From an uncultured bacterium (GTDB taxonomy: Bacteria; Chloroflexota; UBA5177; JANWHV01): 64,000 nucleotides of DNA. The stretch spans positions 416,001 to 480,000 of the forward strand of contig CAWHAE010000018.1 in NCBI GenBank assembly GCA_963827235.1, read 5' to 3'. This document shows, one piece after another, positions 1 to 64,000 of this stretch. Position numbers and translations under genes: made by a program. Numbering within the stretch: the stretch's first letter is position 1; every line of letters begins with the position of its first letter. A model generated the notes under the pieces. The model made no database searches. It worked only from the letters and a program-made list of their open reading frames with translations, and was not told the DNA's origin.

Positions 1-214
1 CGGCAGGCATGCCGCCGCAGGCCGCGGAGAACACGACCGGGACGAGAAAGAGCAGCGGAATACTCAGGCTCAAAGCGCCACTCGTACCGTTCAGGACGCT
101 CAGGACCGGGACAAGGAATGCTACCAGGGCCAGCCCGGCCACGCCGGCACTGCGCGGACGCCGCGCCAGCACGTCGGTGCTGATCCCGGCGTCATGAAAC
201 ACTTTGCCTGTCAA
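1..214 (-). CDS. 5' end of a DUF4118 (KdpD-type transmembrane domain) sensor protein, probably a histidine kinase; runs off the window
   Basis: Manual minus-strand translation, absent from the ORF track: ...AGLALVAFLVPVLSVLNGTSGALSLSIPLLFLVPVVFSAACGGMPA, resembling DUF4118 helices. Co-oriented downstream of kdpA. Start is TTG 214 or GTG 202. Confidence 0.55.
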   Translation of the reverse strand, partial: MTGKVFHDAGISTDVLARRPRSAGVAGLALVAFLVPVLSVLNGTSGALSLSIPLLFLVPVVFSAACGGMPA

Positions 215-273
215 TCACGTCTCGCTTTCGTGCCGCTGGCATGGCCGTGGTACCGGAGGCGCCGTCATACTCG

Positions 274-981
274 CTAATGAAGCCGGTCAACCGGCAATAG
301 GTATGCCGGCCGCCGGCGAGGCGCCGGTCGTTCCATGACACGCGCCTGGTCACCGTCTACCACGATAGTCTTGCATGGCGCCGTTCTCTGCACGATCTGG
401 GAGATGCTGCCGAAATACCAGCGGCGGAGCGCGGCATCGCTCGTGTGTCCGAGCACGATCAGGTCGCCCTGCTGCTCCTGCTGCGCTTCTATGCGCGCGC
501 TGTTCGCCAGCACCGCCTCCAGTCGCTCGCTGCTGCACCGGGCTGTCTGGGCGAGCCGGGTAACCTGCCGCCCGTAGTCGCGGTCCTCGGGATGTGGGCA
601 AGCGCTGCGATGGAGCACGCCCAGCCTCCTCTCCAGCATCTGCAGGTACCGTGCCCGGTCGGCATTGCTCAGCGCGTAGTGCTGCCGGTACGTCCCCAGG
701 GCCCAGGAGAGCCCTTCGCTGGCGCGGTAGTGGAAGAACGCGGCCAGGACGGTGCTGTCCACGCCCAGGCCGCTGGCCAGCTCGAATACCTCTTGCTGCC
801 CGAGTGGCGGCAGGCGGCGCAGCTTGACGAGCATGGCAGTCGATACGCCAAGCCGTCGGGCCACGTCCGCCGTGGTCAGCGCGTCTCGGAAGACGAGGCC
901 GTCCTGCTTGCCTTCATCGCCCGACTCGTCGCGCGAGCCGGATTCGGCAACCGGCGCCATGTGGTACGTATGCCCTGCCAT
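274..981 (-). CDS. Hypothetical regulator: N-terminal HTH fused to a C-terminal partial universal stress protein (USP) motif
   Basis: Real start is ATG 981, inside the 274..1866 ORF and just after the kdpA stop. HTH-like LTTADVARRLGVSTAMLVKLRR; USP C-terminal signature DLIVLGHTS...FGSISQIVQRTAPCKTIVV. Confidence 0.7.
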   Translation of the reverse strand: MAGHTYHMAPVAESGSRDESGDEGKQDGLVFRDALTTADVARRLGVSTAMLVKLRRLPPLGQQEVFELASGLGVDSTVLAAFFHYRASEGLSWALGTYRQHYALSNADRARYLQMLERRLGVLHRSACPHPEDRDYGRQVTRLAQTARCSSERLEAVLANSARIEAQQEQQGDLIVLGHTSDAALRRWYFGSISQIVQRTAPCKTIVVDGDQARVMERPAPRRRPAYLLPVDRLH

Positions 982-1001
982 GGCAGTCTCTCTTCTCACT
1001 T

Positions 1002-2723
1002 CTACAGGCGTAGCTGCTCGATGATCGGCCCCAGCGCGACGATCGGCAGGAACGTGAGCGCTCCCACAAGCAGCGCCGTGCCCACGATCACCGTGGCGAA
1101 GGTCGCCGAGTCGGTGGGCAGCGTAGCTGCCGAGACCGGCCGCCGCTGCTGCCTCACGAAGATGCCGGCCAGGGCAAGGGCCAGCACGCCCAGTCCGAAA
1201 CGTCCCAGGAGCATGGCCACCGCGGTGGTGAGATTGTAGAACGGGCTGTCGCCTGAAAGACCGGCGAACGACTGGCCGTTGTTCGCCATGTTGCTCGTGT
1301 AGGCGTAGAAGATCTCCGTCAATCCGTGGGGTCCGCTGTTGGTGGTCAGGCCGGCCCGTCCGGCAGCGGTCGACACAGCCAGCGCGGTGAGCGCCAGCAG
1401 GGCCACCGGCGCAACCAGCGTGTAAAGCATGACCACTTTGATATGCGCCGGGCCGATGGTCTTGCCCAGGTACTCCGGCGTGCGCCCGATCATCAACCCT
1501 GCCACGAACAGGCCCACCAGGACGACGAGGATGATGCTGTACAGCCCGGTGCCCAGGCCGCCGAACACCATCTCGCCGAGAATCATGTTGACCAACGGCA
1601 CGAGCCCTCCCAGCGGCGTATAGCTGTCGTGCATGGAATTGGTCGAGCCGGTGGCCGTGTTCGATGTCACGACTGCCGTCAGCACGGAGTCGGCAATGCC
1701 GAAGCGGACCTCCTTGCCTTCCATGTTGCCGCCCGGCTGGCTCGTGGTTGCCGCGGTCGCTGCGCGCGCCTGGCGTGCGATGACCGGGTTCCCCTGCTGC
1801 TCTGCCAGGTTGCACACCACCAGGCCGGCGACAAAGAGGAAGACCATCACCCAGAGCAGCACCCACCCCTGGCGGGTCCGTCCCACCATCTGACCCAATG
1901 TGTAGGTCAGCGCGGCCGGTACGACCACGATCGACAGCATCTCGACGAAGTTGGCCAGCGGCGTCGGGTCCTGGTAAGGGTGTGCGTTATTCACGTTGAA
2001 GAACCCGCCGCCGTTCGTGCCGAGGTTCTCGATGAACTCCAGCGCGGCAACCGGTCCCTGGGCAATGGTCTGCCGGCCACCCTCCAGGGTATGCACGACG
2101 GTGTACGGGCTCCAGCTCAACGGCACGCCTTGCCACACCAGGACCAGCGCCCCGACCACCGACAGTGGAAGCAACACCCAGAGCAGGCCGCGCACCAGGT
2201 CCACCCAGAAGTTGCCAAGCCCCCTTGCTTGCTGGCGGGCCAGCCCACGGATGAAGGCAATGCCGACCGCCAGCCCGGCGGCGCCGGCGAGGAAGTTCTG
2301 CGCCGCCAGGCCCACGATCTGCGTGACGTAGCTCATGGTCGACTCGCCGCCGTACGCCTGCCAGGTGGTGGTCGTGGCGAAGCTCACCGCCGTGTTGAGG
2401 GCCAGATCGGACGTCATCGGCGTGCTGAGATAGGCGCCGTTGTTCCAGGCATAATGCGACTGCAGCAGCAAGATGGCAAACAGCAGTGCGGTCCCCGCCA
2501 GCCCGAAGACGAGGAAGGACAGCGCGTACTCGGCCCAGCCCATCTCGTGTGTGGCATCGACACCGGCCAGCCGATAGATCCGGCACTCCACGGGGCGCAG
2601 AAGGGGATCGAGGAAGGTGCGATGCCCGGTAAACACCCGGGTCAGGTAGCTGCCTAACGGCTTGACAAGCGCGACGACGATCAGCACGAAGAGTGCGTAC
2701 TCGGTCAGGGCAGCCGCACTCAT
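1002..2723 (-). CDS. kdpA: Potassium-transporting ATPase subunit A (KdpA), variant without neighbouring kdpB/C
   Basis: Motifs WQAYGGE, GNFWVDL, LGTNGGGFF, NMEGKEVRFG, FGGLGTG, GRTPEYLGK, ALGPIIE. GGGAGG RBS favours ATG 2723 over GTG 2729. Confidence 0.95.
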   Translation of the reverse strand: MSAAALTEYALFVLIVVALVKPLGSYLTRVFTGHRTFLDPLLRPVECRIYRLAGVDATHEMGWAEYALSFLVFGLAGTALLFAILLLQSHYAWNNGAYLSTPMTSDLALNTAVSFATTTTWQAYGGESTMSYVTQIVGLAAQNFLAGAAGLAVGIAFIRGLARQQARGLGNFWVDLVRGLLWVLLPLSVVGALVLVWQGVPLSWSPYTVVHTLEGGRQTIAQGPVAALEFIENLGTNGGGFFNVNNAHPYQDPTPLANFVEMLSIVVVPAALTYTLGQMVGRTRQGWVLLWVMVFLFVAGLVVCNLAEQQGNPVIARQARAATAATTSQPGGNMEGKEVRFGIADSVLTAVVTSNTATGSTNSMHDSYTPLGGLVPLVNMILGEMVFGGLGTGLYSIILVVLVGLFVAGLMIGRTPEYLGKTIGPAHIKVVMLYTLVAPVALLALTALAVSTAAGRAGLTTNSGPHGLTEIFYAYTSNMANNGQSFAGLSGDSPFYNLTTAVAMLLGRFGLGVLALALAGIFVRQQRRPVSAATLPTDSATFATVIVGTALLVGALTFLPIVALGPIIEQLRL

Positions 2724-2960
2724 GGTCACAACCCTCCCGCCGGCCGCCCGTGCTCAGACCAAGCAGAGCCTGCACCGGCGGAGTGAGCTCCGCGCTTGGC
2801 GGCGCCCGCGCGCGGGTTCGCTGCATATGGGCAGGCGCGACCGGCCGGACGTACACGTTGCGAACATCTCTTCCGCATCATAGGCGGCCCGGAAGCCGCT
2901 ACACAGGCTAGCGTTCGCCCGATCCTTGACTTCAGGGCCTAGGCACAACGATAGAACCCG

Positions 2961-3014
2961 CATGTTAACCAGGTCGTAAACGGCAAAGGCCGAAGTCGTA
3001 AACCGATCATCAAC
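2961..3014 (-). promoter_or_regulatory. Phased direct repeats (OmpR/KdpE-type boxes) upstream of kdpA
   Basis: GTTTACGAC (minus strand) at 2973-2981 and 2995-3003, 22 bp apart. Degenerate copies at 3006-3014 (+11) and 2961-2969 (-12). Confidence 0.55.
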
Positions 3015-3214
3015 GGACGGCATGGCCAGGGCAAGCGCGCGATACCACGCTCCGTTCAGAGGCGCAACCGGACCGGCCGCCTACCGCCCGCCTGACGCGA
3101 ATAGCGCGCCTGTTCGCGGAGGACGCACCGGGCCGAGCGCTGCCGGCCGCTGAACCGGACGGAGAGCAGATCCCGCCTCCATCTCAGGCGTGGAGGCCGT
3201 TTAGCGCGCGGTTA

Positions 3215-3844
3215 TCAGGCGCGCACCAGGGGCAGGAAGATCGTGTCGACGATCTCCACCAGCGTCGCGTCGGGAACCGGCGCCTGGGTCATGATCAGGT
3301 CGTGTCGAACCAGGTCCATCGGCAACGAGCAGATGCGGGGGCTCAAGCGCCGAGAATCGATCTCGCCGCGTGCCACGGCGCGCGCGATGATCGTCGCTAT
3401 GCCCGGCCTGGGGATCTCGGAGAGGATCCGCTCCCGCAACGCAGCGGGTGAGAGCCCGGTTTCGCTGAGCGCGCCGGCGATGAGGAAGCTCAAGACCGCA
3501 GCTTCTTCGCCGCGCCACGTGGAGATGTGCCGTAACACGGCTAGGAGGTCGTCTCGCAGCGTCCCGGTATCCGGAAACTTGACCATGTTGATCGCGGCGT
3601 GCTGACGCAGCGCGGCGATCACCAGCTCCGGACGGCTGGGCCAACGCCGGTACAGGACCGCGCGGCTCGTCCTGGCACGGGTGGCGACGCCCTCCATGGT
3701 GAGGGCCGCGTATCCCACCTCCGTCAGCTCATCCCAGGCTGCCTCCAGCAATGCGGCTTCGAGCGCCGGACCGCGACGGCGCTTTGGCGCGCCGCGCCGC
3801 CGGCCGGAGGCCGGGCCAGCATCCGAGATCCCGGTGGCTGCCAT
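3215..3844 (-). CDS. TetR/AcrR family transcriptional regulator
   Basis: HTH ALTMEGVATRARTSRAVLYRRW; C-terminal PDTGTLRDDL; divergent from an MFS gene. Confidence 0.93.
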   Translation of the reverse strand: MAATGISDAGPASGRRRGAPKRRRGPALEAALLEAAWDELTEVGYAALTMEGVATRARTSRAVLYRRWPSRPELVIAALRQHAAINMVKFPDTGTLRDDLLAVLRHISTWRGEEAAVLSFLIAGALSETGLSPAALRERILSEIPRPGIATIIARAVARGEIDSRRLSPRICSLPMDLVRHDLIMTQAPVPDATLVEIVDTIFLPLVRA

Positions 3845-3855
3845 CAATCCCCCCT

Positions 3856-3920
3856 TAAGGGTCTCTTGTGTATCTTACACATCCATTGTACACTGCTCAT
3901 AGAGACATGAGTGTATCTTA
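3856..3920. promoter_or_regulatory. Two candidate TetR operators in the divergent tetR/MFS spacer
   Basis: GTGTATCTTA repeated at 3868-3877 and 3911-3920; near-palindrome AGAGACA-tgag-TGTATCT at 3901-3918. Confidence 0.6.
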
Positions 3921-3939
3921 ATCCACCGGGAGATACGAG

Positions 3940-5382
3940 GTGACTACTACTGCTGAGAACGAACGCCTGGACCCTGCGTTGATCAAGCTGGCCGCCATTC
4001 TGCTCACGGGTGTCATGGTGGTGATGTTCGACTCGACCATCGTCAACGTAGCCTTAGAGACGCTGGCGCGTGCGCTGCACGCCCCGGTGTCCACGACCCA
4101 GTGGGTGGTCAGCGCGTACGTGCTGTCGCTGGGCATGGTAATTCCGGTCAGTAGCTGGGCCATGCAGCGCTTCGGCGCCAAGCAGATGTGGCTCGGCTCG
4201 TTGGCCCTCTTCACGGCGGGGTCGCTGCTCTGCAGCACGGCGTGGAACATTGACGTCCTGATAGCGTTTCGCGTGCTGCAGGGCATCGGCGGAGGCATGA
4301 TGCTGCCGATCATGCAGACGCTAATGGTCGAAGCCGCCGGTGGACGCAAGCTGGGGCAGATCATGGCGATGCTCGGCCTGCCGGCGCTGCTCGGCCCGAT
4401 CCTCGGGCCGGTGCTTGGTGGCCTGGTCATCCACTACCTCTCGTGGCACTGGATCTTCTGGATCAACGTGCCCCTCGGCGTTCTCGGCCTGCTGCTCGCC
4501 TGGCGGGGCTTGCCATTGTCTCCGCCTCGCCCGGGCGCACGCCTCGACGTCGTCGGCCTCGCGCTGCTATCGCCTGCCCTGGCCACGATCATCTACGGTC
4601 TCACGGAGGCCGGCAGTCGCGGCGGCTTCGGCCAGGATAGCGTGGTGATACCCTTGCTGGCCGGCGGCGCGCTGCTCGTCGTCTTCGTGCTGTACACACT
4701 GCGCACCACGCTGCCGCCGGTGGTGGACCTGCGGTTGTTTCGCGTTCCCTCGTTCACCGCGTCGGCCGTGCTGCTCTTTCTGTCGGGCTTGGCGCTCTAT
4801 GGCGCCTTGCTGCTGTTGCCGCTCTACTATCAGCAGGTGCGTGGACAGGATGCGCTGGCGGCGGGGATTCTGCTGGCGCCGCAGGGGCTTGGCATGCTTT
4901 GCACCCGCGCCCAGGCCGGCAAGCTTACCGACCGTATTGGCGGGCGGCCAGTCGTGCTCGGAGGATTCCTGTTGACCCTGCTTGGAACGCTCGCCTTCAC
5001 GCAGGTCGGCGTCGCCACGAACGAGTTGTGGCTCTGCCTCAGCCTGGTGGTGCGCGGCGCCGGGTTGGGCGCGGTTTTCGTTCCGATCATGGCCACGGCC
5101 TACCTCGGCCTGCGACCCGACCAGATCGCCGATGCCAGCAGTGCCACGCGGATCCTGCAGCAGGTCGGGGGCTCGTTCGGCGCGGCCGTGTTCGCGATGA
5201 TCCTGCAGTCGCAGCTCACTGCGCACCACGCGATCACCCTTGCCGGCCAGGTCACCGCCTTCGACAATGCCTTCTGGTGGTCGGTTGGGTTCACCGCCCT
5301 GGCCATCGTGCCGGCGCTCGCCCTGCCCGGCGCCATGCGGCTATCGCTACGCGCCGAGAAGAAGGCGGGCACGGCCGCCTGA
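3940..5382 (+). CDS. DHA2 (EmrB/QacA-like) MFS efflux transporter
   Basis: FDSTIVNVAL, QWVVSAY, FRVLQGIGGG, WHWIFWINVPLG; about 14 TM helices. Confidence 0.93.
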   Translation: MTTTAENERLDPALIKLAAILLTGVMVVMFDSTIVNVALETLARALHAPVSTTQWVVSAYVLSLGMVIPVSSWAMQRFGAKQMWLGSLALFTAGSLLCSTAWNIDVLIAFRVLQGIGGGMMLPIMQTLMVEAAGGRKLGQIMAMLGLPALLGPILGPVLGGLVIHYLSWHWIFWINVPLGVLGLLLAWRGLPLSPPRPGARLDVVGLALLSPALATIIYGLTEAGSRGGFGQDSVVIPLLAGGALLVVFVLYTLRTTLPPVVDLRLFRVPSFTASAVLLFLSGLALYGALLLLPLYYQQVRGQDALAAGILLAPQGLGMLCTRAQAGKLTDRIGGRPVVLGGFLLTLLGTLAFTQVGVATNELWLCLSLVVRGAGLGAVFVPIMATAYLGLRPDQIADASSATRILQQVGGSFGAAVFAMILQSQLTAHHAITLAGQVTAFDNAFWWSVGFTALAIVPALALPGAMRLSLRAEKKAGTAA

Positions 5383-5432
5383 GCGGCCCGCCCGGGGCTT
5401 GTCCGGCCCGTTTCGGCCGCGCAGTGTTGCCC

Positions 5433-5484
5433 TTGACCTCGCCAAATCCCGTGCTACGATGAGGGTGCTAGAGCATCTGTTCTA
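5433..5484 (+). promoter_or_regulatory. Sigma70-like promoter with a downstream LexA (SOS) box
   Basis: TTGACC 5433-5438, 16 bp spacer, TACGAT 5455-5460. TAGAGCATCTGTTCTA at 5469-5484 is GAAC-N4-GTTC with one mismatch inside a 16-bp palindrome. Confidence 0.55.
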
Positions 5485-5513
5485 ACTCCACAGTACGAAA
5501 GCGAGGTCGCTCT

Positions 5514-5954
5514 ATGCCCGGCTCGCCCCTCCACGACCGAGCGCACTGGCTCCGAACCGGCTGTGACCGCTCCTGCCGCCCCTGCCGCTGCCGGATCCCG
5601 CGTACAGGTAGACAACATGGGAGAATGCGAAACGAATTCGCCACTCGACGGGCCTGCGGGTCTGGCCGCTCCCGCCATACCACACCCGCGACCCACTGCG
5701 GCGGGTACCTCGGCCGGCCCGTACCCCGCCATCCTCAGCTGGAGGCTGCCGTTCCCAGTCCACCCGGGCCCGCAGTCCCGCACGTGCTGCCATGCGATCG
5801 CAACCGCAGGCTCCCGTCACACCCGGCGGCGGCCGGCCCGTATCTTACCATCCTGCCTCAGCTGGAGGCCACCGTCCCCCGTCCCCTGCCATCCTGTCGC
5901 AACTGGAGGCTCCGCGAGTTCGCCGCTCCGCACCTGCAAATGGGAAGCATCTAG
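5514..5954 (+). CDS. Possible Pro/Arg/Cys-rich hypothetical protein or remnant
   Basis: GAGGT RBS before ATG 5514 and downstream of the promoter; its stop shares CTAG with the convergent pyrB stop. Low complexity, so it may be non-coding. Confidence 0.3.
   Translation: MPGSPLHDRAHWLRTGCDRSCRPCRCRIPRTGRQHGRMRNEFATRRACGSGRSRHTTPATHCGGYLGRPVPRHPQLEAAVPSPPGPAVPHVLPCDRNRRLPSHPAAAGPYLTILPQLEATVPRPLPSCRNWRLREFAAPHLQMGSI
5711..5916. repeat. Degenerate tandem repeat with four copies of a CCATCCT..CA(A/G)CTGGAGGC-like core (A-B-A'-B')
   Basis: 5711-5756 resembles 5830-5879, and 5784-5816 resembles 5881-5916. Confidence 0.65.
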
Positions 5955-6874
5955 GCTTCGGGCGCCAGCAGCAGCTTGAGTAGAGCCATGCGCACGAACA
6001 CTCCGTTCGCCGCCTGCCGGAAGTAGGCGGCGCGCAGATCGTCGTCCACCTCCGGACGGATCTCGTCGACTCGCGGCAGCGGGTGCATGATGATCGCATT
6101 TCGCGGCAGCAGCTCCATGGCTTCGCGATCGATGACGTAAATGCCCCGCACGGCTTCGTAGTCCGCCGCGCGGTCCGCGAATCGCTCCTTCTGGATTCGA
6201 GTCTGGTACACCACGTCGCACTCTGGCAGCACGGCACGCAGATCCTGCTCCTCGCGGAACGGCACGCCGTGGCCTCGCAAGTACTCCTTGATGTCCTCCC
6301 GCATGCTCACCGCCGGCGGGGCGATGAAGGTGATCTCGACGTCCTGGTAGAGCGCCAGCAGGTAGCACAATGATCGCACGGTACGGCCGTTGGCCAGGTC
6401 GCCTACCATGGCCACGCGAATACCGTCGATATGGCCGAGCTCGGATTGGATGGTGTAGAGGTCGAGCAGTGCCTGGGTGGGATGCTGCCCCGGCCCATCG
6501 CCGGCGTTGATCACCGGCACCGGCGAGTATGCTGCAGCCAGCCTGGCCGCGCCGGATTCGTAGTGCCGGATCACCAGCACGTCGGCATAGCTGCCCACGA
6601 TACGCACCGTATCCTCGAGCGTCTCGCCTTTGAGTGCGGACGAGAACTCGCGCGCGTTTTCGGTGGTGATCACCTGACCGCCCAGGCGCAGCATGGCAGT
6701 CTCGAACGAGAGCCGGGTTCGCGTGCTCGGCTCGTAGAACAGGGTCGCCATGATTCGGCCCGCCAGAAGCCCATTACCGCCGCTGCCGGCCACCTCCCGC
6801 ATGGTATCCGCGGTACCGAATACTTGCTCCAGCAGCGGTCGGTCGAACTGCTGGCTCTCTACCACGTGGCGCAT
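5951..6874 (-). CDS. pyrB: Aspartate carbamoyltransferase catalytic subunit
   Basis: FYEPSTRTRLSF, KGETLEDT, NAGDG, HPTQALLD, YQTRIQKER, MHPLPR; GGAGG RBS. Confidence 0.97.
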   Translation of the reverse strand: MRHVVESQQFDRPLLEQVFGTADTMREVAGSGGNGLLAGRIMATLFYEPSTRTRLSFETAMLRLGGQVITTENAREFSSALKGETLEDTVRIVGSYADVLVIRHYESGAARLAAAYSPVPVINAGDGPGQHPTQALLDLYTIQSELGHIDGIRVAMVGDLANGRTVRSLCYLLALYQDVEITFIAPPAVSMREDIKEYLRGHGVPFREEQDLRAVLPECDVVYQTRIQKERFADRAADYEAVRGIYVIDREAMELLPRNAIIMHPLPRVDEIRPEVDDDLRAAYFRQAANGVFVRMALLKLLLAPEA

Positions 6875-7103
6875 GTTCGTTCCTCCCCCGGCGTGCAGCG
6901 ATACGCACTCGCATCAGTATATCGGTACGAGTGTCCGTCCGGGAGCCACCGCCCCCGGTAGATCCCGCCTGGACGTTGTGAGGCGGCGATATCCTGTCTT
7001 GCGACAATGCAGGCCACGGCCGGCATGGCCGGAGCCGGCCGTGGCCCCATTCTCGCCGGGCGGAATCCCCGGTGCACGGAATGTCGGTCCGCCCCCGGGT
7101 GGC

Positions 7104-9626
7104 TCAGCGCTTGAGCACCACGATCGTGGTGCTTGCATTGCCTGTCACGAAGTCCTTGCCGTCGCGAGGCGTGAACGTCACGCGTAGCGTGTGCGTGCCC
7201 ACCGCCAGCTTTGTGCCGAACGACGGGCTGTACCGGTACGTTCCGGCCAGCGCGAAGCCCTGGAAGGTGGCCCTGGCGTTCAGCTGGCCGCTGCCGAGAG
7301 CAGTACCCGACGTGATCACGATCTTCTTGGCCCAGGCGATGGCCGGCTTGGCTTTGGCGATGCTGAACGTTACCGGCGCCACGGACACCGCAGCGTAGTT
7401 CTTCGTGCCGGGCTGCATCGCGGACACGCTACAGCTACCAGCTCCCGTGAGCGAGATCACGTTGCCGCCGCTGCCACCCACGCGGCACGCACCCCGCACG
7501 GCGTACTTCGTGGTCGTGCGAGCCGTGTTCCCGCTCACGGCCACTTTGAAGGACGCGTCGCCGTAGGTGTGATTGGGGATACGAGCCAGCACCACGCGCG
7601 GTATCGCCTGCAGGACGGTGATCGTCGTGGAAGCCGCCGCCTGCTCCCAGTCATTGCCGTTAGCCGGCACGAACGTCGCGCGCAGGACCTGGTTCTTGCC
7701 CACCTGCAGCATGTTGCCAGCCGCCGGCGAGTAGTGGAAAGAGCCAGCAACCGGCGACCGGGCGTCGAGCTGTGAGGAGCCCAGCCGCGTGCCGTAGCGA
7801 ATGTTCGCCGGCTTGGCCCACGTCACTGTTGGTAGGCCGCGGTCGATAGTGAACGTCTCCGACACGGGCTCGGCGGCGGCGTACGAAGCGTTGCCGGCCT
7901 GATAGGCGCGCACCGTGCAGCTGCCGGCGCCGGTCAAGCTGATCGTGCTGCCGTTGGCACCGGTCGCGGTGCAGTTGCCGGAAGTCTGGAAGGTCACTGG
8001 GTTGCCCGAGCTGCCGCCCATCGCGGTGGCCGTAAAGGGAGCGTCGCCATAACGATGGTTGGCAATGGGCGCCAGCTGAATGATCTGCTGCACGAGCGGA
8101 ACCGGCGTCGAGGTGGGCACGATCGTCATGGTCGACGTGGCAGACGGTGTGACGGTGCTGGTGGCCGTCGTGACCGCCGTCGCCGTGGCCGTGTCGGTCA
8201 CCGTCGGCGTGGGCGCGGCAGGCAGGGGCGCGGTGAGCACCCACTTGAAGTACGGATAGCTCTGGCCGTCGTCGATGTTCCAGGTTGAGGTCAGGTCCCA
8301 GCCCGCAGCCGTGTAGGTGCTCTTGGCAATCATGTCGCTCGTGCGGTCGCCCACGCCGATAGTGCCATAGGCACAGCCGCAAGCGGTGAAATCGAAGAAG
8401 CTGGGGACCGTGTTGTCCACGGAGCTGTTGACCTTGCGGCCGATCAACCCGCCGATGTAATCGGACGTGTCGCTGCCCGTCACGGCGCCGGCGCTGTACG
8501 TCTCGCTGATCGTGCCTATGGTGGTGCCGAGGTTGTCTTCTCTGCCCACCAGTCCGCCGATGCTGGAGTGCGTGCCCCCGGTTACCGATCCCACGTGGTA
8601 CGACCTGCTGATCGGTGCTCCGGAATAACCGACCAGCCCGCCGGCGCTCGCCGAATCCACCGGATAGCTGATCGTACCCGTGCTGTAGGACTGGCTGATC
8701 GCCGTCTCGCTCGTGCCTATGAGGCCGCCGAGCGTGCCGCCGCTGGCCTGGCCGGTCACCGATCCCGTGTTGTAGGAGCGAGTCAGCGCGCTGGGGGAAT
8801 GACTCGAGCCCAACAGCCCGCCGGCAGCGCTGCCGGAGGCTACCACAGGCCCGCTGTTGTAGCTCTGGTCCACGGATCCGCTCACGAGAATCCCCACGAG
8901 GCCGCCGACGTAAGAGCTCGCGGCAGTTCCCGTGACGGGGCCGGTGTTGTAGGACTGCGCGATCGTTCCACTCTGGCTGGCGCCGGCAAGACCGCCGACC
9001 CTAGCCGCCGTACCGATGATAGCGGCAGTGTTATGGGATCCCGTTATGGAGCCGGAGTTCGTGCCGATCAAGCCTCCCAGGTTGGAGCCGCTCGAGGCGC
9101 TCACGGTCCCCGCGACGTCGACCCCGCTCACCGATCCCTTGCTCATGCCCGCCAATCCGCCAACGGTCATGTTCGATCCGCCGGCAACGGAAATGCCGGT
9201 GAGGTGGAGGTTTTCCACCGTGGCCGTCGTGTCGAGAGCACCAAACAGCCCGATCGGGTTGGAGGTGGACTGCGCGATCGAGAGATTGGCGATCGTATGG
9301 CCCTGCCCGTCGAACGTGCCGGTGAACGGCGTCGAGGCCGTCTGCCCGATCGGCGCGAAGGGCGTGCCGAGCGCCGCCAGGTCGATGTCGTTCTGCAGAC
9401 AGTAGTAGCCCGCGAGCGCCGCAGTGCTCAGTCCTATTGACTGGAGCTGCAGTGCCGTGCTGATCTGCGTGCAGACCACCGCCTGTCGCTGGCGCGCCAC
9501 GCTTCCGTGGGCAGCCGGCGCCGGCGCCAGCACGCCCACCGCTATCGCACACGCCGCGCCGGCGCGGATAAGCCTTCGGGTGCCACGCGTTGTCCGCGGC
9601 AGATACGGATCAGTTCGGCCGCCCAT
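7104..9626 (-). CDS. Secreted surface protein with GLUG repeats, a Thr-rich linker and C-terminal Ig/MBG-like repeats
   Basis: Signal peptide; FTGTFDGQGHTIANL; many VGGLVG and SYNTGPVTG repeats; PTPTVT linker; duplicated NH(R/T)YGDA.F and W...I..GT.LGS.QL.A units. Confidence 0.85.
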   Translation of the reverse strand: MGGRTDPYLPRTTRGTRRLIRAGAACAIAVGVLAPAPAAHGSVARQRQAVVCTQISTALQLQSIGLSTAALAGYYCLQNDIDLAALGTPFAPIGQTASTPFTGTFDGQGHTIANLSIAQSTSNPIGLFGALDTTATVENLHLTGISVAGGSNMTVGGLAGMSKGSVSGVDVAGTVSASSGSNLGGLIGTNSGSITGSHNTAAIIGTAARVGGLAGASQSGTIAQSYNTGPVTGTAASSYVGGLVGILVSGSVDQSYNSGPVVASGSAAGGLLGSSHSPSALTRSYNTGSVTGQASGGTLGGLIGTSETAISQSYSTGTISYPVDSASAGGLVGYSGAPISRSYHVGSVTGGTHSSIGGLVGREDNLGTTIGTISETYSAGAVTGSDTSDYIGGLIGRKVNSSVDNTVPSFFDFTACGCAYGTIGVGDRTSDMIAKSTYTAAGWDLTSTWNIDDGQSYPYFKWVLTAPLPAAPTPTVTDTATATAVTTATSTVTPSATSTMTIVPTSTPVPLVQQIIQLAPIANHRYGDAPFTATAMGGSSGNPVTFQTSGNCTATGANGSTISLTGAGSCTVRAYQAGNASYAAAEPVSETFTIDRGLPTVTWAKPANIRYGTRLGSSQLDARSPVAGSFHYSPAAGNMLQVGKNQVLRATFVPANGNDWEQAAASTTITVLQAIPRVVLARIPNHTYGDASFKVAVSGNTARTTTKYAVRGACRVGGSGGNVISLTGAGSCSVSAMQPGTKNYAAVSVAPVTFSIAKAKPAIAWAKKIVITSGTALGSGQLNARATFQGFALAGTYRYSPSFGTKLAVGTHTLRVTFTPRDGKDFVTGNASTTIVVLKR

Positions 9627-9690
9627 ATACCCCCCAGTCCCTACGCAGTTGACCGCTCCGGTCCGGCCCTTGCCGGACGAAACGGGCCGA

Positions 9691-10818
9691 TCAATACCCC
9701 TTCTTGATCGTCAGCGACGCGCTGTACATCCGTTGCAGAATCGGTGCTTCTGCCTTGGCTGAGATGAAGTGCGGTTGGGCCCAATCCTCGATCAGCACCG
9801 GACGGTAGCGGACCGAAACCAGCTTCGTGCCATAAAACGTGTACGTCCCCACCACACCCTGCTGCGTGTCCGCGCGCCCGAGGCTGAGCTGGTCGAAGAC
9901 GAAGTTCCCGGACGCATACGAGATGTACTTGCCTTTGTAAATCTCCACTCCCTGCACGACATGCGGATGGTTGCCCACGATCAGATCGGCCCCGGCGTCC
10001 ACGGCAAGGTGGGCGAGCATGCGCGGATCCTGGTCCGCCACGCCCGGCGCTACCTGGGGCAGAGGCGTGTATTCCAAGCCCCAGTGCATGGAGACGATCA
10101 CCACGCTTGCCCTTTTGCGGGCGCCCTTGATCTCCCGCACCATCTCCTTCGTGTCGACCTGAGCCTCTACGGCGTTGAATCCCAGAAAGGCAAATACCAC
10201 GCCCTTGACCTGCTTGTACACCGTGTGACCATAGCCGTCCCAGGCGATGCCGTTCGCCGTCAGCAGCTTCTCCGTGTCATGTATACCGTCTTCCCCGTAG
10301 TTGCCGATGTGGTTATTTGCCAGGTTGGCGACGTCGACACCGGCCAGCTTGAGCCCCTCAACTGCTCGCTGGTCTCCGCAGAACGTCATTCCCGTCTCGG
10401 TCGGCTGACAGCCCGGGATCAGCGGGGACTCCAGATTTATCAGCGTCAGGTCCGCCGCACGCGTGTACTTGTACGTCCTGAGGAACGGGTAGGTGAAGTC
10501 GTTCCGCTGGGTCATCACGTAGTTCACCATGCGTGCCGGGATGATGTCGCCGGTAGTCCTTATCGTGATCAGCTTGCGCGTATCCAGGCCGGCCAGCGAC
10601 GGCGCGCGTGCCGCGAACACGCCGGACAGAGTGACCACCGGCAACTTCACGGGGTGAGACGTGCCGGCGCGCTTGCGGGCCGGCACCGGGGTCGCGACCG
10701 GCTTGGCGGTCGTTGAGATGCGCTCGCCAAACAACCCGATCACGCCGCGTGGAGCATCGGTAGCCCGGGGCTGAATGAGCAGCAGCAACAGTGCAAAGAT
10801 GATGGCGAGCCGACGCAA
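9691..10818 (-). CDS. CapA/PGA_cap family metallophosphoesterase, secreted or anchored
   Basis: GDI, NLESP, NLANNH, HWGLEY, GNHPHV, SGNFVFDQ; N-terminal hydrophobic helix. Confidence 0.92.
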   Translation of the reverse strand: MRRLAIIFALLLLLIQPRATDAPRGVIGLFGERISTTAKPVATPVPARKRAGTSHPVKLPVVTLSGVFAARAPSLAGLDTRKLITIRTTGDIIPARMVNYVMTQRNDFTYPFLRTYKYTRAADLTLINLESPLIPGCQPTETGMTFCGDQRAVEGLKLAGVDVANLANNHIGNYGEDGIHDTEKLLTANGIAWDGYGHTVYKQVKGVVFAFLGFNAVEAQVDTKEMVREIKGARKRASVVIVSMHWGLEYTPLPQVAPGVADQDPRMLAHLAVDAGADLIVGNHPHVVQGVEIYKGKYISYASGNFVFDQLSLGRADTQQGVVGTYTFYGTKLVSVRYRPVLIEDWAQPHFISAKAEAPILQRMYSASLTIKKGY

Positions 10819-10857
10819 CCGTTCCCCCTCCTTGAACGGCGCCTCCAGGCGCTCCTC

Positions 10858-12318
10858 TCAGTACACGAGCACGGTCGTACCCACGGGCGCCCAGTTCCAC
10901 AGCCATACCATGTCGGACAGCGGGATGTTGACGCAGCCGTGGCTGCCGACCGGCTCGCCCGGATCCGTCGAGTAGTGCGGAAGGTTCGTGCCAGGGCCGT
11001 AGACGCTGCGCCACGGCGAGTCGTGCAGGCCGTAACCCTGGAAGAACGGCATCCAGTAGCGAACCGGACTCGGTGGGTAATAGAACGGAGACCCCGCCGG
11101 CCAGGGGGAGATGAAGGTGAACGGAGTCTGCTTGAGATAGACATGAAAAACGCCGTGCACGGTCGGCAGCTCAGGCCGGCCGGTCGTGACGTAGTTTTCG
11201 TGCACGAGCACGCCGTGATCGAACTCGCGAAGCACCTGGCCCTCGGTAGAGACGACGATCACCTTGTCGGGGACGCTGCTGAAATACTTGCTCAGGTCCA
11301 CGGGCGGATCGATGGGCGTGGCCAGCCGATCGAACCCGCCGGCCGTAAGACCAAGCGGTCCGGGGCGAAGCACGAAGGTGGTGCGCGCCGTACGCTCGTC
11401 CAACCCGCTCGCCACCTGCACGGTGACCTTCGTGACGCCTTGGTGCTTGATCACGAGGAGCAACGGCGTCGAGTAGACCCAGCGCCCGTACTTGTCCGCC
11501 ACGCCCGTGCCGGACAGCACGACTGTGCTGGTGACAGCCATCGTCAGCTTGATCGCGGCGCCGGGCTTGGTAGAGACGAATACGCGAATACCGTCCCCCG
11601 CCCGCACGGAGCGAGTAGTCGTGGACACGAAGAGGACCAGCGGCGGCCGAGGAGTGAGGTCAAAGCGCGCCGTGCGCATGCGCGACCCGTTCACTGTCGT
11701 GACGGTCACCGCGGCGGTCGCCTCGATCGTGGTTTTCGGCAGTACCGTATCAAGCATGTCGATCACGGACCGCCCCTGGGAGTCCGCGGTGCCGGAGCCG
11801 GTGCCGACGATACTACCCGCGCTCGTTCTGACCGAGTAGGTGAAGCCTGCATTCGGCGCCGTGCTGACGAACAGCCCAACTGGCGTGCCGGCCTCGAAAC
11901 GCGCGTGAACGGCCTGCACGAAGAGCGGAGGCAGCCGAGGGGCGGATATCGTGAGAGTGCCCTGCCACTGTGCGGAGCGCGATCCCCGCGCGGCGGCGAC
12001 ACGCATACCGGCCACGCCGGTGAGCGCCGTGCCGCTGGGCACGACCCAGGAGAACACGTAGCGGCCCAGCGTGTCCGTCGAACCCTTGAAGACACTGGTG
12101 AGATTGTCCGCGTAGGCCACGGTCAGCGTCACCGAGGCGAAAGCGCCCGAATGCACGAATACGCTCGCACGGCTGCCCTGCACGACGGCCCGCTGCAGCG
12201 GCGAGACCTGCAGCGTCAGCACTGCACCGGCTGGACCGCCGGTGGCTCCGGCCTGAACGGACGGTAGCGCCCAGAACACCACGACAAACCCCAGCACCCA
12301 ACGCAACGCACGCGACAT
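10858..12318 (-). CDS. L,D-transpeptidase (YkuD family) with three N-terminal Ig-like repeats
   Basis: VTTGRPELPT, YGLHD, GSHGCVN catalytic motif, PVGTTVLV; signal peptide from ATG 12318. Confidence 0.92.
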   Translation of the reverse strand: MSRALRWVLGFVVVFWALPSVQAGATGGPAGAVLTLQVSPLQRAVVQGSRASVFVHSGAFASVTLTVAYADNLTSVFKGSTDTLGRYVFSWVVPSGTALTGVAGMRVAAARGSRSAQWQGTLTISAPRLPPLFVQAVHARFEAGTPVGLFVSTAPNAGFTYSVRTSAGSIVGTGSGTADSQGRSVIDMLDTVLPKTTIEATAAVTVTTVNGSRMRTARFDLTPRPPLVLFVSTTTRSVRAGDGIRVFVSTKPGAAIKLTMAVTSTVVLSGTGVADKYGRWVYSTPLLLVIKHQGVTKVTVQVASGLDERTARTTFVLRPGPLGLTAGGFDRLATPIDPPVDLSKYFSSVPDKVIVVSTEGQVLREFDHGVLVHENYVTTGRPELPTVHGVFHVYLKQTPFTFISPWPAGSPFYYPPSPVRYWMPFFQGYGLHDSPWRSVYGPGTNLPHYSTDPGEPVGSHGCVNIPLSDMVWLWNWAPVGTTVLVY

Positions 12319-12571
12319 TCTGAACAATCCCTCTATCGTTGTCCGCGAGGCATCGAAAGTCGGCCGCCGGAGCACGCCGTGCTGCAGCCCTCAGCCATTC
12401 GCATTGTACCATTCGCCCTGGAAGCGCCGCGCGACGCCCGCGAGGCAGGTGTCCCCCGGCTGCGGGCGACCCATGGCCCGTCGTCGGCGGCGCGCAACGC
12501 CAAGTATGCTATTTCGATTCCGGCCGGAGTGCTCGCCGCGGCGGGCCACGGAGGGAAGCGACGATGTCCGC

Positions 12572-13070
12572 CTACGCGGTGGGTCGCCTCACCATGGTGT
12601 ACAGTTCCAGCACCAGCACCAGCGCCACTGCTGCCAGCGCCGCGCTGACCGCCATGAACGCCGAGAACCAGAATGGTGCCGGAAATGCGTGCTGCAGGAA
12701 GGCGAGAAGCATGGAGAAGCTGAACCACACCTGACCGGCAACCAGCAAGGCTGCCCCATAAGCTCCGCAAACCGCCATCCAGCGGCGTTGGGCGTCCAGC
12801 GCGGTGGCACAGGTGGCCAGGGGCGAGAGCATGAATGCCGTGCCGCCCATGCCCATGGCGAGCCCTTCCAGCCAGCCGATCGGCCCGAGCGACCCCATGC
12901 GGATTACGACCACGAAGTACAACACGAAGCTCGAGGGCAAGCAGAATGGAGGTCACCCGGATCGCCGAGTACGCGCGGGCCAATCCCTGGTGCTCGGGGG
13001 CGACCTTCCGAGGCCACCAGATATCCAGGGGCACGCCAATAATCCAGCCGATCAACACGGGGATCATCAT
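12572..13070 (-). pseudogene. Small membrane protein with a +1 frameshift near 12932-12945 (possibly a sequencing error)
   Basis: AGGAG RBS and ATGA overlap with the upstream gene. MMIPVLIGWIIGVPLDIWW...ILLAL continues as SFVLYFVVVIRMG in another frame; span is 3n+1. Confidence 0.6.
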
Positions 13071-14456
13071 GGTATTTCTCCTATGAGGTCGTCGACGAAC
13101 TGTCGGGCGGATCTGCAGGATCGCCCGCTGTGCCACAGGGCCCACTGGATGGCTCTGCGCCGGATCTCATCGCCCGGCAACGCGACGCCATGCGACAACG
13201 CCAGGGAGGTCGCGATCGTCACGTAGCGCTCCTGATCGGGCGACGGGAAGGCAACCTGAAGGCCGAAGCGGTCGGCCAGGGACAGCTTCTCTTCCATGGT
13301 GTCGCGCGGACGTAGCTCGCCGGCGCTCGCCGCCTCGCGATCGGAGAACCGCTCGTTCACCAGGTGGCGGCGATTCGTAGTCACGTAGAGCACGACATTC
13401 TGCGGCCACGCCTCGATCCGGCCTTCGAGCGCGGACTTTAGCGACTTGTATTCGGTCTCCTGCTCCTCGAAGGACAGGTCGTCCACAAAGAGGATGAATC
13501 GCTGCGGATGGTCCCGCAGCAGGCCCAGGACCCTGCGAAGGTCGTTCAGGTCGATCTTTGCTCAGCTCGACCAGCCGCAAGCCCCGCGCGGCGTACGCAT
13601 GCAGCAGCGCCTTGACCGTGGACGATTTGCCCGTGCCCCGCTCGCCATAGATCAGACAGTGCTGCGCGGGCAGGCCGGCAACGAAGCGCTCCGTGTTGCG
13701 AAGGAGCGGCGCCCGCTCGGCGTCGTAGGCAACCAGGTCGTCCAAGCGGACCGGATCCGGATGGAGCTGCGCCTCCAGGCTGCCGCCACCGGCAGCGATC
13801 CAGCGCGCGGCACGATGGCGAGAGAAGAGCCCGAGCCCGTGCCTGTGCCAGTGGCCGCCCAGGTCCTCCGCGAGGGCGCCCCAGTCGAGCGCCGTGCTGA
13901 GCCGCGTTGCCATGGCGAGTCGCGGCTCGTCGCCGGACGCAGGCTCGGCTAGCTCGCGCCAGGGCGCCAGCGCCTCGGCCAGGTCGACGCCTGCAAGCTG
14001 GACCACGGCGTCGCGAAGCGCCTCCGCGCCGAGCGAGTAGAGCCACTGCAGACCACGCAGATCGCGTCGTGCCTGATCCAGCAGCGACGACGGAGCGGCC
14101 TCGAACCCGGCTCGCTCGACCAGCTCGCTGAACGGATTCCGGCAATCGATCACGCGCCAGAGAAGCTGCGATTGCCAGGCATCGGCACCCGGTACCGCCG
14201 GCGCAGCGGCTTCGGCGAGCAGTGCAAACACCCGAGCGTACGCCGCCGCGATGACGCTGCCCCGGACCGGCGTCTCCGCCAATCCACCTTCGGCCACCGG
14301 CCGGGCGTCGAGGTACTCCAGCAGGCGCAGGAACGCCTGGCTCACCTCGTCGTCCAGCACCTGGCGAAACACCGTGACCGCCGACGCCCGGCGTCTGGCC
14401 GATCGGATCTGCTTGCCCAGCAGGGCCTGCAGAGATAGCTCTTTCGATCCGATCAT
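13067..14456 (-). pseudogene. DUF815 family AAA+ ATPase with a +1 frameshift near 13553-13559 (possibly a sequencing error)
   Basis: Walker A GERGTGKSS in one frame; FVDDLSFEE, YKSLKSALEG, TTNRRHLV and EEKLSLADRFG in the next frame. Confidence 0.88.
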
Positions 14457-14560
14457 CGGTCCACGATCCCCGCTGGGAACCCCATGTCGCTACGATGCAC
14501 GAACCCACTTCCTCCTGAGCGCCTCGGCCCGACGCCGTGTGCCGGTGCCGCACTCGTCAT

Positions 14561-16081
14561 CTACGCCAGCCCATAGATTGTGCCGAATTTCTCACGCAAA
14601 TAGCGAATGTACGGCTCGGTCGACAGCGGCACGCCCGTCGCTCGCAGCACGAGATCGGCCGCATCGTACTTCCGGCCGTGCCGGTGGATATTGGCGCGCA
14701 GCCAGTCAAGAAGCGGCGTAAACTGCCCGCTCCGGATCAGCCCAGGAAGGTCCGGAAGAACGCGGTTGACGGTCTCCCAGATCTGCGCCGCCACGATATT
14801 GCCCAGGGCGTAGCCCTGGAAATGGCCGAAACCGGTCGTCCAGTGGACGTCCTGCAGAATACCAAGGCCGTGATTGGGCGGCGTGATGCCGAGATAGTCG
14901 CGCATGGCGGCATTCCAGGCTTCCGGCGCCTCGGACACACCGACACTCCCGTCGAAGAGAGCCAGCTCGAGGTCGAAGCGCAGCATGATGTGCAGGCAGT
15001 AGGTCACCTCGTCGGCCTCTATGCGAATGTACGACGGCTGCACGCGGTTAATCGCGCGGTAGAAAGCCGCTACGTCGACATCGGCCAGCACGTCCGGATA
15101 GGCGGCCTGAACGGTTGGGTAGTAGTGCTGCCAAAACGGGAGCCCACGGCCGACGAAGTTTTCCCACAGGCGTGACTGGCTCTCGTGCACACCCGAGGAG
15201 AGATCGGTATCCAGCAGCGTGCGGTCGATGGACGGATCCAACCCCTGCTCGTACAGGGCATGCCCGGTCTCGTGGATGGTGCCCATGAGGGACACCGTGA
15301 GATCGCGCTCGTCGTATCGCGTGGTGATGCGGACGTCGTCTCGCCCCATGCCGGTCATGAAAGGATGCACGGTGCGGTCCAGGGCACCTCTGCCGAAATC
15401 GTAGCCGATTCTCGCCGCCACGTCGCGGCACAAGCTCTCCTGCACGCTCTCCTCGAACCGCCGGTGCAGTGGCGAGTCGTCGACGCCGTCCGCGCTCCCC
15501 GCAATCCGTCGCACGAGGTCGACGAGCGGCGGCCGCAGGTCGGCGAAAATCGCCTTCATGCCGGCTGCCGTCACACCCGGATCGTCCTCCTCGAGCAGGG
15601 CGTCGAACGGCTGCCGCTCGTAGCCGAGCGACTCGGCGAGACGGCGGTCCAGGTCGATGTTCTTCTGCAGCCAGGGCGCGAAAAGCTCGAAGCGGTTCTC
15701 GCGCTTCGCCGTTTCCCAGGCAGCGTTGGCAAGCGTGTGCACCCTGGCTCGTTCGGCGACGAGCTCGCGAGGCACCCGCGTGGCGCGGCGATAGTCCCGC
15801 AGTGTGACGCGTACCATGTTGAAGTCGACGGAATCGGGGCCCAGGCCCGCAACCTCCTCCTCCGCCGCGGAAAGCAGCTCGCCCATGCGGGACGACGTGA
15901 GGCGCGCGTGGGCGATGCTCCCGAGCACCGCCATGGACTCAGCCCGAGCGGGCGCCCCACCTGCGGGCATGTGGGTCAGCTCGTCCCAGCCGAGGACGCC
16001 AAGTGCTCGCCGGATGTCGGCCAGCTCCCGCAGCTCCGCCTTGAGCTGATTGAGCACACTCATTGAGAGTGGATCAGCCAT
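14561..16081 (-). CDS. Carboxypeptidase M32 (Taq-like)
   Basis: HPF, DVRITTRY, HETGHALYEQ, HESQSRLWEN, IRIEADE, QDVHW. Confidence 0.96.
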   Translation of the reverse strand: MADPLSMSVLNQLKAELRELADIRRALGVLGWDELTHMPAGGAPARAESMAVLGSIAHARLTSSRMGELLSAAEEEVAGLGPDSVDFNMVRVTLRDYRRATRVPRELVAERARVHTLANAAWETAKRENRFELFAPWLQKNIDLDRRLAESLGYERQPFDALLEEDDPGVTAAGMKAIFADLRPPLVDLVRRIAGSADGVDDSPLHRRFEESVQESLCRDVAARIGYDFGRGALDRTVHPFMTGMGRDDVRITTRYDERDLTVSLMGTIHETGHALYEQGLDPSIDRTLLDTDLSSGVHESQSRLWENFVGRGLPFWQHYYPTVQAAYPDVLADVDVAAFYRAINRVQPSYIRIEADEVTYCLHIMLRFDLELALFDGSVGVSEAPEAWNAAMRDYLGITPPNHGLGILQDVHWTTGFGHFQGYALGNIVAAQIWETVNRVLPDLPGLIRSGQFTPLLDWLRANIHRHGRKYDAADLVLRATGVPLSTEPYIRYLREKFGTIYGLA

Positions 16082-16114
16082 ACTGGTCTCCTTGGATTCA
16101 AGAGTTCGTATCGT

Positions 16115-17488
16115 TCAGGACCTCAGTCTTGGCGCCGCGCTGGTCGACACGCGGTTCAAATTGAGGATCTCTTGCTGGACCGTTCGATCGGCCGTCTTCC
16201 AGCCTATCAGGAGCAGCGTGATCGTGAGCAGTCCAACCAGAAGAGCGAGATACTGGCTGCCGGGGATGAACCCAAACGCGAACAGGAACGCGAAGGTGGC
16301 AGGCAGCAGCATCCACTCTACTCGCTGTACGTGCATCTGGATGACCGCGTTCTCGACCTTCGTCACTTCTACTTCGCGCCTGCGCTCGGGACGGCGCGCG
16401 AACGCGGTGGCAGCGAAGGTTATCCAGGGCAGCAGGGCCCACACCGTGGACATGCCGGCGAACGATGGCAAGGCGACAAAGCCGAGAAATGCGGCCAGGC
16501 AGGCACCCGCGATCAGATAGCTTCTCAGAGCGCGTCGATACAATCCGCTTGCCACGCCCAGGGCGACGAGGTCGACGAGTGCGAACTGCTTGCTCACCGC
16601 GGCAGCGTCCTGCGGCCGTTGCTCGGGCACGACCTGCACGAGGGCGCCGACCAGCTGCTCCAGCTCCGGACTCACGTCGGGCTCCAGCTCGCGGACGAAC
16701 GGATGGCGAAACGGCGGCTCGTGCTCCGCATCGTATCCGGTCAACATATAGTGCACGGTGGCGCCCAGCGCGTAGAGATCGCTGCGCTCGTCGGCGAGCC
16801 CGTGATATTGTTCGGGCGGAGCGTAGCCCGGCGTGCCGATGGCCGTTCCGGGCAAGCCCCGCTGCAGAGGACGCGCCACGCCCAGGTCGAGCAGCATCAG
16901 CTTCATGTCCGGCAGTATGAGGATGTTGTCCGGCTTGAGGTCGCGATGGATGATCGGCGGATCCTGGCTGTGCAGATAGGCCAGCACGTCGGCCAACACG
17001 CAGGCCCAGCGCACCACGTAGTCCTCGCGCAGAGGCCCCTCGGAGATCACCAGCTCCTTGACCGTCCGCCCTTCCAGGAACGGCATCACCACGAAATGCT
17101 CGTCACCCTCGCTGAAGGCGGCAAGCAGCTCAGGGAGGTGAGGGTTCTTCAGAGACGACAGCAGCCCGGCCTCTCTGGCCAGCCAACTACGGGACTCTTG
17201 CTGCTCCTCGGCCGAGAGGCCGGCCACTGATACCTGCTTCACGGCAACCGTGCCGAGCTGCTCGCGAAGGTCCGTGGCTCGGTAGAGCGTGCTCATGCCC
17301 GAGCGATGAGTGACCATGTCGATGCGGAAGCGGCCGCCCAGAATGGTGCCCTGCGGCAGCACGCGCCCCTCGGCCCGCATGGTCAGAGGCGCTGCCACCG
17401 GACAGGCCATGCCCGGCGCGTGATACAGTCCGCAGTTGGGGCACGGGGCGACAACGTACCCCGGCTGCTGCATCGCGATGCTCGTCAT
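16115..17488 (-). CDS. Hanks-type Ser/Thr protein kinase with an N-terminal Cys/His knuckle and C-terminal TM helices
   Basis: VAVKQ, HRDLKPDN, DLG, GTPGYAPPEQ, SDLYALG. Start is uncertain (17488 or 17551). Confidence 0.9.
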   Translation of the reverse strand: MTSIAMQQPGYVVAPCPNCGLYHAPGMACPVAAPLTMRAEGRVLPQGTILGGRFRIDMVTHRSGMSTLYRATDLREQLGTVAVKQVSVAGLSAEEQQESRSWLAREAGLLSSLKNPHLPELLAAFSEGDEHFVVMPFLEGRTVKELVISEGPLREDYVVRWACVLADVLAYLHSQDPPIIHRDLKPDNILILPDMKLMLLDLGVARPLQRGLPGTAIGTPGYAPPEQYHGLADERSDLYALGATVHYMLTGYDAEHEPPFRHPFVRELEPDVSPELEQLVGALVQVVPEQRPQDAAAVSKQFALVDLVALGVASGLYRRALRSYLIAGACLAAFLGFVALPSFAGMSTVWALLPWITFAATAFARRPERRREVEVTKVENAVIQMHVQRVEWMLLPATFAFLFAFGFIPGSQYLALLVGLLTITLLLIGWKTADRTVQQEILNLNRVSTSAAPRLRS

Positions 17489-17660
17489 GGCTTCACGCTC
17501 AACATATGGGGAGCGTAGCAGATCTACACTGCGAAGGGCGTCCAAGACCATGCATGTGCTACCATACCATCATGCTGAACAGACATTATTCTGCGAGCGC
17601 CGTCGGGTGTCCCGGGCCGGCCTCGTGCCGGTAGCCGGCGAGGACCAGGCGGCAGCGATC

Positions 17661-18521
17661 GTGGAGGCAACGGACCTGCTCGTACTCGCCGAGGCTGCGG
17701 CGTATGCGGCGGGTGCCGTGCTCCGCGAGAAGCTGGCCACCCCGCGCGAGATCTCATTCAAGAAGGGCCCCTCGGACCTGGTCACCGATGGCGACAAGGC
17801 ATCGGAAGCTATCGTGACCGCCAGAATTAGGGATAGTTTCCCCGAACACCGCATCCTGGCCGAGGAGGGTACGGTAGGTGCCGAATCCTCGCCCTATCGC
17901 TGGATCATCGATCCCGTCGATGGAACCACTAACTTCGCGCACGGTATCCCCGCCTTCGCCGTGTCGATCGGGGTCGAGCGCGACGGACAGCTACTGGCCG
18001 GCGTCGTCTACAATCCTGCCACCGAAGAGTTGTTCGCGGCCGCACGCGGAGCCGGCGCCACGCTCAACGGCCGTCCGATCGCGGTGAGCGGCATCGAGCG
18101 CCCCGAAGCGGCCCTCGCCGGATGCGGCGTGAACGGCCATCGTTTCAAGGGTCGCCTCGTGACCGCCGGGCAGACCTTTTCGCGCTTGACGCAGGGCTGC
18201 CGTACCACGGGTGCGGCTGCTATCGACCTCTGCTACGTGGCCTGCGGGCGCCTCGACCTCTTCTGCGGACCTTCGCTGGCGCCCTGGGATGTCGCTGCCG
18301 CCGCCCTGATCGTCTCGGAGGCAGGCGGCAAGGTCACCGATTTCGATGGCCAGCCGCACAGGCTCGAGCGGCGCGACATTCTGGCCAGCAACGGCCTGGT
18401 GCACCGCTTCGCGCTTGCGGTGGCCCGCGGGGAACTGGTGGGCCGGCGGCGTTTCTCGGTGTCCCTGCGCAAGCTGCGCCGTCGCCGGGCCCAAGCAGAA
18501 TCCGCGGACGGGGCGGAGTGA
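17661..18521 (+). CDS. Inositol monophosphatase family (SuhB-like)
   Basis: DLVT, ILAEE, WIIDPVDGTTNFAHG, PWDVAA. Start is approximate. Confidence 0.92.
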   Translation: MEATDLLVLAEAAAYAAGAVLREKLATPREISFKKGPSDLVTDGDKASEAIVTARIRDSFPEHRILAEEGTVGAESSPYRWIIDPVDGTTNFAHGIPAFAVSIGVERDGQLLAGVVYNPATEELFAAARGAGATLNGRPIAVSGIERPEAALAGCGVNGHRFKGRLVTAGQTFSRLTQGCRTTGAAAIDLCYVACGRLDLFCGPSLAPWDVAAAALIVSEAGGKVTDFDGQPHRLERRDILASNGLVHRFALAVARGELVGRRRFSVSLRKLRRRRAQAESADGAE

Positions 18522-18588
18522 CGCCCCTGTCGCTCAATTGCTGTCGCGGCAGCCTCCGGCCGCGGCTCAAGGCCCCGCTCGCCCGGCG

Positions 18589-21021
18589 TCAGTCCTCCAG
18601 GGCTGGTGCCTTGCGCCGCGACTCGATCCACACCACCAGCGGCGGCAGCACGACCAGGGTGGCGATCAGGATGCCCGCCATGTCCACCGCTACCACGATG
18701 CCAAATACGCGAAGGGCCGGGAAGTCGGAGGCGATCAGGGCCGAGAAGCCCGCCATGACCATCAAGCCCGAGGTGGCGATGGCGCGGCCGATACGCCGCA
18801 TTGCCAAGTCCATGGCCTCGGCAGGAGGCCGGCCGGCCGCGCTCTCCTCGTAGTAGCGCTCCGTGAGCAGGATCGTGAACTCGGCGCCGATGCCGATGAT
18901 CAGAGCGCCGAGCGTCACCGTCAGCGGGTTCCACGGCTCGCCCAGTACGTACATGGCGCCGGACGACCAGCCGATGACCAGGATCATGGGCACCACCACC
19001 AGCAGCGCGCGGCGCGGCCGGCGGTACAGCACCAGCAGGCCAAGGAACACTACGCCGACCCCGAGCAGCGTGATCTGCAGACGGTTTTGCGTGAGCACGG
19101 ATACGGTCTTGGCGGCCACCACCGCCGTGCCCGTGAGCTCGGCCGTCACGCCGGCCGGTGGCACGGCTTCCGCCTGAAGCTGGTCGATCAGCGTCACCTG
19201 CTGGTCCATCGGCCGTTGCTGAATGGTCAGGATGATCGTCGCCTGGTGGAGGTCGGTGGTCAGCACCTTGCTGCGCAGCACGGCCGGGCTGCTTGCCAAT
19301 AGCTGCTTCACCGCCGCAGCCGTGGGATGCTGGTCGCCGGCCACGGCCGCCAGCAGGGTCACCGGACTACTGGCCGATACGATGATCGAATGGCGCGCCA
19401 ATGCGGTCTTCTGGTAGTCCTCCATCCATTGCATGACCGCCGGCGCCGTCACGTCGGGCGCCGTCACCATCACGTCGAGTTCCGTGGTGCCGCCATTCAC
19501 GGCGCGAATCTGCCATATCTGCTTGAGCGCCGACATGCCCTGCGGCACCAGACGCTCGATGTCCGTCTGCGTGGAGATATGGCTGTCGGCCGCCCAGCCG
19601 GCCACCGAGATCAACACCGCCGCCGCCAGAATAGGAAGCGGTCGCGGGATGACCACCATGCTCAGCCAAGCGAGCACGCGATCGACGACATGCGCTTCCT
19701 TGGAGCGGGCTGTTCGACCTGACCTGTGCAGGCGCCGGTCGCGCAATACCAGGATGCTCGTCAGCACCAGCACGCTGGCAACGTACGCCAGCAGCACGCC
19801 GCCCGCCAGCACCTTGGCGAAATCGCGCACCATCGGTACCGGCGAGATGAGCAGCGTGAGAAAGCCGAGGATCGTCGCCACGACCGCAATGCCCACCGCG
19901 GGCGCGATCCGGGAGAGAGCCGATCGCAGGACGTCCACGCCAAACCGCCGGGACGCTTCCTCTTCGTAGCGATTGTGAAACTGCACCATGTAGTCGACGC
20001 CGAGTCCAAGCAGGATCGGCAGCGATGCAGTCGTGGCGATGGTCAGATTGAGCTGGAACCAGCCCATCAACCCGAAGGTCACGACCACCGCGACCAGCAC
20101 CACGCCCAGAGGCAGCAGGCGCCACCGCACGTTGAAGACGAGCACGAGCACGATGCCCATGATCAGGAAGGCCACGCCGAACAGGAGAAACAGATTGCTG
20201 ATCAGCACGGGCACGAGGTCGCCGAATAGCACCGGGATGCCCGAGATGGTCAGCGTCTGCCCGGGCACGGGATGATGGTTATAGGCGTCCTTCACCGCCG
20301 AGTCGGCGTTGCGCTGAGGGGACAGATCGAGATTCCCGTCGAGCTGCACTTGGGTAATCGCGTGCCGGGCATCGGGAAACAGAGCCGCCAGGGTGGAGTT
20401 CGACGGCCTGGCACCCGTGCCCAGGATGGCCGCGATCACGCGCGGATTTGAGTCGCTGAGCGGGTTGAGCGACAGCAGGGCCAGTGCCTGGGGCCGGCTC
20501 TTGCGCAGCTCGGCGACGAAAGCTGCATCGGCCTTCTGCCTGGCCTGCGCCACGGCCGCGGCCGCGACCTTCGCCGGCGCACGAGCGGTGGCCTGCTTGG
20601 CCTGGCTCACCGCCTGCTGCTCGACGCGCGCTTGCGCGGCCAGCAGCTCCTGTTTCTGTGTGGACATGCTCTTGACTTCGAGATCGATGACCGCGGCGGG
20701 CGATATCACCTGCCGGACGTAGCAATTGGCCAGCGCCTCGGCAGCAGCCGCGCGCTGGGCCGCCAGGCCGGCCGGACTGAGCAGATCCTGCCGGTCGCCG
20801 GTCATCATGACGAAGATGCTGTCGCCGCCGAACGAGCGCTGGAACCGGTTATTGGTGGTGTACGTACGGCTGCTTTCGTTGATGAACGTGTTGTAGCCGG
20901 TGGCCAATCCAAGCCGGGCCAGGCCCACGGCGCATACCGCCACGACCATCAAGGCAACGACCAGAATGCCCATGGGCCGTCGATGGACCAGATCGGCAAG
21001 GCGATCGAAGACTGGCTTCAC
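18589..21021 (-). CDS. RND superfamily hydrophobe/amphiphile efflux-3 (MMPL-like) transporter
   Basis: Two repeats, GLGVDY..QFHNRYEEE and IGIGAEF...TERYYEE; GAAAGGA RBS before GTG 21021. Confidence 0.9.
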   Translation of the reverse strand: MKPVFDRLADLVHRRPMGILVVALMVVAVCAVGLARLGLATGYNTFINESSRTYTTNNRFQRSFGGDSIFVMMTGDRQDLLSPAGLAAQRAAAAEALANCYVRQVISPAAVIDLEVKSMSTQKQELLAAQARVEQQAVSQAKQATARAPAKVAAAAVAQARQKADAAFVAELRKSRPQALALLSLNPLSDSNPRVIAAILGTGARPSNSTLAALFPDARHAITQVQLDGNLDLSPQRNADSAVKDAYNHHPVPGQTLTISGIPVLFGDLVPVLISNLFLLFGVAFLIMGIVLVLVFNVRWRLLPLGVVLVAVVVTFGLMGWFQLNLTIATTASLPILLGLGVDYMVQFHNRYEEEASRRFGVDVLRSALSRIAPAVGIAVVATILGFLTLLISPVPMVRDFAKVLAGGVLLAYVASVLVLTSILVLRDRRLHRSGRTARSKEAHVVDRVLAWLSMVVIPRPLPILAAAVLISVAGWAADSHISTQTDIERLVPQGMSALKQIWQIRAVNGGTTELDVMVTAPDVTAPAVMQWMEDYQKTALARHSIIVSASSPVTLLAAVAGDQHPTAAAVKQLLASSPAVLRSKVLTTDLHQATIILTIQQRPMDQQVTLIDQLQAEAVPPAGVTAELTGTAVVAAKTVSVLTQNRLQITLLGVGVVFLGLLVLYRRPRRALLVVVPMILVIGWSSGAMYVLGEPWNPLTVTLGALIIGIGAEFTILLTERYYEESAAGRPPAEAMDLAMRRIGRAIATSGLMVMAGFSALIASDFPALRVFGIVVAVDMAGILIATLVVLPPLVVWIESRRKAPALED

Positions 21022-21055
21022 GAAGTGTGTCCTTTCATGCATGGCCGGTCCGGCG

Positions 21056-21631
21056 CTATCGCGGGCTCAGGCCCTCGAGCACGAACGCGACGGTGTGATC
21101 CGCGAAGGCGTCCACCGCGGTCGTGGCTCCGGTCAACCGGTATTCGGCCAGATAGGCATGGATAGTGCCGAGGATGGAGAGAGCGGCCAGACGCGGATCC
21201 ACTGCGCGAAAGGCCGAAGTGTCTACGCCGCGCCGCACCACGCGGTCGATGGGCAGGATGAGCTGCTCCTGCACACGCGTGGCCAGGGGCCCGAGCACCT
21301 CCGTGCCCTCGCCGAAGAACTCGCGACTGATCACCTGCGCTAGGTCGTACCGCTCGCGCAGCACGCCGACATAGCAATGGATCAGCGAGGCAAGCTGCTC
21401 CTCGGGTGTGCCGGTGGCCAGGATCGGCTCGAGCACCCGACGCACGTCGGCCGAGAATCGCTCGAGGAGGGCGGCAAGCAGCTCCTCTTTGCTGTGGAAG
21501 TAGTAGTAGATCGCCGGCTTTGTTATGCCCACCTGGCCGGCGATCTGCGCCAGGCCCGTCTTCTCGTAGCCGAGCCTGGCGAAAAGATCCTGGGCCGTCT
21601 CCAGAATCCGCTCGCGTGTATCTATCGCCAT
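21056..21631 (-). CDS. TetR/AcrR family transcriptional regulator
   Basis: TRERILETAQDLFARLGYEKTGLAQIAGQVGITKPAIYYYFHSKEEL; directly upstream of the RND gene. Confidence 0.94.
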   Translation of the reverse strand: MAIDTRERILETAQDLFARLGYEKTGLAQIAGQVGITKPAIYYYFHSKEELLAALLERFSADVRRVLEPILATGTPEEQLASLIHCYVGVLRERYDLAQVISREFFGEGTEVLGPLATRVQEQLILPIDRVVRRGVDTSAFRAVDPRLAALSILGTIHAYLAEYRLTGATTAVDAFADHTVAFVLEGLSPR

Positions 21632-21651
21632 ACCGTGTTCCCATCGGTCTT

Positions 21652-21665
21652 TTAACTATCGGTAA
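21652..21665. promoter_or_regulatory. Candidate TetR autoregulatory operator
   Basis: Imperfect palindrome TTAACTATCGGTAA in an AT-rich patch about 20 bp upstream of tetR. Confidence 0.4.
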
Positions 21666-22109
21666 TCAAACACAGTAGAACACAGCCCGCTTCGGGCCGT
21701 CAAGTGCCAAATGGCACAGCCCGCTTTGGACCCTCAAGCACCTGTTGGCCGATGCCGGAACCGTCATGCCGTCGTCACGGCCGGTCGGCAATGCGGTCGC
21801 GAGCCGCACGGCGATCGGCATCCGCGGCGTGGAGGCCCTTTCGCTGCTCGCGTTCGGACGCCGGCCAGGATCTCACGGCACATCGAGAGGTCGCCCGGCG
21901 TGGAGCGGCACGCACGATGCCCAGGGCTGCACACAAGATTCGTCGCCCGTACACAAGAGTCGCCATACGCGCGCTGCCATCCACCGCAACGCTCAAGGCG
22001 GGAAAGCCCTATTCGAGTAACGCGCCGGAAACGGCCGGCTCGTAGAGTGGGTGCAGAGAGAAACGTGTCTGTGTGCCGCTCGATTCACCGGCGGCGAAAG
22101 GATCTGCAT

Positions 22110-23231
22110 ATGGCTCGCTCCACTACCCTGCGTGCAGCCCTCTTTCTCTGGCTCACACTCTCGATCCTTGCCTTGCCCGCACGAGTCACAGCTCACGCGT
22201 CGAGCACCGCGGCAACCGCATCCGGCCGCTCCGGCGCCGGTGCTGCCACCTGGATCAGCCGCCGCAACCCGGTCTCCGGCGACGCAGCGGTCACGCTCAA
22301 CGCGGTCGCCTGCTCCACCGCCAGGATATGCGTTGCAGTGGGCGGCACCGGCACCATTCTGTCCACCACGGACGGCGGCGTCACCTGGCATAAGCGTTAC
22401 TCCGGCACTCCCGTGGGCCTGGATGCCGTTACGTGTGTGACCAAGGGGGTCTGCCTGGCCGTCGGCGAACAGCTCGTCCACTACCTCAACGTGCACTACT
22501 CGACAGGCGACAGAGGCGGCGCCATCCTCACCAGCCAGGACGGCGGCCTCACGTGGCGTCAGCGCCACAACCCCATGGACACGTACCTGAATACCTGCCC
22601 ATCGTGCCTGGTGGCCATAGGCGAAGCGTTGCATGGCACAAGCTGCTGGAGCCTGACAGGCTGCTTGGCCGTGGGTGAGGACGCCGCCTTGCTGGTCAGC
22701 ACTGACGGCGGTGCCGGATGGATCGCCCGTCGCTCACTGGTTATTCCGGGCGGCCAGCGTCCCGGACTGTGGGCCATCGCCTGCCCGTTCGGCAGAACGT
22801 GCCTGGCCGCCGGCGAGCACGGCACTATACTGACCAGCACGGACGGTGGCGCCAACTGGACGATCCGCCCCAACCCCTACTCCGGCACCTGGAGCGTCCT
22901 GAACGCCATCGCCTGTGCGAGCAGCAAAGTCTGCCTGGCAGCCGGCGATAGCGGCATGCTGGCCAGCGCGGATGGTGGTGCCACGTGGCACCAGAGCACC
23001 GGCCCGCGAGCAGCCGCTATCACCTGTCCAACAAGCAAGACCTGCCTGGCTGTGGGAGACAACGGCACAATTGCCACCAGCCTGGATGCGGGTGCCACCT
23101 GGAGCACGTACCACTATCCCTCGGCCGCCGGGACGGCGTTCCAGGGCGTCGCCTGCGTCTCCGGCAACACCTGTCTGGCAGTGGGCCAGAACGGCACTAT
23201 CCTCCAGAACACGGATCTCGGCGCCGGCTGA
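22110..23231 (+). CDS. Secreted Cys-rich YCF48/BNR (Asp-box) beta-propeller protein
   Basis: GAAAGGA RBS; signal peptide; about 7 repeats of L.AIAC....C.AVG..GTIL.STDGG.TW. Confidence 0.85.
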   Translation: MARSTTLRAALFLWLTLSILALPARVTAHASSTAATASGRSGAGAATWISRRNPVSGDAAVTLNAVACSTARICVAVGGTGTILSTTDGGVTWHKRYSGTPVGLDAVTCVTKGVCLAVGEQLVHYLNVHYSTGDRGGAILTSQDGGLTWRQRHNPMDTYLNTCPSCLVAIGEALHGTSCWSLTGCLAVGEDAALLVSTDGGAGWIARRSLVIPGGQRPGLWAIACPFGRTCLAAGEHGTILTSTDGGANWTIRPNPYSGTWSVLNAIACASSKVCLAAGDSGMLASADGGATWHQSTGPRAAAITCPTSKTCLAVGDNGTIATSLDAGATWSTYHYPSAAGTAFQGVACVSGNTCLAVGQNGTILQNTDLGAG

Positions 23232-23462
23232 GTGCCGTCCCGAAAGGCCTTCCACGGTTGCCGGGAAGCGGCCGCTCACGGCACGGTCGCTTCCCGAGAC
23301 TTCGCAACCGCCAAGCCACATGGCGCTACCGATCACGACTGCCCATACGACGATCCTGCCTCCCCAGCCGGCTTGGTACTTCATAGAAGCGCATCGTGTA
23401 GCGGGCACGGATCCGAGCAGGAGCCCTGTTCGCCTCGAACGGGGCACTGCTCAGCAAGGAGT

Positions 23463-25139
23463 TCACATCCCACCGCGCAGCTGCGTGGCAACCAACGCGC
23501 CGGCAACCAGCGCAACTGCCACGGCGGACAACGCAGGCCGCGCGCCGTTCAGGAATGCGCTCGCAAACGTGTCTCGATAGACGGCTGCGATCTGCCGCGC
23601 GGTCTCGGGCGAGGCATGCACCGGCACTCCAAAGTGCATCGTCTGTCCTGCCCCGAACTGCTGCACGCTCGCGCCCGCCGCCCGCCAGTAGGCGAGGAAC
23701 TGCGGTCGGAGATCAGCCGGGAGCTGCGTGACATGCCTCGCAGCCTGCCTGGGCAGATCCGCGGCCACCCGATTGGCCAGCACGGCGCCGACGACCGCGG
23801 TGCCCATGGCAGCGCCGACTCCACGCAGCGTGTTGAAGAAGCCGGAGGCGGCTCCCGACAACGCCGGTGCCACGCCGCGCATTGCCACCGTGACCATCGG
23901 CACCATGGTGCATCCCATACCCAGACCGGCCACCGCCAGGGGGATGGCGAAGGTCCAGGAAGTGTCATCGAGCGCAAGCACGTCGACGACGAGACCCACA
24001 CCCACGGCCGAGAGCCCGCAACCCGCCAGGAGAAGGTACTTGGGGTTCAGGTGATCGCTGAGCCGCCCGGCGAGCGGAGCCACGATCATCATCACCAGTG
24101 TGCTAGAAAGTGCCGTCAGACCACTCTGCGTGGCTGACCAGCCCAACACGGACTGCATGAAGAGCATCGCCGGCACAAACATGCTCGTCGTCGCGAACGA
24201 CACCGCAATCGAGAGGGCGCTCCCCGCCGTGAAGTTGCGGTCGCGAAACAGGGGGAACGGAAGCAGCGGCTGGCTCGCGCGTCGCTCCAGGAGGACAAAG
24301 AGCGCCAGGACGAACGCTGCATACACAAACAGGCTGTAGGCGCTGACGAGACTCCAGCGGGTAGGTCCGAGCGAAACGGCGCCGAACCCGTCGATCGGTC
24401 CCCAGGCAGAGCGCTGGCCCTCCACCAGGGCAAACATGCCCAGAAACAGCGCAGTGGAAACGAGCACGACGCCCCGAGGGTCCAGATGATGGCTGCCGCG
24501 GAAGCGGATCTCCGGCATGAGGAGGTAAGCTGCCGCCATGGCCGCCAGACCCACGGGAACGTTGATGAAGAAGATCGCTTGCCAGTCGAAGGTGGTGACC
24601 AGGTAGCCGCCGAGCACTGGTCCCACCGACGTGGAGGCACCGGCGACGATGCCCCAGACGCCGAAGGCGGCCCCGCGACGCGCCGGTGGGAAGAGCGTAT
24701 TGATCATGCTCATCGTTTGCGGCGCGAGAAGCGCCCCGCCCGCTGCCTGAACCAGGCGCGACAGGATCAGCTCCGTGCCGGTCTGAGCGAAGCCGCACGC
24801 ACCCGAACCCAGGGTGAATACCGCCACACCGGTGAGGAACAGACGCTTGGGACCGAACATGTCGCCCAGACGGGCCGCCGTGATCAGCAGCACCGCGTAG
24901 ACCAGGGTGTACCCGTTGATGACCCATAGCACCTGATCGAACCCGATATCGAGGCCCTCTTCCATTCTCGGCATGGCCACCTGAACGATGGTCGTGTCAA
25001 GAAGGATCATGAAGAACCCGAATGTGAGGACAAAGAGAATAACCCAAGGGCTGGCATGGATACGAGAAGCGAGAATCGACGGCTGATCACTCTGACATAC
25101 TTGCTTGGCTCCGCTGCTATTGTCCCGATTCGTACGCAT
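23463..25139 (-). CDS. DHA2 family MFS transporter
   Basis: LDTTIVQVAMP, ARLGDMFGPKR, WQAIFFINVPVG; GGAGG RBS. Confidence 0.92.
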   Translation of the reverse strand: MRTNRDNSSGAKQVCQSDQPSILASRIHASPWVILFVLTFGFFMILLDTTIVQVAMPRMEEGLDIGFDQVLWVINGYTLVYAVLLITAARLGDMFGPKRLFLTGVAVFTLGSGACGFAQTGTELILSRLVQAAGGALLAPQTMSMINTLFPPARRGAAFGVWGIVAGASTSVGPVLGGYLVTTFDWQAIFFINVPVGLAAMAAAYLLMPEIRFRGSHHLDPRGVVLVSTALFLGMFALVEGQRSAWGPIDGFGAVSLGPTRWSLVSAYSLFVYAAFVLALFVLLERRASQPLLPFPLFRDRNFTAGSALSIAVSFATTSMFVPAMLFMQSVLGWSATQSGLTALSSTLVMMIVAPLAGRLSDHLNPKYLLLAGCGLSAVGVGLVVDVLALDDTSWTFAIPLAVAGLGMGCTMVPMVTVAMRGVAPALSGAASGFFNTLRGVGAAMGTAVVGAVLANRVAADLPRQAARHVTQLPADLRPQFLAYWRAAGASVQQFGAGQTMHFGVPVHASPETARQIAAVYRDTFASAFLNGARPALSAVAVALVAGALVATQLRGGM

Positions 25140-25549
25140 AGCGTGACCTCCGGTTCACAGCGCAATAGCGCAGGGAAACGCAGTAGTGGCTCACGATGAA
25201 AGCGGGCCGCGCGCGCAAGCATGACTTTATCAGGGAAGAAACGCTATGTCAATCCGTTGCGCAACGAACAATGATAGGTGTATAATATAGGTGCAAGGAA
25301 TGGACGATATGCTCATTGATAGATCCGCGTTTGCGGGGTGATCGAAGAAGTGGTATAATAGCAAGAGATCGCTGATGACTGCCGCGGCGGTGCTGCGGTC
25401 GGCGCCATCAACCGATTTCTGCCTCTCGCGCCCGCGAGCAGTTGCAGCGGCCCGCCTGACCATGCGGCCACATCGCATCACGCAAAACGGCAAACGGCGC
25501 CTAGCTCTGTCGGGTGGGCGCTGGTGCGTGCGGTGCGGAAGGCGCTGCC

Positions 25550-25855
25550 TCAGTTGTGATTGCGGTCGAGGCTCACCTGCAGGAGCGCCGGCTCGGTCTC
25601 GAGGCGGCCTGCAATGTTGCGCACGGCGCGGGTCGCGATGACGGTGAATTGCAGATGCATGCGCAGCTCCTCCGCGATCGCTCGGCAGTTGCTCTCGATA
25701 CGTTCGGCCGTGTCATCCTCGGCGATCTCGATCTCGAGATAGGAGTTGACACGCTCCTGAAGCTCCTGGAGAGCGATGTGGATGCTCGCCGCTTCGATGG
25801 GGTCGATCTCACGGCCGGCGTAGAGGTGCCGGATGTGCTCTTCGTGTCTGCTCAC
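25550..25855 (-). CDS. Small acidic helical hypothetical protein (101 aa)
   Basis: Strong GAAGGAGG RBS before GTG 25855; protein-like composition (SRHEEHIRHLYAGREIDPIEAA...). Confidence 0.7.
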   Translation of the reverse strand: MSRHEEHIRHLYAGREIDPIEAASIHIALQELQERVNSYLEIEIAEDDTAERIESNCRAIAEELRMHLQFTVIATRAVRNIAGRLETEPALLQVSLDRNHN

Positions 25856-26289
25856 CGCGGGTCCTCCTTCGACCCAGACCCGGCCAGCCGCGCGGGCGGC
25901 ATACCATGAAAGTACCGGCCTTCTCGGTTGATGGCAATGAGATGCTCGTGCCACTGGCCGGCAGCGGCACGTCGCTTCCCAGCCGCTGAGGGGGTGAAAG
26001 GGTCCGGAAGCGCTTTCCGAAGCACTGCGCAGCGGCTGGCTCGCTTTACGCAGTTTTTTCGGGCGTGCTACACTGATGCCACCGGCGCATGAATGGGAGA
26101 TGACTGCCTCCGAACTGACCGGTTCGTGTGCCTTCGATGCCCCACCTGACAGCGGATCGGTAGTCCCTGGGTCATGGGCTTATCAGCGGCGGATAAAGCG
26201 GACGAGCGGAACGGCGGCCGGCAGCAGACGGCGGCCGGGGACCGGCAGTACCTGCGCCTTGCGCCGGAACGCCGGCAAGGTAACGTATA

Positions 26290-27348
26290 ATGAGGTCCCG
26301 GTTCTCGATTAGGCTGCTCGGCGGTGTGATCCTGGGCTCGATTGCCTGGGTATTCGTCGACGCGCTCCCGCACCGCGCGGACAACGTCGACGTGATCGTG
26401 GGTGCCGTCGTCTTCCTCGCTGGACTGCTCGCAGCGCCGATCGTGTTCGAGCCCCTATACACGCGCTTCAATCGATACTTGAGCGACGCACCCATCGAGG
26501 ATCTGCTTACCGGCCTCCTGGGACTCGGCCTGGGCCTGGTCATCTCGGCTGTCGTGGCCTTCCCGCTTTCGCGTCTGCAATACCCTGCCGGCACGTGGCT
26601 TCCCCTTCTCGCCCTTGTCGCCATAACGGCCCTGTCCACCCAGGTGGTCTATGACCGCCGCGTCGATATCCGCACCGCCGTCGCACAGCGGCCTCGTCCC
26701 GCCGCCCAGGCCGGAAAAGATGCCCCGGCCCCGCCGCAGCGCCAGCGCGTGCTGCTGGATACGAGCGCGATCATCGACGGCCGCATCGCCGATATCAGCA
26801 CGACCGGCTTCATCTCAGGCGAGTTGGTCGTGCCCCGCTTCATCCTGGATGAGCTGCAGCGAATCGCCGACTCGCCCGACGTTCTCCGCCGGAACCGGGG
26901 GCGGCGTGGTCTGGACATGCTCAACCGCATGAGCAAGGATTCCGAGACGCCGGTCAGTGTGCTCGACGTCGACGCCAAGGACGTACCGGAAGTCGACGGC
27001 AAGCTCGTGCAGGTGGCCAAGCGACTCACGGCACCGATCATTACCAACGACTTCAACCTCAATCGGGTCGCCGAGCTGCAAGGCGTGACTGTCCTCAACA
27101 TCAATCAGCTCGCCAACGCCGTGAAGCCGGTGGTCCTTCCCGGCGAGGAGATGGCAGTGCACATCATTCAGCAGGGCAAGGAAGTCAATCAGGGCGTCGG
27201 CTACCTGGACGACGGCACGATGATCGTGGTCGAGGACGGCCACCGCTATCTCAACCGCGACGTCGAGATCGTCGTCACCCGTGTGCTGCAAACCGTCGCC
27301 GGCAGGATGATCTTTGCCCATCCAAAAGCCTTCGGGAACGGTCGCTAG
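26290..27348 (+). CDS. yacL: PIN/TRAM domain membrane protein (YacL family)
   Basis: Four TM helices, LLDTSAIIDGRI, RGRRGLD, TNDFNLN, QGVGYLDDGTMIVVE; upstream of ispD-ispF. Confidence 0.93.
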   Translation: MRSRFSIRLLGGVILGSIAWVFVDALPHRADNVDVIVGAVVFLAGLLAAPIVFEPLYTRFNRYLSDAPIEDLLTGLLGLGLGLVISAVVAFPLSRLQYPAGTWLPLLALVAITALSTQVVYDRRVDIRTAVAQRPRPAAQAGKDAPAPPQRQRVLLDTSAIIDGRIADISTTGFISGELVVPRFILDELQRIADSPDVLRRNRGRRGLDMLNRMSKDSETPVSVLDVDAKDVPEVDGKLVQVAKRLTAPIITNDFNLNRVAELQGVTVLNINQLANAVKPVVLPGEEMAVHIIQQGKEVNQGVGYLDDGTMIVVEDGHRYLNRDVEIVVTRVLQTVAGRMIFAHPKAFGNGR

Positions 27349-28052
27349 TGGCGTCTACGGCCGTCGGCGCGATCATCGTCGCGGCGGGATCCAGCCGGCG
27401 CATGGCCGGTGCGGATAAGCTCTGGCTGGATCTTGGCGGCGCCCCTCTCCTGGCCCGTACGATCGCTGCGATCGTGGAGGGCTGCCAGGACCTCGAGCAG
27501 CTCGTGGTAGTGGCCGGCCAGGACACCATCGATCGCGCTGCCGTGCTCCGTGACTCAACGCCCTGGTGCCGCGTCGACCGCTGGGTCACCGGCGGCGAGA
27601 CCCGGCAGGACTCCGTCTACCACGGGCTGCAGGCGCTGAATCCCTGCCGGATCGTGCTCGTGCACGATGGCGCCCGCCCTCTGATCGGCGCCGGTATGAT
27701 CGCCCGGGGGCTGGCGGTGGCCCGCGTGCACGGCTCTGCCCTGGCTACCGTGCCGGTGACTGACACGATCAAGGTCGTGAATGCGAGCGGGCGAGTGATC
27801 GCCACGCCAAAGCGATCGGAGCTGCAGGCCGCGCAGACTCCCCAGATCTTCGCCTGGGAACCGCTTGTCGACGCCTACGAGCGCGCTGGAGCGGCTCGCG
27901 CTACCTGCACGGACGACGCGGAGATCTTCGAGATGGCCGGCTACCCCGTCTACACCTACCTCGGCGAGCGCGTCAACGTGAAGGTGACCACGCCCGACGA
28001 TATCGCCGTCGTCCGTGCCCTCTGGCACGCCCATCGCGAGGTAGCGGTGTGA
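27348..28052 (+). CDS. ispD: 2-C-methyl-D-erythritol 4-phosphate cytidylyltransferase
   Basis: AAGSSRRM, GGETRQDSV, VHDGARP, QTPQ, TDDA, NVKVTTPDD. Confidence 0.96.
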   Translation: MASTAVGAIIVAAGSSRRMAGADKLWLDLGGAPLLARTIAAIVEGCQDLEQLVVVAGQDTIDRAAVLRDSTPWCRVDRWVTGGETRQDSVYHGLQALNPCRIVLVHDGARPLIGAGMIARGLAVARVHGSALATVPVTDTIKVVNASGRVIATPKRSELQAAQTPQIFAWEPLVDAYERAGAARATCTDDAEIFEMAGYPVYTYLGERVNVKVTTPDDIAVVRALWHAHREVAV

Positions 28053-28549
28053 GCGATCTGCCGGCATTCCGCGTGGGCCTGGGATACGACGTGCACCCCT
28101 TCGCGGAGAACCGGCCTCTCGTGCTCGGAGGCGTGGAGTTCGCGCACCATCGTGGCCTGTTCGGTCACTCGGATGCCGACGTGCTGCTCCATGCTATTGC
28201 CGACGCTTTGCTGGGCGCGGCAAGTCTGGGAGACATAGGACAGCACTTCCCACCCAGCGATCCGCAGTTCGAGGGCATCTCCAGCACGCTCCTGCTGGCT
28301 CACGTCGCCGGTATGCTGAAGGCCAAAGGCTGGATCGCGGTCAACGTAGACAGCACGCTGATCGCCGAGCGACCCAAGATAGCTCCCGAAGCCGACGCCA
28401 TGCGCGCCAATATCGCCGCCACGCTCGGCATCGGCGTGGATCAGGTCGGCGTCAAGGCCACGACCAACGAGGGCCTGGGATTTCTGGGCCGCGAGGAAGG
28501 AATAGCCGCCATGGCCGTCGCGCTGATTGGTCGGGCAGGCTCCGACTGA
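28049..28549 (+). CDS. ispF: 2-C-methyl-D-erythritol 2,4-cyclodiphosphate synthase
   Basis: GLGYDVH, GHSDADV, DIGQHFP, VKATTNEGLGFLGREEGIAA. Confidence 0.97.
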   Translation: MSDLPAFRVGLGYDVHPFAENRPLVLGGVEFAHHRGLFGHSDADVLLHAIADALLGAASLGDIGQHFPPSDPQFEGISSTLLLAHVAGMLKAKGWIAVNVDSTLIAERPKIAPEADAMRANIAATLGIGVDQVGVKATTNEGLGFLGREEGIAAMAVALIGRAGSD

Positions 28550-28555
28550 TGCGGC

Positions 28556-29815
28556 ATGGCTGAAGCCGCGCCATCGCCTGGTCAAGCGGTACGCCTGTCG
28601 CCCGGCTCGCCCACGGCAGACGGGCGCCTCGCTCCGCTACTTCCGGCGGCGGGAATCGGGGCGACTGCAGGCGTCGCCGCACTTCCACGGCAGCAGGCGA
28701 CGGAGCCCGCCGCGCCTTCCGAGCCCGGGGATGCCGGCCAGCAGGATCAGGTAGGCGCGGCGGCACACGCGTGTGGCGTCTCCCGGCCCGGCACAACGGC
28801 CATGATGACAGCCGAGCCGGACTGTGCGTCGCAGGCACCGGACGGGAAGCGAGACGCTCGTTCGGCGACCGTGCCTGGAAGCGGCGGCCAATCCCGGCCG
28901 GCACCGCTGATGCTGGCCCTCGGTTTCGCGCTGTTGTGCGCCATCTGGGGCGAGTTTCCGGTAGCCACGAAGGTCGGCATCACCAACCAGCCTCCCATGC
29001 TGGTCGCCGGTCTCCGCTTCACGCTGGCCAGTCTGCTGATGGCCGCGTTCCTTGGCGCGCGCGGCACCCGCTTCTGGCTGAGCCGCAGAGATCTGCCGGT
29101 CGTGACCTTCACCTCTTTGACCATTATCGGCATTCCCGCTGCCGTCTTCTTCTGGGGCGCCCAGTACGCGCAGGTGAGCGTGCTCAACCTGGTATGGAGC
29201 GTGCAGCCGCTGTTTCTGAGCCTGCTGAACATCGGCAATGAGTCGGAGAGCCAGAGCCGGCTGACCGCGGTGGGCATGGCAGCCGGCTTCGCGGGTGTCA
29301 CCCTGGTCATCGTGGGCGGGAGCGGCGTGCAGATGACCGCGATGGCGCTGGTAGCGAACCTCGCCGTGGTGGCCAGCGCCTTCACCTACTCGCTCGGTTT
29401 CCTTCAGGTGCGCGACCGCGCGGCAACCGGCGATCTGTTCGTGCTCACGGCCTGGCAGCTACTCTTCGCCGGTCTGCTCAACATCGGGCTGAGCCTGGTC
29501 TTCGAGCATCGGCTACCGACCGGGCCGGCGCCGGACGCCGTCTTCGCCTTCGCCTTCCTGGTGGTCGGCTGTAGCTGCGTGGCCTACTGGCTCACCAACT
29601 GGCTGGTGCGCCACATGGGCACCGTGCGCACGGGCTACAACGCGTTGCTGACGCCGGCGATCACCGTGTTGCTCGCCGCTCCGCAGCTCGGCGAGCCCCT
29701 CACCGCCAAGAAGCTGATTGGGTTGGTCCTGGTGGTAGCGGGCTTGCTGCTGATCATGCCGCGGGCACATAGGTCCGTGGCCGGAGAAGCCAGAGCGGTC
29801 GGCAGCCCTTCCTGA
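28556..29815 (+). CDS. EamA/DMT family transporter
   Basis: About 10 TM helices, IWG, LRF, LGEPLT...G..LVVAG. The N-terminal about 115 aa are low complexity, so the true start may be near 28802-28910. Confidence 0.85.
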   Translation: MAEAAPSPGQAVRLSPGSPTADGRLAPLLPAAGIGATAGVAALPRQQATEPAAPSEPGDAGQQDQVGAAAHACGVSRPGTTAMMTAEPDCASQAPDGKRDARSATVPGSGGQSRPAPLMLALGFALLCAIWGEFPVATKVGITNQPPMLVAGLRFTLASLLMAAFLGARGTRFWLSRRDLPVVTFTSLTIIGIPAAVFFWGAQYAQVSVLNLVWSVQPLFLSLLNIGNESESQSRLTAVGMAAGFAGVTLVIVGGSGVQMTAMALVANLAVVASAFTYSLGFLQVRDRAATGDLFVLTAWQLLFAGLLNIGLSLVFEHRLPTGPAPDAVFAFAFLVVGCSCVAYWLTNWLVRHMGTVRTGYNALLTPAITVLLAAPQLGEPLTAKKLIGLVLVVAGLLLIMPRAHRSVAGEARAVGSPS

Positions 29816-30012
29816 CGAGCCGTCTCGCCGGATCGCGCGCCACGGTGGGTTGGCATGCCCGTCGCGGCACTGGGGTCGCGCCGGCAACCGAGCTATCCGG
29901 CCGCCGCGAGAAGCTGCTTTGCTCGTGAGGCACCGGCCGGGTAGCCGAGCGTCGAGCCGGATGTTGTCACATGCCGGGGCTCGCACGGAGGTTGTCGGCC
30001 GCGATGTCGCCC

Positions 30013-31014
30013 CTACACTGAAGCGCGCTCGACCAGCGGGCACTGAATGAGCTCCTGGACCGGCGGCTCGACGGCATCGCGCGTTTCGTGCTCGACCAGG
30101 TACCTTACAGCCCATTGCCCCATCTGGTAGTGCGGTAAGTCCGACGTTGAGAGCGGCGGGCGCAAGTACGGCGCGATCACGTCCTCGTTGTCGAATCCGC
30201 GCACCGCAACGTCCCCTGGGATTGTCAGACCGAGCTCCTTGAGGGCGTCGTAGGCGCCCATGGCAGTACGGTCGGTGCCGCAGAAGATGGCCGTGGGCGG
30301 GTTCTGCAACTGCATCAGTGCCAGAGTATGGCGATAGCCGCTGTCGGCCATCGTGTTACCGGGCCGGACCAGCTCGGGATCGAACGGGATGCCGTGCTCC
30401 TCGAGAGCCTGCCTATAGCCCTTGAGCCGGCCGACGGCGGCAGGGATGACATGGCCGGCGTTGATGAGGGCAACTCGGCGGTGGCCCTTACGCAACAGCG
30501 TCTCGGTTGCCTCGTGCCCGCCGGCCACCTCGTCCGGCACGATCGACGGCAAGAGCCGATCCTCGCTAAAGCAATTGACCAGCACGGCCGGCGCGTCGCC
30601 GATCGTGTGCGGCAGCCGCACCCTCTTGTGGTACATCGCCGCGTAGATGATGCCTTCCACGCGGCGCTCGAGCAGTGCTTCCAGGGCCTGCGCTGTCAGG
30701 CTGGCGTTCTTGCCCGCGCTGACGATCAGCAGCAGCTTGCCGTGCAGTGCGGCCTCATACTGCGCGCCCTTGATGATATTGCCCGCATAGGGTGTCGTGG
30801 CAACGGTGTCGGTGACAAAACCGATCGTCTGCGACCGCCCCAGGCGCAGACCCTTAGCGGTGATGTCGGGCCGGTAGCCCAGCTCCTCGATGAGCGCGCG
30901 CACCCGCGCGCGCGTTTCCGGTGCCACGCGCGCGTGGCGCTCATTGATCACGTTGGACACGGTCTTGACGGAAACTCCGGCGCGTTCGGCGATGTCCTTG
31001 AGTCGCACGTCCAT
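30013..31014 (-). CDS. LacI family transcriptional regulator
   Basis: LKDIAERAGVSVKTVSNVIN HTH, LGYRPD, PTAIFC, IPGDVAVRGFDN. Confidence 0.96.
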   Translation of the reverse strand: MDVRLKDIAERAGVSVKTVSNVINERHARVAPETRARVRALIEELGYRPDITAKGLRLGRSQTIGFVTDTVATTPYAGNIIKGAQYEAALHGKLLLIVSAGKNASLTAQALEALLERRVEGIIYAAMYHKRVRLPHTIGDAPAVLVNCFSEDRLLPSIVPDEVAGGHEATETLLRKGHRRVALINAGHVIPAAVGRLKGYRQALEEHGIPFDPELVRPGNTMADSGYRHTLALMQLQNPPTAIFCGTDRTAMGAYDALKELGLTIPGDVAVRGFDNEDVIAPYLRPPLSTSDLPHYQMGQWAVRYLVEHETRDAVEPPVQELIQCPLVERASV

Positions 31015-31248
31015 ACTGGCACAATCCTCTTGCAGAATCTTTGCCCGGCGCCGTCGCCTGAGCGGCTATTCCCGCCTCGCTACTCGATGCTCGCCATTGC
31101 CGCGTCGTTTCGCGTCCGACTCCGAACGCGAACCCGGCCCCGTGACTTGGCAACAGGCTGTTCCGGAAGCAACTATAGCGCTCCGGATGGGTCCGCGGTG
31201 GAGCAGACCGGTGGCTCCCCCCGGTGCCGGGCCGTTGTCACTTCGCTG

Positions 31249-31311
31249 TTGACAAGCACCACATGGCAGTATACACTAAGTCCATCGATGGACCTAGATT
31301 CATCGATGGAC
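31249..31311 (+). promoter_or_regulatory. Sigma70 promoter and two LacI-type operators for the sugar ABC operon
   Basis: TTGACA 31249-31254, 17 bp spacer, TACACT 31272-31277. Perfect palindrome GTCCATCGATGGAC at 31280-31293, with a second copy ATTCATCGATGGAC 18 bp later. Confidence 0.8.
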
Positions 31312-31519
31312 CTCATAGACGGCATTCCCCGGTTGCCGTGCCTCCGATGCGAGGCGAAGGAGGTGATGCCCGCGGGTCAGCATGGAGCAGTGCGGCTCGA
31401 CGATTGCACCTGCCTGGTACTGGCATGTCTCCGCTACGCGGCGTCTACAGCCTGATCGCGACGGGCAGCGTTGCCGCAAGGAATACGTTGGATAGTATTT
31501 CGGTCGAGGTGAACGGAAG

Positions 31520-32947
31520 ATGGGCAACGAGACACAGGACGAATGCACGCGACGCAGCTTTCTGTTTAAGACCGGTATCGGTGTCGCAGGGGCGGTAGCC
31601 GCCTCTACGGTAGCAGCCGACATTACACGCGCAGCCACACGGCCCCGTGCCGTGGCGCACAGTTCACCGGCCACCATCACTGTCGTCGGGCAGTTGGATG
31701 CCAACACCAAGCTGTTGACCAGCATGTTCGAGAAACAGCATCCGGACATCAAGCTGAACTACGTCAATGTGCAGGCGCCCGACTGGGACCAGCTCTTTAT
31801 CAAGATCCTCACCATGGTGGCGGCCGGCTCGGCGCCCGACGTCATCACCGTCGCCACCGAAGGCGTGCAGGAGTTTGCTGCCAAGGGCTTGGGCATTCCT
31901 CTCGACGACTACGTCAAACGCGATAAGGCTGAAATGGCCGAGTTCTTCGCGGACGTGCATCCCACCCTCGTGGAAGCCATGATGTATAAGGGCAGCCTCT
32001 ACTTGCTGCCGACCGACTTCAATGCCGTCGACATGTACTACGATCCCGTGCTGTTCAAGGCAGCCGGTTTCGGGCGGCCCGCCGACAACTGGACGAAGGA
32101 CGACTTCTACAAGATTGCAAAGGCCATTACCAAGCAGAGCGGCAACCAGACCAACGTCTTCGGCTACGGCTGGGTGGTGCGCCTCTGGGGCAGCTGGACT
32201 CCCTGGATCCATGTCGCCGGCGGCGACCTCCTGGAGTTTGGGCGTGCTTCTGGTGGAAGCTGGCTGTGGGACACGTTCTACAAGGGCAACGCCCAAGCGC
32301 AGGGGCGCGGTGGCGGCCTGCAGTGGGGCGCACCGACGGCCAACAGCGCCCAGTGCCTGGAGGCATTGCAGTTCATGCTCGAGCTCGTCAAAGAGGGCAT
32401 CACCCCCATACCGAACGTCAACGGCGGCGGCGCCCTGCAGGGCTTCTTCGCCAGCAAGAAGCTGGGCATGACCCCAGCCGGCGGCTTTTGGGCCGGCGGC
32501 CTGCACAGCGCCGGGATGGCCGGCAATCTCTACGACGTGCAGTACTTCCCCGCCTGGAACGGCCAGCGCACCCACTTCGGCACGGCGGGCAAGATGATCC
32601 TCAAGAGCAGCAGCAACAAGGACGCGGCCTGGGAGTACTGCAAGTTCTTCGCCAGCAAGGCGGCCATGGAGATCGAGCTGGCCGGCAACAACTCGACTCC
32701 CACTCGGAAGTCCATGATGACCGCCCAGCGCTACGCTCCCACGGGTCCGGCCCATTGGCCGGTCTTCTACGCCACGCTCGACCGCAGCGGTACCCGGGCC
32801 ATGCCTGCCCCTACCTACTACAACGCAGAAGCGAATATCTTGGACAAGTACACCACCTTGGCCATCGGCGGCAGCTCGTCTCCGAAGGATGCATTGGACG
32901 GCATGCAGCGCGAGCTCGAGCATCAGTACGCGTTGGCTCCGAAGTGA
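31520..32947 (+). CDS. Carbohydrate ABC transporter substrate-binding protein with a Tat signal
   Basis: TRRSFLFK twin-arginine motif; FEKQHPDIK, AGSAPDV, NKDAAWEY; followed by two permeases. Confidence 0.9.
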   Translation: MGNETQDECTRRSFLFKTGIGVAGAVAASTVAADITRAATRPRAVAHSSPATITVVGQLDANTKLLTSMFEKQHPDIKLNYVNVQAPDWDQLFIKILTMVAAGSAPDVITVATEGVQEFAAKGLGIPLDDYVKRDKAEMAEFFADVHPTLVEAMMYKGSLYLLPTDFNAVDMYYDPVLFKAAGFGRPADNWTKDDFYKIAKAITKQSGNQTNVFGYGWVVRLWGSWTPWIHVAGGDLLEFGRASGGSWLWDTFYKGNAQAQGRGGGLQWGAPTANSAQCLEALQFMLELVKEGITPIPNVNGGGALQGFFASKKLGMTPAGGFWAGGLHSAGMAGNLYDVQYFPAWNGQRTHFGTAGKMILKSSSNKDAAWEYCKFFASKAAMEIELAGNNSTPTRKSMMTAQRYAPTGPAHWPVFYATLDRSGTRAMPAPTYYNAEANILDKYTTLAIGGSSSPKDALDGMQRELEHQYALAPK

Positions 32948-33274
32948 TACCCGCGCTCTGCGTGGTTCGCATTACCGGGCCGTGCTGAGTGTCTCTACTG
33001 AAGCCAGGATGGAATCTGCCTGCGCCACTGGAGAGACCTAGAGGCCAGTCCCTACGGGTTCCTCCATGGTCTGCGGATCTCACCACGGCCTCACGTTCGG
33101 TCGGCAGGCATCGTATGGGCTTCCCGTACGATGCCTGCGCCAACCGGCCCACGTGGTACGCCGCCATGCATGTCCAGGTGTCGCTGCGCAGCGAGGCACG
33201 CGCTGGTGTTTGCCGGCCGCGGGCGATGACTGCCGTAGGCGCGGCAACGGGTTGGGTCCTGGAGGACAGATCAA

Positions 33275-34228
33275 ATGCAGCAGACAGCATGGGCACAGCC
33301 TAAGGCACGCGGAGGGCTCACGGGCTGGCTGACCGAAACCTCCCACCGGGGCATGGCCCGGCGGAAGGCCTTGATGGCGTACCTGTTCTTGTTTCCCACC
33401 GTACTCGGCATCGTGGTATTCACCGCCGGTCCCGTGCTGGTGTCCCTCGGCCTGAGCTTCTACAGCTGGGACGTGATCTCCTCACCGACCTTCGTCGGCT
33501 GGACCAACTACCAGACCTTCGTCAACGACCCGCAAGGCTTCCTCAGTTTCGAGAACACCTTCCAGTATGTGGTGTTGGACGTCACCCTGCAGATCGTGGT
33601 GGGGTTGGCACTGGCGCTCCTGATGCAGCAACGCATGGCGAGGTGGCTGCGCACGCTGTTTCGTAGCATCTTCTTCTTGCCCTTGGTCGCCTCCGGGGTG
33701 ATCACGACCATCATGATGGCCTACCTCTTCAACAAAGACCTGGGGCTGATCGACTACTATCTCGGCCTGATCGGACTGCCCCATGTCCCATGGCTCAGCT
33801 CCACGCACTGGGCCATGATCGCCGTGGTGCTCACGTCCGTCTGGCAACAGATGGGCTTCACCTTCCTCATCTTCGTCGGCGGGTTGGCCAGCATCTCGAA
33901 GGAGGTTCTCGAGGCCGCCGACGTGGATGGCTCCAGCGGCTGGCACCGCCTGTTGCACATAACCTTGCCGATGGTGAGTCCCTCGATACTCCTGGTCGCC
34001 GTGATCGGCATCATCAACGCCCTGCAGGTCTTCACCGAACCGCAGGTGCTGACCGACGGCGGACCGGGCGATGCCACGCGCACCGTGGTGATGATCATCT
34101 ACGAGGCGGCGTTCCAGAACCTGCAGATCGGTTATGGCTCTGCCATCGCGGTATTGCTCTTCGCGGTAATCATGGTGGTCACCGCGGCGCAGTTCTGGCT
34201 CAGCAGACACTGGGTGTTCTATCAGTGA
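33275..34228 (+). CDS. Carbohydrate ABC transporter permease
   Basis: FVGWTNY, EAA loop EAADVDG, HITLPMVSP, GYGSAIA. Confidence 0.94.
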   Translation: MQQTAWAQPKARGGLTGWLTETSHRGMARRKALMAYLFLFPTVLGIVVFTAGPVLVSLGLSFYSWDVISSPTFVGWTNYQTFVNDPQGFLSFENTFQYVVLDVTLQIVVGLALALLMQQRMARWLRTLFRSIFFLPLVASGVITTIMMAYLFNKDLGLIDYYLGLIGLPHVPWLSSTHWAMIAVVLTSVWQQMGFTFLIFVGGLASISKEVLEAADVDGSSGWHRLLHITLPMVSPSILLVAVIGIINALQVFTEPQVLTDGGPGDATRTVVMIIYEAAFQNLQIGYGSAIAVLLFAVIMVVTAAQFWLSRHWVFYQ

Positions 34229-34301
34229 GGCGAGCAGCAGCGCCGCACCGGCAGATGCAACGGGGTCGATGCGGTTCGAGAAGGGATGCAGGGACTGAAT
34301 C

Positions 34302-35186
34302 ATGTTAGCTACCCCGGTTGTCTGGCGCAAGACCACCTCGCGCGAGACGCGGTGGCAACACTACCGCAAGCTCGCGCTGCGAACGCTTGGCTTCCTGCCG
34401 CTGATTATTGTGTCCATCATCATCCTCGGGCCGATGCTCTGGACGGTGAGTTCCTCGCTGCGTCCGGCCGCTCAGTCGTTCACCCTGCCCCCGCAGTGGT
34501 TTCCCGTGCGCCCGGAATGGAGCAACTACGGGGACGTGTTCTCGACCATTCCCTACGGGACGTACGTGGCCAACAGCGTCATCGTCAGCGTGTCCGTCGT
34601 CGTCGGACAATTGGTTACGGCCACCCTTGCCGGCTACGCATTCGGCAGGCTGCGCTTCCCCGGCAGGAATATCCTGTTCTGGCTGGTCATGGCCACCATG
34701 ATGATCCCGTTGCAAGCCACGATCATTCCCGTCTTCGTGTTCATCAGCAAGCTCCACCTCAACGATACGCTCTGGTCGCTCATTCTGCCCGCCTGGCCGA
34801 CGGCCTTCGGCACGTTCTTGCTGCGACAGTACTTCATGACGTTGCCCGACGATTTCGAAGAAGCGGCGGTGATCGACGGAGCAAGTCAGTGGACGGTCTT
34901 CGCGCGCATCTACCTGCCGCTTGTCACGCCTGCCATGGCCATTCTCGCCGTGCTGACCTTCAATGGCACCTGGAACGATTTCTTCCGGCCATTGATCTTT
35001 CTCTCGGACCAGCAGCACTATACCGTTCCCCTCGGCATTGAGGCGCTGTTCGGCTACCTGTCCACCGGGAGCATAGCGACGGTGCTCGCCGGCGTCGTGC
35101 TCTCCGTAGTCATCGTGATGGCGGTCTATGTCGTCGGCCAGCGCTACCTGATCGAGGGACTCACACTTGGCGGTGTCAAGACCTGA
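34302..35186 (+). CDS. Carbohydrate ABC transporter permease
   Basis: AGYAFGRLRFPG, LLRQYF, EEAAVIDGAS, WNDF. Confidence 0.94.
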   Translation: MLATPVVWRKTTSRETRWQHYRKLALRTLGFLPLIIVSIIILGPMLWTVSSSLRPAAQSFTLPPQWFPVRPEWSNYGDVFSTIPYGTYVANSVIVSVSVVVGQLVTATLAGYAFGRLRFPGRNILFWLVMATMMIPLQATIIPVFVFISKLHLNDTLWSLILPAWPTAFGTFLLRQYFMTLPDDFEEAAVIDGASQWTVFARIYLPLVTPAMAILAVLTFNGTWNDFFRPLIFLSDQQHYTVPLGIEALFGYLSTGSIATVLAGVVLSVVIVMAVYVVGQRYLIEGLTLGGVKT

Positions 35187-35289
35187 CGCTAACTCACGCG
35201 GCCGGCCAAGCGCATCATGTGCCGGTTCTCACCGGGCTGCTCCCTGTTGTTCCGCCGGGCAGGCGCGCAAGTCGACATAGCGAGGACCT

Positions 35290-36726
35290 ATGCCTGAACA
35301 TCGTCCGCTTTATCACTTCCGCCCAGCAGCCAACTGGATCAACGATCCGAACGGGCTGATTCAGTGGAAGGGCCAATACCACCTGTTCTACCAGCATAAC
35401 CCGGCCCGCCCCTTTCACGGCGTCATCCATTGGGGGCACGCGGTCAGCTCCGATCTGGTGCATTGGCGGCAGCTGCCGCTGGCGCTCTCGCCGACGTCCG
35501 GTGGCCCTGACGAATCCGGCTGCTGGTCCGGCTGCGCTGTGGACAACGACGGTATTCCTACGCTCATGTATACGGGCGTGCGCAAGGTCGGGGATTACGT
35601 GCAGACTCAGTGTCTCGCCACCGGCGACGACGATCTGCTCACCTGGCACAAGCACCCGGCTAATCCGGTCATCGCCGAGCCCCCGCCCGATCTGGACCTC
35701 ATCGCCTTCCGCGATCCGTACGTGTGGAAGAAGGGGGCTCTTTGGCAGTGTGTGATCGGCACGGGCATCAAAGATCACGGGGGAGCTCTGCTCCTCTACT
35801 CCTCTGCGGACCTGGAGCACTGGACATTCGAGAGAGTGCTCTTCAGTCGCTCAGCCCTTGAGCGAGAGCCCGTTTGGACCGGCGCCGTCTGGGAATGCCC
35901 CCAGTTCTTCCGCCTTGGCGGCTCCCAGGTGCTGATCATGTCGATCTGGGACGAGCAGAAGCTCAACTATCCCGTCTATGCTATCGGAACCTACGATGAC
36001 CAGACCTTCGCGGCGGACACTCTGTGCCGGCTCGACCTGGGCCCTGAGTACTACGCGCCTGCGACGTGCCTTGACGAACGCGGCCGCCGTCTTGTCTGGG
36101 GCTGGATCTGGGAAGCGCGATCGCAATCGTCTCAGCGCGCTGCGGGATGGGCAGGCGTGATGTCATTGCCCAGGGTATTGACGCTGCATCCGGACAACAC
36201 GCTGGGTATAGCGCCCGCACCTGAGCTGCAGTCGCTACGCGGGTCCCGCGACCGACGCACGAACCTCACAGTTGCCCCGGGCAGCTCGAGCCTTCTCGAA
36301 GGCATCCAGGGTGACGCGCTGGAGATACTGGTCGAGGTAGACCTGGCAGCTACCGACGCCACGGAGATTGGTCTACTGCTCCGATGCTCGCCGGATATGG
36401 AGGAATGCACCCGAGTCGTGTACAACCGTCTCGACCGCAGCATTCATGTGGATCGGGAGCATGCCAGCCGGGATCCCAATGCCTGGCGCGGCGTGCACGG
36501 CGGCGTTTGCCCCGCCGCCACGGATAGCGTGCTGAAGCTCCGCGTCTTCCTCGATCGGTCGGTGCTGGAGGTCTTCGTCGACGACCGGACCTGCCTGACC
36601 GCGCGGATCTATCCTGTGCGGCCCGACAGCATGGGAGTCGGGCTCTTCTCCTGTCAGGGATCGCTGTGCATATCGACGCTCGATACCTGGTGGATGCAAC
36701 CGAGCCCCGTCGACGCAGGGAGCTAG
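35290..36726 (+). CDS. Glycoside hydrolase family 32 (beta-fructofuranosidase), cytoplasmic
   Basis: WINDPNG, WGHAVS, WSG, FRDP, WECP, DRSVLEVF; no signal peptide. Confidence 0.95.
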   Translation: MPEHRPLYHFRPAANWINDPNGLIQWKGQYHLFYQHNPARPFHGVIHWGHAVSSDLVHWRQLPLALSPTSGGPDESGCWSGCAVDNDGIPTLMYTGVRKVGDYVQTQCLATGDDDLLTWHKHPANPVIAEPPPDLDLIAFRDPYVWKKGALWQCVIGTGIKDHGGALLLYSSADLEHWTFERVLFSRSALEREPVWTGAVWECPQFFRLGGSQVLIMSIWDEQKLNYPVYAIGTYDDQTFAADTLCRLDLGPEYYAPATCLDERGRRLVWGWIWEARSQSSQRAAGWAGVMSLPRVLTLHPDNTLGIAPAPELQSLRGSRDRRTNLTVAPGSSSLLEGIQGDALEILVEVDLAATDATEIGLLLRCSPDMEECTRVVYNRLDRSIHVDREHASRDPNAWRGVHGGVCPAATDSVLKLRVFLDRSVLEVFVDDRTCLTARIYPVRPDSMGVGLFSCQGSLCISTLDTWWMQPSPVDAGS

Positions 36727-37059
36727 CACGGCACGCCCTGACAATTGTCCATGGTTTTCCGGCCGCCAGCCGAACACGCCGGGCGGCGGCTGCTCCCCGC
36801 GGCGCGCACAGAGAGCGTGACCATGCGTGGCACGCTCGCCCGCCGGACTACCGGGCTCGCGGAGCCGTGCGCCAAGCTGTCGCCGCGGCGCGTCGGAGGC
36901 GCCTAACGCACGGCGCCGCCAAGGAGTCCGGTCACCAGGCGCTTCTTCGAAATGGTCGCCTTTGAGAACTCTCCTGCTTTTCGCGACACGCACGTCCTAC
37001 CACGTTGACTCTGCGCCGACCTGCTCCCGCCCCGATCCGTGGCGCCGGCGGACGGATGG

Positions 37060-37929
37060 TCAGGTCCTGGACGACGTCTTGAGGCCGTGCCGTACCGCCA
37101 CACCTCGGAGGAAGCGCAGGCCCTCCCGCACGAGCTCATCGCCGCTTGGCGCAAGATCGCGCCACACCGGCGTGCCGGTGCGCATGTCGTCCGAGATGTC
37201 GATGAAGCTCTCCATGCCCGCGTAACCGTCGTACTGCATCTCGCCGAGCGTGGCGAACAGAGTATCCCAGTCGACCAGCCCAGTCCCGGGAATACCGCGA
37301 TCGTTCTCGCACAGGTGAATATGGCACAGACGTGCGCCGGCCTGCCGGAACGGCTCATCCCACCGTTTCTCTTCGATGTTCATGTGATAGGTATCCAGGT
37401 GAATACCGACGTTGGGCCGATCAATCATGTCGCACACCGTAACCGCCTGGGCCGCGGTGTTGACCAGAAACGTCTCGTAGCGATTGACCGGTTCTACGGC
37501 AATACTCACACCAAGGCCCGCCGCATGGTCGGCTACCTGGCGGAGACCCTCGGCCGCCCATGACCAGTGGCGCTCCGCCGGCCTGAATGGCGGCCGGCGT
37601 CCGTGTTCCGAGTAGATCACGCCCGAAAGCTGCCGTGCGCCCATGCCGGCGGTCGCATCCACGCAGCGAATGAGGAGCTCCTTGCCTGCAGCCCGAATGG
37701 CAGGATCTTCCGCGGCCAGGTCGGTCGTCGCGCTCAACACCGTGCTGGTGACCACGTCAAAGCCCAATCCGGATACACGCTTGTGTATGGCTTGCGCGTC
37801 GATATCGCCAAGGCCCATGAGCGGGATCTCGATGAAGTCGAGCCCCAGGCTCTGCGCTCGATCGATCAGGCCAAGGTTGTCGTTTGTCCAGTGGTTCGTC
37901 CAGGCCATGGCATGGATACCAAGCTTCAT
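37060..37929 (-). CDS. Sugar isomerase/epimerase of the D-tagatose/D-psicose 3-epimerase family
   Basis: EPVNRYE, DTYHMNIEE, HIHLCENDRGIPGTG, ESF, VWR. Confidence 0.88.
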   Translation of the reverse strand: MKLGIHAMAWTNHWTNDNLGLIDRAQSLGLDFIEIPLMGLGDIDAQAIHKRVSGLGFDVVTSTVLSATTDLAAEDPAIRAAGKELLIRCVDATAGMGARQLSGVIYSEHGRRPPFRPAERHWSWAAEGLRQVADHAAGLGVSIAVEPVNRYETFLVNTAAQAVTVCDMIDRPNVGIHLDTYHMNIEEKRWDEPFRQAGARLCHIHLCENDRGIPGTGLVDWDTLFATLGEMQYDGYAGMESFIDISDDMRTGTPVWRDLAPSGDELVREGLRFLRGVAVRHGLKTSSRT

Positions 37930-38351
37930 CGTCCGTGCCCTTTCATCACCAATCTGTGGCTGCCTGCCGATCGCCCTCGTCGACAGCCTGCGTGCGCCGC
38001 GCCACCGCCTGCGTTCACCAGCGCGATCCCTGGCGGCCCTGATGCACCCTATCCTGTTAGCTTGTAACTACGAGTGGCCCTGCGACATCCGCCCCACACT
38101 ACCACCCGGCGTGGAGGCTGTCAACGAGCGGGCACGCGGAGACATCTTCTCGCGATCGGAGCCAATGGCGCGCTCGTTTGCTGATGCCCGGCGTTCCACT
38201 CTGTTCGGTTGGGCGGGCCGCCCCGGAGGGCCACGTGGCGGCATGGTCGGGTACGGTGCGCTCCGGGAACTGCCGGCGCGCGCCTCTACGCTTCTCGGCA
38301 GCAGATGGTGCGTCATCTCAGCACAGGCAGGTAGGATCTATACTTGGAACT

Positions 38352-40115
38352 ATGCCGTATGACTCCATCGTGACGCGGGCGGTTGCCGAGGACCTGCATC
38401 TCCATCTCCTTGGCGGCAGGGTCGACAAGATCGTCCAGCCCGACGAGTTGTCTGTTGCCTTCTTGCTCCGTGCCGAGCATGCGAATCAGTGGTTGCTCAT
38501 GTCCGCGCACGCCCAGCGGGCGACCGTGCGCAGAACGCTGGCCCGGCAGTCGACTGGGTTCACGGAGCCGTCGCCATTCGTCATGCTGCTGCGGAAACAC
38601 TTGGAGAGCGCGCGGCTGGCCGCCGTTTCCCAGATCGGCGTCGACCGGGTGCTCCGGCTGGGATTCGCGCGCGGCGCGGATGAGATGGTGCTGCTGGCCG
38701 AGGTGATCGGCCGCTACAGCAACGTCATCCTCGCTACCGCCGATCTGGTCGTGCTCGGCGCCCTGAAACTGGTGCGGGCCGACGAGAACCGGGTGCGCGT
38801 CGTCGTGCCGAGGAGACCCTATGCGCCGCCGCCCGCGCCGATGCAGGCACCTCCCTTCGACAACCGCCCCAAGCTGGATCCCCTGCACTGCCTGGCTGGA
38901 GATCTCGCCGTCGCACTGAGTCGGGCCGAGCCCTCGGCTCAGCTCTGGACGTCGCTGCTGGGCATCGTCGACGGCCTCAGCCCGACGGCCGCGCGGGAGA
39001 CGGCGTTTCGGGCGCTCGGCTCGATCGAGGTGACCGCGGGGCAGGCGCTCGGCCTCGCCTCAGCCGCGGCGCTGCTCGACGTGATTCGACTGCTCTATTC
39101 GTCTTCCCGAGGACTGCCCAGCGCGGTGCGGCGCGGCGAGAAGCTCGTCGACTATGCGGCGTTCCCGCTGCTGCAGCACGGCATCGAGCCGCCCAGCTAT
39201 GCCGATATTGCCGCCTTGCTGGACGAGGTCCAGGTTGCACCGGCCGGCGGGGACGCCATGGCGGCACGGCGAGATCCCGTCGTGGCGGCGATCGATACCC
39301 TGCGCAAGAATGCCCGGCGCAAGATTGCCTCCTTGCAGGGATCGCTCGTCGACGAGGCGGCCCTGGCGACGATGCGGGCGCGCGGAGAGATGGTGCTCGC
39401 CTACCAGCACTCGATCCAGCCCGGGTCGAAGGAGCTCGTGATCGCTGAGCCCGCGATGAGCATCTCGCTCGATCCCCAGCTCACCCCGGTAGAGAATGCC
39501 CAGCGGCTGTTCAAGCTGTATGGCAAGGCGCGCGATGCGGCCCGAGTCGTTCCCGCGTTGCTGGAAACCGCGCGCCAGGAGCTCGACTATCTGGATCAGC
39601 TCGCCGTTCACGCCGCGCTGGCCGAAGACTCTCAGTCCCTTGCCGCCGTGCGCGAAGACCTGCGCGATCAGACCGTCACGCCTGAAGAGGCCGCGCAGCG
39701 CGCCAGAAAGGAGGCCCAGCGTGCCAAGCGGGGCAAGGCGCAGAAGGGAAAGCCGGGCATCAGTCCGCTGCGCGTACGAGCCGCGGACGGCAGCGAGATT
39801 CTAATCGGCCGCAGTGCCAAGCAGAACGACGCCGTCACCTTCAGCATGGCCGGCGCCCAGGACATCTGGCTGCACGCGCGCCGTATCCCCGGCGCGCACG
39901 TCATACTGCGCGTGGCAGGCCACGCGCCGAGCCCGGCCACCTTGCTGCAGGCTGCCACGCTCGCTGCCACGCACAGCCAGGCGCGCGGCTCCACCACGGT
40001 GCCGGTCGACTATACGCTGGTGCGCAACGTACGGCGCATCAAAGGCGCCAAACCGGGCCTGGTGTACTATTCCGGCGAGACCACGCTCAGCGTGCGGCCG
40101 GGCGCGGCGGACTGA
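38352..40115 (+). CDS. rqcH: Ribosome quality control factor RqcH/Rqc2 (NFACT/FbpA family)
   Basis: PSPFVMLLRKHL, DRVLRL, EVIGRYSN, ENAQRLFKLY, GRSAKQND, WLHARRIPGAHV, KPGLVYY. Confidence 0.92.
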   Translation: MPYDSIVTRAVAEDLHLHLLGGRVDKIVQPDELSVAFLLRAEHANQWLLMSAHAQRATVRRTLARQSTGFTEPSPFVMLLRKHLESARLAAVSQIGVDRVLRLGFARGADEMVLLAEVIGRYSNVILATADLVVLGALKLVRADENRVRVVVPRRPYAPPPAPMQAPPFDNRPKLDPLHCLAGDLAVALSRAEPSAQLWTSLLGIVDGLSPTAARETAFRALGSIEVTAGQALGLASAAALLDVIRLLYSSSRGLPSAVRRGEKLVDYAAFPLLQHGIEPPSYADIAALLDEVQVAPAGGDAMAARRDPVVAAIDTLRKNARRKIASLQGSLVDEAALATMRARGEMVLAYQHSIQPGSKELVIAEPAMSISLDPQLTPVENAQRLFKLYGKARDAARVVPALLETARQELDYLDQLAVHAALAEDSQSLAAVREDLRDQTVTPEEAAQRARKEAQRAKRGKAQKGKPGISPLRVRAADGSEILIGRSAKQNDAVTFSMAGAQDIWLHARRIPGAHVILRVAGHAPSPATLLQAATLAATHSQARGSTTVPVDYTLVRNVRRIKGAKPGLVYYSGETTLSVRPGAAD

Positions 40116-40683
40116 GGCGGGGAGGCTCGGACGCGTCCCACGCCGTCATCGCCGCGATCCACTCGCGCAGTGCTACTTCCCTTGCCGGCTCGTCGCGGAA
40201 GAAGGCGAGCAGCCACTCGCGCGTGCTCGCCGTGCCGTGGGTATTCGGGTCGAGGACGGCAGAGAAGTACTTGGCCAGCTTCCTGGAGTTCTCGCTGTGC
40301 CCGCGCACGAGCGAGTCCAGGAAGGCGGCGAACTTGTCGCGATGCTCGGCACTGGAATACGGTCGCTTGAAATAGTTGCTCGCGGTGTGTTCGACCCGCA
40401 TGTCGAGCCGATCGCCGATCCACTCGCCCAGCGGCGTGGCCGGCGGCTTCTCTATGCGCTCGCGGCGAATAGCATCGACGCTCGTGTCTTCGAGCGGATC
40501 GAGGACCAGCTCACTCTGCTCGACGTCCAGCGTTTGATGCACCTTGCGGCGGAACGTGCGGTTGGTCTGCTCCTTGTCGGGGGCTGCATGCTGTGAAGGC
40601 CTCGTGGGTTTCCCCGTGCGTATCACGTGGTCCCGAGTGTACGAGAGTGCCTTCTTCTCATGGGGCGCTTTGCGCTCGGCCAT
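40087..40683 (-). CDS. Hypothetical protein with a basic N-terminus
   Basis: GGGGAGG RBS; 198 aa with protein-like composition; 3' end overlaps rqcH. Confidence 0.7.
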   Translation of the reverse strand: MAERKAPHEKKALSYTRDHVIRTGKPTRPSQHAAPDKEQTNRTFRRKVHQTLDVEQSELVLDPLEDTSVDAIRRERIEKPPATPLGEWIGDRLDMRVEHTASNYFKRPYSSAEHRDKFAAFLDSLVRGHSENSRKLAKYFSAVLDPNTHGTASTREWLLAFFRDEPAREVALREWIAAMTAWDASEPPRLSPPRPAAR

Positions 40684-40828
40684 TGGTGCCTCCCCACTGC
40701 CAGCTCATTCGTGGAATCACCCGGCGACGACCGGGAAAGCCGTCGCTCTCTTCCCATGATCCCTCGTTTTGGACATCCTGGCGAGGCGATTATCCGGCGG
40801 CAGCCTCATGCCGCGGGACGCAAACGGG

Positions 40829-41302
40829 TCAGCCTCCTCCCACACCCTCGCCGTCCGAGAGCGCCCACTCACCGGACGGATACTCCAGATTCCTGGCGCC
40901 CACCGCTGGCAGGAAGACAAAGTGCCTCGAAACCAGGAAGTTCACCGAAAACGCCGCCACGATGCCCGCCGCGTCTGCCGGCAGGTAGTGCATGCCGAGT
41001 CGCAGGAGCCAGGAAAACACGGCCACGTTCACCAGTAGACCGGCGAGCGAGCTCACCTGTGCTTTAGCGGCGCGCACCGGCCAGTCCCAGCCGCGAACGT
41101 GCTTCTGCTCGCCGTATGTGAACCTCTGATTGGTATAGAAGTTGATCAGAGCGCTGCACACGAATGCAAGCACCCAGGCCGGCTTCATCGGGATGCTCAG
41201 CAACGAGTAGTAGAGCCACAGGAATCCCACATTGATCGGGATGCCGGCACCGCCTACAAGAGCAAAGCGGATGGCGCGCACTGCGAGCAGTCTCCGCGCC
41301 AT
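40829..41302 (-). CDS. GtrA family membrane protein
   Basis: IRFALVG, NFYTNQRFTY, NFLVSRHFVF; four TM helices. Confidence 0.88.
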   Translation of the reverse strand: MARRLLAVRAIRFALVGGAGIPINVGFLWLYYSLLSIPMKPAWVLAFVCSALINFYTNQRFTYGEQKHVRGWDWPVRAAKAQVSSLAGLLVNVAVFSWLLRLGMHYLPADAAGIVAAFSVNFLVSRHFVFLPAVGARNLEYPSGEWALSDGEGVGGG

Positions 41303-41636
41303 GCCCATCCATTCCGAGTCGTGCCAGCCCACCAACCCCTCCCCTGCCACAGCGGGTCCGTCATGGGCGCACCGTATCATGGGAAACGGGCCGGGCACAA
41401 TCACCGGATCGTACTGCGGGGCGGAGCCCGCGACTCCTCTGAATCGCTCACCGGTACCCGCGCATCACGCTTCGAGCACGCCGCCGCCCAGATACTCAAG
41501 AACGCTGCCGGCATACTCGGCCTGCGCATCCTGGGGTACAGCAGCCTGGACCGGGGCAAACAGCTGGGTACCAGCGCCTCGGCCAGTGGACACCGGCCGC
41601 CCAATCACACGTGCCGGCTGCGCCCAGCGTTGGCGA

Positions 41637-42984
41637 TCAGGGAGGGCAGCTTGTGCAAGGCGCCGCGATCGGGAACCGGCCGCCCAAGAGCAGCCGCCAG
41701 CTCCGTCCAGCGTCGGTGCCCCGGTAGAGCAGGTTGTGCAGCACACCCCGGCTGCCGTGCGCCAGCAGGTAGATCGGATCGCCCGCCTTCATGCCCGCCT
41801 GCACGTCGATAAGGCTACCGATGGGCACGGGCAGGTGGTCGCTGGCCGCGATACGCGTGGTAGCCGGGCCACCGCCCTGGAAGCGGTAGATCCCGCTCGG
41901 CAGGAACGCGTAGGAGGCACCCGCCCCGAACACGTTGTCCACCTTGAAGGCGGGGCAGGTGCCGTGGTAGTCGCCCGGGCAGAGCGCGGCCCGCCAGGTG
42001 CGCCCCTCGTCGGCAGACAGGTACACGCGGTCCTTGGGCACACCCGGGCCGTAGCCGAAGCCGACGAGCAGCCTACCCTCGTGCCGGTCGGTGCCCACCG
42101 AAAAGCCCACCAGCGAGGGGGTGACGCTGGGCGTGGTTACTCTGGTCCAGGTGTTCCCGCCGTCGTCGCTGCGGGCCGCGAAGCCCGGGTGAGAGACCAC
42201 GGCCGGCGGACCCTCATAAGTAGTAGGTCACGTTGAAGTACACCGTGTTCAAGCGCGTGGCATCGGCAACGACCGTGCCGAAGTCGGCGAAGTGCGAAGG
42301 ATCGTGAGCCAGCTGGACCGGGTCGGTTCCGGCGAAGAACGTCTTTCCGTTGTCGCTCGACCGCACGAGACCGCAACCGCCTGGGAACCCGAACATAGCA
42401 TATACCCGAGCCACCGAGACCGGGCTGATGACAAAGCTCACAAAGCCGCCGTGATAGCCGGCGGGCGGGCTGGCACAGTGAAAGTAGTTGCCCGGTCCTT
42501 GCCAGTTCCGATCGTGCGAGGTGGCCGCACCCCAAGATAGCCCGCCATCGTTCGACCACATCAACGCCTCGCCCGAGTGAGCGTTGCCGTCTCCTGTCTC
42601 ACGTTCGAGATAGACATGTCTGCTATCGGCCGCGACGGTCGCAGCGTGGAGGATCACGGTCAGCCCTCCATAGACAACGCCCTCGACCGCCGCGCTTACG
42701 TCCCTCCAGTGCGCACCGCCATCTGTGGACCGCATAAGCCACGGCGGGCAGGCCAGCAGGCCGCCGAAGCTGGCGGAGCAGGTGCCGAACACGCCCTCCA
42801 AGAAAAGGGTTCGCGGCTGCAATGGGTCGACGCGCAGCCAGACCAGGTGCACAGGCAGCGGAGCGGCCTTGCTAGCCGTCGGGCCAGCAGAACTGAGTAG
42901 TGCACCGATCACAGCCAGAGCGGAAACGATAGCGCGGACGTGCGGCGAGACGCGACGTTCAGCTCGCGCGTGACGAGCGGCCAT
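41637..42984 (-). pseudogene. Secreted Asp-box (BNR/sialidase-like) propeller protein with a +1 frameshift near 42218
   Basis: AAGGAGG RBS; signal peptide; Asp boxes RSTDGGAHW, SNDGGLSW, SSDNGKTF, then RSDDGGNTW and SADEGRTW. Removing one T rejoins VTYY-YEGPPAVVSHPGF. Confidence 0.75.
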
Positions 42985-42995
42985 GGTGACCTCCT

Positions 42996-43564
42996 TCAAC
43001 CATCCAGGACCATCGGCAAGCCCCGCATATTACAGTATCTCGGCATAACCGCGGCTGATTCTCGCTGCGTGCTGGGCACGTTGGATCGAGCACGGGCGGG
43101 GGCCACGAATGCAGCCCCTTCAACGACGGCGAGCCGGCCTAGCAGATCCTGCGTGACGAGCTCTTGCATTCCCTTATCGACCGACCACATCAACCCGCGC
43201 CCCGAGCCGGCGTTGCCGGCCAAGCTCGTGCGTAGCAGGTAGACATGCCGGCCGCCGGGCGCGACAACGAGGGGGGCAAGGTGTATCCCTTCGCCCATCT
43301 CGACGTACCCTTCCGCGGCGCCGCTCACGTCCTCCCAATGGGCGCCGCCGTCGGCCGACCGTATGAGCCAGGGTATTATGCACACCGACGGGTAGGGCCC
43401 GGTGGGGGGCAGTGCAGGAACGTGCCCTCGAGAAGGATCGTCTGCGGGTTTCGGGGGTCAACGCGCAGCCACATCAGCTGCACAGAGCTGGGCGCGAACT
43501 TGGCGGCATCCACCGGCTCGAACAGTCCGAACGATGCGATGAGCAGAAGCAGCGTTGCCAGCAC
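42996..43564 (-). pseudogene. Truncated, frameshifted paralog of the adjacent Asp-box protein
   Basis: Shares WLRVDP..P.T..LEG, PWL.RS.DGGAHW.DVS, RHVYL and LMWS.D.G. Has a -1 shift in the G6 run at 43404-43409, and similarity stops after WSVDKG. Confidence 0.7.
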
Positions 43565-43683
43565 GCGGATCGTGCCTCACGCTATCTGCGCTGATCTTGC
43601 ACTGGCTTGATCCGTGGTATCGATCGGGTCTCCAACACCCCTGACCGGCCGGCACGAGATCAAGCGCGCGGAAGTCAGCCCTG

Positions 43684-44850
43684 CTACGTTGGGCTCGCGG
43701 CAGGCGATCTGCGAAGCGGCCCGGGCCTAGCAGTCCCCGCGTTGCGGGCCGCCGCGACGGCAGCGGTCACGCGCAGCGGAATCGAGATCGTTGACTGCAT
43801 CCGACCGACGAAGGCGTCGCCGCACGGCCAGCCGTCGGCGCACGGCCAGAGTAGTCGAAATGAAAAGTAATCGGTCCCGGGACGCATCCGCGGTGGGACC
43901 GGAAACTCCATGGCAAACGTCCGGGTTCCGCCTGGAGTCACTGATCGAAGGCTGGTGCAGTTGAGCACGTAGTCACGGTACCAGGTGCGTTCTGTATGAT
44001 CAGACGGCGTCAGCGCTTCCACATAGGCGGGGCATGTGGCTGGGAACGTCAGCGGCACAGCGGAGATGTTGGTCAGCTCCGCCCTGAAGTGGATCGTCTC
44101 GCCCTGCACGGCGGTCGGCGGAAGGGCTACAAGCCGCACCCGGTACGCAGGTGCTTCGGGTGTCGGCGGCGGCATCGGCACGATCGGCTGAAATGCACCG
44201 ATCTGCAGCCTGCCCTGGCAAAGCTGTACCGGGATGGGTGCGTGAAACGTGAGTAGCGCACCATTCGAGGGCAATGTGAAGCGCAAGATGGCTGAGGATT
44301 GAGACGGATATGGGCAAGAGTCTCGATTGGAATCCCAGCCAAGAAGTAGCGCGGCCTGACCGGCTTGCAAGCCCGCATAATCCGTCACGAGGTGCCGAAG
44401 ACCATGATGGGGCAGGAGCGTAACGGGTTGCACCTCACGCGCCGTTGGCTGTCGATAGGCCTTCGCAGCAATCTGTTGGCCCGACGACATGACGAGATGC
44501 AGACCAGGCTGGCCGGTGAGGGTACACACCGTTGTCGAGTGGTTTCCAAAGTACAGGTAGGCACTCAGCTGGCCTCCTGTGGCCGCGAAGATACGTGACA
44601 CGGCGACGTCGAGCACTGCTGCCTCGCACGGATATGCTCCCTTCGGCACCGGAATAGGCGTTGCCGTCTCGTCCGACGTAGGCGTTACGTCGAGCCACGG
44701 CACGATCTTCGGCGTCTCGGACGGGACCACCGCCGCATGCAACACGCTGCGGTCGCTGGCCTGTCCGCTGAGCCACGCCCACACGAGCAGTCCAATTACG
44801 GCGAAGAGGGCAGCGCCTCCCCACAGTCTCGAAACCATCGAACGCACCAT
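43684..44850 (-). CDS. Membrane-anchored DUF4232 domain protein with a C-terminal Ig-like domain
   Basis: N-terminal TM; C....L.V, AATGG, FGNHSTTVCTLTGQPGLHLV pattern; GGAGG RBS before ATG 44850. Confidence 0.75.
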   Translation of the reverse strand: MVRSMVSRLWGGAALFAVIGLLVWAWLSGQASDRSVLHAAVVPSETPKIVPWLDVTPTSDETATPIPVPKGAYPCEAAVLDVAVSRIFAATGGQLSAYLYFGNHSTTVCTLTGQPGLHLVMSSGQQIAAKAYRQPTAREVQPVTLLPHHGLRHLVTDYAGLQAGQAALLLGWDSNRDSCPYPSQSSAILRFTLPSNGALLTFHAPIPVQLCQGRLQIGAFQPIVPMPPPTPEAPAYRVRLVALPPTAVQGETIHFRAELTNISAVPLTFPATCPAYVEALTPSDHTERTWYRDYVLNCTSLRSVTPGGTRTFAMEFPVPPRMRPGTDYFSFRLLWPCADGWPCGDAFVGRMQSTISIPLRVTAAVAAARNAGTARPGPLRRSPAASPT

Positions 44851-44894
44851 AGGGCAGCGCCTCCCCACAGTCTCGAAACCATCGAACGTACCAT
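44807..44894. repeat. 44-bp tandem duplication of the gene 5' end
   Basis: AGGGCAGCGCCTCCCCACAGTCTCGAAACCATCGAACG(C/T)ACCAT at 44807-44850 and 44851-44894, one mismatch. Confidence 0.95.
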
Positions 44895-45593
44895 CCGGCG
44901 AAAATCGCCGCTATCGGGCCGTGACGAGCAGTAGAACGACAACATACGCGAACGATTTCCTGTCCGGTTGAAAGGTGGATGATTCCCGGAAGAGGACACT
45001 GCAACGTCGTGATCGGTGCTGGCCATGGGCTCTCTTACCAGTGAACGGCAATACTCTGGCAAGAATTGACCAGGTACCGCCGGGTCTGGCTTGCGATTGC
45101 CGCCCGCGGCAAGCTCTCTTCCGCCCATCACAACCTCCGCCTATAGCTCAGAACGATTGGTCGCTGCCGCATGCCAAAGCGAGATAACTCCTCACCAGTG
45201 TCTTGTCCCACCAACCCTGAGGTGGTCCGGGCCGCCCGGCCGCCACCACTATCGCTCGCCCACCCCATGTCTCGGCCCGGTCCTATCCTGCCCAAGCGTC
45301 CCCAGCGACACAGCCATGCGCCCGTCGCGCCGGCGCCATCGGCTCAGCAGCTTCGCTACAGAACATTCAGGCGCTGTTGCCACCCCGGCAACGGCTGGAT
45401 CGGAAATCGACCGCTCAAGAGCAGCCGCCGGCTCCACTCATCGCTGGACTACAACCACATATTTGCAGCGCCTATTATGCTCTCCATTTACAGAGGTCAA
45501 CGCAACCCGATGCCCGCGCATTACACTCCAGTCGCCCAGTTGTGCACGCCTATCAAGAAGCGCCACCTGGCGCCATGCTACCACCCGATTCTC

Positions 45594-45900
45594 GTGAGTG
45601 GCACCACCTGGACCATCAATGGCTCGGGCCATGTGGACGGGTCTGACCCCGATACCACGGCCTTCGTGTCGCAGCCCATCACCGGTGACGTCGTGCTGAG
45701 CACGCGGCTGATCAGCCAGACCGTGGTGGACAACTACGCCGAGTCGGGCTTGATGGTCCGTGCCAGCAGCGACCCGAGCGCGCCTATCTACTTCGTGATG
45801 CGCATGGCCGGCAGCGGCATGCTCGCCGTCGGTGCGCGTGCCAGCCAGCGTGCCGGTCTGAGCTTCCTGGCCTGGACCGACCCGCAGACGCTGCCGGTCT
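45594..45900 (+). pseudogene. Isolated fragment of a concanavalin A-like (DUF1349-type) carbohydrate-binding module
   Basis: SGTTWTINGSG...FVSQPITGDVVLSTRLISQT...AESGLMVRASSDPSAP; flanks are not protein-like and there is no signal peptide. Confidence 0.55.
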
Positions 45901-46030
45901 CGTCGACGCCATCGCTTATTCCGGACTTGAGTGCAGCACACCCCCAACGGCATAGTTGTGCCGCACGCCGCGACGGCGGCAGACTCATCCATACGCGGTC
46001 TGCGACAGGCAAGCCTGGTCCGGCTGCTGC

Positions 46031-48202
46031 TCACGCACGGCGCCACGGCCGCAGGTGATGGGCCAGCCAGGATCGACGAAGCCGCTTGAGTGCCGCCTGC
46101 GCGTCCTGCAGGTCGACGCTGCTGGCAGTTCGCCGCCCGTAGCACCAGGCTGCGTACAGTGCCGTGATGTGCGCCACGTCCTCGTGCTCGGCGGCACGCC
46201 GCGCGGCATAGAGCCGTGCGAACTCTTCCGGCGTTTGCGATGGCTGCGGCCGGATCGCCAGCCAGCGTGCCGTGCGGCACATAGAGCGGTATATGCCCCT
46301 CGGCGTCTTCGCTTCACGTCGCATCAGCGCGGGCACCAGGCAGCAGATCGCCAGCAGTAGGCCGCCCAGTACTCCGAGCGCCGCCCAGGACTGCCTGCCC
46401 TCGGCGCCTCTGGCCTGCACGCTCCGCCGCGTGGCATGCGGAGCAGGCCTCGCCGCCGAACGCGGTCGCGCGCTGGTGCCGGCCCCGGCGGAGGTCGCGC
46501 CCTCGTCCGGCCGCGTCACGATGGTCGATTCGCCGGCGAACCCGGGCGTGGGCTCAAAGGGTACCCAGCCCGTCCCCGCAACGAACACCTCAGGCCACGT
46601 GTGCGCGTCGCCGCCCGAAACCTGCCAGATGCCGTTCTGCAGCCGGCCGCTGGCATATCCTCCCACCACGCGCGCCGGCAGGCCGGCAGCGCGTGCCAGC
46701 AGCGCCATGGCGGACGCGAAATGCACGCAGTAGCCGCGCCTGCTCTGAAAGAGAAAGTACGAGATTGGATCCTCACCGCTCGGCGCGGCGCCGGCGTTCG
46801 TGTCGTAGGTGAAGAGTCCGCTCTTCAAGTATGCTTCGATGCTCATCGCCGCGGCATAGGGTGACTTGGCAGAGCCGGTCAGGGCCAGGGCCAGCGCGAC
46901 GATGCGCGGATCAACGCCTTGAGGGAGAGCGAGATAGCGCGGATCGGCCGGCAGCCCCCTGGCGCCGGGGTATGGATGCACCGCGGGGACCTCGGCCGTC
47001 ACCTCATAGGACGTGCCATCTGAGAGCGGAGTCTGGGCGTAGACGACCACCGGCTCGCTCCCCGAGCCCGCGGCGGCATATTCGGTCCGCGTGGCAAGTG
47101 TGGCCATTACCGGCCGCCCGGGTGCGAACAACTCGTTGTCTCCCGGCTGAATCACGTGGATCCGGACCACGATCTGGCTACCGAGGTGGCGGGGCACGTC
47201 GGCAGGGATGGCGTCGCCGGCCCCCACCGGCAGGACGGCGTTACCATCCGCTTCCCACGTGCCGTCCCGAAATATGTCGTAGATCGTGCCGCGCCAGTAC
47301 GGCGAAAGCCCCGGTGGCACGTTGCTCACCGTCATCACCAGGCCCGGGTACGGCCGGAATGGCCCGTTGAGGTTCAGCCGCGTGCCGAAGCCGGAAGAGA
47401 CCGGCACAACATGCGTCCCGCGGTTCAGAACGTGCAGCGGATCGTCGAGCGCCGGGCCGACGGTCGACCACACCTGCTGGCCCCAGCGACTGAGCGAGGC
47501 GCTGCTCGGCGACGGAGCCGCCCAGGCAGCCGGCACGATCAGGGCCAAAGCCGCCAACCCGCCGAGCAGCGAAAGCGACGTCGAGGCCCGAGGCTGCAGC
47601 GCCTCGTCCTGGCTTGCGGCGCACATGAGCCGCCCCGACCAGGTGTGCCACAAGACCTGAGCGAGCGCAACCAGCGAAAACGGCAGAAGCCATGCCTCGA
47701 CGCCCGAGACCAGGTTCGCCGCCGCCAGCAGCGTGCCCGCTGCCATGACGATTGCGGACCACACGTAGCCCGCGCGCAGCGTGAGCCACAGCACGCCCCA
47801 GGTCAGCTCCCAGGTCAGCAGCGCCAGCAGCGACAACAGGAGCAGGTTGCCGTTCACTACGCCCAAGGTGACGGCCGCGTGGCCGAAGGGCAGATCGACG
47901 GATACCGGGCCGCTCGGCATCGAGGTGAGCGAGCGGCTCAAAGCTACCGGCGTGGTGACGAAGCGGATCGTCGCCGCCGCGCCCACCACCTGCACGGCCA
48001 GCCAGCAAATCCAGTCCGGGAGCGGAGAAAGTATCAGTGGGAGAGCGATCAGCGCGGCGATGGCGCTGAGCAACAGCAGTAGGTCCGCGCCTCTGAACAG
48101 GAAGAGGCCGGCTATTGCCGCGATTGTGAGCTCGATCAGGGCAAGGGCGAGCAGATAAGCGACGGTGTAGCGCAGCAGCTGCAGGGGATGGAGGCCGAAC
48201 AT
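46031..48202 (-). CDS. Membrane transglutaminase-like protein (TgpA type)
   Basis: Multi-TM N-terminus, YWRG, RGYCVHFASAMALLAR, DAHTWPEV, GWVPFEPTP. Confidence 0.92.
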   Translation of the reverse strand: MFGLHPLQLLRYTVAYLLALALIELTIAAIAGLFLFRGADLLLLLSAIAALIALPLILSPLPDWICWLAVQVVGAAATIRFVTTPVALSRSLTSMPSGPVSVDLPFGHAAVTLGVVNGNLLLLSLLALLTWELTWGVLWLTLRAGYVWSAIVMAAGTLLAAANLVSGVEAWLLPFSLVALAQVLWHTWSGRLMCAASQDEALQPRASTSLSLLGGLAALALIVPAAWAAPSPSSASLSRWGQQVWSTVGPALDDPLHVLNRGTHVVPVSSGFGTRLNLNGPFRPYPGLVMTVSNVPPGLSPYWRGTIYDIFRDGTWEADGNAVLPVGAGDAIPADVPRHLGSQIVVRIHVIQPGDNELFAPGRPVMATLATRTEYAAAGSGSEPVVVYAQTPLSDGTSYEVTAEVPAVHPYPGARGLPADPRYLALPQGVDPRIVALALALTGSAKSPYAAAMSIEAYLKSGLFTYDTNAGAAPSGEDPISYFLFQSRRGYCVHFASAMALLARAAGLPARVVGGYASGRLQNGIWQVSGGDAHTWPEVFVAGTGWVPFEPTPGFAGESTIVTRPDEGATSAGAGTSARPRSAARPAPHATRRSVQARGAEGRQSWAALGVLGGLLLAICCLVPALMRREAKTPRGIYRSMCRTARWLAIRPQPSQTPEEFARLYAARRAAEHEDVAHITALYAAWCYGRRTASSVDLQDAQAALKRLRRSWLAHHLRPWRRA

Positions 48203-48214
48203 GCGTGCAACCGG

Positions 48215-49388
48215 TCAGTACGCCCAGGCGGTGTGCCGGTAAGCAGCCACACCCTCCCGGCGTAACTGCTCGGCCTGGGCATCCAGAATCTCGCCACGGC
48301 CCGAGCCCGGCGTGTCGACCACCACGGCGATCACCGCGCTGCCGGTCTGCGCCAGTGCGGGCAGCGTATCGGTCCAGCGGGTATCGGCCCACGGCGTGAG
48401 CACGACGATCGTGCCGTACCGCAGACCTCGAGCATGGCGAAGTGTGTGCAATCCCTGCTCCACACTGCCCGTCCCGGCTCCCGCCGTGGCCAGGGCTTCC
48501 AGGACGCGGTGCACCTGCCCGCGCCGCGCGTCGGGCTTGACCACGGTCCCCGTGCCCACGACGAGCAGTCCCGTGGCAATTTGACCGGGCAGATGCATCC
48601 TCGCCAGATAGGCACCGGCGCCCACGATCAGCTCCACACTGTCGCCTTCATCCTGACCGTATTGCACGCCGGCCTGCAAGTCGAGCACCAGCCAGACGTG
48701 GGCCGCGGGCTCGCCCTCGGGCTCTTTGACCATGAGCGTATCCAGGCGCGCCGTGGAGAGCCAGTGGATGCGCGAAGGCAGATCGCCGGACCGGTAGGGC
48801 CGCACTTCGCGCACCGACGCCGCGGGCTGTGGACTGGGCAGGCCGCGCGGGCCGATGGCACGACCGGCATACGACAGAGCGTGCAGTCCGGGCAGAGGCG
48901 ATCGGACGAGGATAAACGGTCACCGTGGACCTGCCCTGGCACGCACGAACGCGTTCGAAGAATCCGAACGGATCGCCGGTGTGCAGCTCGGCCCCGCCCG
49001 CCACCCACCGGCCGCGTTGCGGGCAGGGCATGGCGATCTCAAGACGGCGCTGGCCCCGCATGGGCACGGACACGAGCTGGCCCTCCACGGGCAGGTCCGA
49101 GAGGCCTTGCGGCCGGAGCAGCATCCAGGCAACCGGCCAGAGGCCGCGGTTGCGGATCGTGTAGGTGACCGGCAGCAGCTCTCCCGCGGTGACGCTGCTG
49201 CTCGCCGGTGTGCCTTCTGCACTGATCCCAAGCGCTGTCACCAGTGTGGCGATCAGGCACACCGCCAGCAAGGCGAGAAGCACGACGCCGATTCGTTCCA
49301 GAAGCCGCCAGCCCGACAGGATGCCGCCTGCGAGCACGACTGCGCTGAGCAGAGCCGGCCACGACCATCGGCTACCCAGCGAGATCAT
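48215..49388 (-). pseudogene. DUF58 family protein with a +1 frameshift near 48897 (possibly a sequencing error)
   Basis: RG.W..G, DPFGFF and VYPR in one frame; VREVRPYRSGDLPSRIHWLSTARLDTLMVKE in the next frame; span is 3n+1. Confidence 0.85.
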
Positions 49389-50338
49389 CGCCGCCAGGCC
49401 ACTTCGGCAACGTTGCCCAGCTTTCCCCGCGTGATGTTCTGCTTGTGCGTTCCGTCGTACCGCATGATCCAGAGATCGTGCTGCCTGCCCGCCGGTCCTT
49501 CCGCGCCCGACCCCACGCTCAGCGCGATGCTCTTGCCGTCCGCACTCCAGCTCGGCGATCCTACCTCGTACGGCAGATCCCGCGTCAGATACGTGAGATA
49601 CCGGCCGTCGGCGTGCATCAACACGATGACGTTCGCCGCGGCTTCCTCGCCCGCGGCAGGCACGAGCGTGGCCACCATGTGGCTGCCGTCCGGCGAATAG
49701 CGTGCGTCGATGAAGCTCCCTGCCGCGGGCGCGTCGCCGCCCAGGGGTTGCGCCTGCCCACCGGTCGGGCCGGCGGTCCACAACGCGCCGGCCACCGTGT
49801 ACAGGGCGCGCGTACCGCCGCGATTCCAGTCCAGGAAGATATGCTTGCCGGGCCCGCCGAGCAGGCGACCGACGACCTTGCCGTCTACGCCGACCACATA
49901 GACCGTGTAGCTGCCGCAGCAGCCCGCTGTGACGGCAATCGACCGGCCGTCGGGTGCATACCGAGGATCGATCAGCGTGCCCGCACTGCCCTGCGTGACG
50001 GCGAACAGCTGCCGGGGCTGTGTGCCGTCCGCGTTCATCTGCCAGAGGGAACGGCCGTCGACCACGTAGGCGATGTGCCGCCCGTCCGGAGCGATCGCCG
50101 GGTAGGTCAGCGCGCCCGGCCCGGCCCGCTGCAGTAGTCGCGTGGCCATGCCGGCCGGCGTAGAGCGCCAGAGCGTGCTCTGGCCCGCGGTGGTGAAGCC
50201 GGCGGGCGAGGACGTCACCAGGATCAGGAAATCGGGCGGCGTGGCCGCCCCTACCGTGGAGCGCGAGCCCTCGAGTGCCGCGCACAAGAGCAGGCAGACG
50301 ACAAGGATGCGCAAGAGGGCCGGCAGGCTCGTCCTCAT
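49385..50338 (-). CDS. Secreted PD40/TolB-like beta-propeller protein
   Basis: Signal peptide; repeats PAIAPDGRHIAY, PRYAPDGRSIA, YSPDGSHM, PSWSADGKSIA. Confidence 0.88.
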   Translation of the reverse strand: MRTSLPALLRILVVCLLLCAALEGSRSTVGAATPPDFLILVTSSPAGFTTAGQSTLWRSTPAGMATRLLQRAGPGALTYPAIAPDGRHIAYVVDGRSLWQMNADGTQPRQLFAVTQGSAGTLIDPRYAPDGRSIAVTAGCCGSYTVYVVGVDGKVVGRLLGGPGKHIFLDWNRGGTRALYTVAGALWTAGPTGGQAQPLGGDAPAAGSFIDARYSPDGSHMVATLVPAAGEEAAANVIVLMHADGRYLTYLTRDLPYEVGSPSWSADGKSIALSVGSGAEGPAGRQHDLWIMRYDGTHKQNITRGKLGNVAEVAWRR

Positions 50339-51213
50339 CGCGCACCGTCCGTGCACGTCTCCACCGGAACGGCGTCGGCGCTATCCGGCGAGAGGCGGGG
50401 CCGCTCGGCAAGCGCCAGGATGTGCGTAGCAGCGCCCAGGATATCCGGATCGCCGGCCAGATCGTAGAGGAGGTCGGCCCACGCCTGCCACTCGTCGCCT
50501 TGCAACGCCGCCACGCGATCGTCGAGCCCGTCGAGAATGCTTTCCACCGCCAGCAGCCGCACTGACTGGAACCCGGCGTGGACAAGAAGCGGCGCGATCT
50601 CCGCCGGCCGGGCGTGGTAACCCTGCACCACCTCCTCGTCGCGCGGCGGCCCGGGCAGCACCCCGCGCTCCAGCAAGGATTCGTAGCGAGCGGGAAAGCG
50701 GACCAGCAGCCGCGGATCGCTGCGCGCAAGCTGCCGCAACGGACCGTACCTGGTGAGAAATGAGACCGCCAGCGCCCCGCCCGGAACGAGAACGCGGAAT
50801 GCCTCGCGCAGGGCCTGCTTCCGGTCGCCTTCGTCCGGCAGATGGTGCAGCGGCCCGAGCAGCAGTACGACGTCGAAGACGGCGCAATCGAAGCATGAGA
50901 GATCGGTAGCCGATGCCTCGAGGACTGCCGCCAGACCGACCTTGCGTTCGGCCGCGTGCGCCCGCGCGCGCTCCAGCAGGCGAGGCGAGATGTCCACCAG
51001 GGTCACGGCGTGGCCCGCTGCAGCAAGAGCGACGGCGTACCGGCCCGGACCGCCGCCCAGGTCGAGAACGCGCGCGTGCTCGGGCAGGATTTCGCGCAGG
51101 GCTCGAAGGGTTACGGCGTACTCCACGCGATGGCGTACCAGGCGGTACCATTCACGCTCTGCCTGGCGCTCGTAGTGAGCGCGCACTTGCTCGACCGTCT
51201 GCGACATCGTCAT
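50335..51213 (-). CDS. Class I SAM-dependent methyltransferase
   Basis: VLDLGGGPGRY, VTLVDIS, FDVVLLLGPLHHL, RVLVPGG; this is the C-terminal part of the 50335..52821 ORF. Confidence 0.9.
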   Translation of the reverse strand: MTMSQTVEQVRAHYERQAEREWYRLVRHRVEYAVTLRALREILPEHARVLDLGGGPGRYAVALAAAGHAVTLVDISPRLLERARAHAAERKVGLAAVLEASATDLSCFDCAVFDVVLLLGPLHHLPDEGDRKQALREAFRVLVPGGALAVSFLTRYGPLRQLARSDPRLLVRFPARYESLLERGVLPGPPRDEEVVQGYHARPAEIAPLLVHAGFQSVRLLAVESILDGLDDRVAALQGDEWQAWADLLYDLAGDPDILGAATHILALAERPRLSPDSADAVPVETCTDGAR

Positions 51214-51453
51214 CCCGTGGGGCGACTCTGCCAGCTGCCCGGCAGCCCGGCGCCTGCCCTCGACTGAGACAAGGGTAACAGACATCAGGAAACCGGCCGA
51301 CTGACGGAGAGCACACACAGCGTCAAGAAAGCACACCTGCGCACACTGCACGATCCGATCGGAAAGAAAAGAATGCACATATCGTAGGTGCGTTATGGCA
51401 GACCACCATGTATCATGGCCACGTAAGGTAAGGTGAGGGACCGGTAGTTTCGC

Positions 51454-52875
51454 ATGCGCTTTGACGTCGATCGCACCCTGAAGACACTTCTCGTGATCAT
51501 CATGGCCGCCGTGATCGGCTATGTATGCTGGCAAGTCGTCTTGCGCGTCGTCTACCCGTTGATGCTCTTCCTGATGGGCGCGATCGTCGCCTTCATTCTC
51601 AGCCCGGCCGTGAAGCGTCTGCATCAAGCAGGCATCCCCAAGCCGCTGGCCATTCTCATGGTGTACATCGCCGTGCTGGCTGGCCTGTCGATTGTCGGCT
51701 ACTTCCTGTTCACGCCGCTCATCGATCAAATCAAGACGCTGACCAACAACGTGCCCAAGCAGCTCGACCAGATGCAGCCCCAGGTCAACAAACTGCTCAA
51801 CGCGCTGGACAAATGGCTGCAAAAGGAGAAGCTGGGCAGCCTCGACAAGATAAAGGCGCAAGCGTCCGCCTACGTCACCAGCTTCGGATCGGATGTCGTC
51901 AACAATCTGACCACGCTGGTCCAGGCGTCGTTCAACTTCCTGGTCAACCTCGTGCTCACGCTGGTCATCGCGTTCTATTTGCTCCTCGACGGCGAACAGC
52001 TCAAGGAACGGATATACCAGCTCATCCCTGACAGCCAGCTGAGCCGGGTCGTGTTCGTCGATGCCACGATCAATGAGGTGCTCGGCGGCTACCTGAGGGG
52101 CCAGCTCCTGATGGGCCTGACCATCGGCACCATGGCCGGAGTGGGTACCGCCATCCTGGGCGTGCAGTACCCGGTGCTGATCGGCGTGCTCGCGGCGATC
52201 CTGGAGCTGGTGCCGATGCTTGGCCCCTGGCTGTCTTCCATGCCTGCCGTGGCCATTGCCGCCGTCTCGGGTAATCCGTGGCCCCTCACGCTGTGGGTCG
52301 CTCTCTTCTTCCTTCTGATCCAGCAGCTCGAATCCAACGTGATCGGTCCCCGCATTACCGGACATGCCGTGGGACTGCACCCCCTTGGCGCCCTGATGGC
52401 GTTGCTCGTGGGCATCGAGCTCGACGGTATCATTGGCGCTCTGTTCGCGGTGCCGGTCGCCGGTATGCTCTACGTGATCGCCATGGCGGTGTACTTCAAC
52501 CTCACCGGCCGCCCCCAGCCCATACCGGTGCGCAAGCCGACGAGCTCGCCCTGGCTCGTCGAGCTCGTGCAGAATCTCGGCAGCAACGTGCTGCGCAGGC
52601 AGCCCGACCGCTTGCCGGCTGACGCGCACGCCTCCAGGATCGCGGATTCCCGCCTGCGCAGGTGGGCCCTGGGAGACGTGCCCGACCGCCTCGCGAACGT
52701 GGAACAAGCGCGTGACGCTCTGCTGCGGCCTATCCTCCACCAGCGTCAGATGGCACAGAGCGAGATCGAGACAGAAGACGGCACGCATGCCGGATCCGAG
52801 GCCGGTCTGTCGGCGGCTCACAGCGAAGAGGAGGATTCCGAGCGCCTGCCGCAGGCAAGCGGATCGCCGCGCTAG
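51454..52875 (+). CDS. AI-2E (PerM/UPF0118) family transporter with a soluble C-terminal tail
   Basis: FYLLLDG, GYLRGQ, VPMLGP, QQLESNVIGPRI, LHP, GALFAVP. Confidence 0.93.
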   Translation: MRFDVDRTLKTLLVIIMAAVIGYVCWQVVLRVVYPLMLFLMGAIVAFILSPAVKRLHQAGIPKPLAILMVYIAVLAGLSIVGYFLFTPLIDQIKTLTNNVPKQLDQMQPQVNKLLNALDKWLQKEKLGSLDKIKAQASAYVTSFGSDVVNNLTTLVQASFNFLVNLVLTLVIAFYLLLDGEQLKERIYQLIPDSQLSRVVFVDATINEVLGGYLRGQLLMGLTIGTMAGVGTAILGVQYPVLIGVLAAILELVPMLGPWLSSMPAVAIAAVSGNPWPLTLWVALFFLLIQQLESNVIGPRITGHAVGLHPLGALMALLVGIELDGIIGALFAVPVAGMLYVIAMAVYFNLTGRPQPIPVRKPTSSPWLVELVQNLGSNVLRRQPDRLPADAHASRIADSRLRRWALGDVPDRLANVEQARDALLRPILHQRQMAQSEIETEDGTHAGSEAGLSAAHSEEEDSERLPQASGSPR

Positions 52876-53124
52876 CTATCTTCCGCGCAGTGCGGGGATT
52901 CGCGCCGGCATGCCGTGCGGCAGTTGCTGCGTCTGCCGGTTGGCCGGGACGGTCGCCAAGTGGGTGGGCAGAGTCCGCGGCGACTGCACGCGGTAAAGCC
53001 GTCGTCTCGCTCCACCTGGGCCTGGCCGCCGGACGCAACGTCGAGAGAGCGCGCGCGAACTCTGCCGGTGACGGCCGGTAGTGTCGCCGGACGCAGCAAG
53101 TGGGAAGTGTGGGGGGCATTGGCC

Positions 53125-56100
53125 GTGAATGGGCGCAGACGACAGCCCAACCGGGGGACCCTATCGGCTCCGAGCGATGTGGACGGGCATCACGGCCGGG
53201 CCGGCCGGGCGAAACGACAAGGCGACACGCGGTTCCGCGTCCTGTACCGGCATGCTCCGGTTGGCATGGCACTGGTAAACGCAGCAGGGCGCTTTCTCGT
53301 GGCCAATGGCTGTCTGCAGCGCACTCTGGGCTACGACGAAGCTGAGCTGCGCCGCATGACGATTGCCGAGTGTGTGCACGCGGACGATGTTGAAGCCGGT
53401 CTGTGTCTGCTCCGGGAGGTGCTTACCGGCGCGCGTGACACCCGTGCGCTGGACCTGCGCTGCTTCCGCAAGGATGGCTCTGTCGTTTGGTGCCGGCTTG
53501 GCCTCGCCATGGCCGGCAGCAGTACTGGGACCCGGCGGATCGTCGTGACGCTGTTCGACGTGACCACCTACCGTGGGGCAAGTCACGGCCTGCGCCGCGG
53601 TGAGGAATACTACAGGCGGATCGTGGATACCACCCAGGAGGGAGTCTGGCAGCTCGACGCCGCGGGGCGCACCACGTTTGCAAACGCACGGATGGCCGAG
53701 ATGCTCGGCTACAGCCGGGAGGAGCTGGTGGGGCGGTTTCCCTGGCAGTTCGTGCCGGAAAGCGATCGGCCTGCCGCGTATGCCCGGCAAGCGCTGCGCG
53801 AGAAGGGCCTGCCCGACGCCTCGGAAGTTCGCTACCTGCGCAAGGACGGCAGCACGCTCTGGGCGCAGCTACAGTCATTTCCTCTGCTGGATGACCACGG
53901 CATCCGTACCGGTACCGTCGGCATGCTGGCAGACATCACCAAGCAGCGCACATATGAGGAGGAGCGGGCCAGATTGGCGGCCATCGTCGACTCGGTTCCG
54001 AACGCCATCCTCGGATTGTCCGTGACCGGCCAGATTGAGACCTGGAACGAGGGTGCCTCGCGGCTCTACGGCTACAGCGCGAAGGAGGCCGTGGGCCGGC
54101 ACGTCTCCATGCTGGTGCCGCGAGGCAGGGAGGCCGAGGTCACCGCCATACTCGCCAACGTCCTGGCTGGCCGGACTGTCTCCCAGATGGAGACCGTGCG
54201 ACGTCACAAGGACGGGCGCGAGCTCGACGTGCTGACCACCATCGCCCCGATCCGCGACAGCCACGACGCCGTCGTCGGGATCGCCTCCATCGCGCAGGAC
54301 ATCAGTCACCGCAAGCAGGCTGAAGCGGCGCTGCGTGAGAGCGAGCGACGCTATCGCCTGCTGTTCGAGAACATGACCGCGGCCTTCGCCCTCCATCAAA
54401 TGATCTATGACGATCGGGGACGCCCGGTCGACTACCGCTACCTTGAGGTCAACCCGGCTTTCGAGCGACTGACGGGGGTGCCGTCCTCCCGCCTGCTGGG
54501 AAGGACGGTGCTGGAAGAAATGCCGGGCACCGAGCAGTACTGGATCGACTTCTTCGGCAGCGTAGCGCTGAGCGGCGAGCCGCTCTCCTGCGAGAACTAT
54601 GCGCGGGAGCTGGGCAGGTACTACGACGTGTTCGCGTTTTCGCCGGTGAAAGACCAGTTTGCCGCGGTGTTCACCGACGTCACGGAGCGCAGGCGTGCCG
54701 AGGAAGCCCTGCGCCGGAGCGAGCAGGACTTCCGCCTGCTTGCTGAGAATTCCACGGACATGATCTCGCGCCACGCGCCCGACAGCGCCTACCGTTATGC
54801 CTCGCCGGCCTGCCGGCCCTTGCTCGGTTACGAGCCTGCCGAGCTGGTGGGCCGGCAGCCCTGCTCGTTCGTGCATGCCGACGATCGCGACCTCGTCGAG
54901 CAATCCCGTCTCAAGGTGATCGGACAGCCCGTGACCGACGTCGTCGCCTATCGCTGTCGCCGGAAAGATGGCAGCTACGTCTGGCTGGAGTCTACGAGCC
55001 GTGCCGTTCGCGACGAGCAGACCGGCGCGGTGCTGGAGATTCAGGTCGCCTCCCGCGACATCACCGAGCGAAAGCTGGCCGAGGACGCGCTCCGCGAGGT
55101 GGCCCGCGAACGCGCCGAGCGGGCGAAGGTTGCCGAAGCGCTATCGGAAGCCAGCGCCGTGCTTGCCACCGCGTGGGAGCCCGCCCGCCTGTACGAGGTG
55201 ATCCTGCAGCAGATGGGCCGGGTCCTGGCGTTCGACAGCGCGCACATCCTTGTCTATGAGGATGGCTGGGCTGTAGCTGCCGGGGCGAGCGGATCTCCCA
55301 GTCTCCCGCTGGGAGCGCGGATCGCTCGGCAGGACGGAGCGGAGGGCTTGTTCCCGATGGTCGAGAGCCAGGCTCGGCTCATCGGAGAGACACGAGATGC
55401 GGCCGGTTGGCGGAACATCCCGCCCTGGGTCGGAGAACACGAGTTGCGGAGCACGATCGTCCTGCCGCTGGTGGTGCACGGCGAGACCTATGGTTGCCTG
55501 CACGTGGGAAGCGTCGCACCCGGCGCCTACGCTGCGCAGCACTTCCAGGTCGCACGGGCCTTCGCCGAGCGCATCGGGCAGGCACTGTGGAATGCACGCC
55601 TGTTTCAGCTCGAGCAGGAACGCGCTCTTGCCGCCGAGCACCTGGCAGCGCTGCGTAGCGACTTCGTTGCTACCGTCAGTCACGAGTTGCGCACGCCGCT
55701 CACCGCCGTGCTCGGATACGCGGAAGTACTCGAAGGCCGGTGGTCGCAGTTCGGCGAGGCGGCGCGAAGGCAGACGGTGCAACGCATCGTGCTGGCGGCA
55801 AATCGCCAAAAGCGTCTGATCGACGACTTGCTGCAGGTGAGCACTATCGAGGCCGAGAAGCTCCCGGTGCGGAGCCAGGAAATCCGAGTCGACGATATCG
55901 TCGCACGCGCGAGCGACAGCGTGCACGCCAGCTATGCCAATCAGTCAATCCACGCCGAAGGCCCGCCGGAGCTGGTGGCGGTGGCGGACGCCTCGTACGT
56001 GGAACAGGTGCTGGTCAACTTGCTCGACAATGCTGCCAAGTATTCCGAGGAGGGCAGCATCATCGAGGTGCGCTGGGCACAGGAAGACGCCGTGGCCGCG

Positions 56101-56331
56101 ATCCACGTGCGTGATCATGGCACGGGTATTCCCCCGGCAGGGCAGAATGCGTTGTTCTCGCGGTTCGGGCGCGTGCCGGGCAGCCGCATACGAGCCGGCA
56201 GGGTGGGTACAGGGCTCGGCCTGTACCTCGGCCGCCGGTACGCCGAAGCCATGGGCGGCACGCTCGACCTGGAGTCCACGGGCGGCGACGGCAGCACGTT
56301 CTGCCTGCGATTGCCCCTCCGGCACCCTTAG
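53125..56331 (+). CDS. Cytoplasmic sensor histidine kinase: 5 PAS + GAF + HisKA + HATPase
   Basis: Repeated PAS/PAC units ending DVT/DIT/DIS; VSHELRTPLT; NLLDNAAKYS; DHGTGI; GTGLGL. Start is uncertain (ORF is open from 52915). Confidence 0.92.
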   Translation: MNGRRRQPNRGTLSAPSDVDGHHGRAGRAKRQGDTRFRVLYRHAPVGMALVNAAGRFLVANGCLQRTLGYDEAELRRMTIAECVHADDVEAGLCLLREVLTGARDTRALDLRCFRKDGSVVWCRLGLAMAGSSTGTRRIVVTLFDVTTYRGASHGLRRGEEYYRRIVDTTQEGVWQLDAAGRTTFANARMAEMLGYSREELVGRFPWQFVPESDRPAAYARQALREKGLPDASEVRYLRKDGSTLWAQLQSFPLLDDHGIRTGTVGMLADITKQRTYEEERARLAAIVDSVPNAILGLSVTGQIETWNEGASRLYGYSAKEAVGRHVSMLVPRGREAEVTAILANVLAGRTVSQMETVRRHKDGRELDVLTTIAPIRDSHDAVVGIASIAQDISHRKQAEAALRESERRYRLLFENMTAAFALHQMIYDDRGRPVDYRYLEVNPAFERLTGVPSSRLLGRTVLEEMPGTEQYWIDFFGSVALSGEPLSCENYARELGRYYDVFAFSPVKDQFAAVFTDVTERRRAEEALRRSEQDFRLLAENSTDMISRHAPDSAYRYASPACRPLLGYEPAELVGRQPCSFVHADDRDLVEQSRLKVIGQPVTDVVAYRCRRKDGSYVWLESTSRAVRDEQTGAVLEIQVASRDITERKLAEDALREVARERAERAKVAEALSEASAVLATAWEPARLYEVILQQMGRVLAFDSAHILVYEDGWAVAAGASGSPSLPLGARIARQDGAEGLFPMVESQARLIGETRDAAGWRNIPPWVGEHELRSTIVLPLVVHGETYGCLHVGSVAPGAYAAQHFQVARAFAERIGQALWNARLFQLEQERALAAEHLAALRSDFVATVSHELRTPLTAVLGYAEVLEGRWSQFGEAARRQTVQRIVLAANRQKRLIDDLLQVSTIEAEKLPVRSQEIRVDDIVARASDSVHASYANQSIHAEGPPELVAVADASYVEQVLVNLLDNAAKYSEEGSIIEVRWAQEDAVAAIHVRDHGTGIPPAGQNALFSRFGRVPGSRIRAGRVGTGLGLYLGRRYAEAMGGTLDLESTGGDGSTFCLRLPLRHP

Positions 56332-56374
56332 GCGCGCAGTGCGACGCTCGGGGGCATAGCGGCGAAGGCCGGCT

Positions 56375-58828
56375 TCAGAAGGGAACCACCTCCAGCGAGC
56401 CGCCCGAGCTGACGGTTATGTGGCCGGCACGCGTGATGCTCCGCAGGTCTTGCTCGATCTCGCCCAGAAGCAACATCTGCGCCGGCGGGCTGACGATGCT
56501 CAAACCGGCAATCGGGGCACCCACGCTGAGTGAGCGCTCTGCTTTCCAGCGACGTACGGCATCGACCACCGAGAGTATCGTGCGCCCAAGCTGCTCCGCT
56601 TTCTCGTCTATCGGGTAGGCGCGCGCATCGGGCCAGGGAGAGAGGTGAATCGAGATGGCGCCCTCGTGCCCCGCGAAGCCCTCGAGGTAGATCTCCTCGG
56701 CCACATGCGGTACGAACGGTGCCAGCATCTTGAGCACGGCCAGGAACGCGGCGCGCAAAGTCTGCGCCGCCGCGCAGCTTCCTGTGGCCGGGGCATGCGT
56801 GACGCGGTGCTTCACCAGCTCGAGATAAGTGTCGCAGAAGTCGCTCCAGAAGAAGCCCTCCGCGGCAGCGCGCGCCGTGGAGATCTCGTACTGGTCGAAA
56901 GCACTCGTGGCATGCCCGATGGTGCGCCCCAGCCGTGAGAGCAGCCAGCGGTCCGTCGGGGCAAGAGCTGTCACCGGGGCCACCGGCTCCCCGGCATGCA
57001 GGAGGACGAACCGCGCCGCGTTCCACAGCTTCGTCACCAGCCGGCTGCCTTGGCGGAACGCCTCGCCGGTCTTCATTGCCTGCTCGGCCAGAACTGTGTC
57101 GAACCCCGTGCGCACGCCCGCGGTCCAGTAGCGCACGGCGTCGGCGGAGAACCGTTCGATGGTTGGCAAGGGATCGGCCGCGGTCTGCAGCTTCGACTTG
57201 CTGATCTTCTGTCCCACGGGATTTAGCGCGTGGCCCGAGATCATCACCGCCTGCCACGGGATGCGACCCTCGTGGAACAGGCTGCGCACGATCGTGTAGA
57301 AGTCCCAGGTGCGGATAATGTCGTGGGCGTTGGGGCGAAGGGACATGGGACCCTGCCAGGGCGGCACCGGCTCGTTTCCCTGGCCGTGGCCGGGTTCGCG
57401 GCCGGCATGCTGGGCCAGCGAGAGGCAGATCGCGGGGCTGATCGAGGAGGTTGCCCAGGTATCCATGACGTCGGTCTCAGGAACGAGATCCCGGCCGCCG
57501 CAGACCGGGCAGGGCGTTCCAGGCCGGCACTCGACCGGATCGACCGGCAGCCTCTCCCGGTCCGCGACGATCACGGCGTTGCAGCCGGCGCAGTACCAGA
57601 CTGGGAACGGCACGCCAAACCGGCGTTGTCTGGAGACGTTCCAGTCCCAGCTCAGGTTGGCCACCCAGCTCTCGTAGCGCGCGTGCATGTGCGGCGGATA
57701 CCAGGCGATCTCTCTGCCGGCCGCCAGAAAGCGTTCCTTGTGTTCCAGGATCTTGACGAACCACTGGAAAGCCACCAGATACTCGATGGGCGTGTCGCAG
57801 CGCTCGTGCACGCCCACGGTGTGCACCGTCTCCTGCCGCGCCAAGAGCAATCCGTGGCTCTCCAGGTCCTCGATGACGCGGGCGCGAGCCCGGCGAACGC
57901 GAAGGCCCGCGTAGGGGCCTGCCAGCTCGTTCATCGTTCCGTCGCGGGCCACTGCCGCGCGGAGGGGCAGCTTGTGCTCGTACCACCATCGCACGTCCGT
58001 CACGTCGCCGAAGGTGCAGCACATCACGGCGCCGGTTCCTTTGTCCTGCTGCGCCCTGTAGTCCGCCAGGATAGGCACCCGGTGCCCAAATAGCGGCACG
58101 GTGGCCTCTGCTCCCAAGAGCGCTTGGTATCGCCGGTCGTCGGGATGCACGAACACGGCCACGCACGCCGGCAGCAGCTCCGGACGCGTGGTAGCGATGC
58201 GGATCTCGCGGTCGTCGCCGACGGAAAAGGAGACGGTGACGAACGTGGCCGGCACGTCGTCCTTGTCGTTCACCTCGGCCTGCGCCACGGCCGTGCCGCA
58301 CTCGGCGCACCACAGGGCCGGCGCTTCACGGCGCTCGGTCAGCCCGCGTTCCAGCAGGTCGAGAAAGGCCGCTTGTGCCAGCCGCCTCGATCGCTCGTCG
58401 ATGGTCCTGTAGCGCAACCGCCAATCCATGCTCAGCCCGAGGCGCTTCCAGATCACCTCGAAGCGCTGCTCCACCTCCGCCGAAAGGTCGAGACAGGCGC
58501 TGATGAACGCCGCCCGACCGGCCTCGCGCGCCGTGATTCCCCGTGTGCGTTCCACGAAGCGCTCGGTTGGCAGCCCGTTGTCGTCGAAGCCGAGCGGGTA
58601 GAATACCTCTTCGCCGCGCATGCGATGGTAGCGAGCGGCAATATCCGCCTGCGTGTATGAGTAAACGTGGCCGATGTGAATCTGACCGGACACCGTGGTT
58701 GGCGGCGTGTCTACCGAGAACACCGGCCTTCCGGACGCCGGATTGAACTCAAATACCTGCAGCGCCGCCCAGCGTGCCTGCAGACGCGGCTCAGCTTCTC
58801 TGAAATCGTACCGTTCCTTCAGCTCCAT
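56375..58828 (-). CDS. valS: Valine--tRNA ligase, short type 2 (archaeal-like) form
   Basis: DTPPTTVSGQIHIGH, GFDDNGLPTER, GTGAVMCCTFGD, DWNVSRQR, MDTWATSS, KISKS; Val T-box upstream. Confidence 0.95.
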   Translation of the reverse strand: MELKERYDFREAEPRLQARWAALQVFEFNPASGRPVFSVDTPPTTVSGQIHIGHVYSYTQADIAARYHRMRGEEVFYPLGFDDNGLPTERFVERTRGITAREAGRAAFISACLDLSAEVEQRFEVIWKRLGLSMDWRLRYRTIDERSRRLAQAAFLDLLERGLTERREAPALWCAECGTAVAQAEVNDKDDVPATFVTVSFSVGDDREIRIATTRPELLPACVAVFVHPDDRRYQALLGAEATVPLFGHRVPILADYRAQQDKGTGAVMCCTFGDVTDVRWWYEHKLPLRAAVARDGTMNELAGPYAGLRVRRARARVIEDLESHGLLLARQETVHTVGVHERCDTPIEYLVAFQWFVKILEHKERFLAAGREIAWYPPHMHARYESWVANLSWDWNVSRQRRFGVPFPVWYCAGCNAVIVADRERLPVDPVECRPGTPCPVCGGRDLVPETDVMDTWATSSISPAICLSLAQHAGREPGHGQGNEPVPPWQGPMSLRPNAHDIIRTWDFYTIVRSLFHEGRIPWQAVMISGHALNPVGQKISKSKLQTAADPLPTIERFSADAVRYWTAGVRTGFDTVLAEQAMKTGEAFRQGSRLVTKLWNAARFVLLHAGEPVAPVTALAPTDRWLLSRLGRTIGHATSAFDQYEISTARAAAEGFFWSDFCDTYLELVKHRVTHAPATGSCAAAQTLRAAFLAVLKMLAPFVPHVAEEIYLEGFAGHEGAISIHLSPWPDARAYPIDEKAEQLGRTILSVVDAVRRWKAERSLSVGAPIAGLSIVSPPAQMLLLGEIEQDLRSITRAGHITVSSGGSLEVVPF

Positions 58829-58849
58829 CGCCGCCACACTCCCAATAAG

Positions 58850-58882
58850 CAACAAAAAACCCCGTCACCCTGAGGGACGGGG
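58850..58882 (-). terminator. Intrinsic terminator of the T-box leader
   Basis: CCCCGTC-cctcagggt-GACGGGG followed by TTTTTTGTT. Confidence 0.85.
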
Positions 58883-59120
58883 TTGAAAACCCGCGGTACC
58901 ACCCTGATTGGCTCGCGCATAGCGTGAGCCCGCTCGAACGGGTACGTGCACATACCCGCACCGGGATAACGGGCGGCGCGCCCGGCGACGCCTACCAGCA
59001 GATTACCGGCTCAGCGCGCGGCTCGGAAAGGACTCCGGCCCACCTCATGCCACCCCGTCGCAGCGATCCGGGGCTCTCTGGAGGCGATCGGGTAGGCCGT
59101 ACTGTTTCCCTCGATGCCTT
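58850..59120 (-). ncRNA. T-box riboswitch with Val specifier GUC
   Basis: AGTA, AGAGAG and GCTG stem I motifs; specifier GTC at 59031-59033; CCGTTA; T-box AGGGTGGTACCGCG at 58892-58905; extended -10 TGgTATGCT at 59127-59135. Confidence 0.92.
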
Positions 59121-59389
59121 GCAGACAGCATACCACGTGCGGGGTCTCACGCCGATCCTGGGACCGCAGTCGTCTCGACCGCCTCCGGACATGCCCGGCA
59201 TGGCTTCCATCGGAGCGAGACGACAAGCCGTTGCGTCACACTGCCTGGGTGAGCCCGATCACGCCATGCAAGTCCAGCCGGTGCAGCGCATGCGTCCGCT
59301 TTCACATGGGCGGACATGCACTGCACCCATTCACAGATCGGCAGAGTGCCTCCGCGTGTCTTCCGGCAGCATGCCCGGCCGAGAAAGCC

Positions 59390-60808
59390 CTAACCGCGCC
59401 AGTGCCAGCGACCGTGGAACTGCGGCAGGTTGACGGCGTGCGTGGTCAGGATGTCGTCGAGCACCGCGCGCGCCACGTCGAGGTCGTCAACCGTGGGATC
59501 CACGGCCAGAGCCTGCAGTGCCACCTGCCGGTCTCCGGTTACCGCGGCGTCCACGACCAGCTCCACGCGCTCCGCCTCGCGGCGGCACAACTCGACGACG
59601 ACCGGCGGCAGCTCGCCCACGCGCACCGGCAGCACGCCCATGCCGCTGATCACGACCGGCGTCTCGACGACAGTCTGCTCCGGAAGATTGGTGATCGCGT
59701 GATAGTTCGGCACGTCCGCGGCGTCGCGATAGAGGTTGGTGTTGTGGCTAACGCCGTCAATCACCTCGAACAGGCCCTCGCTCTGCGCGGACCGCAGCTC
59801 GTTGAGCTCCGGACCGCCATCATCCGCCAGTCGCGCGATCTGCAGCCAGCCGGTATCGCGATCCGCCGCCGCCTCATCCCAGGGATAAAGATGCAGATCG
59901 TACCGCTCCCAGGGCTTCGTGATCGGATTGTGCGTGTAGTGCAGATACTCGCTCAGATGAGTGTCGCCGGGCACCGGCATACAGCCGGTCAGGCGCAGTA
60001 TGTCTTTCGTCAGGGGCTCGCGGCCGCTCTTGTCGTTGAGCACCCGCTCGCGCAGCTCCGGATAGAGATCCTCGCCGGTCCGTCGGTCGCGCACGTCCAG
60101 CATCCAGGTGAAGTGGTTCAGGCCGGCTGCCTTGATGTCGAGCAATCCCTCGAGCTGAGATCGGAACGAGGCAATCTCGTCCCAGTAGGCTCGGGTGTGC
60201 GGCGTGCTCGGATCCTTGATCGGCGGCGGCAGCTCCAGGCCAAAATGGTCGGCGAGCGCCACGGCAGCCATGAGATAGCCGTAGCCGATCTGATGGCACA
60301 GGCCTACCGCCTTGATCGAGGTGTACTTGGCAACCGCCCGGCACAGGCGCGGCACCGGATTCGTGAGGTTGAGGAACAGCGCGTTCGGGCACAGCTCCTC
60401 CATATCGCGGGCGATATCCATGATGTGCGGGATATTGCGCGCCGCGTGGGCAAGGCCGCCCGGACCGCCGTTTTCGGCGTAGGGCTGGCGCAGACCGTGT
60501 CGAAGGGTAAGCTGCCAGTCCTGCCGCCACAGCTCTTCGCGCGGCCCCACCTCGATGGTGCAGGCCACGAAGTCGGCGCCGTCCATCACGGCGCGGCGGT
60601 CCGTATGGCTCTCGATCGTCAGGCCCGCGTCCCACTCGCGATTCATGCGCTCCGCCAGGCGGTGCACCAGCTTGAGCCCCTCCGCGTTGAGATCCACGAG
60701 GGCCAGCGCGCTGCCGCGCAGGCTGGGCTCGCGCAAGAGCGTCGCCAGCGAGCTCAAGCCGAAGCTGGCACTGCCCGCTCCGATGATCACGACCTTGATT
60801 GCCTTCAT
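59390..60808 (-). CDS. Glycoside hydrolase family 4 (alpha-galactosidase/alpha-glucosidase)
   Basis: IIGAGSASFG, ENGGPGG, NLTNP, VGLCH, AGLNH, VVETP. Confidence 0.93.
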   Translation of the reverse strand: MKAIKVVIIGAGSASFGLSSLATLLREPSLRGSALALVDLNAEGLKLVHRLAERMNREWDAGLTIESHTDRRAVMDGADFVACTIEVGPREELWRQDWQLTLRHGLRQPYAENGGPGGLAHAARNIPHIMDIARDMEELCPNALFLNLTNPVPRLCRAVAKYTSIKAVGLCHQIGYGYLMAAVALADHFGLELPPPIKDPSTPHTRAYWDEIASFRSQLEGLLDIKAAGLNHFTWMLDVRDRRTGEDLYPELRERVLNDKSGREPLTKDILRLTGCMPVPGDTHLSEYLHYTHNPITKPWERYDLHLYPWDEAAADRDTGWLQIARLADDGGPELNELRSAQSEGLFEVIDGVSHNTNLYRDAADVPNYHAITNLPEQTVVETPVVISGMGVLPVRVGELPPVVVELCRREAERVELVVDAAVTGDRQVALQALAVDPTVDDLDVARAVLDDILTTHAVNLPQFHGRWHWRG

Positions 60809-60854
60809 ACTCAGGTCTATTCCTTTCCTACCGCTTCAGCCTCAGGAGGCAACA

Positions 60855-61895
60855 CTAGGCGGCGTCGTCACGCGTGGCGACATGGCAGGCCGCGTAATGC
60901 TGGGATCGCAGCTCACGCAGCTTGGGTGTCACTCTGCCGCACTCGGCGACGGCCATGGGGCAACGCTCGCGGAAACGGCACCCCTCGCTCGGATTGACCA
61001 CGCGCGGCGGCTCACCCGTCTCGCTCGCCGGCCCGATGGTTATCTCCGCCCGCGGATCGGGCACGGCCGACAGCAGCAGCTGTGTATAGGGGTGCTTGGC
61101 ATGACTCAGCACGTCTTCCACAGGTCCCTGCTCGACCACGTGACCGCCGTACATCACGAACATGCGATCCGCCACGTAGCGTGCGCTGGCAATGTCGTGC
61201 GTGATGTAGAGGAACGACACGCCCTGTTCGTCGCGTAAGCCTGCCATCAGGTTGAGCAATCCGATGCGAATGGAGACGTCGAGCATCGACACGGGCTCGT
61301 CCGCCAGGATCAGTTCCGGTCCGCAAGCCAGGGCGGCAGCAAAGCCGATTCGCTGACGCTGTCCGCCGCTCAGCTCGTATGGGAATTTGCCGATGAACTC
61401 CGAGGCCGGCGTCAGCCCGACGATCGTCAGACTCTGTTCCACGATCGCCCGCCGTTCCCTCGCACTATGTCCACGATTGTGCAGTTGCAGGGCGCGGAAG
61501 ATGCCGTGCGACGCGGGGTAGATGGGATTGATCGAGCTGTACGGATCCTGCAGCACCATTTGCACGCGACTGCGATAAGACATGCGGGCGTGCCGCGAGC
61601 GCAGCGACTGCACAGGCTGGCCGCGGTAGCGAATCTCACCCGCCGTCGGTCGATACAGCATGGCCAGCAGGCGTGCCACGGTACTCTTGCCGCTACCGCT
61701 CTCGCCGACCAGCGCCACGATCTCGCGCGGGTAGATGGCCAGATCCACGTCGTCGACCGCGTGCAGCAGGCGGCGCGGCGCGAAGGGGTGAGCAAGACCG
61801 CCCACCGGGAAGTGCTTGGTCAGCCCCCGTGCTTCCAGTATCGCCCCAGATCCGCGGCCCTCCACATCTTGCCGCGGCGCGGCATCGCTCATCAT
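60855..61895 (-). CDS. Opp/Dpp-family ABC transporter ATP-binding protein
   Basis: GESGSGKS, LSGGQRQR, DEPVSMLD, HPYT, C-terminal CRFRERCP...ACH. Confidence 0.95.
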   Translation of the reverse strand: MMSDAAPRQDVEGRGSGAILEARGLTKHFPVGGLAHPFAPRRLLHAVDDVDLAIYPREIVALVGESGSGKSTVARLLAMLYRPTAGEIRYRGQPVQSLRSRHARMSYRSRVQMVLQDPYSSINPIYPASHGIFRALQLHNRGHSARERRAIVEQSLTIVGLTPASEFIGKFPYELSGGQRQRIGFAAALACGPELILADEPVSMLDVSIRIGLLNLMAGLRDEQGVSFLYITHDIASARYVADRMFVMYGGHVVEQGPVEDVLSHAKHPYTQLLLSAVPDPRAEITIGPASETGEPPRVVNPSEGCRFRERCPMAVAECGRVTPKLRELRSQHYAACHVATRDDAA

Positions 61896-62878
61896 TGGCC
61901 CACCGCTTCCTGTTTGGCGAATAGATGGCAGCGTACGATGTCCCGATCTGCCAACGTGACGGCAGCAGGCTCGAGCTCCACGCAGCGTTCATGCACGAGG
62001 GGGCAGCGCGGATTGAAGCGGCAACCCGGCGGCGGAAAGCGCAGGTCGGGCGGGCTGCCGGGAATGCCGAGCAGACGCTGCTTCTCACCGTGAATCGAGG
62101 GAAAGGCCTGCAGCAACCCCGTGCTGTACGGATGCTTCGGATCGCGGAACAGGGCCCGCGTCGAGCCGAGCTCCACGATCTGGCCTGCGTACATGATTGC
62201 GACGCGATCGGCGAAGTTGCTGACCAGGGACATGTCGTGGGTGACGAAGATCACGGCGAAGCCGAGCTGCTTCTGCAGATCGAGGATCTGCTTCATCAGG
62301 GCGCGCTGGGCGACCACGTCCAGGGCCGACGTCGGCTCGTCCATGATGATCAGGTTTGGTGTGAAGACGAGCGCCATGGCGATCATGGCGCGCTGCCGCA
62401 TACCGCCGCTGAGTTGATGTGGATAGCTCTGCAGGTGCAAGGGGTCGATTCTCACCAGGCGGAGGACCTCAGCCGCGCGCTCCCGCGCTTTTTGCTTCGA
62501 GACTCGCTCGTGCGCCTGCATGGCGTCGACCAGTTGGGCGCCCACCGTCATCACCGGATTGAGCGCATTCATCGCACTCTGCATGACCACGGAATACTCG
62601 CGCCAGCGCAGGTGCCGTAGCTGCCCTTCGCGCAATTGCACCAGGTCCTTGCCGGCGAAGCGTACGCTTCCTGCCGTGATCTCAGCCGGCGGCGACAGCA
62701 GCCGCGCAATGGCAAAGCAGAGGGTGGACTTGCCGCAGCCCGACTCTCCCACCACGCCCAGGAACTCGCCTTTGCCGACTGAGAGACTGACCCGGTCGAC
62801 GGCGCGAACGACACTCTTCTCGCCGACATAGTCGACCACGAGGTCTTGCACCTCAAGAATGGGCGACGCGCCGTCCAC
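61892..62878 (-). CDS. Opp/Dpp-family ABC transporter ATP-binding protein
   Basis: GESGCGKS, LSGGMRQR, DEPTSALD, HPYS, GCRFNPRCP. Confidence 0.95.
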   Translation of the reverse strand: MDGASPILEVQDLVVDYVGEKSVVRAVDRVSLSVGKGEFLGVVGESGCGKSTLCFAIARLLSPPAEITAGSVRFAGKDLVQLREGQLRHLRWREYSVVMQSAMNALNPVMTVGAQLVDAMQAHERVSKQKARERAAEVLRLVRIDPLHLQSYPHQLSGGMRQRAMIAMALVFTPNLIIMDEPTSALDVVAQRALMKQILDLQKQLGFAVIFVTHDMSLVSNFADRVAIMYAGQIVELGSTRALFRDPKHPYSTGLLQAFPSIHGEKQRLLGIPGSPPDLRFPPPGCRFNPRCPLVHERCVELEPAAVTLADRDIVRCHLFAKQEAVGQ

Positions 62879-62974
62879 GCTTCCTCCTCAATGCATGCAG
62901 AGCAGCATTGCCGATTTCGTCAAAGCCGTAATCCGCGGGAGCGGATACCGAGTCGCCTAGTAGCATGGTGTTAC

Positions 62975-63955
62975 TCACGCGCGTCGCTCCTCGACGACGG
63001 CAGCAGACATGCTGCTGGGCGACCGCTTCCGCTTGCGCCGGACCGCGCGTAAGGCCGGGTTGCCGATTTCGTCGAACGCGTAGTTGAGCAGAGCGAACGA
63101 GGCGCCCAGGAGGGCGATGCAGACACCGGGCATGATAGCCCAGGCCGGCGCCGCGCCGGAGGCTAACGCCTCATTGTTCTCAGCCCAGTAGAGCATCGTG
63201 CCCCAGCTCAGGTCGTTGACGTTGCCCAGGCCGAGGAACTGCAGTCCCGCCGCCGCCAGCACCGAGTAGAGGGCAGCTCCCAGGAAGTTGGCGGCGATCA
63301 GCGAGATCATCGTCGGCAACATCTCGAAGACGATGATATACGCCGTGTGTTCGCCCCGGATCCGCGCCGCCTCCAGGAAGTCCCTGTTTCGGAGAGAGAG
63401 CGCCTGGGAGCGCAGCTGCCGGGCGCCGAACGACCAGCCTGTAATCACGATCACGAAGATAATTACGTTGGCGCCGCCGCCTTTGAAGTAAGTGGCTATG
63501 ACGATCATCAGAGGCAGCTGCGGCATCACCAGAAAGATGTCGGTGATCAACGACAGCACGAGGTCCGTCACGCCGCCGCGATAGGCCGCTGTCAGGCCAA
63601 CCAGCACCGAGATGATCGTCGCCATCAGGCCGGCCACGATGCCGATTACCAGCGATTGGCGCGCTCCCCACACCAGCTGCGAGAAGACGTCCTGGCCATA
63701 CGCCGTGGTGCCGAGGAGGTGGCCCGCCGACAGGGGCATCGTGGGCCCGAATGCGTCCGCTGTCGGATCATAGGGCGCGATGAAGGATGCACCCAGCGCC
63801 ATCACGACAAAGATCAGCATCAACAGGCCGCCGGCCAAGGCCTTGGGATTGGAGACAACTGCCGAACCCAGAGCCCTGAGCCCGCGCAGACGCACGACCC
63901 GATGCGACAGGCCGGGAGCCGGCGGTTGTGCGCCGGTGACCACGCTCGTGCTCAT
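62975..63955 (-). CDS. Opp/Dpp-family ABC transporter permease (OppC/DppC-like)
   Basis: HLLGTTAYGQDVFSQLVWG, FLEAARIRGE, FLGLG, SWGTML. Confidence 0.94.
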   Translation of the reverse strand: MSTSVVTGAQPPAPGLSHRVVRLRGLRALGSAVVSNPKALAGGLLMLIFVVMALGASFIAPYDPTADAFGPTMPLSAGHLLGTTAYGQDVFSQLVWGARQSLVIGIVAGLMATIISVLVGLTAAYRGGVTDLVLSLITDIFLVMPQLPLMIVIATYFKGGGANVIIFVIVITGWSFGARQLRSQALSLRNRDFLEAARIRGEHTAYIIVFEMLPTMISLIAANFLGAALYSVLAAAGLQFLGLGNVNDLSWGTMLYWAENNEALASGAAPAWAIMPGVCIALLGASFALLNYAFDEIGNPALRAVRRKRKRSPSSMSAAVVEERRA

Positions 63956-64000
63956 TCCCGTGACTCTCTTCGTAGTGGACGGCTGAACACGCTCACATCA

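Follow-up and report, generated by a model that had tools for sequence, protein, structure and literature searches.

A lone kdpA gene belongs to a distinct, widespread branch of KdpA that may provide a spare ion-filter subunit for the resident pump

The KdpFABC complex is the classic example of a P-type pump that works through a channel subunit. KtrB and TrkH let ions through with no P-type ATPase involved. In PMC12629597, KtrB and TrkH are placed in the SKT superfamily and share a four-repeat pore architecture with KdpA. The same paper describes the KdpA filter as setting the ion affinity and, by itself, the specificity of the E. coli pump, with KdpB being promiscuous and pumping any cation that gets to it. 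The E. coli filter mutants Q116R and G232D are reported there to shift the Km by orders of magnitude, and the G232D pump to transport Rb+ and NH4+. Additional kdp genes are on record as well. According to PMC8886135, acidophiles of the Acidithiobacillia possess second kdp operons that were acquired horizontally and comprise complete kdpFABC(DE) sets. The genes described below resemble that case in being extra kdp genes gained by horizontal acquisition, but the surplus is confined to the A subunit, or to C plus A.

We analyzed a window of 64,000 nucleotides from the genome under study (G000:C18:416001-480000), at the left end of which the original prediction had placed a full-length kdpA, about 20 bp later a gene of 235 aa, and next the start of a DUF4118-type protein. 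All three features are present (Table 1). The kdpA reading frame encodes 575 aa from a GTG at 2729 or 573 aa from an ATG at 2723, and a good ribosome-binding site, GGGAGGG, lies just 5′ of the ATG. Its product matches the Pfam KdpA profile PF03814 over the full length (700.3 bits, profile positions 2-548 of 548) and aligns end to end with KdpA of the E. coli KdpFABC complex (PDB 6HRA, 5MRW, 7NNL; for 6hra_A, E 4e-147, residues 7-573 against 5-556). The 235-aa frame (ATG at 981, end at 274) begins 20 nt past the kdpA stop, and the sensor ORF that crosses the left edge of the window has a DUF4118 profile match of 70.7 bits when followed into the contig.

Table 1. Features at the left end of the window (window coordinates unless a contig is given)
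Feature	Position	Strand	Basis or content
kdpA2 (intact KdpA paralogue, A2 clade)	1002..2729	minus	Pfam KdpA profile, clade support, filter signature
Spacer between upstream TetR gene and kdpA2	2730..3214	minus	485 nt, no kdpF
235-aa ORF, residues 1-172	466..981	minus	~188-aa hypothetical family, HTH-like stretch
235-aa ORF, last 63 residues and stop codon	274..465	minus	leftover C-terminal half of USP domain
Start of broken KdpD-C-type sensor kinase	1..214, on to C18:415120	minus	DUF4118 + GAF

Unlike its E. coli counterpart, this kdpA is followed by a chimeric ORF and a sensor gene rather than by kdpB. The expectation that kdpF, kdpB and kdpC are all missing from the locus was borne out. The 300 nt upstream of kdpA contain no KdpF C-terminal motif, and the best candidate among small ORFs close to the start has a GRAVY of -0.35. 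The 16 kb to the left of the window carry, besides the sensor, a gene for a GNAT protein and others of unrelated kinds, with no kdpB or kdpC among them. The 485-nt spacer upstream of kdpA gave no Rfam match at E<0.3, so no riboswitch was recognized, and it shows no terminator-like site. Reading the contig together with a genome-wide search thus ruled out a kdpB or kdpC immediately beyond the left edge. The same search located kdpB, kdpC and a second kdpA on another contig, C15, within a complete kdpF-A-B-C-USP-kdpD(N)-kdpE locus; no other kdpB in the genome passes the NCBIfam cut-off, and C15 is also the sole source of a KdpC. The window protein is only ~50% identical to the canonical KdpA of this genome, and about equally distant from canonical KdpA sequences overall (~50% identity, median 0.50).

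In a tree of 100 KdpA sequences, the window KdpA and seven relatives (L033-L039) form one clade, termed A2 (SH-aLRT 100, stem 0.53), whose sister group is the canonical KdpA of Binatota and Myxococcota. The nearest relatives of the window protein are 68-83% identical to it. A2 is spread over four phyla, and public data contain at least 120 A2 clusters at 64-83% identity. These genes are presently annotated as ordinary 'potassium-transporting ATPase subunit KdpA'. Gene neighborhoods were scored as well: counting A2 loci with at least 1 kb of downstream sequence, kdpB directly follows in 0/31, versus 143/146 canonical kdpA genes. A KdpF-like ORF or motif, by a pattern of our own that misses E. 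coli's own KdpF, lies upstream in 0/39 A2 loci versus 156/194 canonical ones. Since close homologues do not reside in intact kdpFABC operons and no pump gene adjoins the window, the lone kdpA is no local rearrangement but a genuine type of gene that recurs. Judging by its sequences, the clade is clearly under purifying selection. A search of the main texts of open-access papers turned up no report of a KdpA clade lacking kdpB, and A2 is apparently an undescribed branch of KdpA, distinct and widespread, that comes without a pump gene of its own.

A2 genes mostly stand alone: a kdpB or kdpC of any kind lies within 2.5 kb in only 10/41 loci. Illustrative examples of linkage are L132, with the order kdpB-kdpC-A2 and no other kdpA in the operon; L228 (genome G351), where kdpA-B-C is followed after 1 kb by A2 and after a further 2 kb by kdpD(N); and L147, where kdpC-A2 is followed by a divergent kdpA-B-C. 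A kdpC gene is found directly upstream of A2 in 6/27 loci. A single clade of the KdpC genes beside A2 was not borne out: four do cluster (support 97), the KdpC of L135 is that of the ordinary operon, and the tree needs 4 changes. No conserved new partner gene was seen beside A2, the recurrent neighbors being only kdp genes (10 loci), DUF2254 (5 loci, in 4 of them on the strand opposite the A2 gene) and KdpD(N) (4 loci).

The pump itself is present wherever we looked for it. Each of the A2-bearing genomes searched (10/10, some of them related to one another: G000, G041-G045, G806, G807, G351 and G397) has a single kdpB that passes the TIGR01497 cut-off, whereas a kdpA turned up in no more than 98/401 sampled Chloroflexota and 140/401 sampled Acidobacteriota. 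The canonical kdpA and kdpB of G041 contain stop codons within their reading frames, which may be assembly errors or may mark a genome where A2 has no intact partner.

Residue frequencies were taken from an alignment of 153 A2 rows (the window protein counted twice) and 143 canonical rows. The changes that set A2 proteins apart from canonical KdpA affect three of the four filter strands, belonging to domains 1, 3 and 4, and the pore helix of domain 2. The main fixed swaps, with the frequency of the new residue in A2 and that of the original residue in canonical rows, are N112T (0.99; 1.00), N114T (1.00; 0.97), T340S (0.99; 0.99), S343A (0.88; 0.99), C344T (0.99; 0.87), A346S (0.88; 0.90) and S469Q (0.99; 1.00). 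Relative to E. coli KdpA, A2 further shows S140A, A141G, I145L, S221A, Q222L, V376L, G382S, L507F and K510Q. The window copy bears the clade's signature, TTTTWQ, A-T-G-S and NNGQ, with T, T, A, T and Q at positions 112, 114, 343, 344 and 469 in place of the canonical N112, N114, S343, C344 and S469.

Other positions agree with E. coli KdpA, among them parts required for passing ions on to KdpB. Q116 at the entrance and the three glycines of the filter (G232, G345, G468), all present in the window copy, occur in at least 0.99 of A2 rows, and E370 (0.94), R493 (1.00), R400 (0.97) and R278 (0.98) are retained, as is the intramembrane GGxGxG loop of D3M2 (1.00 at every glycine). The tunnel-exposed position 496 is Leu in 0.97 of A2 rows. 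In PMC12629597, E370 and R493 form the vestibule charge pair and V496 faces the tunnel, and PMC8385062 describes cardiolipin binding by R278. A2 has lost the K510/K511 pair (0.99 and 0.90 in canonical rows), which could mark a lost contact, and position 386 has changed from F/Y/M in canonical KdpA to V/I/A. We had considered F386 of KdpA as a tunnel residue and set this aside, the literature naming F232 of KdpB instead.

These patterns bear on what KdpA2 might do. The original prediction had offered an ATPase-independent KdpA channel, which would make KdpA2 a pump-independent channel or uptake protein for K+ in the manner of KtrB or TrkH. Like these, A2 has no ATPase gene adjoining; that most A2 genes have no kdpB, kdpC or kdpF next to them, the long stem branch of 0.53, the fixed V376L and G382S changes in the intramembrane loop region of D3M2, the loss of K510/K511 and the altered position 386 would all suit such a protein. 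However, the GGxGxG loop, which closes the cytoplasmic side in KdpA, is fully kept, and the channel proposal is left without positive support. A2 also differs from KtrB and TrkH in that its sequence makes it a genuine KdpA (PF03814, 700 bits) that preserves KdpA-specific vestibule and tunnel residues, the charge pair and the tunnel-facing residue being strongly constrained, and in having no recurrent KtrA- or TrkA-type gene beside it. The pump, moreover, is encoded in 10/10 genomes, and some A2 genes lie inside kdp operons, in L132 as the only kdpA. We therefore consider a pump-independent channel unlikely, and less likely than a spare subunit.

Of the three options initially put forward, an alternative KdpA subunit fits best, with the pump encoded elsewhere in 10/10 genomes, some A2 genes within kdp operons, and vestibule, tunnel and interface residues kept. 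We infer from these sequence features that KdpA2 may be a spare ion-filter subunit which works with the resident KdpB and confers an altered affinity or selectivity, a reading that could as readily prove wrong as right. KdpA2 would then not act alone but stand in for the canonical KdpA on the one KdpB of this genome, whose gene lies on C15 beside those for KdpF and KdpC. The ion would pass from the remodeled filter of KdpA2 through the conserved vestibule (E370/R493) and tunnel to KdpB, and with KdpA2 in place of KdpA the same pump would display a different affinity or ion preference. Such an effect would follow from what PMC12629597 states for E. coli, namely, a filter that sets affinity and selectivity and a KdpB that accepts several cations. 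The principle would be that of the Q116R and G232D mutants, in which a filter change alters the pump; A2 differs from these in keeping Q116 and G232 and in being changed at other positions, by natural, conserved substitutions rather than disruptive laboratory ones. Points against a spare subunit are the mostly solitary A2 loci, the lack of a kdpF with any A2, the lost K510/K511 pair, the stop codons in G041 and the partial relatedness of the 10 genomes behind the co-occurrence with kdpB.

A bolder version of the spare-subunit reading, which we regard as tentative and rather doubtful, is that interchangeable KdpA proteins re-aim one P-type ATPase at another cation or concentration range. With its Thr-rich filter and Gln469, A2 might let the complex use ATP to import a different monovalent cation, NH4+ for instance, or might yield a K+ pump suited to other conditions. 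There is a second type of extra KdpA, independent of A2; it is seen in L077, L189 and L185, has two acidic filter residues, N231D and C344D, and might likewise serve one more ion. A conserved, horizontally spread family of additional KdpA proteins with a rebuilt filter and no pump of their own, residing in genomes that hold the pump, would fit closely the modularity described in PMC12629597; if cells exploit the modularity of the filter, such a family is to be expected, and the effect of filter side chains on affinity and selectivity could be learned from A2.

The genes downstream of kdpA2 raise the question of a regulatory role. The 235-aa frame had been read as an HTH-USP fusion, and an HTH-like stretch, recognized by eye from TTADVARRLGVSTAMLVKLRR, and half a USP domain are indeed both present. 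Its sole Pfam match is to the C-terminal half of Usp (PF00582; 28.1 bits against a cut-off of 24), the domain being incomplete at profile positions 72-140 of 141, and residues 1-172 match no Pfam family. Homology to the 188-aa family stops at residue ~172; the five homologues of the N-terminal part (P0124-P0128) are all 178-188 aa long, with identities of 51-71% in one alignment and 53-76% in local alignments, and none has a USP tail. The predicted structure has a mean pLDDT of 53.5, too low to search by fold; helices cover residues ~31-90 (pLDDT 61-87), and the USP part stays below 50. As to the origin of the tail, the best match, to the last part of a USP domain in a KdpD(N) protein, was not significant (E 0.14). 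By its sequence, then, the frame is a USP remnant joined in frame to an HTH gene, a chimera seen in no other genome.

The adjacent sensor gene starts with a TTG at 214 and runs past the left window edge. Beyond the DUF4118 and GAF_3 (43.1 bits) matches its frame shifts, with HATPase_c following in another frame (C18:415400-414885) and no HisKA match in either. Compared with an intact paralogue (G000:C12:331718-333538; HisKA 64.6 bits), 335 nt are missing, the H-box included. The sensor kinase of the window lacks HisKA, is frameshifted and is broken. A split KdpD, in which a KdpD-N/USP protein stands apart from a DUF4118-GAF-HisKA-HATPase kinase, already occurs in the canonical locus of this genome and its relatives and is normal for the lineage. 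The window sensor is of the kinase type of this arrangement but has no HisKA and is frameshifted, while the USP piece is a 63-residue remnant on an unrelated gene. The suggestion of a split and rearranged KdpD-like regulatory set did not hold up as a working system, and the two decayed regulatory genes probably play no part.

Elsewhere, a KdpD N-terminal/USP gene directly follows A2 in L037 and L133 and lies nearby in L135, L228 and L147. Together with the USP remnant and the KdpD-C-type sensor downstream of A2 in the window, this would agree with KdpA2 being a K+-binding co-sensor that signals external K+ to KdpD proteins without transport. We judge such a role very unlikely: KdpD(N) is near A2 in only 5/41 loci, the window sensor is broken, a pure sensor would not need the conserved tunnel and vestibule residues, and our literature search turned up no precedent.

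Decay on both sides could also mean that the locus is the silent remnant of a horizontally acquired, decaying kdp-like island in which kdpA2 is merely the last intact gene. Both neighbors are damaged, the one a chimeric ORF and the other HisKA-less and frameshifted; the kdpA2 segment shows no synteny with G001, a genome of the same genus; 4 genomes from this genus, 83-92% complete, yielded no A2; and the 485-nt spacer has no promoter-like site. Against this, kdpA2 has neither stop nor frameshift and keeps 171/174 clade-conserved columns, as typical members do (median of the others, 2 mismatches), its ribosome-binding site is good, and purifying selection is clear across the A2 clade. A silent remnant is, to our minds, scarcely probable. 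Among the sequencing runs, one DNA run had a 0.05 share of sampled words, and no RNA run was listed. Contamination of the bin was rejected as the source of the second kdpA: PyrB, encoded 3 kb off, occurs in a single copy and shares 92, 89 and 82% identity with its counterparts in same-genus genomes. The contig is native, and the part of it that holds kdpA2 is not syntenic.

Residues 7 to 573 of the product of the window's kdpA (kdpA2) align with the E. coli KdpA in the pump structure (E 4e-147), and translation likely begins at the ATG at 2723, with GGGAGGG just 5′. The original prediction described this locus accurately, as a full-length kdpA followed closely by a 235-aa ORF and the start of a sensor gene, and we likewise found no KdpF-like ORF in the 485-nt spacer 5′ of kdpA2, nor any Rfam match or promoter-like or terminator-like site there. 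The window spans G000:C18:416001-480000, and contig C18 of the source genome (G000) extends 416 kb to the left, where the sensor is followed by a GNAT gene and unrelated genes, and neither kdpB nor kdpC occurs in the stretch examined.

A genome-wide search did recover kdpB, kdpC and a second kdpA, all on contig C15, away from the window gene. The order is kdpF, kdpA, kdpB, kdpC, a USP gene, a 440-aa KdpD(N)-USP gene and the best KdpE match; a clear KdpF accompanies this kdpA, and the locus unites G000's only kdpB above the NCBIfam cut-off, only KdpC and only KdpD N-terminal domain. KdpD(N)-USP being a separate gene here, and KdpD also being split in three relatives (loci L111, L047 and L201), this lineage normally has KdpD in two pieces. 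An intact kinase on contig C12, encoded far from the C15 locus, probably serves as its functional KdpD-C partner; the best KdpE match lies on C15, not beside the kinase.

Coordinates of features in and around the kdpA loci (window positions unless a contig or locus is named)
Feature	Position	Strand	Remarks
kdpA2	1002..2729	minus	575-aa ORF; Pfam KdpA, 700 bits, end to end
Spacer, 485 nt	between kdpA2 and TetR gene		5′ of kdpA2
TetR gene	3215-3847	minus	5′ of spacer
MFS transporter gene	3940-5382	divergent from TetR gene	beyond TetR
235-aa ORF	981 to 274	minus	begins 20 nt past kdpA2 stop
Part shared with P0124-P0128	466-981	minus	HTH-like stretch
Sensor ORF	from 214, runs off window edge	minus	59 nt past 235-aa ORF
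Repeat-rich protein	7104-9626	minus	840 aa
Intact sensor paralogue	G000:C12:331718-333538		DUF4118-GAF-HisKA-HATPase_c
DUF2254 gene	L137:8547-9878	minus	3′ of kdpA2
Beta-barrel gene	L037:1-912	plus	beside kdpA2
Beta-barrel gene	L135:730-2379	plus	beside kdpA2
Beta-barrel gene	L036:2029-2901	minus	beside kdpA2
Beta-barrel gene	L038:924-1601	plus	beside kdpA2
679-aa ORF	L228:11492-13531	plus	genome G351
Second kind of extra kdpA	L077:3681-5369	plus
Second kind of extra kdpA	L189:386-2086	plus
Second kind of extra kdpA	L185:10499-12241	minus
Divergent kdpA-kdpB pair	L087:1461-5472	plus
Divergent kdpA-kdpB pair	L147:7958-11948	plus

The genes 3′ of kdpA2 had been read as an HTH-USP fusion and a sensor, together a split and rearranged KdpD-like regulatory set. 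USP is the sole family matched by the 235-aa ORF, and only the C-terminal half of the domain is present; the N-terminal part of the ORF matches no Pfam family and is predicted to be helical with moderate confidence, the USP tail having a pLDDT <50. A search of 5.8 billion proteins returned five homologues (178 to 188 aa), 53 to 76% identical in local alignments covering about 70% of the query and 51 to 71% identical in a multiple alignment, where the likeness stops at about residue 172. Given that all five lack the USP tail and that 40 related genomes hold no full-length relative, the ‘HTH-USP fusion’ is, judging from these alignments, a chimera, a junction product specific to G000. The N-terminal part and the homologues (P0124-P0128) make up a small family of about 188 aa, with no Pfam match and known from metagenomes only.

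Read leftward in the contig, the sensor shows DUF4118 and GAF domains, then a frame change, with HATPase_c in another frame and HisKA in neither. The intact C12 paralogue shares 62% identity with it over the N-terminal part. Relative to this paralogue the sensor lacks 335 nt including the H-box, a length not divisible by three, so that the frame is shifted; by this reading the sensor is a pseudogene, barring an assembly error at this point. The regulatory genes beside kdpA2 are decayed and should not be taken as a new regulatory system. That kdpA2 itself is a silent remnant in G000 seems very improbable: beside these decayed neighbors, the window copy retains 171 of the 174 columns whose conservation across its clade is 95% or more, the median for other members being 2 mismatches.

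The single-copy PyrB, encoded 3 kb to the right, is 92, 89 and 82% identical to its counterparts in three same-genus genomes, and DNA synteny with genome G001 holds right of about 5950 and is absent left of it. Contig C18 is native, and the kdpA2 segment is not. No KdpA more than 51% identical to the window copy occurs in four same-genus genomes (83 to 92% complete), three of which carry one canonical kdpA each, with no kdpA found in the fourth. Synteny with G001 breaks again between 6875 and 9685, a stretch holding a gene, not conserved in G001, for a repeat-rich, probably surface protein.

The window KdpA shares 50% identity with the C15 copy and 47 to 51% with the full-length matches in 40 relatives. 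Identity rises to 60 to 64% for the seven best loci of species-representative genomes, which belong to MAGs of Acidobacteriota, Verrucomicrobiota and Planctomycetota, and is about 50% for the remaining 73 loci kept. In the KdpA tree that the original prediction had proposed (100 sequences, IQ-TREE quick, LG+G4), the window protein and these seven form a separate clade, A2 (SH-aLRT 100, stem 0.53). With midpoint rooting only, A2 is sister to canonical KdpA from Binatota and Myxococcota (support 96); the C15 copy falls among sequences of its own genus and class. A2 is rare among species representatives, and a large protein collection contains at least 120 clusters at 64 to 83% identity, several named from Ktedonobacteria and Candidatus Acidiferrales. 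Among 400 other Chloroflexota, A2 occurs in G351 (67%) and G397 (65%, interrupted by a stop). None of 400 other Acidobacteriota sampled around genome G041 reaches 57% (next best 53%) in a search with a stricter first pass, whose kdpA tally of 140/401 counts one unpublished genome, G550. A further Chloroflexota genome, G119 (57%), was rejected as canonical type, since its KdpA matches the C15 copy with the higher score and kdpB follows.

As A2 loci we counted those that share at least 57% identity with the window KdpA and also score higher against it than against the C15 copy, which gave 41 including the window from three pooled locus searches. In line with the predicted lack of kdpB, none of the 31 with at least 1 kb of 3′ sequence has this gene directly 3′, as against 143 of 146 canonical-type loci, the three exceptions being a different kind of extra kdpA. 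A KdpF C-terminal motif lies 5′ of 0/39 A2 and 156/194 canonical-type genes, by a self-made pattern that misses E. coli's own KdpF and with a few loci counted twice. Directly 5′, kdpC is found in 6 of the 27 A2 loci with at least 600 nt present (no count for canonical-type loci). A true kdpB is present in four A2 loci: L132 reads kdpB-kdpC-A2, an operon with no other kdpA; L228 has kdpA-kdpB-kdpC, 1 kb, A2, 2 kb and kdpD(N); L147 has kdpC-A2, then a divergent kdpA-kdpB-kdpC; and in L146, A2 and a canonical operon some 2 kb off are encoded on opposite strands. Five loci contain KdpD(N) genes, and beyond these and the kdp genes no partner recurs across A2 loci. Each of the 10 searchable A2-bearing genomes contains a single kdpB that passes the family cut-off; in G041, this match and the adjoining kdpA both read with stops.

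We aligned 153 A2 rows (the window protein twice) with 143 canonical rows, among them E. coli for the numbering, and scored positions conserved in both groups yet different between them. Changes fall in the filter strands of domain 1 (N112T and N114T, turning TNTNWQ into TTTTWQ), domain 3 (T340S, S343A, C344T, A346S) and domain 4 (S469Q, with A470 no longer fixed), in the domain 2 pore helix (S221A, Q222L), in helices D1M2 (S140A, A141G, I145L, A148G) and D3M2 (V376L, G382S), and elsewhere at L507F and K510Q. Shared with canonical KdpA are Q116, G232, G345, G468, E370, R400, R493, the GGxGxG loop and the GRTPEYLGK segment. The signature is uniform among members, kdp-linked or solitary alike. 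According to one study, affinity and specificity are set mainly at the S3 site of the filter, Km increases by orders of magnitude in Q116R and G232D, the latter also allows Rb+ and NH4+ to be transported in a coupled manner, KdpB is characterised as relatively promiscuous, and V496 faces the tunnel (PMC12629597, eLife 2025); A2 has Leu at position 496 in 0.97 of its rows. R278, which another study describes as coordinating cardiolipin together with KdpB R651 (PMC8385062), is more conserved in A2 (0.98) than in canonical KdpA (0.78).

A2 is a clade of KdpA paralogues, apparently undescribed, with a signature and a gene context of its own; a search of the main text of openly accessible articles yielded no paper describing KdpA proteins of this kind that lack kdpB. 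The extra kdp genes of acidophiles are, in two reports, whole operons (PMC8886135, PMC9062700), in contrast with the lone kdpA genes here. The best fit to the data, to which we give about an even chance, is that KdpA2 may be a spare ion-filter subunit working with the resident KdpB, because A2 always co-occurs with the pump (10/10 genomes), sometimes lies within a kdp operon and is once the sole kdpA of one (L132), retains the residues that hand the ion to KdpB, and has its changes clustered where specificity is set. KdpA2 would then assemble with KdpB, and its filter changes would alter function. This favors the alternative subunit of the original prediction, whose regulatory set has decayed, and ranks a stand-alone channel lower: solitary members exist and kdpB never follows directly, but the constant presence of the pump makes this reading unlikely. 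A role as co-sensor for KdpD, as the five loci with KdpD(N) might suggest, seems quite improbable.

The three kdpB-less exceptions in L077, L189 and L185 adjoin canonical kdpABC operons. Their products are 47 to 50% identical to both G000 copies, and the filter carries N114S, T230G/S, N231D, C344D and N466T, including two acidic residues. This different change argues that extra KdpA genes with altered filters probably arose more than once, which would strengthen the modular reading. Very divergent kdpA-kdpB pairs in L087 and L147 (35 to 36% and 56% identity to the G000 proteins) carry E370N and W115I/L, and adjoin a canonical kdpA-B-C operon and the kdpC-A2 pair, respectively.

A DUF2254 membrane-protein gene lies 3′ of kdpA2 in five loci (L137, L146, L151, L139 and L038), in four of them on the opposite strand; this recurrence may simply reflect common ancestry. 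In L228, a 679-aa ORF with no Pfam match opens at the kdpA2 stop codon and fills the gap to kdpD(N); this may represent either an unknown gene or a spurious ORF of high-GC DNA. Outer-membrane beta-barrel genes (BBP2 porin, Phenol_MetA_deg) adjoin kdpA2 in Verrucomicrobiota and Acidobacteriota loci, hinting at a paired outer-membrane entry route.
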